IMG/VR virus record: IMGVR_UViG_3300037423_000736
Location: 1 to 42,015 of that record
Source: a virus
Taxonomy: Duplodnaviria > Caudoviricetes
Reading direction: 5' to 3' (one strand)
Length of the DNA: 42,015 nt
A model generated the notes under the pieces. It saw only the letters and a program-made list of their open reading frames with translations, had not been told where the DNA came from and did not search any database. The first letter of the stretch is position 1, and every line of letters starts with the position of its first letter. This document shows positions 1 to 42,015 of this stretch, piece after piece. Position numbers and translations under genes: made by a program.

Positions 1-51
1 GTCCTCTGTGTGGGGGCTCGAGGGGGTCACCCCCCACGCCCTAGGAGACGC

Positions 52-366
52 CTATGCGCCTGGTGATATAGGGCGATGCGAGGTGTTGCAGAGGGCGTGG
101 CTTGGGCCGAGGTAGCCGGTCCTGTCGTCTGTGTGGTCGAGGTGCCATTCGTCGAGTGCGGTGATGCGCCCTAGGCACCTGGCACAGTGGACTGTGCCTG
201 TTGCTACCTTGGGTGCCCATCGTGTCCGCAGGCGTTCGTGTGCGGCGTCGTAGCCGCGTTGTTGGCGTGTACCTCGGGCCTTGTCGTTGGCCTTGGTGTG
301 TGTGGTGCAGCGTGTGGTGGTGGTGAGCTCTGGGCATCCGTGCTCTGCGCATACGCGCATGGTCAT
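52..366 (-). CDS. HNH endonuclease (terminase-associated type)
   Basis: CAEHGC N-terminus, RQQRGY, CARC, WHLDH, HALCN; last gene before the end, directly upstream of terS on circularisation; start moved to MTMRVC. Confidence 0.85.
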   Translation of the reverse strand: MTMRVCAEHGCPELTTTTRCTTHTKANDKARGTRQQRGYDAAHERLRTRWAPKVATGTVHCARCLGRITALDEWHLDHTDDRTGYLGPSHALCNTSHRPISPGA

Positions 367-458
367 CGGATGAGCCAGGTGGCTAGTGCGATGGTCCATA
401 TGGCGCAGGGGATGCCGAGCAGGTAGCCGAGGATCTTGAGCTCGTGTTCACCGTGCAT
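363..458 (-). CDS. 31-aa membrane peptide
   Basis: Read by hand: MHGEHELKILGYLLGIPCAIWTIALATWLIR; ATGA overlap with the HNH start. Confidence 0.5.
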   Translation of the reverse strand: MHGEHELKILGYLLGIPCAIWTIALATWLIR

Positions 459-573
459 GAGTTGTGTGCTCCGCGTCGCTGGGCGGGTGTTCGCCTAGTT
501 GTTGCGCCGTGTTGGCCGCGTTGGGTGCGCTTGTGGACCGTGCCAGGCGCGGAGCTCGTTCGTGGGGGGGCCG

Positions 574-954
574 TCAGAGCCAGAGGACTGCGGCGGTGTT
601 GATGAGTAGGTGGAGCGTGTTGTCGGCGATGATGAGGAGCCAGACAGCGAGCCACACCGGGGCATCGTCGGGGTAGCCGGTCGCCGTGTGCGGCGCGCGG
701 TACGCCTTGGGGGCGAGCAGGTTCTTGAACCAGACGACGTGTTTGGCGAGCCGGTAGCGGTCGATGATGATGTGGGTTCCTGCGATCACTACGAGCGCCA
801 TGGGTGATTGTGTGATGAGCAGGTAGGGCAGGGTGTAGGTGAGGCCGTGGGCGGTGGCGGGCCACCAGCGGTTGACCTTTTCGACTGCCATCCAGTGTGA
901 CTGGATGAGGTAGTCGCCGACGAGGTGTGCGAGGACAATGCCGAGGGCGGTCAC
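574..954 (-). CDS. DUF3307-like membrane protein
   Basis: AHLVGDYLIQSHWMA, THIIID and ADNTLH motifs; GTG start overlapping the upstream stop. Confidence 0.8.
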   Translation of the reverse strand: MTALGIVLAHLVGDYLIQSHWMAVEKVNRWWPATAHGLTYTLPYLLITQSPMALVVIAGTHIIIDRYRLAKHVVWFKNLLAPKAYRAPHTATGYPDDAPVWLAVWLLIIADNTLHLLINTAAVLWL

Positions 955-1058
955 TCGTCGTCCGCCGGGTTGGCGGGACATGTGCGGGGCGTATGCGGCC
1001 GGAAGATCATGGGCACGTCGGCCTGGGTGCAGTGCTCGGGCGTGCAGGTCTCGGTCAT
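951..1058 (-). CDS. 35-aa hypothetical protein
   Basis: MTETCTPEHC...TCPANPADDE; 4-bp overlaps with both neighbours. Confidence 0.5.
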   Translation of the reverse strand: MTETCTPEHCTQADVPMIFRPHTPRTCPANPADDE

Positions 1059-1216
1059 CGCGCGCCTTTCGTCCGGTCGACGCCGTGCTGCTTCCAGATT
1101 CGGTGGGTGTGCGTGTCGGTGACGCGCCCCGTCTTTAGAGTTCGACAGGGCTCGCCAGGCTCGGCGTTGCAGGAGGGGCAGGTCACCGTGTAGCGACTGC
1201 TGGCCGCGGTGCTCAT
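1055..1216 (-). CDS. Small phage zinc-finger protein
   Basis: VTCPSCNAEPGEPC...THTHR (CxxC-C-H); ATGA overlap; the long upstream part of the listed ORF is a shadow frame. Confidence 0.7.
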   Translation of the reverse strand: MSTAASSRYTVTCPSCNAEPGEPCRTLKTGRVTDTHTHRIWKQHGVDRTKGAR

Positions 1217-2058
1217 CGTGCGCCTCTTGTGATGGCGGCCCTCGAGTGCCTGGTGCCTTGCACGTTCGCGCCGCAGTCCTGGCACCGGTAGAGGGTGTAG
1301 GTGATCTGTTGGGCGAGTTTGGTGCCGTTGCGGACGAGGTTGTCGCCCCAGCATTGGTTGCAGGTGATCCGGTCGTCGGCGGTACCCATGAGGTTGTGCG
1401 GGTGCGTGGGGAGCCAGCCGCGGAGTCTGTCGACGAATTCGCGGGATGCGTGGATGTCGCCGACGTTGTATGCCTTGATGCGTCGCTGGTCGGTCTTGCT
1501 GCCGGCGCACGCTGAGCGGGCCATCGCGACCTGATACTTGTCGGTTTTGGTGGAGATGCCGAGGCGTTCGGTGAGTGAGGCGAGGGTGTTCGACTCGAAC
1601 CCGAACGTCTTCCTGGCCTCTTTGAGCGTGTCGAGGATCTTGAACGGCGAGGGCGGGTTGAGGCCGAGGGTCAACCATTCGGCGTTGAGGTTCTTGGTGT
1701 CGAACCGGTCGACGTTGTGGCCGTAGAGGAGGTCGGCTTGGTCGTAGGCTTCCCAGGTTCGGCGGAGCATTTCTTCGCGGCCGTCGTCCCATTCGGAGGC
1801 GAACTCGACGCGTTTGGTGCCGTAGAACTGCCAGGCGGCGCAGATGGTGCGGGGCCATTCGATGACGGAGTCGGGTGGGATGCGGTAGCCGAGGATGTGT
1901 TTCCAGGAGCCGAGGTCCCAGAAGTCGCCTTCGATGGTGAGGCCGCGGTGTTGGTGGCGGGCTCGTCCGGGGAGTCGTTCGATGTCTAGGGTGAGGACGG
2001 TTTGCTTGGGGGCGTTGAGGCGGGCGGAGAAGTCGGCTTCGATCTCAGCGAGGCTCAT
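1213..2058 (-). CDS. RNase H-like (DEDDy/DnaQ-type) exonuclease with C-terminal zinc ribbon
   Basis: TLDIE, GHNVDRFD and YNVGD Exo motifs; CNQC...CQDC. Confidence 0.8.
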   Translation of the reverse strand: MSLAEIEADFSARLNAPKQTVLTLDIERLPGRARHQHRGLTIEGDFWDLGSWKHILGYRIPPDSVIEWPRTICAAWQFYGTKRVEFASEWDDGREEMLRRTWEAYDQADLLYGHNVDRFDTKNLNAEWLTLGLNPPSPFKILDTLKEARKTFGFESNTLASLTERLGISTKTDKYQVAMARSACAGSKTDQRRIKAYNVGDIHASREFVDRLRGWLPTHPHNLMGTADDRITCNQCWGDNLVRNGTKLAQQITYTLYRCQDCGANVQGTRHSRAAITRGAR

Positions 2059-2306
2059 CGCAGACGCTCCTTAGCGGAGCAGCCGGCGCGGGCATGCCGA
2101 GAGAGAGCAGCCCACTCGATCGTCGGCTCGTCAGGGTCAGCGGCCATCTTGGCTGCGAGTTCCTTGAACTTGACGCCCTTGTTGGCGAGGAGCCGCCGAA
2201 GACGTGCACCCCATTCGGCGTCGCGTTCGGCGAGGTGATGGCACACCGCGCATGTGCGCCAGGGGACCTCTGAAGTGAGGTCGGCTTCAATGTCGGCCAG
2301 TGCCAT
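2055..2306 (-). CDS. Hypothetical zinc-binding protein
   Basis: MALADIEADL start after GAGGA; CAVC...RH...C. Confidence 0.7.
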   Translation of the reverse strand: MALADIEADLTSEVPWRTCAVCHHLAERDAEWGARLRRLLANKGVKFKELAAKMAADPDEPTIEWAALSRHARAGCSAKERLR

Positions 2307-2377
2307 AGCGGGGTCCTCTGTTCGGCGGGACGCGCAGGCCGGGTGGCGTGGGCGTCGCGGCGTGGAAGGGGGTGCTG

Positions 2378-2488
2378 CTAGTCGAACTGGGGTGGGCTCA
2401 CGTAGACGCCGCAGACGGGGCAGCAGGGGCAGGGTTCGTCTGCCTCGATGCAGGTCCCGCAGTGTTTCAACACGATGGTTTCGCTCAT
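2378..2488 (-). CDS. 36-aa Cys-rich protein
   Basis: MSETIVLKHCGTCIEADEPCPCCPVCGVYVSPPQFD; TGATG coupling with the upstream gene. Confidence 0.5.
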   Translation of the reverse strand: MSETIVLKHCGTCIEADEPCPCCPVCGVYVSPPQFD

Positions 2489-2700
2489 CAGTCGGCCCCG
2501 AGGACCACGTCAGGCGCCTGCTGCCACGATGCGAGGAGCATGTCGATGTTGGCGTGCAAGGCTGCGTAGCGTGCGCCGTAGATGCCGGCGAACCCTCTGC
2601 GGGCTTCAAGCTTGGCCTGGTCGACCAGATACGACAGGCAGACCTCTAGCTCTTCGCGGCTGCTGTCCGGGGTCGCGTGGACCATGACGGAAGGTGGCAT
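2488..2700 (-). CDS. Hypothetical protein
   Basis: MPPSVMVHATPDS...; tight operon packing. Confidence 0.6.
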   Translation of the reverse strand: MPPSVMVHATPDSSREELEVCLSYLVDQAKLEARRGFAGIYGARYAALHANIDMLLASWQQAPDVVLGAD

Positions 2701-2701
2701 G

Positions 2702-2878
2702 TCACTCGCCGGTCTCGGTCTCGGTGCGGAGCTGCATCCACGTCTCGAGCGCGGTCTTCTTCGCCCGGTCGAGCATGTCATCCAACGCGAGGCCGCGGAG
2801 GGCGATGTCTTCGTCGCCCTCAGAGTCGATGGTGACGCACACGGCGCCGTCTTCGTCGATGCTGACTACAGCAACCAT
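2702..2878 (-). CDS. Hypothetical protein
   Basis: MVAVVSIDEDG...; GGAGG RBS 6 nt upstream. Confidence 0.65.
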   Translation of the reverse strand: MVAVVSIDEDGAVCVTIDSEGDEDIALRGLALDDMLDRAKKTALETWMQLRTETETGE

Positions 2879-3040
2879 GGGTGACCTCCGGTTAGCCGCC
2901 GTGTCCTGTGCGCCCGGTGTCACGACGGCTCCGGGTGGCCCACGTTCCCGTACCCGTGGGCCGAACGTGGAAGGTTGGCTTCCCCGCGGACCCGTGCGGA
3001 TGAGCGGGGAGGATGTGGCCCGAGAGTTCGTTTCATGCAA

Positions 3041-3070
3041 GAAACCCCGTGCCGTGTTGGCCGGGGTTTC
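3041..3070 (-). terminator. Terminator/attenuator-like hairpin downstream of putative late promoter
   Basis: GAAACCCCG...CGGGGTTTC inverted repeat followed by TT on the minus strand. Confidence 0.55.
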
Positions 3071-3105
3071 TGCTTCTGCCACCTCTTGCGACGATGACAT
3101 ACGTC

Positions 3106-3134
3106 AGTGTGACAGACCGGGTCTTGTTATGCAA
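3106..3134 (-). promoter_or_regulatory. Putative SigA-type (late) promoter
   Basis: TTGCAT-17 nt-CACACT with TGn extension on the minus strand, in an intergenic gap. Confidence 0.5.
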
Positions 3135-3165
3135 ACCGATCTGTGCTATGGCGTGTCGTCTTTAC

Positions 3166-3846
3166 TTAGGCCGCTCCCCCGAAGTCGAGAACGTCCTGGC
3201 AGAGACGCTTGGCGATGACTTCGCAGTAGCGTTCGTCGATCTCGACGCCGATCGCCTTACGGCCGAGCTGCTTAGCGGCCATGAGGGTAGACCCGCTGCC
3301 AGCGAACGGGTCTGCGATGGTGCCCGGGGGACACGCTGCGATTAGCGCCTCCATCACGTCGAGAGGCTTGGCGTGCGGATGCCCCGCCTTCGTGGTGTAC
3401 CCGCTGTAACCCGAAGCTGACGCCCACCGGGTCTTGACGACGGCGCTGCGCGTTGGGGTCTGCTCAGGCCACGCGCCAAGCAAGAAGATCGGTTCCCAAT
3501 TGGCGAGCCACGGCACGCGCTGCCCGAACAGTCCGGCCCCAACGGTCGGCTTCTCAAAAACCAGCATCCGACTCCACCCTGCTGGGTATTCCGCGCGCAG
3601 CGAGCCAAACACGAGTGCCGGCCGATCGCCCCAAGTGGCGAGGACTGCATTCCGAGCGGAGGTGTCCGAGTCCCCCTCGATCCCACTAGTGCCGCTCTTC
3701 GCGACCGACTTAGCCCACGCTCCCTTAGACCAGCCGATGCCATAGGGGGGGTCGGTGACGAGGACGTCTGCGTCGAGCCATTCGGCTACCTCGCGACAGT
3801 CACCGTGGTAGAGGGTGACCGTGTCGTCGGCGTAGTAGGGGGTCAC
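3166..3846 (-). CDS. DNA N4-cytosine/N6-adenine methyltransferase (beta class)
   Basis: TDPPY catalytic motif, HPHAKP, DPFAGSG SAM-binding motif; start VTPYY after GGAGG. Confidence 0.92.
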   Translation of the reverse strand: MTPYYADDTVTLYHGDCREVAEWLDADVLVTDPPYGIGWSKGAWAKSVAKSGTSGIEGDSDTSARNAVLATWGDRPALVFGSLRAEYPAGWSRMLVFEKPTVGAGLFGQRVPWLANWEPIFLLGAWPEQTPTRSAVVKTRWASASGYSGYTTKAGHPHAKPLDVMEALIAACPPGTIADPFAGSGSTLMAAKQLGRKAIGVEIDERYCEVIAKRLCQDVLDFGGAA

Positions 3847-3998
3847 GAGAGCAGTCCTCCCCACGGCGCCGAGCACACGCCAGCAACGAACAGGAAGCAG
3901 GCGAACAGACCAAGGATGACGCGGCCGGGTTGGTTGTCCGCCCGTTCAGCGAGGAGGACTGCCGCAATGGACAACGCTGCCCAGACGAGCGCGTTCAT
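3843..3998 (-). CDS. 51-aa membrane protein
   Basis: MNALVWAALSIAAVLLAE...ILGLFACFLFVAGV; 4-bp overlaps on both sides. Confidence 0.6.
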   Translation of the reverse strand: MNALVWAALSIAAVLLAERADNQPGRVILGLFACFLFVAGVCSAPWGGLLS

Positions 3999-4807
3999 GC
4001 TGCACTCCCCTTCGTGACTGCTCCGCTGAGGAGGTCGATGGCGTCGCCGACCCGGTACAACGGGCGTCCTGTGCGGTCGTGGCCGTGTGCGGGGAGTCGG
4101 CCCCTAGAGGCCCATTTGCGGACGGTGGCCGCGTTCAACGGTTCGGTACCGAGCCAGGAGACGGCGCGGCTGATTTCGACGGCGGTGGCGAGGACTTCTT
4201 CGGCTTCGGCGAGGAGCCAGGTGCGGCGTTCGGGAACATCCCACTCAGTCCCGCAGGTTGTGCAGCGGACGATTTTGGCGCCGATTTTGACGTAGAGCTC
4301 GTTGGGGCAGGTGGCGTCGGGGGTTTCGTAGCCGCAGCGGCCGGCGTACATCTTTTCGGGCGGGTTGTCGATGAGCCGTTTGCCTTTGTTGACGGCAGCG
4401 GTGATTTGTTCGACGGCGGCGGGTCCGTGGGTGTCGAGGGCGAGGCCGTCGACGCGCCAGAGGAGCCACTTGGACATGGCGGTCAGGTTCTCGGCGGGCA
4501 GTCCGCGTTGGGGTGAGCTGTTGCGGATGTCGTGCTCGTGGCAGTAGCGGACCCATGCTGTGAGGAAGCCGTGGAGGTTGGTCCTAGCGTCGCTAGCGGA
4601 CCAGGCGACGGGGCTGGGGCGTTCGGTGCTGGGGGTGCCGCCTTTGGTGCGGTAGTCGACGCCGCGGGTGCGGGTGGTGGTGGTTTCGAGTTCCTGCTCG
4701 AGCCAGGGGATTTCACCGAGTGCGACGGCGAGGGTGTTGGTGCAGTCGTCGCAGACGAACTGGTCTTGGGTGGGTCGGCCGCAGCGACACGTCTGCTCGG
4801 CGTTCAC
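3995..4807 (-). CDS. Zinc-ribbon plus C-terminal HTH DNA-binding protein (possible late regulator)
   Basis: CRC...CDDC and CTTC pairs; C-terminal ATVRKWASRGRL...LYRVGD winged-HTH pattern; lies upstream of the putative late promoter. Confidence 0.7.
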   Translation of the reverse strand: MNAEQTCRCGRPTQDQFVCDDCTNTLAVALGEIPWLEQELETTTTRTRGVDYRTKGGTPSTERPSPVAWSASDARTNLHGFLTAWVRYCHEHDIRNSSPQRGLPAENLTAMSKWLLWRVDGLALDTHGPAAVEQITAAVNKGKRLIDNPPEKMYAGRCGYETPDATCPNELYVKIGAKIVRCTTCGTEWDVPERRTWLLAEAEEVLATAVEISRAVSWLGTEPLNAATVRKWASRGRLPAHGHDRTGRPLYRVGDAIDLLSGAVTKGSAA

Positions 4808-4998
4808 TTGGTCTCCTCGGCGATGTCGTAGTCGCCGTGCTCGTTGGGGATGATCCGGTAACCGGTGTCTTCGCCGTCGAAGCCGATCGAGACGGACGAG
4901 ACGTAGAACTCGCCGTAGGTCGTTTCGCCTGTCTTGACGTTCTGGATCGCGTCGGCAACGTCTGCCATGTAGCGCGCAACCTGTCGTTCGATGCTCAT
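4804..4998 (-). CDS. Hypothetical protein
   Basis: Overlapping start/stop packing; GAGGAG RBS. Confidence 0.65.
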   Translation of the reverse strand: MSIERQVARYMADVADAIQNVKTGETTYGEFYVSSVSIGFDGEDTGYRIIPNEHGDYDIAEETK

Positions 4999-5144
4999 GC
5001 CTGCTCCTCGGTCGAGTCGAGTTGGGTGATGGTTGGTTGTTCGTCTGCTACTGCGGTCGTGGCGAATTCGATGGCTTGTGCGTGGTCGGTGAAGATCCGG
5101 TAGCCGGGGAATGGGGTCCCGTAGTCGACGATCCAGCGGGTCAC
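4995..5144 (-). CDS. 49-aa hypothetical protein
   Basis: MTRWIVDYGTPFPGYRIF...; 4-bp overlaps on both sides. Confidence 0.6.
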   Translation of the reverse strand: MTRWIVDYGTPFPGYRIFTDHAQAIEFATTAVADEQPTITQLDSTEEQA

Positions 5145-5527
5145 GGGTGATCCTCTGGTGCGGGCTTGGCCAGGGCGGCGCGAATGACCCGTGCCACCGT
5201 GTTCACGCCGTCATGCCTGCCGTTGGCGTAGGTATGGTTTTCGCGCGTCCTGGGCATAAGGTCGCGCCACTCGACCATCTGGAGCAGGGTGGCCTCAATC
5301 CGACCTCGCTGCTCCTGTGCGCCCGCCTCTCGCCCCCGCTGTTCGGCCGCTGCGATTTCCTGCGCCACGACGGGCAGCATGGCGTCGGCCATGCCGCGGT
5401 ATAGGTCGGGGTCGATCACGTCATCGAGTGGGCACGTCGGCCACCGCCGTCGCACCTGCTCCGCGTGCAGCAGCACCTCAGACAGCTTCTCCCGCAGGTC
5501 GCTCGTCTCGGGCGTGGTCTCACTCAT
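5141..5527 (-). CDS. Hypothetical protein (partial paralog of 12522-12794)
   Basis: MSETTPETSDLREK start after GGAGG. Confidence 0.65.
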   Translation of the reverse strand: MSETTPETSDLREKLSEVLLHAEQVRRRWPTCPLDDVIDPDLYRGMADAMLPVVAQEIAAAEQRGREAGAQEQRGRIEATLLQMVEWRDLMPRTRENHTYANGRHDGVNTVARVIRAALAKPAPEDHP

Positions 5528-5915
5528 GCGGCCTCCTCGAGTCGGCGCTGGCGTGGTCGGTCTCGTCGTGGTAAGCAGCGGCGCACTTCTCCCCCTTCGC
5601 ATCACTTGCGGCCACAAAGGGCGGCAGGGCGCGGTACGGGTTGGCCCGCGGCTGACGCCCCTCGTCGGGCGCTGAGAGGTCAGCGGTTAACTCCCAGTCC
5701 CGCCGCTCTGCATCTCGCCCTTGATCCCAGGCCAGGGCCGCTAGGCGCTCTACCAGCGCCCCGATGCGCTGAGTGTTGGCGAAACAGGTCACGCAGACCG
5801 CCCGTTGGCCGAACTCGTCTCCGTCGTGGGTGCAGGTCATTGCGAACATGACTTGCTGCCCGACGTACTCGCGCCATTCGGCGAGCCGGTCTTTCTCGTA
5901 GTTCAGGTGGCTCAT
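5520..5915 (-). CDS. Hypothetical protein
   Basis: Operon packing; GAGGAG RBS. Confidence 0.65.
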   Translation of the reverse strand: MSHLNYEKDRLAEWREYVGQQVMFAMTCTHDGDEFGQRAVCVTCFANTQRIGALVERLAALAWDQGRDAERRDWELTADLSAPDEGRQPRANPYRALPPFVAASDAKGEKCAAAYHDETDHASADSRRPHE

Positions 5916-6328
5916 GCGGTCTCCTCGGTGCTGAATGTGACGGTGGGTTGGATGTGGGTGCGTAGTCCGGTGGGTGCTTGCGAACGGTGTTGGGTTGCGT
6001 GGGCGAGTGGTGTGAAGCCGGGGCAGGATGGTGTGCAGCCGTCGAGTCGTCCGCAGTTGTCGCAGGTCCTAGCGCGTCGTTCAGCACGGGAGAGCGTCGG
6101 AGGCTTGGGGGCCGTGGGTGGGAGCTCGTTCCAATGCGGGCCCGCCGGGATGACGCCGGGTGTGCGCGCCGACTGGTCTTTCGCTGCCCGGATCGCTGCT
6201 AACGCGACCTCGAACGGGTCACGGTTGGCGACTTGTCGGAGTGCGGCGTAGATGCCTTCCTCGTTCCACGCCGGCCGCAACATGTGGACGCAGCGGGTGA
6301 GTGCCTGCGCCTGCTCCCGGCTCAACAT
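5912..6328 (-). CDS. Hypothetical protein, possibly replication-associated
   Basis: LRPAWNEEGIYAAL...ARTPGVI; downstream of the initiator-like gene. Confidence 0.6.
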   Translation of the reverse strand: MLSREQAQALTRCVHMLRPAWNEEGIYAALRQVANRDPFEVALAAIRAAKDQSARTPGVIPAGPHWNELPPTAPKPPTLSRAERRARTCDNCGRLDGCTPSCPGFTPLAHATQHRSQAPTGLRTHIQPTVTFSTEETA

Positions 6329-6462
6329 CTCTGGTCCCGCGCATTCAGAATCTCGACCGCGCGGGCATCCGCTTCTGGGAACTCGAAGCAGTCACAGAGG
6401 TCCGACACCTTGCAGGACAGCACCGTCAGCCCCGAGTACGGGCAACGCATCGGCTCGGTCAT
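6322..6462 (-). CDS. 46-aa Cys-rich protein
   Basis: MTEPMRCPYSGLTVLSCKVSDLCDCFEFPE...; GAGG upstream. Confidence 0.45.
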   Translation of the reverse strand: MTEPMRCPYSGLTVLSCKVSDLCDCFEFPEADARAVEILNARDQRC

Positions 6463-6594
6463 CGGGATACCTCTGGCCGCGGAGCGGCGCTGGCATCGCC
6501 TCGGTTCGCTGGTGGGGACTGAGGATGCGTGGAAATCTCAGCCATCGAGGAACCACAAGCAAAAGCGCAGCGGAAATGTCTACTGTTGCTGTTA

Positions 6595-6668
6595 CGGGAC
6601 TCCCCGCTTTGGGATCCCACTTGGGATGTCCGGATGGGACTCCCAAACGGGATCCCAAACGGGATGCT
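6595..6668. repeat. Iteron-like GGGA(T/C)..CCC repeats, putative replication origin
   Basis: GGGA cores at 6596, 6611, 6623, 6636, 6649 and 6661 (12-15 bp spacing), several palindromic (TGGGATCCCA), next to a lower-GC stretch and the initiator-like gene. Confidence 0.65.
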
Positions 6669-7093
6669 CAGTCGTTGCACTTGGGGCACTCCTCGATCGG
6701 GCCGACGTGCTTCCATCGGAGATGATTGGCGAGCCGGCCCGACTTCGCCTTCTCGTCCCTGTTGCGACGCACCGTCTCGGCGCTGTCCTGGTGCTTCTCG
6801 TAGTGGTGAATGGTCACCTCGTCCGCGACTACCGGCTGTGAACAGTCGGGGCATTGGTGTCCCTGCTCGTGCCACACCCCCCGGTTGACGAGGTCGCGGA
6901 CGTGACGCGCCGGCACCTTCGCCACCGCTGCCATCACGGCCGGATCGACCTGCCCATCAGTGAGGTTCTGCGTGGACCAGAGGATGCCGACCACCGAGAG
7001 CCATTTGGCGTGCGCTGGGGCCCCGGCAAGCTTCCGGTTTGATGGCAGGTCGACGGCCATCCGTGCGTACTGACGCGGATCCTTCGTCGGCAT
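6668..7093 (-). CDS. Replication initiator-like protein (N-terminal winged-helix type)
   Basis: YARMAVDLPSNRKL...WSTQNLTDG...IHHYEKHQ...ANHLRW pattern resembles actinophage RepA-like N-termini. Confidence 0.6.
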   Translation of the reverse strand: MPTKDPRQYARMAVDLPSNRKLAGAPAHAKWLSVVGILWSTQNLTDGQVDPAVMAAVAKVPARHVRDLVNRGVWHEQGHQCPDCSQPVVADEVTIHHYEKHQDSAETVRRNRDEKAKSGRLANHLRWKHVGPIEECPKCND

Positions 7094-7275
7094 CAGGTCA
7101 CTTCCTCGCCGTCGATCCACACGCGCACGCGATCGCCCTTTGGGGAAACGTGCACCTCTACCTTTCGGCGGTGAGTCTCGATGCCTAGCACGCGCCGACC
7201 GCGGTACTCCATGATGCGAGTCACCGCCATCGGTCCCCAGGTGAAGCCATAGGGCGTCGGTGTTGAGTTAGCCAT
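7093..7275 (-). CDS. Hypothetical protein
   Basis: TGATG coupling on both sides. Confidence 0.65.
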   Translation of the reverse strand: MANSTPTPYGFTWGPMAVTRIMEYRGRRVLGIETHRRKVEVHVSPKGDRVRVWIDGEEVT

Positions 7276-7640
7276 CAGGCAGCACCGCCGTCGTTGGCGA
7301 TCTCAAGGAGCACGTCGGCGTGGCAGGGCTTGTCGAGCGGGCACCAGCAAGCGAGGTCGCGACCAGCCAGCTCGCGGCGGATGGTGTCGTAGACCGTCTC
7401 TCCGCGCTTGGCTCGCGCCCAAGAGCCATCGGCCACAGGCGCTCGCGCGAGCAGGTCGCGAAAGAGGGCGACAGCCAGTGCTGGGTCGCTACGTCGGTAC
7501 GGGTTGCCCCAGGTGCTCGGGCGTCCGACGTATACGGCACCCTCGGGCATCCGCCAGCCCTTCGTGCGCTTGCGTTGGATCCTGCGGGGGGGCTGCGCGC
7601 TTGGGGCAGCGGGTGGCATAATGTCAGCCACGGCTAGCAC
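7275..7640 (-). CDS. DUF4326 family protein
   Basis: PRRIQRKRTKGWRMP, YVGRPSTWGNPY, ELAGRDLACWCPLDKPCHADVL. Confidence 0.88.
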   Translation of the reverse strand: MLAVADIMPPAAPSAQPPRRIQRKRTKGWRMPEGAVYVGRPSTWGNPYRRSDPALAVALFRDLLARAPVADGSWARAKRGETVYDTIRRELAGRDLACWCPLDKPCHADVLLEIANDGGAA

Positions 7641-7781
7641 TTCCTCTCATCCAGGTGGTGCGGGTCGAGGCCCGGAGCCCAGGTGTTAGCGCACCTGCCG
7701 GGCCGTCTTTATTTGTGCGTCCATTATCGCAGATTTCTGCCTGCGACACGCCCGAGAATCCCGTTACAGGGTTGGCGAAAC

Positions 7782-8576
7782 TCATGCGGCCACCTTCTCC
7801 GCTGCGCGTCGTTTCCGGGCCATCCGGTCGGCCGTCCCGGCTGCACGGCAGTCGTCGCAGCGGCACCCTTGGTTTAGGTAGCCGTTGACGGTTCCGTGGC
7901 GTGGGTCGTCCGCGGCCATTGCGGGAACCAGGGACTCGGGACGTTGTGCGAGGCGTTCATAAAGGTCGCGGTGGCCGTTGCGTCGGCACCACCGCCACAG
8001 CAAGTCGCGGCTGATTCCGAGTTTCGTGCATGCCATCTCCAACGTCTCCCCGATGTGAGCCAGGTGCTGCAGTTCGTCCGCGCGGGTGAGGGCGTGGTTG
8101 GCGTCCGGGCCCATGCCGGCTGGTTTCGCTTCGGGGTCGTCGATGGTGCTGTCATCCCATGCGAGCGGAGGGGCCAGACCTGCACGCTTGGCGTAGCGAA
8201 GGTTCCGCGTCTTGTAGGGACTGTCGGGCGGGATCTTCATAGAGAGCCTGTCGTAGGCGTCCGCGATGGCGAGGGCCGTGGAGCGGTGGATCGTGGGGGT
8301 GCGGGTGCGGAGGAGCTTCGACGGATAGGCCATGTGCTTGTCGATTTCGGCGGCGATCGTCCGGAGGGACCAGCCGAGTGCCATGAGGGCTTCGATGCGT
8401 CGGTAGGTGCCGGTTGCGTCGACCTCGAGTGGTCCTTTGGCGAGGTAGATGCGCGCACGTCGGTTGCGGTGATAGTCCGCACCCGCTGTCCGGCATGGCT
8501 CACACGTCGGGGTCTTGGAGATGGCGTGCGCGATGGACCCCGCGTAGGTGCCGTGGCGTGGGTCGTCAGGCAGCAT
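7782..8576 (-). CDS. HTH DNA-binding protein with two HGT..CxxC zinc motifs
   Basis: DDPRHGT..CEPC at the N-terminus and DDPRHGT..CRCDDC at the C-terminus; RRIEALMALGWS HTH; PPLAWDD. Confidence 0.7.
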   Translation of the reverse strand: MLPDDPRHGTYAGSIAHAISKTPTCEPCRTAGADYHRNRRARIYLAKGPLEVDATGTYRRIEALMALGWSLRTIAAEIDKHMAYPSKLLRTRTPTIHRSTALAIADAYDRLSMKIPPDSPYKTRNLRYAKRAGLAPPLAWDDSTIDDPEAKPAGMGPDANHALTRADELQHLAHIGETLEMACTKLGISRDLLWRWCRRNGHRDLYERLAQRPESLVPAMAADDPRHGTVNGYLNQGCRCDDCRAAGTADRMARKRRAAEKVAA

Positions 8577-8838
8577 CGGCGGCCTGCTTGCGGTTGATGA
8601 TGGCGAGCTGCTGGCGGATCGTGTAGGCGGCGGGGGCCCAGTTCTCGTCGCCGTCGCGGGTAACCATGAGGCAGGTGTCGCCGAGAGGGCAGGTGCCGCA
8701 ATAGCGGTCGGCGAGGTGGTTGGCGAGGAGGGCGTTGTTGGGGCGGTCGATGAGTTCCCAGAACGGGTGCCAGTCGCCGTCACATGCGGGACGGGCCTCG
8801 GGCTTGGTGGTGTCGATGGGTGCGGCGTAGGGGTTCAT
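8566..8838 (-). CDS. WhiB-like transcription factor (divergent)
   Basis: C...CxxCPxxxxC four-Cys spacing; lacks the G[VI]WGG turn. Confidence 0.6.
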   Translation of the reverse strand: MNPYAAPIDTTKPEARPACDGDWHPFWELIDRPNNALLANHLADRYCGTCPLGDTCLMVTRDGDENWAPAAYTIRQQLAIINRKQAADAA

Positions 8839-8981
8839 TCGGGGTCCTCGTTGGTCTCGTTCGCGAATCGGGTGACGGTGCGGTCGGCGAGGCGGAACAG
8901 TGGGTCGAGGGCGTCCCAGATCACGGCGACGACCAGGCGGCCAATGAACACCCATGCGCGGTTCTCGCGGTCGGTGTTCAT
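8835..8981 (-). CDS. 48-aa hypothetical protein
   Basis: MNTDRENRAWVFIGRLVVAVIW...; ATGA overlaps. Confidence 0.55.
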   Translation of the reverse strand: MNTDRENRAWVFIGRLVVAVIWDALDPLFRLADRTVTRFANETNEDPE

Positions 8982-9151
8982 GCGGCGTTCGCTTCGTCGT
9001 GTTCCCGCAACCTGGCCTCAAACGCATCCAACTCAGCGTCCGCAGCAAGATCAGACGCGGTCGGGGTGTCGTCGTAGTCGTCGATGCTGCGCCAGAACTC
9101 GGCCCTACCCGCGTCAGCCTCAGTGCGGCTCCACGTGTCCTCGCCCCTCAC
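8978..9151 (-). CDS. 57-aa acidic hypothetical protein
   Basis: MRGEDTWSRTE...; 4-bp overlaps on both sides. Confidence 0.55.
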   Translation of the reverse strand: MRGEDTWSRTEADAGRAEFWRSIDDYDDTPTASDLAADAELDAFEARLREHDEANAA

Positions 9152-10071
9152 TGGTCCAGCTCCGGCTCAGCAGGGGCGGGCGCCTGACCGGCGAGGTCAC
9201 GCTCGAGCGCGTCGATCACCTTGTGGGCCTCGGACTTCGTGAGGTCGTTGCGGGACTCCACCTCGCGGCCGATGACGTCGGCGACGTAAGCGAGCGCCAT
9301 CTTCCGGTCGGTCATGCCGAGCTCACCCATGCTGGTCGCCATCTTCTTGACCTGCGCGGGAGTGATCACCTCGTCCTTCTGCGGCGTCTCGCCACCCTCG
9401 ACGACCGGCACCTCGTCGGCGTGACGGACGGGCTCGGCCAACTCGTCGAGGTCCGGCTCCGGCGCGGCCGGCGCGATAGCCCGCTGCACCTTCCGCGTCG
9501 ACTTCACGGGCTGCTCAAGCTCCAACTCTTCAACCGTGTGCGGCACACCCGCCAGGACATCGGCAGCGATCTTTCGGCACACATCCGAGGCAGCGCGGGC
9601 GTAGAGCATCGCCTGCGGGTCGGTCTCGTACTTCTTGTTGTTCGTGTACCCGGCGCGGCGGGCCCGGTCGAGGGTCCACTCCACCCGCTCGACGTGCTCG
9701 CTGCCCGCACGCTGGCCACAGACGACGACCTTCGATGCGGTGTCCGTCTCGGTCCACACCTGATGACCGCGCGACTGCACGAGCGCGACCATCGTCTTCG
9801 CGTACAGACCAGGCGTGCCAGAGATGACAAAGATGGAACGCAGCGCAGAGACCGGGGTGAGGCCGAGCTCGTCGCCCAGCATGAGGGCGGCGGCGGCCTC
9901 TTCCGGCTTGCCCGCGAAGTGCTTCGGCACGAACGACGTCCGGCACAACGCAGACGCGAGCTGGTGCGCAGCGGACAGGGACTCGGCCCAGGCGACCAGG
10001 CGGCCCCCGGTCGGGTCCTGAGAGGTGGTGGTGACGAGGTCGGTGGTCGGCTCGTAGGTGGCGATGGTCAT
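9148..10071 (-). CDS. RecT-like ssDNA annealing protein
   Basis: FVPKHFAGKPEE, GDELGLTP..ALRSIFVI.G.P, PQAMLYARA; paired with an exonuclease. Confidence 0.75.
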   Translation of the reverse strand: MTIATYEPTTDLVTTTSQDPTGGRLVAWAESLSAAHQLASALCRTSFVPKHFAGKPEEAAAALMLGDELGLTPVSALRSIFVISGTPGLYAKTMVALVQSRGHQVWTETDTASKVVVCGQRAGSEHVERVEWTLDRARRAGYTNNKKYETDPQAMLYARAASDVCRKIAADVLAGVPHTVEELELEQPVKSTRKVQRAIAPAAPEPDLDELAEPVRHADEVPVVEGGETPQKDEVITPAQVKKMATSMGELGMTDRKMALAYVADVIGREVESRNDLTKSEAHKVIDALERDLAGQAPAPAEPELDQ

Positions 10072-10868
10072 GCGGCACTCCCCGTTGCGGTGGGCGCCGC
10101 GGACACGGCGCCGATCTGGTCCTTGATGGCGTTGACTTGCGAGGCGACCCAGGCGACGTGCCGGAACTGCTTCCAAGCAAGGTCGGGGTCGGCGATGCGG
10201 AACACGTCGGTCCCGGTCGGTGTGACGTGGACGACGGCGAGCCCGTCAACCTCGGGCATCGGCTGCTCAGTGCCGTCCTCGTCGACGTAGAACTCGGCGT
10301 TGCGGTAGGCCGCGAGCTGCAACGCGACCTCGCCGTAGACGTTCTTGCCGGTCTTCCAATCCATGAGCAGCCGCTCCCCGTCGGGCAGGGTCACGATCGC
10401 GTCAGGGGTGCCGGCGTACCAGTTGGCGCGCGACGCACACGGACGCTCCGTGACGACAGGGGTCGGCTGCCACTCGTCGAGGAACCGGACGTAGCCCTCG
10501 ACGTAGCCAGCCAGGTGCTCTGGGATCTCAGCCTCGCGGCCGTGGAGCAGTTCCTCAGCGAGCGCGTGGACGTCGGTGCCGCGGACCGCGGCCTTGTCGC
10601 GGTGACGGTTGTGCGCCGTCTTCAACAGGTCGTAGCGGGCGTCGCCGTCGTCGAGCGCGTTCAGGATCTCGAGGTTGTCGGCTGCGAACCGGGCGACCTC
10701 GCGGGCAGCCCAGTCGATCAGGAACGGCTTAGCGATGCCCTTCCCGAGAATCGTGGTCACGCCGGGCACCCATGCGCCGTCGAGCTTGTAGCGGTGTGAG
10801 GCGGGGTAGAACTTGAGGCCCCGTTGGGCGTTCTCCCGGACGATGTTGTAACGGTCTGATGCGGTCAT
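10068..10868 (-). CDS. Cas4/RecB-like PD-(D/E)xK exonuclease
   Basis: PGVTTIL, RGTDVH, YAGTPD, DWKTG, QLAAY. Confidence 0.88.
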   Translation of the reverse strand: MTASDRYNIVRENAQRGLKFYPASHRYKLDGAWVPGVTTILGKGIAKPFLIDWAAREVARFAADNLEILNALDDGDARYDLLKTAHNRHRDKAAVRGTDVHALAEELLHGREAEIPEHLAGYVEGYVRFLDEWQPTPVVTERPCASRANWYAGTPDAIVTLPDGERLLMDWKTGKNVYGEVALQLAAYRNAEFYVDEDGTEQPMPEVDGLAVVHVTPTGTDVFRIADPDLAWKQFRHVAWVASQVNAIKDQIGAVSAAPTATGSAA

Positions 10869-11266
10869 GCTGTTTCCCCCCTAGTGATGAATGTGTCGAC
10901 GCACGAACCGCAGTCGCAGTCCGGGTCCAGAAGAAGCTCAATCCACAGGCCGCCCGGCGACTTCTCCCCAGCCCGCGGATCCGGTCCAACGACGTGCTTG
11001 TCGTCGTCATCCGGCAACACGCCGGCGTCCACGATCCCGTCGAGACACGCCTTGACCGTGGGGTAGAAGTTGGCGACGTCGCGGCGCCTGTTGGTGGTCG
11101 CATGTACCCAGTAGGTGACGTGTGCGTGGTCCATCGGCTTGACCTTGCGGGCCAGGATCGCGGTACGCAGACGCCAATTCCGGGTTCGTTCCGCGCGGAC
11201 GTGGTGGTGTAGGCGCTGGTTGCTTGTCAGCGGCTCGTCGGGCGCGTTGATCTCGAGGCGGATCAC
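10865..11266 (-). CDS. rusA: RusA-like Holliday junction resolvase
   Basis: RRRDVANFYPTVKACLDGIVDAGVLPDD motif. Confidence 0.8.
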   Translation of the reverse strand: MIRLEINAPDEPLTSNQRLHHHVRAERTRNWRLRTAILARKVKPMDHAHVTYWVHATTNRRRDVANFYPTVKACLDGIVDAGVLPDDDDKHVVGPDPRAGEKSPGGLWIELLLDPDCDCGSCVDTFITRGETA

Positions 11267-11373
11267 AGTGGGTTCTCCTCCCAGCCACAGACGAGGCACA
11301 CGAGGCCGTCCCAGACGCAGTGGTGAAGGTCGCTTCCCGTGGCCCCGCAGTCGGGGCACTCGCGGGCGCTCAT
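11263..11373 (-). CDS. 36-aa zinc-ribbon protein
   Basis: CPDC...CLVC; 4-bp overlaps. Confidence 0.55.
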   Translation of the reverse strand: MSARECPDCGATGSDLHHCVWDGLVCLVCGWEENPL

Positions 11374-11540
11374 GCGGTCACCGCGTCGACGATGAGGGGC
11401 CACAGGAACCTGGCCGTTTCGGGCAGGTCGATCAACCGGAGGACCGCGACTGGGGTTTCGGGTGCGCCGTTGTAGACACGGAACAGGCAGGTGTCGCCGT
11501 AGCCGTCGATGTCGACGAAGTGGCTGTAGTGGACGCTCAT
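11370..11540 (-). CDS. 56-aa hypothetical protein
   Basis: MSVHYSHFVDIDGYGD...; GAGGAG RBS and ATGA overlaps. Confidence 0.6.
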   Translation of the reverse strand: MSVHYSHFVDIDGYGDTCLFRVYNGAPETPVAVLRLIDLPETARFLWPLIVDAVTA

Positions 11541-11704
11541 GCGGCGGGCTCCTCGTGCGGCGCGAACGGACAGACCTTGAGCTCGGACAGGCGGTTGTCA
11601 CGCAAACGGCAGCCACAAACGGGGCAGTAGTCGGACTCGTCGCCCGGCAACAACGGGTTCACGCGGTGCAGTGCGGCGTCGAGGGACGTGTGAAAGTCGC
11701 TCAT
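11537..11704 (-). CDS. Small zinc-finger protein
   Basis: CPVC...CPFAPH; GGAGG RBS. Confidence 0.6.
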   Translation of the reverse strand: MSDFHTSLDAALHRVNPLLPGDESDYCPVCGCRLRDNRLSELKVCPFAPHEEPAA

Positions 11705-12525
11705 GCGGCCACCTCCGTCGTCTGGATGTGGTCGAGAAGTTGGGTGCCGATCCACTCGGCGAAGATCGGGGGCACGGCCTGAGCCATGCCACGCTTCGTC
11801 ATCCAGTCGATGCCGAGCAGCCGCTGCTGCACCTCAAGCGACTTAGGGACGTAACCGCCCTTGCGGTCGAACTTGCAGGCGGCACGATGCTCCGCCGCGG
11901 TCTGTCCCGGCTTGCGTCCCCGGCCACCGCCGTACACCCCAGCCACCCAAACGTTCGGGTCGTGGTTGCACGGGCCAGGCGGGTAGAGAGCAGTGTTGGA
12001 CTCGAACAGGCGGTGACGTTCGAGCCGCAGCGGCAGCCCGTCCTCGTCGTTGGTGCCCAGCCCGAACATCGACCCGCAAAGCATCATCGGGTTGCGGAGC
12101 GCGGCACCCTTGACGTTCTCCAGAACCCAGGGGAGGCCGGTCTGCTGCAACAGCCAGCGGGTCGGCTCGATGAGCGCGACGTACTGCTTGCCGTCGACGC
12201 GGAGTGCCCTGGTGCCGGCTGATGCGTGCTGGCAGGGGCATGAGGCGTGGGCGGCTTCGAAGTCGGCGAGGGCGAGCCATTCGACTGTGCCGTCTTTGTG
12301 GGTGAAGGGCAGTTTCTCGCCTGCCAGGAGCATGGTGAGCGCGAGGATGGCGTCGCCCTTGTATGACGGGCCGGGGTAGCGCTTCTGGGAGAAGCCTGCG
12401 CGTTTGCCGTTGCTGTCGTAGTACTCGAACAGGTCGACGCAGTAGACGTCCCAGCCGGCGTCGGTGTAGCCCTTGTGGCAGCCACCTTCGCAGCCGTAGA
12501 GCTCGAGGAGCTTGGGGCGGCTCAT
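11701..12525 (-). CDS. DNA cytosine-5 methyltransferase (phage type)
   Basis: LELYGCEGG (variant motif I), SCPCQ (PC catalytic), LENV, RHRLF, QAVPP. Confidence 0.85.
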   Translation of the reverse strand: MSRPKLLELYGCEGGCHKGYTDAGWDVYCVDLFEYYDSNGKRAGFSQKRYPGPSYKGDAILALTMLLAGEKLPFTHKDGTVEWLALADFEAAHASCPCQHASAGTRALRVDGKQYVALIEPTRWLLQQTGLPWVLENVKGAALRNPMMLCGSMFGLGTNDEDGLPLRLERHRLFESNTALYPPGPCNHDPNVWVAGVYGGGRGRKPGQTAAEHRAACKFDRKGGYVPKSLEVQQRLLGIDWMTKRGMAQAVPPIFAEWIGTQLLDHIQTTEVAA

Positions 12526-12794
12526 GCGGCACCGTCCTGGACTATGCGGAGTGCGTGGTTCAGTCCACGGCGAAACATCGCGCCGTTGCCCTTGGCGGCG
12601 TGGCCGTAACTGCATTCGGTGGAGATGGCTTCGACAATCCGTTGGCGCTCCACCGCGATCTCCTGGTCGATGACGGGCAGCAGGGCGTCGACGTACTGCT
12701 CGACGGTCGGATCTGCCTCAACGGCTTCCAGTGCTTGCACGGCTGCTATTGCCCGCTCCCGCAGGTCGCTGGCCTGGGGCGTGCCCCCGCTCAT
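12522..12794 (-). CDS. Hypothetical protein
   Basis: ATGA overlaps on both sides. Confidence 0.65.
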   Translation of the reverse strand: MSGGTPQASDLRERAIAAVQALEAVEADPTVEQYVDALLPVIDQEIAVERQRIVEAISTECSYGHAAKGNGAMFRRGLNHALRIVQDGAA

Positions 12795-12985
12795 GCGGCA
12801 TCCCGCGTCTCGGCGTCAACCTGCGTGTCCGGGGCCGGCGTGTAGGTGACGTCCGTGTTGGCGAGCTCCACGAGACCCGCAACCCACAAGCAGACGATCG
12901 CGACCAGGACCCCACCGGCTAGGAACGGGCCACCCCAGATGAGGGCCGTAACGAACCGGTCCCCAGCAACACTCAACGCGGTCAC
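12791..12985 (-). CDS. Membrane protein
   Basis: Hydrophobic segment FLAGGVLVAIVCLWVAGLV; GTG start overlapping the upstream stop. Confidence 0.6.
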   Translation of the reverse strand: MTALSVAGDRFVTALIWGGPFLAGGVLVAIVCLWVAGLVELANTDVTYTPAPDTQVDAETRDAA

Positions 12986-13464
12986 AGGGTCACGCCCTCG
13001 GAGACCACGCGGGCGACGTCGATGGCGTCCCAGTGCCAACGCGAGCCGCCTTCAACGACCTGCCAGGGATGGTCGCTGTCACCGAGCCGGACGAGCACGC
13101 TGCCGTCTTCGTCCTCGACCACGGCACCTAGGCCGGTCGGCTCCTCGGGCTTCGATGGGCGGGTCTGCTCCTCGATCTGGTCAGCGATAGCAAGGGCCGC
13201 GACGCTGCGAGTGTTACGGAGGCGCGCAACGATCAGGGCCGGGTCGCGTTTCTCGGCCCAGCAGCCATACGCCTGCTCGATGTCCAGCACCACGAGCGGG
13301 CGGACGTCGGTGACCACAGCGTCATAGAAGGACGTATCGCTACCCGCCACCGGGCGGTTGGCGTACCACTTGTCGGCGAAGAGGCCCTCGCCGCGCACCA
13401 CTCGCACGCCCTTGACGCCCTTGACGGTCGCAACCGCCACGGTTCCCGGCTCGTAGGCGTTCAT
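12982..13464 (-). CDS. Hypothetical protein
   Basis: KPEEPTGLGAVV motif; operon packing. Confidence 0.7.
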   Translation of the reverse strand: MNAYEPGTVAVATVKGVKGVRVVRGEGLFADKWYANRPVAGSDTSFYDAVVTDVRPLVVLDIEQAYGCWAEKRDPALIVARLRNTRSVAALAIADQIEEQTRPSKPEEPTGLGAVVEDEDGSVLVRLGDSDHPWQVVEGGSRWHWDAIDVARVVSEGVTL

Positions 13465-13616
13465 CGTCCGGCTGCCTTGGTGATGAGGGCCGTGACATAG
13501 GTGACCGTGCCGACCGTCAGGAACTTGTCGCCACCGTTCGACGTGACCACCGGGTTCGGAAGCCGCTGAACCAGCGACTCAAACTCGCTGTCCGTCACCC
13601 GCCTCAGGGCACTCAC
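13461..13616 (-). CDS. 51-aa hypothetical protein
   Basis: MSALRRVTDSEFESL...; 4-bp overlaps on both sides. Confidence 0.55.
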   Translation of the reverse strand: MSALRRVTDSEFESLVQRLPNPVVTSNGGDKFLTVGTVTYVTALITKAAGR

Positions 13617-14038
13617 GCCACACCGTCCAGGCGAACGTGCTCAATGGCTTTGTCGGCGCTCATGGTGCGCCAGTTCGGCCAGGTGCGGGCCTCGTTCTTC
13701 GCCTGCTTGGCCTTGATCGCGTCGATGATCTCCTGCGGTTCCCAGCCCGCCCGCCACGCGCCATCAAAGGCGAGGATGATGACGTCGACCCACTCGGAGA
13801 CGTCAGTGGGGTTCTCTTCGATCTCGCCGAGCTCCTTGCGGATGTGATCAAGCACGCCGAGGAGTCGGTCGCCGGGGCCGAAGGTCGCCTCAGACCAATC
13901 GCGCTGGGCCTCGAGGTGCGCCGCGTCAATCACGGCGGGCGGGGTGAATGAGTGTCCGAGGTGCCCAGTCATTTCCAGCGCCGCGTGCGTGTTGTGGCGG
14001 TTATCCCGCCCGCACTTCGCGCAGAGGATGTCATCCAT
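13613..14038 (-). CDS. DUF550-family dATP/dGTP pyrophosphohydrolase (MazG-like fold)
   Basis: QRDWSEATFGP, GVLDHIRKELGEI, EWVDVIILAFDGAWRAG, KQAKNEARTWP. Confidence 0.85.
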   Translation of the reverse strand: MDDILCAKCGRDNRHNTHAALEMTGHLGHSFTPPAVIDAAHLEAQRDWSEATFGPGDRLLGVLDHIRKELGEIEENPTDVSEWVDVIILAFDGAWRAGWEPQEIIDAIKAKQAKNEARTWPNWRTMSADKAIEHVRLDGVA

Positions 14039-14193
14039 GTCGTACCCTTCTGTTAGTGCCCGCCTCGCCCTGATCCGGCTTAGAGGCGGGTTCTCTCGTT
14101 GCTAGGTGGTGGCTGGCCGGTCCGCCGGGGAAGAACGGACCGACCAGGCTTAGAGACGCAGCCCGCCAGGGAGGGGGGACGGACTGCGCCGGC

Positions 14194-14412
14194 TCAGGAG
14201 GCGTCGGCCTGGGGGCGTTCGGTGGGAAGGTTCTCTGCGTACTCGCGGAGGGACTTCACGGAGACGAGGCGGCGGCTGCCCTTGTAGCGGGAGTCGATCG
14301 GTCGGGCCTCGTCGTCGAGGAGCTGGTATGCAGCCCAGAGGGAGATGCCGAGGGCTTTCGCGGCCTCTTTGACGGAGATGAAGATCGGCTCGATGCCGTC
14401 GCTGTCACTCAT
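14194..14412 (-). CDS. xis: Excisionase/Cro-like HTH protein
   Basis: ISVKEAAKALGIS...GSRRLVSVKSLREY; first gene of the early operon, divergent from the repressor. Confidence 0.75.
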   Translation of the reverse strand: MSDSDGIEPIFISVKEAAKALGISLWAAYQLLDDEARPIDSRYKGSRRLVSVKSLREYAENLPTERPQADAS

Positions 14413-14595
14413 GGAAGGGTTCGCCCCGTTCTGTCGAGTACTGCCGGGTGTTGTACCGAAACATACCCGAAGGTTCCGACAGAAACCCGCAACACTCCGC
14501 AGATTCCTCATGGATTTTACGTAGAGAGACGTATTTACCTGGCCACCCCCGCCTCCTCGTGGTCACATAGGCGGGGACACAAGGGGTGGGATGAC

Positions 14596-14997
14596 ATGTT
14601 GGAAGTTGCTGATGCGGCAAGATTCGACGGTGTGACCGAAACACGAGGGGACCTACTACGACAGCGGCGGCTGAGACATGGCATGTCTGTGTCCCAGTTG
14701 CATCGCGCATCGAGGATGTCTAGGGATGCGATCGACGCGGCCGAGGCGGGGAAGGCGTCTGATCTGACGTATTCGAAGCTTGAGAAGTGGTTCGACGACT
14801 TCGAGGAGGAGACGGGGGCGGACGAGGAGGGGATGGTCGCGGAGGGGCCGGCGTCGCCAGTTCCGTCGCCGACTGTGGTGATCCGTCTGGGGAATGGGGC
14901 GGTGGTTGTTGAGGGGCCTGTCGAGAACTTGGAGGCTCTGATTGAGGCGGCGGAGCGTCTTCGGCGGAGTTCCGCTAGTCCGGATGATGGACTTTAG
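14596..14997 (+). CDS. Immunity repressor (XRE-type HTH)
   Basis: LLRQRRLRHGMSVSQL...AIDAAEAG; divergent from xis; true start may be GTG 14632. Confidence 0.75.
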   Translation: MLEVADAARFDGVTETRGDLLRQRRLRHGMSVSQLHRASRMSRDAIDAAEAGKASDLTYSKLEKWFDDFEEETGADEEGMVAEGPASPVPSPTVVIRLGNGAVVVEGPVENLEALIEAAERLRRSSASPDDGL

Positions 14998-15148
14998 GGT
15001 CCATTTTTGTGCCCCGACCCTATAGACGGAACGGTAACGGTTCCTGTCTTATGCAAGGGTGGCGTAAGAACCGTGGGTGGTGGCACCTACGGTTACCAAC
15101 CAGAGCAGCACCTTGAGGGAGAGCTGCAGAACTGGGGGTTCTCGGTAT

Positions 15149-15424
15149 ATGTCGTACAGGGTTCGTTTCGTGCCGGATGCTGAGATGCCGCCTGGGCATG
15201 ACTATGTGTTGATCGAGGACGCCGCGGATTGCGTCGTGTACTTCCGGGCGTCGTTCCGGTATCTCTCGCCGGCGGGCATGGCTGACGTGTTGGAGAGGTC
15301 GTGGGCGGGGCTCCGTGGCTTGGATGAGGTCCACAGGGTCGTCCCGACCCAGGGGGCGTGCGCCGGGTCAGAGCGGGTTCTCGACAACGTGACGCTCTCG
15401 AGAATGCTTGCTGAGATCGTGTGA
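15149..15424 (+). CDS. Hypothetical protein in immunity region
   Basis: MSYRVRFVPD...; ends 1 nt from the integrase stop; start uncertain (15077 possible). Confidence 0.55.
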   Translation: MSYRVRFVPDAEMPPGHDYVLIEDAADCVVYFRASFRYLSPAGMADVLERSWAGLRGLDEVHRVVPTQGACAGSERVLDNVTLSRMLAEIV

Positions 15425-15425
15425 C

Positions 15426-16712
15426 CTAAAGCAGCTCGGCCACCGCGGCCCCGTAGGTTTCCATTGCGGCTCTCGCGGTGCCCATGTCGAGGTGTGCGTA
15501 GCGTCTTTGTGTGGCGGATTCGTTGTGGCCCATGATGGCCATGCGGACGTCTTCCGGAACGCCGAGGGCCATCAACAACGAGGCTGCGGTGTGGCGTGCG
15601 ACGTGGAGCTTCATGTGGACGAGCTCGAGGGTTTCGAGCATGTCGCGCCATTCGGCCCAGTCGACGCGTCCATCGATCGGGCGGCCGTCTTCGCGTGCCC
15701 AGACGAGTCCGTGGTCGGTGGTGTAGTTGCGGCGTTCTTGTTCGTAGAGGGCGCGGCGTTCCTTGAGCGCGATGAGGAGTGGGCCGGGTAGCGGGATGAC
15801 GCGGGTGCTGCCCTTCGTCTTCGGCCGCTGTAGGCAGAGGTTCCCGTCGAGCTGTCGGTATTCGAAGCCGGGTTGGACGTCGAGTTCCTTCTCAGTGCAG
15901 CGGTCGCCGCGTTTCCGTCCGCAGGGCCACTCCCCCGCGGTGGGTTTGTCGGCGCATCCGTGTCGGTAGGGGATGCGCTGGAGTTGCCAGGCGAGGTCGG
16001 CGATGCCGTTGGTGAGGTCGAGGTGTTGCCAGGTGAGTCCTAGGCACTCCCCTTGTCTGGCTCCGGTGAAGAGGCCGAATGCCCAGCGGGATTGGAGGCG
16101 GTGGCCGTCGAGGTGTCGCATCAACGCGGCGAACTGGTTGAGGGTGAGTGCGTCTTGTGGGACGGCGGCCTTGGGTGGCGCAGGGACGAGGGTGACCACG
16201 TTGCGGGTGACTTTCCCGTCGCGCATGGCGTCGTTCAACGCGGTGCCGAGGATCCGGTGGGCGTGGTGTGCCGTGGTCGGGGACAGAGGTACGTCCTTGC
16301 CCTTGACCTGCCGGGTTTGGGTGAGGATGTGGCGGTGGAGGGCGCGGACGTCGGCGGCGGTGAGCTTGTCGAGGCGCTTGGCTCCGAGCGCGGGGATGAT
16401 GTACCGCTCCACATAGGACCGGTACGTGCGCAGCGTCTTCGGCTTCATCCGCGGCTTGCCGGGGCAGACCTGCTCGAGCCAGTACGTCAGCCATGAGGTG
16501 AGGGTGGTGCCGGCGGTGTTGGTGTCGCCTGCGTCGATCGCCTTCCTGGCGGCCCGCAACTTCTGGACGACTTCCTTCTGGGTTTTCGCGGTGACTTGTT
16601 TCCGGCGGCGTTTCCCGTCCACCACCCCCAAGTCGATACGGGCCACCCATAGGCCGTCCTCGGCGCGCTGGTAGACGGAACCTTCGCCGCGTTGGCGGCG
16701 CTTCGGGCTCAC
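15426..16712 (-). CDS. int: Tyrosine integrase
   Basis: GARQGE (R), PKTK (K), LHVARH (HxxR), MGH, RRY catalytic residues; N-terminal arm domain; GTG start after GAGGAG. Confidence 0.96.
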   Translation of the reverse strand: MSPKRRQRGEGSVYQRAEDGLWVARIDLGVVDGKRRRKQVTAKTQKEVVQKLRAARKAIDAGDTNTAGTTLTSWLTYWLEQVCPGKPRMKPKTLRTYRSYVERYIIPALGAKRLDKLTAADVRALHRHILTQTRQVKGKDVPLSPTTAHHAHRILGTALNDAMRDGKVTRNVVTLVPAPPKAAVPQDALTLNQFAALMRHLDGHRLQSRWAFGLFTGARQGECLGLTWQHLDLTNGIADLAWQLQRIPYRHGCADKPTAGEWPCGRKRGDRCTEKELDVQPGFEYRQLDGNLCLQRPKTKGSTRVIPLPGPLLIALKERRALYEQERRNYTTDHGLVWAREDGRPIDGRVDWAEWRDMLETLELVHMKLHVARHTAASLLMALGVPEDVRMAIMGHNESATQRRYAHLDMGTARAAMETYGAAVAELL

Positions 16713-16734
16713 GGGCGGTGCTCCTCGGGCAGCG

Positions 16735-17232
16735 TCATGCGATTCCCTCCCAAGATCGGCGGCCGATGTAGGCCAGGTACTCGTCACCCGTCAGGGTCGC
16801 CTTGTCGCGGTTGCAGCGGCGACACGTCGCGACGAGGTTGTCGAGTCCGTCCGAGCCGCCACGGCTCACGGGGATGTAGTGGTCCTTCTCGACCTGCATG
16901 ATGTGGACGGGCTCCTCGCAGTAGTAACAGGCGACGCGGTACGGCGCGACCAGCGGCAGCGCGGCCACCTTCGCGCGCCACTCCTTGTGGGTGTGGGTTC
17001 CGAGTTCGCGAGCGTTCCGTAAGTGGACGTCACGGGTGCTGAGGTTGAGCTCGCGAGGCGGGTGCTCGGCATGCCACGCGTCGAGTTTCGCCGACACAGC
17101 GGCTTCGGTCTTCCCGTAGAAGACCTTCCGCTTGCGTGGCTCTCCGCGCTCCGATGGCAGCGGGACCCGCGCCACCCATAGACCGTCCGAAGACCGTTGG
17201 TGAACCGTCCCCGTTCCTTTTGTTCGCCGCAC
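16735..17232 (-). CDS. Integrase arm-binding-like domain fused to HNH endonuclease
   Basis: N-terminal 50 aa align with the integrase N-terminus; C-terminal CYYC...DHYIPVSRGG...NLVATCRRCN. Confidence 0.85.
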   Translation of the reverse strand: MRRTKGTGTVHQRSSDGLWVARVPLPSERGEPRKRKVFYGKTEAAVSAKLDAWHAEHPPRELNLSTRDVHLRNARELGTHTHKEWRAKVAALPLVAPYRVACYYCEEPVHIMQVEKDHYIPVSRGGSDGLDNLVATCRRCNRDKATLTGDEYLAYIGRRSWEGIA

Positions 17233-17257
17233 CCGCGATCCCCCTTCGTGTGACTTA

Positions 17258-17491
17258 ACTGTGTCCTACGGGAGCGTATCGCACGCTACTGTGAGACCCG
17301 GTAAAAGCGGCCTGACCTGCGGTGTTGCGCTCAGACCCTCTAGTGTGTATCGTAGCACACACGGTTTCCTAAACCGTGCGTCGCAGGTTCGAATCCTGCC
17401 GGGGGCACCACCTCAAAATGGCGTCTGACCTGCGGCGATAGCCACACAGTAGCGAGGCTGGTCCTTCGGGACTGTGTCCAACACTGTGTCC
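17258..17491 (+). repeat. Putative integrase arm-type and accessory sites flanking attP
   Basis: ACTGTGTCC at 17258, 17471 and 17483; CTGACCTGCGG at 17312 and 17425. Confidence 0.7.
17361..17410 (+). other. attP: attP common core: 3' portion of tRNA-Arg(CCT)
   Basis: ACGGT-TTCCTAA-ACCGT anticodon arm, GCAGG-TTCGAAT-CCTGC T arm, CGGGGGCACCA end; no matching 5' acceptor half; next to the int locus. Confidence 0.9.
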
Positions 17492-17514
17492 GAGTCGCTA
17501 CACGGGGAGACACC

Positions 17515-17664
17515 ATGAACTGCACTGAATGCCACCACCCGATTCCTGCTGGCCTGGCTGTGGTCCGGTCGGTCAGCTTCGTGCAGCACGCGTGGCATCG
17601 GGAGTGTTACGCGTGGCAGATCCCGGCGCAGCGCGTGTCGGCAGATGAGAAGGTGACCCGATGA
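17515..17664 (+). CDS. 49-aa zinc-finger protein
   Basis: MNCTECHH...WHREC (CxxC...HxxC); GGGGAG RBS; ATGA overlap. Confidence 0.65.
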   Translation: MNCTECHHPIPAGLAVVRSVSFVQHAWHRECYAWQIPAQRVSADEKVTR

Positions 17665-18014
17665 CCGACACGACCGCGCCCCAGCTCGCCACCCGCGACA
17701 CGCTCCGGGCGGTGTTGGCTGACCACTTCGTCATGTGGCACGACTTTGAGGACCCGACCCCCATTCGAGGCGAGTGGCGGTGTGCTTGCGGTCTCAAGTT
17801 CGGATTCTCGGACTCCGCGATTGACCACCAGGCCGACGCCTTGGCTGGTGTGGTGCGTGACCCGTCCACCCTCGCCAGGGTGTTCCGTACTGCTGCCGAG
17901 TTGGTCGTGCAGGACGTGCGGACGCAACGGGGCGACCACATCGCCAGCCTCGTAGAGGACTCGTTCGCTGCGCACTTCGACCGCGCTGGCGCACTCACCG
18001 AGGAGTCCCGATGA
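17661..18014 (+). CDS. Hypothetical protein
   Basis: H...CAC...HQAD possible zinc site; operon packing. Confidence 0.7.
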   Translation: MTDTTAPQLATRDTLRAVLADHFVMWHDFEDPTPIRGEWRCACGLKFGFSDSAIDHQADALAGVVRDPSTLARVFRTAAELVVQDVRTQRGDHIASLVEDSFAAHFDRAGALTEESR

Positions 18015-18136
18015 CCGAAGAGGCGTGGCTACCCGCGGATTCGCGGGGCTGGTCTCGCGGATTCGCGGGACTGGTTACCTCGCGATCGAACTATTCCGAG
18101 GTCTTCGCGCCCTACCGCGAAGAGTGGAAGCCATGA
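18011..18136 (+). CDS. 41-aa ORF ending YREEWKP (possible remnant)
   Basis: GAGGAG RBS, ATGA overlaps; same C-terminus as the DUF6221-like gene. Confidence 0.45.
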   Translation: MTEEAWLPADSRGWSRGFAGLVTSRSNYSEVFAPYREEWKP

Positions 18137-18267
18137 GCCGCCGCTGGTGTGGTCTGCACGGTACAGCCGACTGCGCCTGCACCTACCACTGCACCGGATG
18201 CGCACACGCCTACGGGCCACCCAAGCCCGACTGCTGTACCTGCTGCGAGAGGAGCGACCCGTCGTGA
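18133..18267 (+). CDS. 44-aa Cys/His-rich microprotein
   Basis: MSRRWCGLHGTADCACTYHCTGCAHAYGPPKPDCCTCCERSDPS; 4-bp overlaps on both sides. Confidence 0.55.
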   Translation: MSRRWCGLHGTADCACTYHCTGCAHAYGPPKPDCCTCCERSDPS

Positions 18268-18566
18268 CGCTGACTGAGTTCCTGCTGGCCCGCATCGCCG
18301 AGGATGAGGTGGCGGCGCGCGAACCGCAGTGGCTGGCCCTTGAGTACGGGGTGGACAGCGCAGGGCGTGCCGCCTTCTCAAGCCGTGTGCTGGCCGAGTG
18401 TGAGGCGAAGCGGCGAATTGTGGAGGAGTTGTCGCCCGCCGTCGACTATGACAGGGACCGCTTTATCGTTCAGTCGACGCTAGAGGCCGCGGCTACGGCA
18501 TCGCTCCGCTTCCTCGCTCTGCCTTACGCCGACCACCCGGACTACCGCGAAGAGTGGAAGCCATGA
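18264..18566 (+). CDS. DUF6221-like protein
   Basis: TLTEFLLARIAEDE, RVLAECEAKRRIV, LALPYADHPDYREEW. Confidence 0.85.
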   Translation: MTLTEFLLARIAEDEVAAREPQWLALEYGVDSAGRAAFSSRVLAECEAKRRIVEELSPAVDYDRDRFIVQSTLEAAATASLRFLALPYADHPDYREEWKP

Positions 18567-18874
18567 GCGAGACGGTTCAGCGACAAGGGTTCTTCGTGAA
18601 GCCCTCCGGTGAGGTCGAGATGCTGGCCACGGATGGCGACACCGAGTGCTGGTGGCAGGACAGCCCGTCTCTTTACGACGATCTGGTTCTTGCTGGCTAC
18701 CCGATCTGTGCGGACAAGTGGGGTGCGTTCTACGACTGGATCGACCTGTCGGTGGACCCCAACGACCTCAGCTCCGTGACTGTCTACACCTGCGGTGAAG
18801 GTCCTCACGAACACGACATGGGACCCGTCTCTGGCCTGTTCGCGGCATGGCACGTCCGCAACGTCCACGCCTGA
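18563..18874 (+). CDS. Hypothetical protein
   Basis: ATGA overlap; followed by a terminator. Confidence 0.7.
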   Translation: MSETVQRQGFFVKPSGEVEMLATDGDTECWWQDSPSLYDDLVLAGYPICADKWGAFYDWIDLSVDPNDLSSVTVYTCGEGPHEHDMGPVSGLFAAWHVRNVHA

Positions 18875-18882
18875 AACGCAGA

Positions 18883-18916
18883 AAGCCCCTCGCCTGCCGT
18901 AGCAGACGAGGGGCTT
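18883..18916. terminator. Intrinsic terminator between convergent operons
   Basis: AAGCCCCTCG...CGAGGGGCTT inverted repeat. Confidence 0.8.
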
Positions 18917-18934
18917 ACCTGTGTCGAGTTCAGG

Positions 18935-19015
18935 TTAGGACCGGTTGAGTAGTCGGATCAGCCGGTCGAGGAGTCGCTGCCACCACTTGATCAGGTGCGG
19001 GTCGGTCACGGGCAA
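18935..19015 (-). CDS. 26-aa amphipathic peptide after holin
   Basis: MPVTDPHLIKWWQRLLDRLIRLLNRS; TTG start 6 nt after AGGAGA. Confidence 0.4.
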   Translation of the reverse strand: MPVTDPHLIKWWQRLLDRLIRLLNRS

Positions 19016-19017
19016 GG

Positions 19018-19269
19018 TCAGTCTCCTATGGCGGGTGCGGGTGGGGATGTGACTTCGTTGGCCACCGAGGGGCCAACACCACCGACGCCCGAGCTGGCGA
19101 TGGAAGTTAGGAGTGACAGGACGAACCCGCCGGCCGCGAACCCTCCGACGTCGACCCAGTTGGCGTGGAGGGCGTTGATTTGGTCGGCACCGAAGACGAG
19201 GAGCGCGGACTGTGCGGCGGTCTTGACGGCTCGCTCGAGGCTGGCGACCAGAAAGGCGCGTGTGAACAT
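19018..19269 (-). CDS. Holin (r1t-like)
   Basis: ERAVKTAAQ...LSLLTSIAS motif, two TM segments, follows the endolysin. Confidence 0.88.
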   Translation of the reverse strand: MFTRAFLVASLERAVKTAAQSALLVFGADQINALHANWVDVGGFAAGGFVLSLLTSIASSGVGGVGPSVANEVTSPPAPAIGD

Positions 19270-19286
19270 GGGGGTTCTCCCTTTGG

Positions 19287-20615
19287 TCAGGCGACGACGC
19301 GGTAGGTGACTGATAGCCAGCGGTGGTCGGAGTGTTCGCCGCTGATGATGTGTTGGCTGGCGATACGCAAGTCAGCGTCGTCGTGGGCGAGGTAGTCGAT
19401 GCGTCGGGAGCCGAGGGAGCCGCCTGTGGGGGCAGATGGCGTGATCCAGTTGGAGCGCATCCCGAGGCGCGCGAACATGGCCCGCGGCGCCCACGTCCAC
19501 ACCTTGCCGACCTTCCAGTGCCAGTTGAAGTCGCCTGCGATGGTGACCCGGTAGCCCTGTGCGCGGAGTTCTTTGACGAGTGCGGTCAGCCGCCGCATGT
19601 GGATGATGTCCTGCGCGACCCGCGGGAGGTTGCGGGGTTTCCCGGCGTCTTCGATGTGGGCGTTGGTGTGGGTTTGGATGTGTGCCCATTTGTGGCCGGC
19701 GTGTTGGTAGAGGGCCCAGGTGGCGGTGCGTTCCGGCGAGGTGCCGACCTTGTCGCACATCTTCCGCCAGCCTTCGCCGAGCCAGGTGATGTCGTGGCGG
19801 AGGAGGATGACGTTGTTGAGTGCGGCCCCAGTACCGGGTGCTATGACGCGGTAGTTCTTCAACGTCTTCAGCAGGTCGCGGAATCGGTAGGCTTCGTTGA
19901 GTCCGAAGACGTGGGCGGTCTGCTTGTCGAGCAGCGCGACGTCCGCACCCTTTTGGGTGTTGTCTTTGAACAGGTTCCCGTGGGCGATGGTCAGCTCACC
20001 CACGACCCGGATCCGCTTGGCCTTCTTGACGACCTTCGCGGGCGCTGGCTTCGGTGCGGACTTGGCTGCGAGTACGGCGGCAATGTCGGCGCGGAACTTG
20101 TTCATGTCCAGCATGCCGGGATCCCACTTGCCGGTGACCGAGGTCTCCTTGTGGGCCCGCTGCGCCCGGACGCTGGTGCCGAGCATCCGCGCCAGGACCG
20201 CACCGGTCTTCACCATCGCGTCGTACTGGGGCTTCGACCAGCCTTCGGTGCCGGAGTTCATGCATTCCACGCCGATGTAGAGCGCGTTGCCGTCACCAGC
20301 GGCGACGGTCCCGGACGACTTGGCCTTGCCTGCGTGGTTGGCGCGGCCGGCAGCGAGGACGTAGACGGTGCCGTCGCGGTCGATCGACAACTGGCACAGC
20401 GGGGCGGGCAGGTCCGAGCGTCCCTCGCGGGCCATCCACTGCGCGCCACGGAGGCCGAAGACGCCGGGGCCGGTGTGGTGCCAGAGCACGCCGACCGGGG
20501 TGAAGTTGCCTGTCGACGACGGGCGTCCGCGGGTCTTCCAACCGTCGAGGGCGATGACGTGGAGACCGCCGGCTGTGAGAGCTTGCGCAAGGTTGGTTTG
20601 AAAGCGGTACGCCAT
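19287..20615 (-). CDS. Endolysin: N-acetylmuramoyl-L-alanine amidase fused to an EEP-family domain
   Basis: WHHT, GRANHAG, IGVE, HKE and KWDP amidase_2 motifs; C-terminal LNE, GDFN, RIDY, SDH motifs; start MAYRF after GAGGAG. Confidence 0.88.
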   Translation of the reverse strand: MAYRFQTNLAQALTAGGLHVIALDGWKTRGRPSSTGNFTPVGVLWHHTGPGVFGLRGAQWMAREGRSDLPAPLCQLSIDRDGTVYVLAAGRANHAGKAKSSGTVAAGDGNALYIGVECMNSGTEGWSKPQYDAMVKTGAVLARMLGTSVRAQRAHKETSVTGKWDPGMLDMNKFRADIAAVLAAKSAPKPAPAKVVKKAKRIRVVGELTIAHGNLFKDNTQKGADVALLDKQTAHVFGLNEAYRFRDLLKTLKNYRVIAPGTGAALNNVILLRHDITWLGEGWRKMCDKVGTSPERTATWALYQHAGHKWAHIQTHTNAHIEDAGKPRNLPRVAQDIIHMRRLTALVKELRAQGYRVTIAGDFNWHWKVGKVWTWAPRAMFARLGMRSNWITPSAPTGGSLGSRRIDYLAHDDADLRIASQHIISGEHSDHRWLSVTYRVVA

Positions 20616-20620
20616 GACGG

Positions 20621-20800
20621 CTACTCCTCGTGGGTGCGGTTGGCGCGGTAGATCCACTCAGCGACCCGGCGCCAGGTTCGTGCGCGGCGTTGTGTGGCTG
20701 CGAGTTCTTCGCGGAGGCTCGCGTTGGCGGCGCGTTCTTGCGCCAACTCGAGCGCGAGACGGTCGATCGTCGCTTGCAGCCGGTCCTCCCGAGAGGTCAC
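20621..20800 (-). CDS. 59-aa coiled-coil protein
   Basis: MTSREDRLQATIDRLALELAQE...; fills the gap before the endolysin. Confidence 0.55.
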   Translation of the reverse strand: MTSREDRLQATIDRLALELAQERAANASLREELAATQRRARTWRRVAEWIYRANRTHEE

Positions 20801-20806
20801 GGCCGG

Positions 20807-21190
20807 CTAGGGGCCGGCGGTGCGGCTGCTAGCGAGCCGGTTGATGACACAGCTCGAGATGAGGTCTTGCCGGTCCGCGACACTCAGTTGCTGGTCGAGC
20901 CCTACCGAGCAGGCGGCGGCGAGGATCACGACCCGGTTGATGTCACCGACTGCGGCGGCGGTTCGTTTCTGGCCGCGTTGGAAGCATTCGCCGGATGGTT
21001 GGGTGCAGTCCTCGACCGCATCCAGGGTCCGCTGGGAGGCGTTGAGGGTGCCCGTGTTCGTCTTCTGGCTGTCGCGGATCTGGTCGGTTAGCGACCATGT
21101 GCGGACCATGAGTAGAAGAACGCCAACAACTAGGGCGCCGACGAGGACACCGACGACGGCCCCGAACATTGGGCGCTGTCGTTTATCCAC
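20807..21190 (-). CDS. Membrane-anchored protein in lysis cassette
   Basis: N-terminal TM segment; external domain with DCTQPSGEC and two further Cys. Confidence 0.75.
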   Translation of the reverse strand: MDKRQRPMFGAVVGVLVGALVVGVLLLMVRTWSLTDQIRDSQKTNTGTLNASQRTLDAVEDCTQPSGECFQRGQKRTAAAVGDINRVVILAAACSVGLDQQLSVADRQDLISSCVINRLASSRTAGP

Positions 21191-21548
21191 CTGTGCCTCC
21201 TTGGAGACGCCTGAGTGCGTCGATGATCTGTTGCCCTTGCTCAGTTGAGGCGCGCCAGTAGCCCTTGGCCTCTTCGTGGTGGTGCTCGAGTCGTTCACCG
21301 AACGCAGCGATTTGGACCTCGTTGGAGACGACGCGGCCGAGGGCTTCAAGGTCGGACTTGAGTCTCTTGGTTTCGGCGGCGCATTCGTCGCGTTCTTTTT
21401 CGAGGTCGCCGGCCCGGTCGCGGAGGTCTTTGTTGGCTTCGCGGAGGTTGGTGACGACGCCGCGTTGGAGGCCGGCGAGTGCTACACCGATGATGGTGGT
21501 GATTGCGAGGACTGTTTGGAGGACGCCCGAGAAGTCCACGCTGTTCAC
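21183..21548 (-). CDS. Membrane protein with coiled coil in lysis cassette
   Basis: N-terminal TM segment then heptad region. Confidence 0.75.
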   Translation of the reverse strand: MNSVDFSGVLQTVLAITTIIGVALAGLQRGVVTNLREANKDLRDRAGDLEKERDECAAETKRLKSDLEALGRVVSNEVQIAAFGERLEHHHEEAKGYWRASTEQGQQIIDALRRLQGGTGG

Positions 21549-21718
21549 CTCTCTCCGCGCGGTGGCGATTGCGCGGAGGCCCTGCGCGTTTTCGTGGTGT
21601 GTGGCATGTTCCCCCGCGGCTCCCTCGCGTTGGACCCGCTGACGTATCAGGGAGGGTCGTGGTGTCTCATTACTTTCAGCGCTGCGGGGCCGGGTCGAGT
21701 CCGGTCAAGCAGCGTCAG

Positions 21719-21750
21719 GCGCGGTCCCGCTCCCAAAGTTGGGACCGCGC
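21719..21750. terminator. Hairpin between the acyltransferase promoter and the lysis cassette
   Basis: GCGCGGTCCC...GGGACCGCGC 10-bp inverted repeat. Confidence 0.5.
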
Positions 21751-21775
21751 CGCCTCTTTGCCCTACTGTGTTCGG

Positions 21776-22822
21776 GTGACATCCACGGGGGACTGGCGAC
21801 TCGGGCATCGGCCAGCACTAGACGGAGTTCGCGGCATCGCTGTCGCACTGGTCGTCCTCGGCCACGCTGGAGTCCCACTGCTGGTCAATGCTGGTGCCGT
21901 AGGGGTCGACACGTTCTTCACCCTGTCGGGGTTCCTCATCACCAGCCTGCTGCTCGAGGAGCGTTCCACCCACGGCAGCGTCCGGTTCGGTGCGTTCTAC
22001 CGGCGGCGAGCTCTGCGGTTGCTGCCAGCGCTCGTTGCGCTAGTCGCTGGCGTCTGGGTGATTCGGGTCGCCCTTGGCCTTGGGTCCAACTTCGTCAGCG
22101 TGCCCGGCACGGCCGCGGCGTTGCTGTACTACACGAACCTGTGGATCTTCCACGGCTCTAGCGGTGTCCTGTCCCACACCTGGTCCCTGTCCCTTGAGGA
22201 GCAGTTCTACTTAACCTGGCCGTTGCTCCTCGTGGTGCTCTACAGGTGGGGGCGCCATCGGGCGGTGCTCTGGGGTGCGCTGGTTCTCGGGTCGGCGTCG
22301 GTGGCGTCGTTCTACTTGTCCACGGGAGACCTGCGCAGCTTCGCCCCCGACACCCGTTCCTTTCACCTCTTGTTCGGTTGCGCCCTAGCCGCGGCCCTGA
22401 CTGGTGCCGCCCGCATGCCGGTCCCATCGCGGCTGCTCGCCGTTCCCGCCGCCTTATTGCTGCTGCTGGCGTCTCTCGCGAATGGAGGCGTCGCCGCAGA
22501 GGTCGCGCCGGTAGCGATTGTTGGTGGCGGCGTAGTTCTCATCTGGGTGGCCGGGACGCGCGACCTCCCAGCGCTGGAAGGCCGAGCTTTGACGTGGCTA
22601 GGACGCCGCTCGTATGCCATCTATCTGTGGCACTTCCCGGCGATCGGTGCCGCTCTGAGAGTTGGTGGAGGGTGGCCCGTTCACTTGGTAGTGATCGGCG
22701 GCTTCGGGGTGACGATGGCGGTCCTGTCGTGGCGGTTCATCGAGCGGCCATTCCTCAACATGAAGCAGACACCCCAGAATCGTGCAGTCCCGCAAGCCAT
22801 TACGCCTAGGGCATCTGTGTGA
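21776..22822 (+). CDS. Acyltransferase-3 (OafA/YrhL-like) membrane O-acyltransferase
   Basis: LDGVRGIAV, GVDTFFTLSGFLIT, FYRRRALRLLP, HTWSLSLEEQFY, SYAIYLWH, FIERP; GTG start 6 nt after TACTGT. Confidence 0.93.
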   Translation: MTSTGDWRLGHRPALDGVRGIAVALVVLGHAGVPLLVNAGAVGVDTFFTLSGFLITSLLLEERSTHGSVRFGAFYRRRALRLLPALVALVAGVWVIRVALGLGSNFVSVPGTAAALLYYTNLWIFHGSSGVLSHTWSLSLEEQFYLTWPLLLVVLYRWGRHRAVLWGALVLGSASVASFYLSTGDLRSFAPDTRSFHLLFGCALAAALTGAARMPVPSRLLAVPAALLLLLASLANGGVAAEVAPVAIVGGGVVLIWVAGTRDLPALEGRALTWLGRRSYAIYLWHFPAIGAALRVGGGWPVHLVVIGGFGVTMAVLSWRFIERPFLNMKQTPQNRAVPQAITPRASV

Positions 22823-24575
22823 CGGTCATCATGGCGTTGCCGTTGACCCCGCCTGAGCCGCCCGTGTAGATGTTGTGGGTTCCGCTCCCACCGAGTCGTC
22901 GGAAACCCCACTTGTAGGTGACCGACGCGGCTGGCGTGAGGCCGGAGACGTAGAAGGACGCGTGGCCACGCGAAGCGCCAGCGGCGGCGGCTTGGATGCT
23001 GGCAACCTTCACGGTCGTGGTGGACTCCCGGAGCGTCCACTCTGCGCCGCCTGTGGCCTGCGACCAGTCCTTGTATGCCTCGAGTTGAACAACTACGTTG
23101 CCTGAGGCGGGGACGGTGAACGTGACGGCAAGGTTGGTGGCGTCCACATCGGCGTCAGTTGTGCTCGTAGTGGTGTACGTCGCGGAAGCGGTCGCCGTTT
23201 TGAACGCGAGAATCGTCCCTGGGCCGCTGCTGCCCCCTGCTGGGGTGGCGAGGGTGCCGTCGTCGCGGACGAACTTGGCCCCGTTCGGGGTGCCGGTGGC
23301 AAGCCGAGCGATCGGCAGAACCCCGCCCGTCGAAAGCAACGGCACATCACCGGAAGCCGTCCCCGTGTTTACCGTGGCTGCGGTGCCGAGCCCAAGGTTG
23401 GTGCGCGCGGTCGACGCCGAGGCGAGGTCGGACAGGTTCGCCGACTTCTGCGCCGCACCCGTAACCCGCGAGTCGTCACCCGCAGCGACCGTGCCCGCAG
23501 TCGTGCCAACGTTCTTCGTGGCAGCGGTGCCCGCGTCGGAGATCGTCGACATGGTCTGCGTACCCGTGTGGTTCGCACGGTTCTTCAGGTTTGCGTCAGT
23601 GTCGTTCGCGGTCGCACCAGTGGCGACACCCGCGAGCTTGGTCCGCTCGGTTGCAAGGAACGCCTTGTTTGTGGTGCCGTCCGTGAGCGTGTCCGCCGAC
23701 TGTGTACCCGTGTGCGTCGACCGGTCACGCAAGGCAGCGTCGGTCGAGTTGACGGTCGCCGTCGTCGAAATGGTGATGGTGTCCGCGCCGTCGTTGACCG
23801 TGACCGCGACGTTCCCCACCCCGACCAGCGCAGCACCGATGGTGTCACGCATAACCTCCGCGTCACCACCCGTAGCGGCGGTGACCGTGAGACTGTTCGC
23901 GGCGTCGTCGTACGTCAGAGTGACGTTCGTACCGGAGGCGAGCAGGGCAGCGACAGCGTCCTGCACAGCCTCCGTGAAGTCCGAGATCGTCGCCGACGAC
24001 TGCGTACCCGTGTGGTTCGCGCGCGCCCGGTCCGCCGTGGACGCAGCCGCAGCGGTACCCGCCGGGTCCGCCCCAACATCGCCCGCGTCGAGGACTACTG
24101 CGCCGGTCTGACCGTTGATAGAGTCCACCGCGCCGCTACCTGCGTCGACCCATGCAGTGTCGTAGTCCGTGGCGCTGGCCTTGGCGAGAACCTGGCCGGT
24201 CGTGCCGCCTGTCGCGACGCCAGGGCCGGGAGGTCCGTCCGCACCCGGTGCGCCGTCAGCGCCGTCTGCTCCATCGGAACCGGGGGTGCCGTCCGCGCCG
24301 GGGGCTCCATCGGCGCCGCGCAGAGAGTCAAGCCACTCCGCCTCCGTGCCAACGAAGCCACCAGCGACCGCAACCTCGTAGGCCGAAGCGCCGTCTTCGC
24401 CATCCTGCCCCGCAGCGCCATCAGCGCCGTCCTGACCGGGAGCGCCGTCCTGTCCGGGAGCGCCATCGGCACCGGGGGCACCGTCTGCGCCGGCCGGACC
24501 GCGCGGACCAGCCACAACCGGAGTCGCCTCATCCACCGGGAAATTACCGAGATCGACCACCACGTAGTCAGTCAT
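22806..24575 (-). CDS. Tail fibre with collagen-like repeats
   Basis: G-X-Y runs, SAYEVAV..GFVGTEAEWL, three HTGTQ repeats, beta-rich C-terminal domain. Confidence 0.85.
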   Translation of the reverse strand: MTDYVVVDLGNFPVDEATPVVAGPRGPAGADGAPGADGAPGQDGAPGQDGADGAAGQDGEDGASAYEVAVAGGFVGTEAEWLDSLRGADGAPGADGTPGSDGADGADGAPGADGPPGPGVATGGTTGQVLAKASATDYDTAWVDAGSGAVDSINGQTGAVVLDAGDVGADPAGTAAAASTADRARANHTGTQSSATISDFTEAVQDAVAALLASGTNVTLTYDDAANSLTVTAATGGDAEVMRDTIGAALVGVGNVAVTVNDGADTITISTTATVNSTDAALRDRSTHTGTQSADTLTDGTTNKAFLATERTKLAGVATGATANDTDANLKNRANHTGTQTMSTISDAGTAATKNVGTTAGTVAAGDDSRVTGAAQKSANLSDLASASTARTNLGLGTAATVNTGTASGDVPLLSTGGVLPIARLATGTPNGAKFVRDDGTLATPAGGSSGPGTILAFKTATASATYTTTSTTDADVDATNLAVTFTVPASGNVVVQLEAYKDWSQATGGAEWTLRESTTTVKVASIQAAAAGASRGHASFYVSGLTPAASVTYKWGFRRLGGSGTHNIYTGGSGGVNGNAMMTVTQMP

Positions 24576-24898
24576 CGAGTCACCTCCGCAGACACAGCCA
24601 CCGCACCATAAGCAACCCGCAACACGACCCCGTCAGACGACTCCACCTCAACGTCATAGACGCCATCCCGCCACGTCCACGCCGACGACTCATCCGGCTC
24701 CACCGCGATCACCACCGCACCCTCAGCAGTCACCGACGCAGCGAACGCGTGCAGCACATCCGCCGACGTGATCGGCTTCCGCACCTGCGACCGCGCAGTC
24801 CACGTCTCGTCGATCGGGGCACCGTTGAAGGTGACCGCCCAGCCGTGAGACCAAGTCGTGCCCTGCTCGATGGTGAGCTTGGTTTTGACGGCAGGCAT
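24572..24898 (-). CDS. Minor tail / fibre adaptor protein
   Basis: LTIEQGTTW...ARSQVR...VYDVEV...EVTR; directly precedes the fibre. Confidence 0.75.
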   Translation of the reverse strand: MPAVKTKLTIEQGTTWSHGWAVTFNGAPIDETWTARSQVRKPITSADVLHAFAASVTAEGAVVIAVEPDESSAWTWRDGVYDVEVESSDGVVLRVAYGAVAVSAEVTR

Positions 24899-25000
24899 CA
24901 GCCACCAACTTTCTTCGAGAAATGCAGCGGGGGTGGTATCAGGACGCCCAACCGGGCCTCTTCTTAGTCAATTAACCGAGACCAACGGCAGGGGAACCTC

Positions 25001-25159
25001 GTGTACGGGATCGTCAGGAACGCACAGCAGGCGTACTACGAGCGGCGCATCGCACGAGAGGGCTTACTGGCCGCACTCGCCCCCTACGGCATCACCGCGA
25101 TCCCGCCACGGATCCCGGCGCAGCGTCAGACCAGCGAACCGGGGCCGACCCGCCCGTAG
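25001..25159 (+). CDS. 52-aa antisense ORF in tail region
   Basis: MYGIVRNAQQAYYERR...; AGGGG RBS and lower-GC upstream gap. Confidence 0.45.
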   Translation: MYGIVRNAQQAYYERRIAREGLLAALAPYGITAIPPRIPAQRQTSEPGPTRP

Positions 25160-25797
25160 GCACCGGTCGGGGGACGGGGCCACACGCGTTGCGCGGACGA
25201 CATGCCACGACCATCCGAACGAGGATGCAACCGCAACGGCGGAACGTGGGACCCGCCCGACGAACCCTCAACCTCTAACCACAGCTCATAAACATAGGCG
25301 TGGTACTCGAACGAAACACCCGCATGGAAACCACCACGGAACAACTGGACCGTCGCGCCACCGTAGAGATACGGAACAAGATCGGCACCCGTCGCCGGGT
25401 CACCTGACGCCGTCTCCACATCGCTAGTCTCATAGTCGTAGATCGCGTCCAGGCCCGGCAGGTGGATGACACCAGACCCGAACCCGCTCCCACCGGGGTC
25501 CACGAAGGTGAACACGCCAGGCGTGTCGGGGAAGGTGATGGAAAACCCAGTCCCGACCGCTGCACCAGAGTTCGTGAGCATGGCCCGGACGTGAAGCGTG
25601 ACCGAGGTGACGACTGTAATCTCGGCCGGCAGCGGCTCGAGAACAGCGACGATCTTCCCGGCCACGTCCGCGTTAGTGTTGTCGACGCGCCCATAGGTGG
25701 CGTCGCTATCGTCGGCCCACTGCGGAGGGTCGCCCACAACGGCACCGGTCCCAGATGCGACCTCCAACCCGAAGGCCGAGAGCCGGACCGTCGTCAC
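25126..25797 (-). CDS. Minor tail protein
   Basis: Position; GTGA overlap with the upstream tail gene. Confidence 0.7.
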   Translation of the reverse strand: MTTVRLSAFGLEVASGTGAVVGDPPQWADDSDATYGRVDNTNADVAGKIVAVLEPLPAEITVVTSVTLHVRAMLTNSGAAVGTGFSITFPDTPGVFTFVDPGGSGFGSGVIHLPGLDAIYDYETSDVETASGDPATGADLVPYLYGGATVQLFRGGFHAGVSFEYHAYVYELWLEVEGSSGGSHVPPLRLHPRSDGRGMSSAQRVWPRPPTGAYGRVGPGSLV

Positions 25798-28067
25798 TGG
25801 CCCTCTTCAAGCTGCGGCCACATGATCCGACCCTTAGCGATATGGCACGCCTGCTTCGGATACACCGCCACCCACAGAACCGGGGCACCCACAGTGTGGT
25901 AGTGGAAGTTCGCCTCGTCCTTCCACACACCCGTCACACCGTCGCCGGACAGGACCCGGTTACCGTCCTCATCCTCGCTGTACTTCTGGCCAGGGAAGTA
26001 GCCACACGGCTGCTCCGCGGTACCAGCCACATACAGCAGCACCTTCTTGTCGAGCCGCGTCCTTACACTGTCGCGGGTCCACTTGATCTCACCATCACCA
26101 GCCCGCGCGAACGGGTTGCTGATGACGTCGTTCAACCACGCGCGAGTGGGCTCAAGCGCGAACACCGCAGTCACGAACTCGCACGGGTCGCCGTCAAGCT
26201 CGAGCCGCAACTTCGCGATCTCGCCCTCCTGGCCGGCCACAACCGGGAACACAGTCCAGTCGTCCGCGTCCAGGTTCACCCGATCGAACAGGACCCCGCC
26301 GACCTCATCAAACGTCGTCATCGAATCCTGCGCCTGCGACGACTTCCGATGCTGCGCCAAAAACGCCCGCGTCGGGTCGGACTTCGCGTCCTGGTTACGC
26401 GCCAGAATCTCCGTCACCGCAAGGTGATCCCGGTTACGGGTATCCACCGTCATGGTCCCGTCGCGGCCACCCTCAGCGATCTGGATACCCGAGACGTGCA
26501 GAAGGCACTGGTACTGAGGGGACCAGACGTTCCAGCCCGGCCGGGCCTCACGGATAGAGATGAGGTCGTCAGCCGTGGGATCCGGGTCGCCGGGGTTATG
26601 CTCCCCCGCGATCAACCCGAACCCGTTGTGTGCGATCGTCCCGACCCAGTTGATCGTCTGCCCGCGCTGATACTCAGCCCTGGTCCAATTCCGCATCTGC
26701 TGCCGCGTCTGACCCGTGCCGAACTGCAACGTCCGATGCGACTCAATCACCGTCCGGTCAAACAACGGATCACGGCCGAGCTTCGCACCCGACGCAGTCC
26801 GAAGCCACATGCGCGTGCGGGGATCCTGCACCATCGGCAGAATCACCGACTGCGACAACGAATACCCAGTCACAGACAAGTCATAAAGCGCATCCCACGT
26901 CGCCGGGTTCATGGTGCCCGACGCAGTCAACCCCGCGTCACGCTGAAGTTCCTTGATGGCGTCCGCAGCGTCGTCGTCGTAACCGCCGGCCAGGTCCACC
27001 CGCGACAGATAACCCATGCCCTCGAGCCGCGACAACATCGCGCCCAGGTCGTCATCGGCCGGGTTATCAAGATCGTCGTTCGTAGTGCCGACCCCAAACG
27101 GAGTCCCACCAGAGATCGGATACGGCGGCGTCACACCCTGCTTGAGCCCTGGATAGGCGCCGTTCTTCACCTTCATACCGCCAGGCGTGATCCCCGACGC
27201 GTAGTAGACGTTGTTCTCTTCGGTCTTGTCGCGCCGCAGCGACGGAACCACCCGCGCGTCATCAAAGTAGACCGTCGCATGGACCGTGGTCATGTCCTTC
27301 GGCCGGAACTGGTACCTCGGGTTCGTGTCCGACACGGGCATGATGACCCGCTGCGAACCATCCAACTTCGACGACATCGAACAAATCCGGTTGCCCCAGT
27401 CGAGCTGCGTCATCCCACCCTGCGTAGCGATCTTGATCCCCGTCGTGGGACCCAGACGCGGCGTAAACGGCAGCCGCAAACCAATGGCGAGCTCGTAGGC
27501 GAACCGGCCCACGTCGGAAGTGCGCTTGAACAGCGGCACCTGCCGATCCTGCATCGCCGCGCGGCCAGCCCACTCGCCGGCAACCTCCAGGGTCAGGTCG
27601 GCGCCGTTCGTGTCGATCGCCGTCACAAACCCCCGGTAGTCACGGCCAACCACCGTCCCGGCCGCGTTGACGCGTTCGATCTTCACCGGGGCATCCAGAC
27701 GCACCCACGACAGAGCGCCTGTGCCGAACGTCGCAGCCTCGAGCGCAGGCGACACCTGCGGGAACGTGATCGTCGTGCTGCCGTACCCGAACGGCTCAGT
27801 CAACAGGAACCCGGGCGTCGGAGTGTGCACGCTACGGAAGAACGTCACATCGACGCCGTTCACGATGATCCGGTCACGGTCCGCAGCCTTCGCCACAACA
27901 GTCGGCGTGCCCACGGTCGGCAGATCGTTCACGTACGACACGGGCGGCACAACCTGCGCCTTCACCATGTCGTAGCCCTCGACCAGCAGACCCGGCGGCG
28001 CCTCAACCACAGGCGGGGCGAAGTCAGCAGTAAACGTGACCTCGGGGAAAGCGCGGACCTGCATCAC
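25794..28067 (-). CDS. Minor tail (baseplate hub-like) protein with peptidoglycan-binding domain
   Basis: 757 aa after tape measure and Dit-like genes; LEGMGY...AIKELQRDAGL...TWDAL resembles PG_binding_1. Confidence 0.75.
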   Translation of the reverse strand: MMQVRAFPEVTFTADFAPPVVEAPPGLLVEGYDMVKAQVVPPVSYVNDLPTVGTPTVVAKAADRDRIIVNGVDVTFFRSVHTPTPGFLLTEPFGYGSTTITFPQVSPALEAATFGTGALSWVRLDAPVKIERVNAAGTVVGRDYRGFVTAIDTNGADLTLEVAGEWAGRAAMQDRQVPLFKRTSDVGRFAYELAIGLRLPFTPRLGPTTGIKIATQGGMTQLDWGNRICSMSSKLDGSQRVIMPVSDTNPRYQFRPKDMTTVHATVYFDDARVVPSLRRDKTEENNVYYASGITPGGMKVKNGAYPGLKQGVTPPYPISGGTPFGVGTTNDDLDNPADDDLGAMLSRLEGMGYLSRVDLAGGYDDDAADAIKELQRDAGLTASGTMNPATWDALYDLSVTGYSLSQSVILPMVQDPRTRMWLRTASGAKLGRDPLFDRTVIESHRTLQFGTGQTRQQMRNWTRAEYQRGQTINWVGTIAHNGFGLIAGEHNPGDPDPTADDLISIREARPGWNVWSPQYQCLLHVSGIQIAEGGRDGTMTVDTRNRDHLAVTEILARNQDAKSDPTRAFLAQHRKSSQAQDSMTTFDEVGGVLFDRVNLDADDWTVFPVVAGQEGEIAKLRLELDGDPCEFVTAVFALEPTRAWLNDVISNPFARAGDGEIKWTRDSVRTRLDKKVLLYVAGTAEQPCGYFPGQKYSEDEDGNRVLSGDGVTGVWKDEANFHYHTVGAPVLWVAVYPKQACHIAKGRIMWPQLEEGQ

Positions 28068-28077
28068 GCCTCCTGAG

Positions 28078-28473
28078 TCACGGGGTATCTGGGAAGATCA
28101 GCGACAGCGAATCCGTGAACGTGCCACCCGCAGCGCCAACCACACACGCAGTCGACAACGGGCCACCAATAATCAGGTCCGTCCCATCCGAAAACACACA
28201 CCACAACGCCGTATCCGACGCCGCCCCAGTGAACACCCAATCGATGTCCACCGACGTCTTCTCACCATCCGCAGCAGGCGGAAAGTGCGCGTCATCGTTC
28301 GCCAGCGCCGGGGGTGCGTAACCGCCATCCGAGGCGAGCTCAACACCACCCAGATCCGGGTCATCCGTATACAGATGCGCATACACCGTCGCCGGCATCG
28401 CCGCAGCCCTGGAGGAACCCAACAACGCATCAAGCCACGCGTTCTGATAAGTCGTAGACAACACGTAAGACAC
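28078..28473 (-). CDS. Minor tail protein
   Basis: LDALLG...VYAHLYTDDP...GGY pattern; position. Confidence 0.75.
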   Translation of the reverse strand: MSYVLSTTYQNAWLDALLGSSRAAAMPATVYAHLYTDDPDLGGVELASDGGYAPPALANDDAHFPPAADGEKTSVDIDWVFTGAASDTALWCVFSDGTDLIIGGPLSTACVVGAAGGTFTDSLSLIFPDTP

Positions 28474-28481
28474 GAGGTCTC

Positions 28482-28928
28482 CTAGGCCGGAATCGGCTTG
28501 CAGGGGATGGTCACCGTGTAGACCGGGTCGAAGTCGCGCAGGTCCACGTAGTCACGCTCCGGCGGCTCAATCGACGCCGTGTCACAGGTCCACACATCCG
28601 CGACACCATTGATCGTGATAGTCACCGTGTAGCGGAACTGGCCCAGCGCGGCCTCGAGGTCAGCGACCGCCGTGCGCAACGCGGCCTCTGACGCCACGTC
28701 TGGCTGCACCTCACAGGAGATGAGTCCCTGCTGGTACGTCCGCGCCAACGCTTCCGAGCCGGCGAAGTAGTCACTGTCGGGGGCGTACTTGATCCGCGCG
28801 ACCTTGCCCGGCGTCTTGAGTGACACCAACCCGAGGGTTGTCGAGAAGTCACCCGCGATCACCAGTGGCGAAGGTGCACCGGGCAGCCCCGAGCGGTCAA
28901 TGCTGAGTGTTGCGGTGGGCTCGGTCAT
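28482..28928 (-). CDS. Distal tail (Dit-like) protein
   Basis: Immediately after the tape measure gene; ATGA overlap. Confidence 0.65.
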
Positions 28929-31900
28929 CGGCGGTACCTGATCCCATCCGTCGCGGACCTGCGGTTGTCGGCCGTGAGCACGCGCTGAAAGTCGGAACCG
29001 TCCTGAACATGCACGTCGCCGTACAGCGGACGCATCCCGGACAACGTGGCCGCAAGGCGCTCGTAGTCGATACCAGCGCCCGCCACGTAGCCGCCCGATG
29101 CGTAACCGGGCAGCACCCGCGATCCGCGGTGGATTGCCTCGAGCAGCGACCGGTGTCGCCGCGTCTGCACAGCGTCGACCACGAACTCGCCACGGTGGAC
29201 GATGCCCGCCGGCTCATACTTCCCCCCCGGACCCGTGTAGCCACCGTCCGCGAAGCCGTCCTGGATCCGCGGGTCGCCCGCGTTGTGCTTCTGCTGCAGC
29301 TCAACGAACGCCTTAGCGGTCTTGCCGTTGATGCCACGGAAAGCGTCGGAGAACTTCTTGAGCTCAGCCTGCGCCTTCTGCGCGTCCAGGATGATCTTGG
29401 CCTGCACCCGCGGCGGGATCTGCAGCAGATGCTTCACGAACCACTGCGCCTGCTTGTCGGTAGCACCGAACGCCTTGGCCTGGTCGAACAGCGCCTTGGA
29501 CGCCTGCTCGTAGACGCCCTTGGCGTTCTTCTGCTTGTCTGACAGGTTGTTGAAGCCCTTAGCCATGTCGGAGAGCAGGTCGCGGTTCTTCTGGCCGGCG
29601 ACGGTGGTCTTGTCGAGGGTGTTGCGGTACTCCTCAAGACGCTCCCGCAGCGCGGCGACCTGACTTGCCTGCTGGTCGAACGAGTCTGCGATCTGGCCAC
29701 GAATAGAGGCCCGCTCGCCCGGCGTCTTCGCACCCGCGAGACGCGCCTGCAGGTCCGCACGCCGCTTCGCGCCAGTCGCCTGCGCCTCCGCGATCTGCTG
29801 CTGAATCGCAGCCTTCTCCTTATTGCGGTCCTGGCCCTCGTTGAGCGACCGCTGATAGGCGGTCTCCGCATCGAACGCGGCTACCGTGGCGTCAGTGCGC
29901 TTCTTCATCGCGTCGATGTTCGCCAACACCGCGTCGGTGTTGTTGACCACGCCGTCACTGTTCAGGTCCGTGGCCGCAGTCAGCTTCGGAACCACCTGGC
30001 CCGACAGGTAGTCCATCGCAGCCGCAACGGCACCCGAGTCAGTAACCGACTCCCGCTGTGCGCGGTCGTAGTCGCGGACTGCCTGTGCCGCCCCTTGGAA
30101 GTTGCCGAACACGTCATCGACGCTCAACCCAGCCTGCTGAAGTGCTGGCGTGACCTGCTCGGCGAACGTCTGCACCTGCTCAAGAGGGGCGGTTACCAAT
30201 GACTGATCGCCGTTGTTGAGGTCGGCGTACAGTGCAGCCAGGCCAGCGCGGGTGGTCGTCAGGGCCGCCTGCTCGCGCTGGGCCGTCTCGGTAGCCTGCT
30301 CGCCAGCATGGGTCCACAGGTCCGAGACCGACTTGATCTGGTTGCCGAGGTCGCCCCAAGTGGCGGGGTTGAACAGGCTGAGACTGCCCGACGTCTGGCG
30401 CGCTTGCGCCACCGTGGCGTTGTAGTCCGCCGTCTGCTGCTGAAGCGCCTGCAGTGCCATCTGCTGAGCCACGAGCCCCTCCGGGTCTCGGGCAGCCCGG
30501 TCTACCGCCAACATCGCAGCCTCGACGTCGTTGTTGGCCGACGCGAAGTCCTTGGCCAGCCCGATGCTCCCGCCAATCGCGGTTCCCCACGGCCCAAAGA
30601 GGCTGCCAGTTAGAGCGAGGGATGCCGTGTTCGCGACCCCGGTGTCGTCAGCCAGGCCCGAAGTGGCGAGCGCGAGCCCACCGACCGCAGCGGTCGCCTT
30701 GCCGACCTGCGCGCCCGTTGCGCGCAACGCCTCAGAACGTGCAGCAGTCGCCGTCCTGGCCCGCTCCTCGGCAGTCGTCTGCCGGGTCAGCGCTGCCGAA
30801 TAGTCATCCGTCGACTGCAGCAGCCGACCGGACAGCGGGCCGGCCGAGTTCGCCAGAAACAGCCCCCGATCGACGCCCGACGCCTTCTGTGCTGCAGCGA
30901 GTTCCTTCGTGGCCGCCGACGCCTCGCGGATGCTGGCGATGGTGCCCTTGATTGTGGATGTTCCGAGAGCCTTCGCAACCACACCCTCACCCGTGCCGCC
31001 ACGAAGACCGACGATCTTGAGCAACGCAAGCGACCGACCCAGCACACCCACCGCGGCAGCAGCCGAGATCAACGCAGGCCCGACAGGAGAGTCAGCGATA
31101 GCCGCAAGACCATCCGCCAATGCCGAAATGACCGGCAGGACCGCCGTCCCGACCGGGGCAGCCGCCTCAACAAGCTGGATCAGTGCGTTGCCGATGCTCT
31201 CAAGAGCGTCGAGCGCCAGCGGCCCGGAGTTCTCCACATAGTTCAGGAAGTCCCGGAAGCCCTCCGTCGAGTCAAGGTTGCCCGTGAACTCAACGAACGA
31301 CCGCGACACCTCAAGCAACCCCGTAGAGAAGTCACGCGACAGCGGGTCGAAAGCCATCAGCAGGTTCGCGGTGCCCTCGATGAAGTTCCCGAAGGTGCGG
31401 CCCATCTCCGTCAGCACCGGGCCCGCAGTGGTCTGCAGGTAGGTGAAGAACTGCTGGAACTCCGGGCCGGCGAGCCCCTGCCCACCCTCACGAGCCAGGT
31501 TGCCGAGCGTCTTGGAGACGGTGAAAAGCACGTCCTCGACCTGCGGGGCGACCTGTAGGAACTCGTGCATCCCAGCCGTGACGCCAGGCAGCAGGCCCTG
31601 CTCGGAGATCGCCTGCAACCGCTCGATCTCGGGCCGAATCTTCTGCAGCGACAGCACGAACTCCTGCCCAGCAGGGCCGAGCTCGTCCATCGCCTTCTGC
31701 AGTTTGGTGAAGTTCTCGGCGGTCGGAGCCGCGTTGAACGTCTCAAGCGCCTTAGAAGCGTCGCCCACGCCGTTGAATGCCAGCGCAGTCGCACCTGCAG
31801 CCAGTGCGGCGAGCCCGAGCTGAGTCGTCAGTCCAGCGATGGCCGGCACCGCAGCAGCGCCGATCGGAGCCAGCGCCGGAGCAAGCGCCAAGGCAGACTG

Positions 31901-32038
31901 AACCACGCCCGCGAGGCGGCCGTCCGCCTGCTCGAGACGATTCGCGAACCCATCCGCCGCCCGACCCGCAGCAGCGAACCGGGTGACGAAGTTAGAGACG
32001 TCCGCAGTTACGCGGACCTCTTCTTTGCGAACCGCCAC
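28925..32038 (-). CDS. Tape measure protein
   Basis: 1037 aa, Ala/Gly-rich helical; [25 protein letters not shown] motif; follows the tail chaperones. Confidence 0.93.
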
Positions 32039-32042
32039 GACG

Positions 32043-32530
32043 TCACCTCGTTTCGTTGTTCAGGGGGTGGACGACGAGCCGCAGCCCGTCGCCGGGCGCA
32101 TAGACACCCTTTACGGGGTCCTTGCCGCGCTGGTCGTTGTCGAAGTCGCGTTTGATCGTGTCGAGCGCGGCGCAGGCGAGGCAGCGGAACTGTTGGACCT
32201 CAAACACGCGCCCATCCAGCCAGGTCCAATGCCGAGTCGAGTTGGGGACGGGCTCGAAGGTGCCCTCTTGACCACACTCACCACAGCGCATCCGGTCGAC
32301 CTCGAGGTCAGCGATGGCCTCAGAACGGGTGTACTCATCCCACTCGGGCTCGCGGGTCACGATCACTGACCAGGCGTCCACCATGCCGCAGGGGTTGCCG
32401 TCCGTGTCGCGGAACTCGTGGAACTCGCGGGGCTCGATCCCGTCGAACCGGTTGAGGCTGACGCCGTGTCGGGCAGCAGCCTCTATTCTTCGACGCGACT
32501 CGCGAGAAGCACCGAGACGGCGGACGATTT
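32043..32530 (-). CDS. Tail assembly chaperone, -1 frameshift extension (gpT-like part)
   Basis: The -1 frame from the CCCAAAA site reads open ([11 protein letters not shown]...GMVDAWSV) into ORF 32043-32384. Confidence 0.85.
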
Positions 32531-32998
32531 TGGGATGTCCTCACCGTCCCCAACCACACGCAGGGCAGCATCCCGGACCTTGAGCCAGTGCCGCGAGGGA
32601 GCCACCTCGGCCCACTCGTCGAACTGCTCGTCCGTCAGCTCCGGGGACACCAGGCAGGCGCGGATCAGCGCCTTGTGGAAGTCGTCCTCGTTGTAGCCGT
32701 AGACCTCGTCGCGCGGTACGCCCTTGCGGGGCGGGCAGGAGTCCTGCAGGCGACGGACCTGCGGTGCGGGGATCTCACGCAGGGTGACCACGACGACGCC
32801 GGGGATGTTCGCTGGCTCATGGAACGCGTCGACAGCCTCGGCAGCTTTGAGTGCCTTCGCCTTGAACCGCTTGTCTGAGCGGGCCTTCAGTTCGAGGTCA
32901 TCGACCTCGCGGACCAGGGCGTCGTGCCGGTCCTGGTAGTCACCAGGCAGCAGGATCACTGTGGACTCGCGGGGAGGGGTCAGCATGGGGTTTGTCAC
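32483..32998 (-). CDS. Tail assembly chaperone (gpG-like)
   Basis: Between major tail and tape measure; ends DIPKSS at the slippery site. Confidence 0.85.
   Translation of the reverse strand: MTNPMLTPPRESTVILLPGDYQDRHDALVREVDDLELKARSDKRFKAKALKAAEAVDAFHEPANIPGVVVVTLREIPAPQVRRLQDSCPPRKGVPRDEVYGYNEDDFHKALIRACLVSPELTDEQFDEWAEVAPSRHWLKVRDAALRVVGDGEDIPKSSAVSVLLASRVEE
32528..32534 (-). promoter_or_regulatory. -1 programmed ribosomal frameshift heptamer C CCA AAA
   Basis: X XXY YYZ heptamer in the correct phase. Confidence 0.85.
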
Positions 32999-33039
32999 GG
33001 GTTCTCCTTGGCTCGGAAGGCTCGGGGGTCAAGCAGAAA

Positions 33040-33075
33040 GAGGGCACCGCGTCCGAGCCAGGCCGCGGTGCCCTC
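33040..33075 (-). terminator. Terminator/attenuator hairpin after major tail gene
   Basis: 12-bp perfect stem GAGGGCACCGCG/CGCGGTGCCCTC followed by TTTCT. Confidence 0.75.
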
Positions 33076-33087
33076 CGCCTAGAGGGG

Positions 33088-33603
33088 TCAGGCGACGACC
33101 GAGTCCTCGACGAGCACGCCCGTAGCCGAGAGGCCCTGGGTGATCGTCAGGGGCGCGAACTCGTCCGAGCCGCCCGTGTTCTTGTTCTGCGCACCGCACT
33201 CGGCGGGCAGAATGTCGACCACGTCGTCCGAAGCCCACGCGTCGGTGGCGTCCGGGCCGTAACGAGTCACCAGGAACCCGTTGGTGCCGGGAGCCATCGT
33301 GGTCTTGACCTTGTTCGCCGGGTCGCTGGACAGCGCCTGCGGCAGATAGGTGTAGGTGAAGTCGGCGATGGCCCGCTTGATGCGGCCCAGCGTCTCGAAC
33401 GACTCCTTCGAGCACATGCGACGCTGCTCGCCCTTAGCCTGGTCAGCGGTGACGCCACCCCAGGTCTCCGGCAGGTAGCAGGTGATGTCGACGCCCGCGT
33501 TGAGCTCGAGAGCGGTAGGGGCGTCGAGGTCAGCGATGGCCGGGACGAACGCCACCTTGACGTTGCCCTCCGCCGTCACGTACTCCGGGATGCTGACGGT
33601 CAT
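33088..33603 (-). CDS. Major tail protein
   Basis: GNVKVAFVPAIAD..APTALELNAGVDITCYL; position. Confidence 0.88.
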   Translation of the reverse strand: MTVSIPEYVTAEGNVKVAFVPAIADLDAPTALELNAGVDITCYLPETWGGVTADQAKGEQRRMCSKESFETLGRIKRAIADFTYTYLPQALSSDPANKVKTTMAPGTNGFLVTRYGPDATDAWASDDVVDILPAECGAQNKNTGGSDEFAPLTITQGLSATGVLVEDSVVA

Positions 33604-33606
33604 GGG

Positions 33607-33840
33607 TTACTCCTTCTCCTTGGTGGCGGCCGGACTGTCGGCCTGTTCCGACCGCGCCTTGGAGACGCGGGGCTTAGGGGGCAGCGGGTGGCCCTTGGCA
33701 TCGAGGGCTCGCTGCTTGAGCACCTGATGCGCGTCGGGGTCGACGAGGGTCACCGAGAGGTGGTGGCCGGTCGACTTGTCCCGGACACGGGTCCAGGCGA
33801 GGCCGTAGCGAGCGTCGATCTGCGGCTCAATGTCGGACAC
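33607..33840 (-). CDS. Hypothetical protein in tail operon
   Basis: RVRDKSTGH motif; GAGGAG RBS. Confidence 0.7.
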   Translation of the reverse strand: MSDIEPQIDARYGLAWTRVRDKSTGHHLSVTLVDPDAHQVLKQRALDAKGHPLPPKPRVSKARSEQADSPAATKEKE

Positions 33841-33894
33841 TGAATCTCCTCGTTGTCGTGACAGGCGAGCAACGCCGCGCTTACGCTCGGCGGC

Positions 33895-34131
33895 ATGAGT
33901 CCTTCGGGGTACATCTGGACCGGCGCCGGTTGCGGCGCACTCGGGGTCGCATTCCTGTCGGCGGCGGCCTCGAACAACGACCTGCAGGCCGCAATGAGCG
34001 CCGCCGGGAGTGATCCGGGCAGCGACACTGGCCTGACCCTCTTAGGGGTCGTACTACTGGTTGCGGCCGTGGTCCTGTTGTTGATCGGCAGTGTCGGCGC
34101 GGGAGTTCGATCCGGGCGCCGCGACGACTAG
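33895..34131 (+). CDS. Antisense two-TM membrane protein (moron)
   Basis: Two hydrophobic segments; GTGACA-18-TACGCT 7 nt before ATG (leaderless). Confidence 0.7.
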   Translation: MSPSGYIWTGAGCGALGVAFLSAAASNNDLQAAMSAAGSDPGSDTGLTLLGVVLLVAAVVLLLIGSVGAGVRSGRRDD

Positions 34132-34520
34132 AGCGCGTAAGTCCAAGCCGTGAGGCCCGAGTAGCGCCCGTCGTCCGGCTCGATCGGCTGCTCAGTCTCC
34201 AAGCGCACGCGGGTCGTGGAGAGTCCGTCAATGGTCAGTTTCTGGTCCTCGATCGCTCCGGCAACAAGGTCCCGAATCCAACGGGCCTCTTCAACCGTGC
34301 GACCGACAGCAAGGGTCGTCAGGCGATAGCCATTGACCGGCTTCCCGCCCGCAAAGCCGATGGGGGCGCCGAACCGCTTAGACACGGTCACCAGCGCATA
34401 CAGGTTCGGCAGCACCTCGGGCACATCGTCGTAGTCGTAAGCCGACCACTTACCCAACGGCACCTCGAGCGCCGAACGGATCGCCTCCGCGTGCCCAGTC
34501 TCAGTTGCCACGGACAGCAT
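34128..34520 (-). CDS. Tail terminator protein
   Basis: Position and size; start uncertain. Confidence 0.7.
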   Translation of the reverse strand: MLSVATETGHAEAIRSALEVPLGKWSAYDYDDVPEVLPNLYALVTVSKRFGAPIGFAGGKPVNGYRLTTLAVGRTVEEARWIRDLVAGAIEDQKLTIDGLSTTRVRLETEQPIEPDDGRYSGLTAWTYAL

Positions 34521-34893
34521 CCTCAATCGCGTCCCCGACCTTACGGCCCAGCTCCGGGCCGATCAGGTCAGCCGAACGAGCCAGATCAAGGTGCGGAGGC
34601 TGATTACGCGACCCGCCCTCGAACGACATGCCACCCTGCCGCTTGTTCGCATCCGGGCCATACACCCAGGCGAGGCCGAGCGGGTGCGCCTTCTCAGCGT
34701 CAAAAGCTCGGTGATACCACTTGCCGTGATCGCCGGCCGACTCCTTAGCGAACGCCGCAGCGATCGTGTTCCCGTGCTTAGCGACATCCTCAACGGCACG
34801 CGCGACACCCTTAGTGGCGCGGTTCGGGACACGCCCAAAATCCACAGCCAGGTCACGAATGTTGCGGGACTCGATGTTCACGGAGCGCGCCAC
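34501..34893 (-). CDS. Neck protein (HK97 gp10-like position)
   Basis: FEGGSRNQPPH motif; start MARSVN after GGAGG. Confidence 0.7.
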   Translation of the reverse strand: MARSVNIESRNIRDLAVDFGRVPNRATKGVARAVEDVAKHGNTIAAAFAKESAGDHGKWYHRAFDAEKAHPLGLAWVYGPDANKRQGGMSFEGGSRNQPPHLDLARSADLIGPELGRKVGDAIEDAVRGN

Positions 34894-34895
34894 GA

Positions 34896-35297
34896 TCACA
34901 CCTCCACGACATCGATACGACGAGCAGTCGCGTTCGACTTCACCGGGTCGTTGTCGACCATGTACTTCTTGCCCAACAGGCGAATGTCCGACAAGGCGCC
35001 AACACTGGTCACCTCGAACACCCACCCACGCTCAGTGGCAGGCTTGCCGACCGGGATATGCAGGCCACCCTCGATCACCGGACGCTCAACGCCACCCACG
35101 GTCACAGTGCGTGAACCGGTGTCCCGCGAGGACGACGAAGGGCCCTGGATCTTGCACGGGGACGTGAATACGTCCTCGAACTCCGACTCTTCCTCACCGT
35201 CCGCGTTCTGCGCAGACCGGCCGGTGGGGCGACGCATGACGCCCGTGTCGACCAGCAGCGCCTCGGCAGCCCGGCGCCCGCGAGCAACCACGCTCAC
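34896..35297 (-). CDS. Head-to-tail stopper
   Basis: ARGRRAAEALLVDT...PCKIQ...ATARR; position. Confidence 0.75.
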   Translation of the reverse strand: MSVVARGRRAAEALLVDTGVMRRPTGRSAQNADGEEESEFEDVFTSPCKIQGPSSSSRDTGSRTVTVGGVERPVIEGGLHIPVGKPATERGWVFEVTSVGALSDIRLLGKKYMVDNDPVKSNATARRIDVVEV

Positions 35298-35869
35298 CTG
35301 GACGTCACCACACCCGCGCCGCCACCGAACTGAGAACGCAACCAACGCCGCGTCAACTTCGGCAACTCCATCGCCGAAGCGACACTCTCCGCGCCCTGCG
35401 CAAAGGTGACCGCATAGTCGTCGATCGACTCGGCGACCACCCGCGGGTCATGGGCACCGTCAGCCGCCGCAACCGCGCCAGCTACCGCCAAGTCACAAAC
35501 AAGGTTCACCACATACGCGGGAACCGTAGGTAGGCCGTGCGTCAACGCAACCACAACAGACACGGGATCGTTCGCGCTACCCCAACAAGACCGGGACCAC
35601 AACGAACCGGTGTCGGTAAGCAACCAGTCAGTCGTAGCAGCCCCGTCGATAGTCACCGAACCGACCGCAGTAACGGGACGTCCCGGCAACCCGAGAGCAC
35701 GTTCGCCCCAACCCGTAAGGGTCACGGTGGACTCAGTCTCGAGGATCGGGCCACCCGCAGCCTGACGCACCAACGCTGACGCAACCGTCAGCATCGTCTC
35801 ATGCACATCAGTGGCGGTGAGCCCACGGTCAGAGAGGTCCGCCGCATCAGCAAGATCAGGCAAAGCCAC
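35294..35869 (-). CDS. Head-to-tail adaptor
   Basis: ASALVRQAAGGPI, THGLPTVP, ESIDDY; follows the capsid gene. Confidence 0.8.
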   Translation of the reverse strand: MALPDLADAADLSDRGLTATDVHETMLTVASALVRQAAGGPILETESTVTLTGWGERALGLPGRPVTAVGSVTIDGAATTDWLLTDTGSLWSRSCWGSANDPVSVVVALTHGLPTVPAYVVNLVCDLAVAGAVAAADGAHDPRVVAESIDDYAVTFAQGAESVASAMELPKLTRRWLRSQFGGGAGVVTSR

Positions 35870-35899
35870 GGCGGACCCCTCTCACTCGTTTTGGGTAGA

Positions 35900-36763
35900 T
35901 CAGGCGGTGGCGTCGAACTCGACCACAGCAAGCGCAGTCGGGCGGACAACCTTCGCGCCGTACAGGTGCAGGCCCTTCACCATGTCGGCGAAGCGCTTCT
36001 CCATCCGCGCAGCCTCAACGGAGTTGATCTGCTCGGCGAAGGTCGTCGCGATCCGGCTGCCGGCGATGACGAGACCACCAGTGGCGGCGGCGTCCGTGAC
36101 GGCGGGCAGGTTGTTCGACTTGTAGAGGTCGAGACCGGCCACGCTGCCGATGAAGCCGTTACCGCGGGTCTCAGCACCCTTCTGGTCACCGGCCGCGATG
36201 AACTCGTCGAGCTTCTGCAGCCGCCCGTGAACGGCCGGGGAGACGACCGCGAAGCGGGACTCGGTAGGAACGTTGTCCTCGTCCAGCACGACCGAAAGGT
36301 CGACGAAGGAGTCGTAGAGGTTCCGGGCCGTGGTGTGGATCGCCACGGTGCCGAGGTCGTTCGCGGTGCCCTGAACGGCAGTGTTCATGGCAGCCAGAAG
36401 GAAGGCGTCGGACACGTCGCGCAGCTGGTACGCCGCGTTGTCGACGGCCTGCTCGAGCGGCGACTTGCCGCCCTTCTTGTACTGGGCCTTCTCGATGTCG
36501 TCGAGCTCGACCGCGAAGTACTTCGCCTGGTCGATGACGAGCGAACGGGTCGCGTCGTCGATGTCCTCGACGGTGATGTCCGTGTGCGCCGTGTAGGTGC
36601 CGATGGTGACATCGTTAATCGAGGTGATCTTGACCGAGTCGCCCTCGCGGCGGATCTCGCCCTCGTAGTCGCGGTTCACGAGACCGCCAGCGACGGCAGC
36701 CTTGCGGAGTGCGACGAGGAGCTTGGCCGACCAGAGGTCGGGAACAAAGTTGGTGACAGCCAT
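35900..36763 (-). CDS. Major capsid protein
   Basis: NFVPDLWS, NRDYEGEI..GDSVKI, GLHLYGAKVVRP. Confidence 0.92.
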   Translation of the reverse strand: MAVTNFVPDLWSAKLLVALRKAAVAGGLVNRDYEGEIRREGDSVKITSINDVTIGTYTAHTDITVEDIDDATRSLVIDQAKYFAVELDDIEKAQYKKGGKSPLEQAVDNAAYQLRDVSDAFLLAAMNTAVQGTANDLGTVAIHTTARNLYDSFVDLSVVLDEDNVPTESRFAVVSPAVHGRLQKLDEFIAAGDQKGAETRGNGFIGSVAGLDLYKSNNLPAVTDAAATGGLVIAGSRIATTFAEQINSVEAARMEKRFADMVKGLHLYGAKVVRPTALAVVEFDATA

Positions 36764-36792
36764 GATTGGCTACCTCTTTCTGAAAGGTGGGG

Positions 36793-37437
36793 TCATCGGG
36801 AACCGAGGAGGTCGTTGAAACGGCCCTCGTTATGGGCCGCGTCGATCTGCTCGGGACTCATCCGGTCCATGTCGGACTTCGTGAGTTGGCTGGGCTTGGA
36901 GGAGTCGTTGCGAGCTCCACCGTCTGCCCCGCCCTGGAACCTCTGACCGCCTTGCGCGCTGAGGTAGGGCTTCGCTGCTACGAGATCCGCGAGCGCCGTG
37001 GCGATCGTGGACTCATCGACGTTGCCGTCGTCATCGACCTCGAACGAGTCGAGATCTAGGAACTTGTAGGCGTCCTGCGGGTCAGCCAGCACGCCCTTGG
37101 CGGCGGCCTTCACCTCAGACTTGAGGATCCGCTGGTTCGCGGCAGCGAGGGCCGCGTCCTTGATCTTCCGTGCCTCTTGCGCGGCGGTGAACTCAGCTTC
37201 CTTGCCGTCGAGCTTGGCCTGGAGCGCATCACGCTCAGCCTTCGCGGCAGCCGCCTCATCGCGCGCCGCCTTACGCTCGGCCTTCATGGCGTCGAGCGCC
37301 TTCTTGCCAGCGTCTCCGAGAGTGGATTCGCCCTCGGACTTGGTGGCCTCGCCCGTTGCGGCCTCGGCCTGCCGGGAGGTGTCGGCAGACGTCTCGCCGA
37401 CAGTCTCGGTGGTGCGTTCGGTCGTCGTTTCCGACAT
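36793..37437 (-). CDS. Scaffolding protein
   Basis: LGDAGKKALDAMKAER, coiled coil, KPYL; upstream of the capsid gene. Confidence 0.88.
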   Translation of the reverse strand: MSETTTERTTETVGETSADTSRQAEAATGEATKSEGESTLGDAGKKALDAMKAERKAARDEAAAAKAERDALQAKLDGKEAEFTAAQEARKIKDAALAAANQRILKSEVKAAAKGVLADPQDAYKFLDLDSFEVDDDGNVDESTIATALADLVAAKPYLSAQGGQRFQGGADGGARNDSSKPSQLTKSDMDRMSPEQIDAAHNEGRFNDLLGSR

Positions 37438-37499
37438 GGTGATGCCTCCGTTGCGGAGTGGCCCGACGCCTTGCGCGTTGGGAGGAAGGGGTGTCGCTG

Positions 37500-37574
37500 T
37501 CAGCCGATGAGGCGAAGTTCAGCGAGCAGGATGAGGACGAGTAGTCCAGCGATGACGATCTGTCCGAGATTCAT
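37500..37574 (-). CDS. 24-aa hydrophobic peptide
   Basis: MNLGQIVIAGLLVLILLAELRLIG; GGAGGT RBS. Confidence 0.55.
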   Translation of the reverse strand: MNLGQIVIAGLLVLILLAELRLIG

Positions 37575-37594
37575 TGGCACCTCCCCATAGGGAG

Positions 37595-38350
37595 TCAGTG
37601 GACGTACTTGTAGCGCCTCAGCAGGTCCACCGCTTCGGCACGATCAGAAGCGATCCGGTAGATGCCCTCGGGGGTGGGGCGACCGGCTCGAGCCAGCACC
37701 CGGCCGGACTCACGGAGACCAGCAGAAGCGCGGCGAGTGTTCACGATCTGGTTGAAGTCCGCACCGTCACGCAACGCCTGCGCATCGGCCTTCGACAACC
37801 CCATCACGAGCCCCCGACGAAACAACTCGTCCGGGTCCTGTTTCAACGGTGCCGCGACAGTGGTCGGGATCATCACGCAGTCACAGTTCGGGTGCCGCTG
37901 AAATCCGTCCGAGTACCGGTAGACGCGACCAGCGAGGACCGCGCACCGGGCACACGACGGGGGCGACAGATACCGGACGTGGTAAATGTCCGCCCGGACC
38001 GCAGTCGCCACCGATTCAGCAGCACGTCCAGCGTCCTGCACGATCGACTCCACGAGCCGGTCAAACCCCGTATCACCGGCCTCAGTGAGCATCCGGTCCA
38101 ACACCTGCGCGTCCGTGGTGAACGACAGCAAGTTCAACAACGTGTCAGCGGGGCTGACGATGTCCTGCTCGGCCAACATCTCCGCCACGGCCTTTTCAGA
38201 CATGCGAGCCTGCGCGACCTGATGAGTAGCAACCACCCCAGCGACGGCTACGAGGCCGCGAGAACGGGCTTTGCGGGCCTCTCGCACAGCTCTACGGGCC
38301 AACAGCGCGGACAGACGGTAGTGCCTACTCGCTGACTGGAGCGTCGCCAT
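37595..38350 (-). CDS. MuF-like minor head / capsid maturation protein
   Basis: SCARCAVLAGR...FQRHPNCDCVMIP; after the portal gene. Confidence 0.8.
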   Translation of the reverse strand: MATLQSASRHYRLSALLARRAVREARKARSRGLVAVAGVVATHQVAQARMSEKAVAEMLAEQDIVSPADTLLNLLSFTTDAQVLDRMLTEAGDTGFDRLVESIVQDAGRAAESVATAVRADIYHVRYLSPPSCARCAVLAGRVYRYSDGFQRHPNCDCVMIPTTVAAPLKQDPDELFRRGLVMGLSKADAQALRDGADFNQIVNTRRASAGLRESGRVLARAGRPTPEGIYRIASDRAEAVDLLRRYKYVH

Positions 38351-39779
38351 TACCCAGGCCCGCCACGATCTGCGCTGTAACCGGGTCCAGAGCCTCGTCT
38401 TCCTTCATCCGCATCACGCGGTCGATCTCCTGCGGCGGAAGACCATCGAGCTCGAGCAAGTAACGCAGGGGATAGCCGATCTCGCGCTTCTTCGACAACG
38501 CATCCGCACGCTGCGCGTCCGAACGGTTCTCGACGTCCTTCCACAACACCCGACCGCCGCGAACGGCTCGCGCCTTCGCGACATCGTCCTGCGACAACGC
38601 AACCAGCTCAAACACGTCACGGATCGAACGCCCGAAGTGCTGCGTCTTCTCCTCGGTCCGCTTCACCAAACCGGTCTCGAGCGCCTTCATGGCATCGCCG
38701 GAGACGTTGGCGATAGTGCCACCGATGAGGAGGTAGTGGGCGGGCGTCCGCGTCTGTGCAGCGATGTGACCGACCGCGATCTCGATGATGTCCGTGAAAA
38801 CCTCGAGATTCGCCGGCTTCCACTCCCCGAGCTTCGCGTTCGTGTCCTCGATCCACAGGATGTTGTCGTCGCGGAGCTTCTTCAGGTCGACCGGCTTCTC
38901 ACCGACGACATCCCCGTCAGCGTTCAGGATCGGCACGACAGGCATCTCCGCACCCAGGACGATCCGCTGCCCGATCGTCGCCTCATCGGAGACCGCGAAC
39001 AACTGCGCCCAAAGGAGATTGATTGCGTGCTGCATCGCGAGCGTTCCCGCAATGTCAGACGACGGCTCGCCCACCAGCCGCGGACGGTTCGGCATCTCGA
39101 CAAACGAGCACTTGCCCATCGGGTTCGGCAGAGGCCAAGTGTTGTCCTCGCGAGGCTGACGCGGTTCCCAGTTGCCCGAAAACGACCCCGGCAGCACGAA
39201 ACCGACCTCAGTCAGCGCATTGCCCGCAACGGGACGCTGGAACTTCCACAGCGCGCCGTCGTAGTCGAGGGCCGCGAACTCGTGTGAGTCATCGCGCCAA
39301 ACATGCGCGCCAGAGATCCGGGCGCGGGTCGCCGGGTCATACCCGACGATCATTTGAGACGGGTGGCCCCAGTTGATGACCGGGTTGTCGTCCCTGTCGC
39401 CCCACACCTGAGCAAACGACCGCTTCGCGATGATCGCGTCAAGCATCGCCAGATCGCAGAGGGCGTCAGCGTCGTTGTCGACCCACGCCGACCAAAGGTC
39501 GTCGTCGCCACCATCCTGCCCCTTGAGACGGATGCCGGTCGGCTCGAGCCGTTCGTGCGGGGCGTCGGCAACAATGCCCGTCCAGTTGTCGGCGAAATGC
39601 TGGTAACGGTCGGCGAAGTAGTCGCTGAAGTTCTTCGACGCGTACCGCAGGGCGAAGTCGCCCGCATAAGCCTTCGTCAGCGTGTCCACACCAAAAGTCG
39701 AACCCGCGTCGTTCTGACGGCGACCCAACTCGACAACAAGCTTGTTGAGGATGCTTACGGCCTGCTCGGCGGTTGCCAT
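38325..39779 (-). CDS. Portal protein (SPP1 gp6-like)
   Basis: NWTGIV, NRPRL, TRTPAHYL, NVSGDA; start MATAEQ after GGAGG. Confidence 0.92.
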   Translation of the reverse strand: MATAEQAVSILNKLVVELGRRQNDAGSTFGVDTLTKAYAGDFALRYASKNFSDYFADRYQHFADNWTGIVADAPHERLEPTGIRLKGQDGGDDDLWSAWVDNDADALCDLAMLDAIIAKRSFAQVWGDRDDNPVINWGHPSQMIVGYDPATRARISGAHVWRDDSHEFAALDYDGALWKFQRPVAGNALTEVGFVLPGSFSGNWEPRQPREDNTWPLPNPMGKCSFVEMPNRPRLVGEPSSDIAGTLAMQHAINLLWAQLFAVSDEATIGQRIVLGAEMPVVPILNADGDVVGEKPVDLKKLRDDNILWIEDTNAKLGEWKPANLEVFTDIIEIAVGHIAAQTRTPAHYLLIGGTIANVSGDAMKALETGLVKRTEEKTQHFGRSIRDVFELVALSQDDVAKARAVRGGRVLWKDVENRSDAQRADALSKKREIGYPLRYLLELDGLPPQEIDRVMRMKEDEALDPVTAQIVAGLGNGDAPVSE

Positions 39780-39793
39780 GCACCCTCCTTCGG

Positions 39794-41437
39794 TCAAGCG
39801 GAGTAGACGTACGTCTTCCGACGCCACAACTTCGCGGCGGTTGTGTCGCCCCACGCTTCGTGGCAAATGATCGAACAGACAGCGAGGTCGATCTTTCGAC
39901 CATCGCCAGGCTTAGTCAGGACGTAGCGGCCGTTCAGCCGCGCCGCCTTCCGGGCGTTGCGCATATGCAGCGCCGTGTCACGGCAGCCGTCATGCGTGAA
40001 CCCAGAGTCAGACTTGTTGACATCCGTGAGGAGTCGTTCAGCAGCGTCGTGCATCTGCTTAGGCCGGTACGTCTCCCAACGCAGAACACGCTTCTCGCCG
40101 TACTTCTCAGCCCACGTATCGACCTCTGTCTCCCAATACGGCGGGTCGCAGTACATGCGGACCACGTCATACCGTGAGAACAGTTCATCGACCGCAGCGG
40201 CAACCTCGAGCCGCGGCACCCGCCCACCGAAATCGGCAGGGCTCCAAATCGTGGGCCCAGCCGAAGTGACCGGCGTGAACTGGTAGCCGTCCTGCGTCTC
40301 CGCACGGATACCCGTCCAGTCATCCACATCCGAGCCGTCGAACCCAAGGACAACCTGCGGACGCTGCGCGAGCTCCCGCGGCTTCCCGCGCGAATCCCAC
40401 TGGTCGCCGTCACACCACGAACCGAGGCCCGCAACGATCCGGTTCCCGTAGAACCGCTCAGCCTGCGCCGGATCCGTCTCCGCCAACTCAGCAGACTCGC
40501 CCTCGATGCCGTTCAAGTCGGCGTGAGGACTGCCCGCGTAGTTCAAGGCGTGAATCTTGGCCCGGTCACGTGCAACCGTGTACTTCAACTCGGGCGGCGG
40601 CGGCTCATAGAACTTGAACACGTCCAGCGACTTAGACTCACGAGTCCGCTGCGCCACCGACTGCTCAGCCGGGTCGTAACAGTTCGTCGTCTCGATCGAA
40701 CGGCCACCCATCGCGGCAGCACCGCGACGCATCGTCTCAGCGACCTTGATGAGCTTGTTCTCTTTGGTATAGAGCTGCGTCTCATCCTGCAGGCAGAAAT
40801 TCAGCGGGTTACCGAGCCGCGACTGTGCGCTCGAGGTAACCGTCTCGATCTTGCCCTCATTCGGAAGGCGAATGAAGCCCTCACGAACCTTCATCCGGTC
40901 CGCCAAATGCGGACCGCGCGCCATCTCCTTGAGGTGGCGGTAGACGTTGTCGACCTGATCCTCAGACGTCGCGAGAAGCTGAATCAGGGGCGTCGGCCAC
41001 GGGTGACCCATCGGCTCACCAACGCGGTACCTGTAGACCCACCCGCAGTTGCAGCCGTGGTCCTCACACCGGTACTCGTCGCCGACCTCAGCCCAGTCGT
41101 AGAACAGGACCGGACCCACAGCCTCCGCGCACACAATCGCCGCCGACCACGGCCCCTTCCCCGTCTTCTGCGGGGCGATGACCTGCGAACGGCGGTAATG
41201 GAACGCGGCGGTGAGGATCGGGAAGGCGTCGGGGTCGCCGGCCAGGTACTCCGGGCTTTGCGCGGCGTCGGGCTTGACCCGGTAATGGTTCAGCGTGACC
41301 CACAACTGCCAGTCGTACATCTTGAACGGGCGGCCCTTGCGGAAACCGTCAGCAACGATGCAGTGACGCTGAATCCAAGCCGGAACGATAAACAGCGTCG
41401 GAAAGTCGACGACGTATCGACTAGCCCCCGGTGCCAT
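39794..41437 (-). CDS. terL: Terminase large subunit
   Basis: PQKTGKG Walker A variant, LQDE Walker B, GFDGS and KIDLAV nuclease motifs. Confidence 0.93.
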   Translation of the reverse strand: MAPGASRYVVDFPTLFIVPAWIQRHCIVADGFRKGRPFKMYDWQLWVTLNHYRVKPDAAQSPEYLAGDPDAFPILTAAFHYRRSQVIAPQKTGKGPWSAAIVCAEAVGPVLFYDWAEVGDEYRCEDHGCNCGWVYRYRVGEPMGHPWPTPLIQLLATSEDQVDNVYRHLKEMARGPHLADRMKVREGFIRLPNEGKIETVTSSAQSRLGNPLNFCLQDETQLYTKENKLIKVAETMRRGAAAMGGRSIETTNCYDPAEQSVAQRTRESKSLDVFKFYEPPPPELKYTVARDRAKIHALNYAGSPHADLNGIEGESAELAETDPAQAERFYGNRIVAGLGSWCDGDQWDSRGKPRELAQRPQVVLGFDGSDVDDWTGIRAETQDGYQFTPVTSAGPTIWSPADFGGRVPRLEVAAAVDELFSRYDVVRMYCDPPYWETEVDTWAEKYGEKRVLRWETYRPKQMHDAAERLLTDVNKSDSGFTHDGCRDTALHMRNARKAARLNGRYVLTKPGDGRKIDLAVCSIICHEAWGDTTAAKLWRRKTYVYSA

Positions 41438-41897
41438 CGGTCACGACCGACAGTCGGTTGCGCGGGTCATCCTCGTCCTCGACGGGGACCGACTCGTTGC
41501 GCTTCTCAGCAACGGCATCCACCGCGACTTTCCAACCCATCTCCGCTAGGCCAGCCGTAGTCATACCGATCTGGTCAGCGAACCGGTGAAGCTGCCCAAG
41601 CAGCGCCGCGCCAGCGTCGGAGTCCTCACAGCGGACCTTCACCCGGACCCACATCGCGACCGTGCCCAAACGCCACGCCTCAGAAGGCATCGCCCACGCG
41701 CAGGCTTGGGGAGTAGTCCACGCCTGGGCCCAAACCGCAAGCTCGCGGTCCGAAGCGGCAGGAAGCGGGAAGTCAGGGACGGGGCCGGCGTAACCCTCGG
41801 CAGGCAGAGCCGTAAGCGTGAACCCGCGAGCATCCGACCGGCCAGAGTCCTCATTCGCGGGAGGACCGGATCGGTTGCGTGCGCCACCTCGTGTCAT
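41421..41897 (-). CDS. terS: Terminase small subunit
   Basis: RGGARNRSGP N-terminus, WTTPQACAW, IGMTTAG; overlaps terL. Confidence 0.85.
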   Translation of the reverse strand: MTRGGARNRSGPPANEDSGRSDARGFTLTALPAEGYAGPVPDFPLPAASDRELAVWAQAWTTPQACAWAMPSEAWRLGTVAMWVRVKVRCEDSDAGAALLGQLHRFADQIGMTTAGLAEMGWKVAVDAVAEKRNESVPVEDEDDPRNRLSVVTDGTGG

Positions 41898-42015
41898 TCG
41901 GATTCACTCCTCAGCAGCGTTGCGCCGCGTCAGGGGCGCCCAAGCCTTGCGCTCGGGCGTATGCGTTCCATGAGATACAGCGGAAGGTCTGAACCCTCCG
42001 CACATTCCAGAACCC

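Follow-up and report, generated by a model that had tools for sequence, protein, structure and literature searches.

Between the attachment site (attP) and the tyrosine integrase gene (int) of a 42-kb virus record (the window, i.e., the whole stretch of DNA analysed here) lies a gene (16735..17232, minus strand) whose 165-aa product joins an integrase-type arm domain to an HNH nuclease domain. This arm-HNH gene is real, conserved, position-specific and apparently undescribed, and it appears to be an optional occupant of that slot. Domain layout, conservation, slot and optional presence make homing the best-supported form of an att-linked nuclease role; on balance, we lean towards a free-standing homing nuclease that would dock on arm-type repeats and cut attP-int junctions devoid of the nuclease.

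The arm-HNH gene, its domains and its family

The arm-HNH ORF opens with a GTG codon and has a ribosome-binding site; the most likely start of int is the GTG at 16712, 22 nt past the arm-HNH stop codon, the spacing given by an earlier reading of this DNA from its letters only (the sequence-only reading). A frame-shifted or split integrase was ruled out, as both ORFs are intact and each has its own ribosome-binding site. No promoter or terminator consensus was found.

The N-terminal domain (residues 1-56; 17065..17232, minus strand) is of the integrase-arm, AP2-like type: residues 2-52 share 25 of 51 positions (49%, E 2e-10) with the N-terminus of the adjacent integrase, which bears out the parallel drawn in the sequence-only reading, and the Pfam AP2 profile scores below threshold on it (E 0.085, 13.6 bits vs. 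a cut-off of 33.3). A conserved helical linker follows (16957..17043, minus strand), in which R67, A74, H80 and W85 are invariant or nearly so, and then a Zn-HNH nuclease domain (16801..16929, minus strand) with two CxxC motifs, D117-H118, N132 and N141; the PF01844 match spans residues 102-144 (E 1.4e-12), so that the HNH domain, which had been called intact-looking, is indeed so. In the AlphaFold2 model of the protein (alignment of 84 rows, mean pLDDT 92.5), strands at residues 9-12, 19-25 and 34-40 form a three-stranded sheet followed by a helix at 43-56, in support of the arm-type domain proposed in the sequence-only reading. The arm domain alone retrieved no Foldseek match at E ≤ 0.001; VIA-align placed it on an AP2 domain with a Z of 4.7 and an rmsd of 2.6 over 55 aligned residues, a score tied by unrelated rows. 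The solved structure nearest to the nuclease half is the Gme HNH nicking endonuclease (PDB 4H9D), in which no arm domain was matched; by analogy, it hints that arm-HNH may nick.

Of the 238 stored proteins from two profile searches with overlapping lists, 163 have the arm before the HNH; a match with the reversed order and another with the arm only were set aside. E ≤ 1e-30 was reached by 73 clusters (50% identity). The catalytic columns are invariant in the family alignment, and 146 of the 152 members with near-complete arms retain the complete catalytic motif. On contigs of relatives that cover the gene, third codon positions account for 24 of 36 variable positions (p 4e-5, best-supported 40 of 62 rows). 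The fusion is therefore no one-off, a possibility raised in the sequence-only reading, and these sequence patterns support selective constraint on the family. Two members (P0082 and P0083) have an extra C-terminal HTH_17, excisionase-like domain.

Members of the family are scarce in curated collections. Besides the window, IMG/VR holds a single member, a homologue on the record L338, and the other viral scans returned no fusion apart from that one. Among GenBank phages and plasmids, no place covered 80% of the arm-HNH query; no fusion came from the GTDB scan, whose motif fits 63 of 152 family members, nor from 5 of the 64 parts of a metagenome scan. A scan with the integrase alone gave no match, an arm-alone search for longer proteins gave none either (weak evidence), and the ESM Atlas had only matches under 0.9. 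One has to consider that the scans went by motifs, and members outside the scanned motifs may be missed.

attP, arm-type repeats and the slot before int

The window holds terminase, portal, capsid, tail, lysis and recombination genes, as well as an excisionase-like HTH_17 gene (14194..14511, minus strand), a repressor-like HTH gene (14596..14997, plus strand) and the tyrosine integrase gene (15426..16712, minus strand), whose arm domain is of the fusion type. Most relatives of this integrase belong to actinobacterial phages, and the sequencing runs that match the window DNA are soil metagenomes. Several other features of the record were recorded along the way: an O-antigen acetylase-like gene (21503-22822, plus strand) oriented against the tail genes, likely a moron; a 456-aa endolysin (19287-20657, minus strand) with no endolysin profile match in its C-terminal half, which reads like a separate enzyme domain; two small ORFs (18011-18566, plus strand) sharing an identical nine-residue tail, with a 20-nt direct repeat at 18034 and 18056; and, at the end of the record, another HNH gene, probably the one associated with packaging, together with two DNA methyltransferase genes (52-399, 3166-3876 and 11701-12615, respectively, all on the minus strand).

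The common core of attP (17360..17413, plus strand) corresponds to the 3′ part of tRNA-Arg(CCT). ARAGORN calls a tRNA-Arg at 17334-17410; this call is the attP copy of the core, because contigs from two runs (X1 and X5) join tRNA-like, host-like 5′ halves at about position 17361, and an intact phage tRNA was rejected on the same grounds. The tRNA-Arg assignment of the sequence-only reading thus holds for the att core, with the call itself refined to a core copy. The word ACTGTGTCC occurs exactly three times in the 42 kb, always around the core (17258-17491); the gene lies next to attP, as had been proposed. We take these copies as arm-type repeats: an intact int-proximal one (17258..17266, plus strand), whose role is presumed, and a distal tandem pair, 12 nt apart (17471..17491, plus strand), with an inverted arm-like repeat bearing two mismatches between core and pair (17442..17450, minus strand). 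Reading the window against the loose end of the X5 contig and against L262, a nuclease-free locus, a putative degenerate remnant of the outermost proximal repeat can be recognised at 17247..17255 (plus strand), touching the arm-HNH ribosome-binding site. A 20-nt repeat found on both sides of the core (17303-17322 and 17416-17435) is a candidate accessory-factor site.

The L338 homologue is 43% identical to arm-HNH and lies in the same order, attP-gene-int, with the gene overlapping the int start; its core is tRNA-Thr-like and its integrase 40% identical to that of the window. Recurrence beside int and attP, one of the checks suggested by the sequence-only reading, is thus observed: the slot is occupied in both HNH-family members with readable genomic context (the window and L338), these two being all the context on which the claim stands for this family. 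Conversely, 80 related integrase loci, 58 of which include at least 400 nt of upstream sequence, all lack the arm-HNH gene, as do the whole records of four of these loci; the fusion-arm profile recovers the integrase in 79 of the 80, the one missed being truncated. Short contigs of close relatives (X2, X3 and X4) run past the stop codon into sequence unlike int and none reaches int, so the exact slot is not universal. In X3, the stop codon of the homologue abuts an 8/9 match to the arm repeat; an 8-mer common to X2 and X4 after the stop came from a mixed consensus and was set aside. The X5 contig (a single one, depth 3.3) has a window-like proximal arm with a near-intact repeat pair, followed by a different gene start. 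It is the one close candidate for an empty allele of this slot among the contigs examined, and the missing X5 coverage over arm-HNH was given no weight.

Ancestry of the fusion arm and the parallel GIY-YIG family

An 11-nt word common to int (16642) and arm-HNH (17171) had been noticed in the sequence-only reading; it lies within a 34-nt repeat of 76% identity and encodes a conserved L-W-V-A motif, and the fusion arm is no recent duplicate of the arm of this integrase. When 75 integrases were ranked against each fusion arm, the cognate integrase came only 4th for the window and 49th for L338, the best-scoring one being that of L255 in both cases; with the window integrase as reference, its adjacent fusion ranks 20 of 153. 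Fusion arms are 38-50% identical to the neighbouring integrase. In a tree of arm domains (56 columns, 162 rows, rows over 62% identity dropped), they cluster, with 8-9 label changes vs. about 35 after shuffling, albeit with weak branch support, and the window arm groups with other fusions; an AU test run with two rows omitted did not reject a single origin of the fusion arms (p 0.37). The ranks and this clustering rule out that the arm was recently duplicated from its own integrase, and the ranks do not support the suggested co-variation of the arm with its cognate integrase in this family. Since own integrases do not rank first, fusion arms cluster and one origin is not rejected, the gene looks, from its sequence relationships, like an old lineage moving among integration modules. 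On the gene strand, a G[AC][CT]ACA core is common to the arm repeats of the window, L338, L262 and the mycobacteriophage DS6A; an arm domain of relaxed specificity could therefore recognise all four.

These results bear on two alternatives. Arm-HNH might be an ordinary AP2-type homing nuclease with a target other than the arm repeats, sitting beside int because its arm-coding DNA resembles the 5′ end of int and guides recombination. The 34-nt repeat that joins int and arm-HNH, with a rare CTA codon shared between them (16/492 Leu codons; 1/17 related integrases), would suit such a scenario, as would the X2 and X4 relatives that are not followed by int and the HNH-AP2 homing genes located away from integrases (PMC10448857). 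However, arms only 38-50% identical to the adjacent integrase, their clustering and the AU result together imply that ongoing homology-driven capture is not needed, and the related gene of DS6A (see below) follows attP though int lies 1.2 kb off; we regard this scenario as decidedly unlikely.

The other alternative, also put forward in the sequence-only reading next to an att-linked nuclease, is a modulator of intasome assembly, the arm competing with the integrase for arm sites and shifting the balance of integration vs. excision, with the nuclease being secondary. Arm-HNH is co-oriented with int and adjoins arm sites, and two loci, L290 and L291, have stand-alone arm-domain ORFs upstream of int; these ORFs (L290:335-613 and L291 ~1197-1475) encode about 90 aa without a nuclease and sit 2.3-3.2 kb upstream of an integrase, L291 also having a tRNA-like att core at ~2790-2856. 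A regulator of this kind is nonetheless hard to reconcile with a gene absent from 80/80 related modules and an arm that does not match its own integrase, and a pure modulator is unlikely because the catalytic residues are kept in 146/152 members; we find this version very improbable, and of the two roles that had been proposed it is the nuclease, in its homing form, that is best supported.

A parallel family is found in mycobacteriophages. In phrog_16880, an arm domain of the arm-HNH type is fused behind a GIY-YIG domain, and members are annotated as endonuclease or hypothetical only. In all four phages having a match that covers at least 80% of phrog_16880 (8 records), the gene is next to attP or directly before int: it is directly upstream of int in ThetaBob (gp46, MK977709, L332), Yoshi (gp55, JF704115, L333) and Demsculpinboyz (gp51, MF919502, L416), and right after attP, with int 1.2 kb away, in DS6A (gp51, JN698994, L334). 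A tRNA-like core lies just upstream of the gene in the three phages checked, and shorter matches to the GIY-YIG part alone are located elsewhere in phage genomes. Like arm-HNH, phrog_16880 thus combines an arm domain, the attP/int position and optional presence (Yoshi vs. Che9d); unlike it, the nuclease is GIY-YIG and not HNH, the arm is C-terminal and it is closer to the cognate integrase (59-62% identity to own integrase arms). Two side observations belong here. The DS6A integrase (L334:6626-8212) is 528 aa long, its catalytic region being enlarged by some 100 residues. In addition, many integrases of mycobacteriophages bear the name "endonuclease" in RefSeq, a label possibly, at a guess, carried over from the arm-nuclease family via the shared domain.

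Che9d and RitSun have the Yoshi-type module without the GIY-YIG-arm gene, which gives a filled/empty pair. Yoshi is longer than Che9d by about 449 nt at the module, and the two differ at 23 of 112 positions in the proximal arm and at 21 of 100 at the int 5′ end, vs. 0-4% elsewhere. Diverged flanks around an insertion are the footprint expected of free-standing homing endonucleases, and the Yoshi/Che9d divergence is as homing would leave it; the clear footprint belongs to the GIY-YIG sister family and is only hinted at for the HNH family. The arm sites themselves may tell a similar story: both tandem arm pairs are intact in L262, which lacks the nuclease, and in the window, L338 and DS6A the outermost proximal arm site is degenerate, which would fit self-protection of the carrier, in a few loci and as a pattern seen after the fact. 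No such tandem arm pairs were found in L254 and three provirus ends (G001-G003). As the window keeps its distal repeat pair intact, binding to arm repeats would not by itself let the nuclease distinguish the carrier from other DNA.

Such arms could also serve as a weapon: the arm would aim the nuclease at the att arms of rival elements and destroy their attP or prophage ends, the gene not being copied. Both fusion arms fit integrase arms of other phages (L255, L252 and L261) better than their own, and Odn of ICP1 provides a tested precedent of a nuclease that borrows the DNA-binding domain of its target (PMC8263062). A weapon does not need to sit at the attP-int junction, yet 2/2 HNH and 4/4 GIY-YIG members are at attP or int; furthermore, the flank divergence between Yoshi and Che9d looks like co-conversion, and the GIY-YIG arms are close to those of their own integrases (59-62% identity). 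Taken as a whole, a pure weapon seems unlikely to us.

Proposed mode of action and known relatives

Under the homing reading, the arm-HNH gene would be co-transcribed with int, and the arm domain of its product, being of relaxed specificity, would dock on the tandem arm repeats beside int of a gene-free co-infecting phage or prophage junction, near which the HNH domain would nick or cut. Repair by recombination, with homology supplied by the att core at one end and by int at the other, would then copy the arm-HNH gene in and co-convert both the proximal arm and the 5′ end of int. The carrier would be spared, since arm and cut site are kept apart by the insertion and its outermost arm repeat has degenerated.

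Several known systems come close. A 2005 study by Balaji reportedly treats fusions of nucleases with AP2/integrase domains, and the arm-HNH layout may be among them. In the titles and abstract openings of open-access papers, no integrase-arm nuclease at attP was described, and supplements may list the layout. The HNH-AP2 homing endonucleases, including IPA-HNH of ICP1, likewise combine an HNH and a three-stranded AP2-like domain in a free-standing phage gene (PMC10448857). In these enzymes, the HNH is N-terminal and the AP2 C-terminal, whereas the order is reversed in arm-HNH; moreover, the binding domain of arm-HNH is of the actinobacterial integrase arm type, its nuclease is of the PF01844 Zn type and its gene lies at attP-int. 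Odn (Gp88) is a chimera too, its nuclease being joined to the DNA-binding domain of a mobile-element protein with repeated binding sites; that domain binds a replication origin and the target is a satellite origin (PMC8263062), whereas in arm-HNH it is an integrase arm and the carrier itself holds arm repeats. Finally, T4 mobE is also a free-standing HNH gene, and the conversion moving it with its flanks (PMC2790892) is the mode proposed here. As in free-standing homing endonucleases generally, the active site of arm-HNH is intact. We know of no integrase-derived domain and no att site in homing endonucleases of the mobE type.

A wider view, which we put forward tentatively and with some doubt, is that temperate phages may repeatedly have fused integrase arms to unrelated nucleases (HNH and GIY-YIG), yielding attachment-site nucleases that would cut rival attP and resident prophage ends, thereby spreading and deciding which element holds a tRNA site; they would also drive the rapid exchange of att arms and of the N-terminal parts of integrases. 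The homing idea is testable with two cultured phages, filled Yoshi and empty Che9d, which were deposited as Mycobacterium phages (Yoshi on M. smegmatis). Few parts of a temperate phage genome are exchanged as often as the integration module. If the homing reading is true, a nuclease that recognises arm repeats through a domain of the integrase itself would drive such exchange directly, and might also be a tool of competition for attachment sites.
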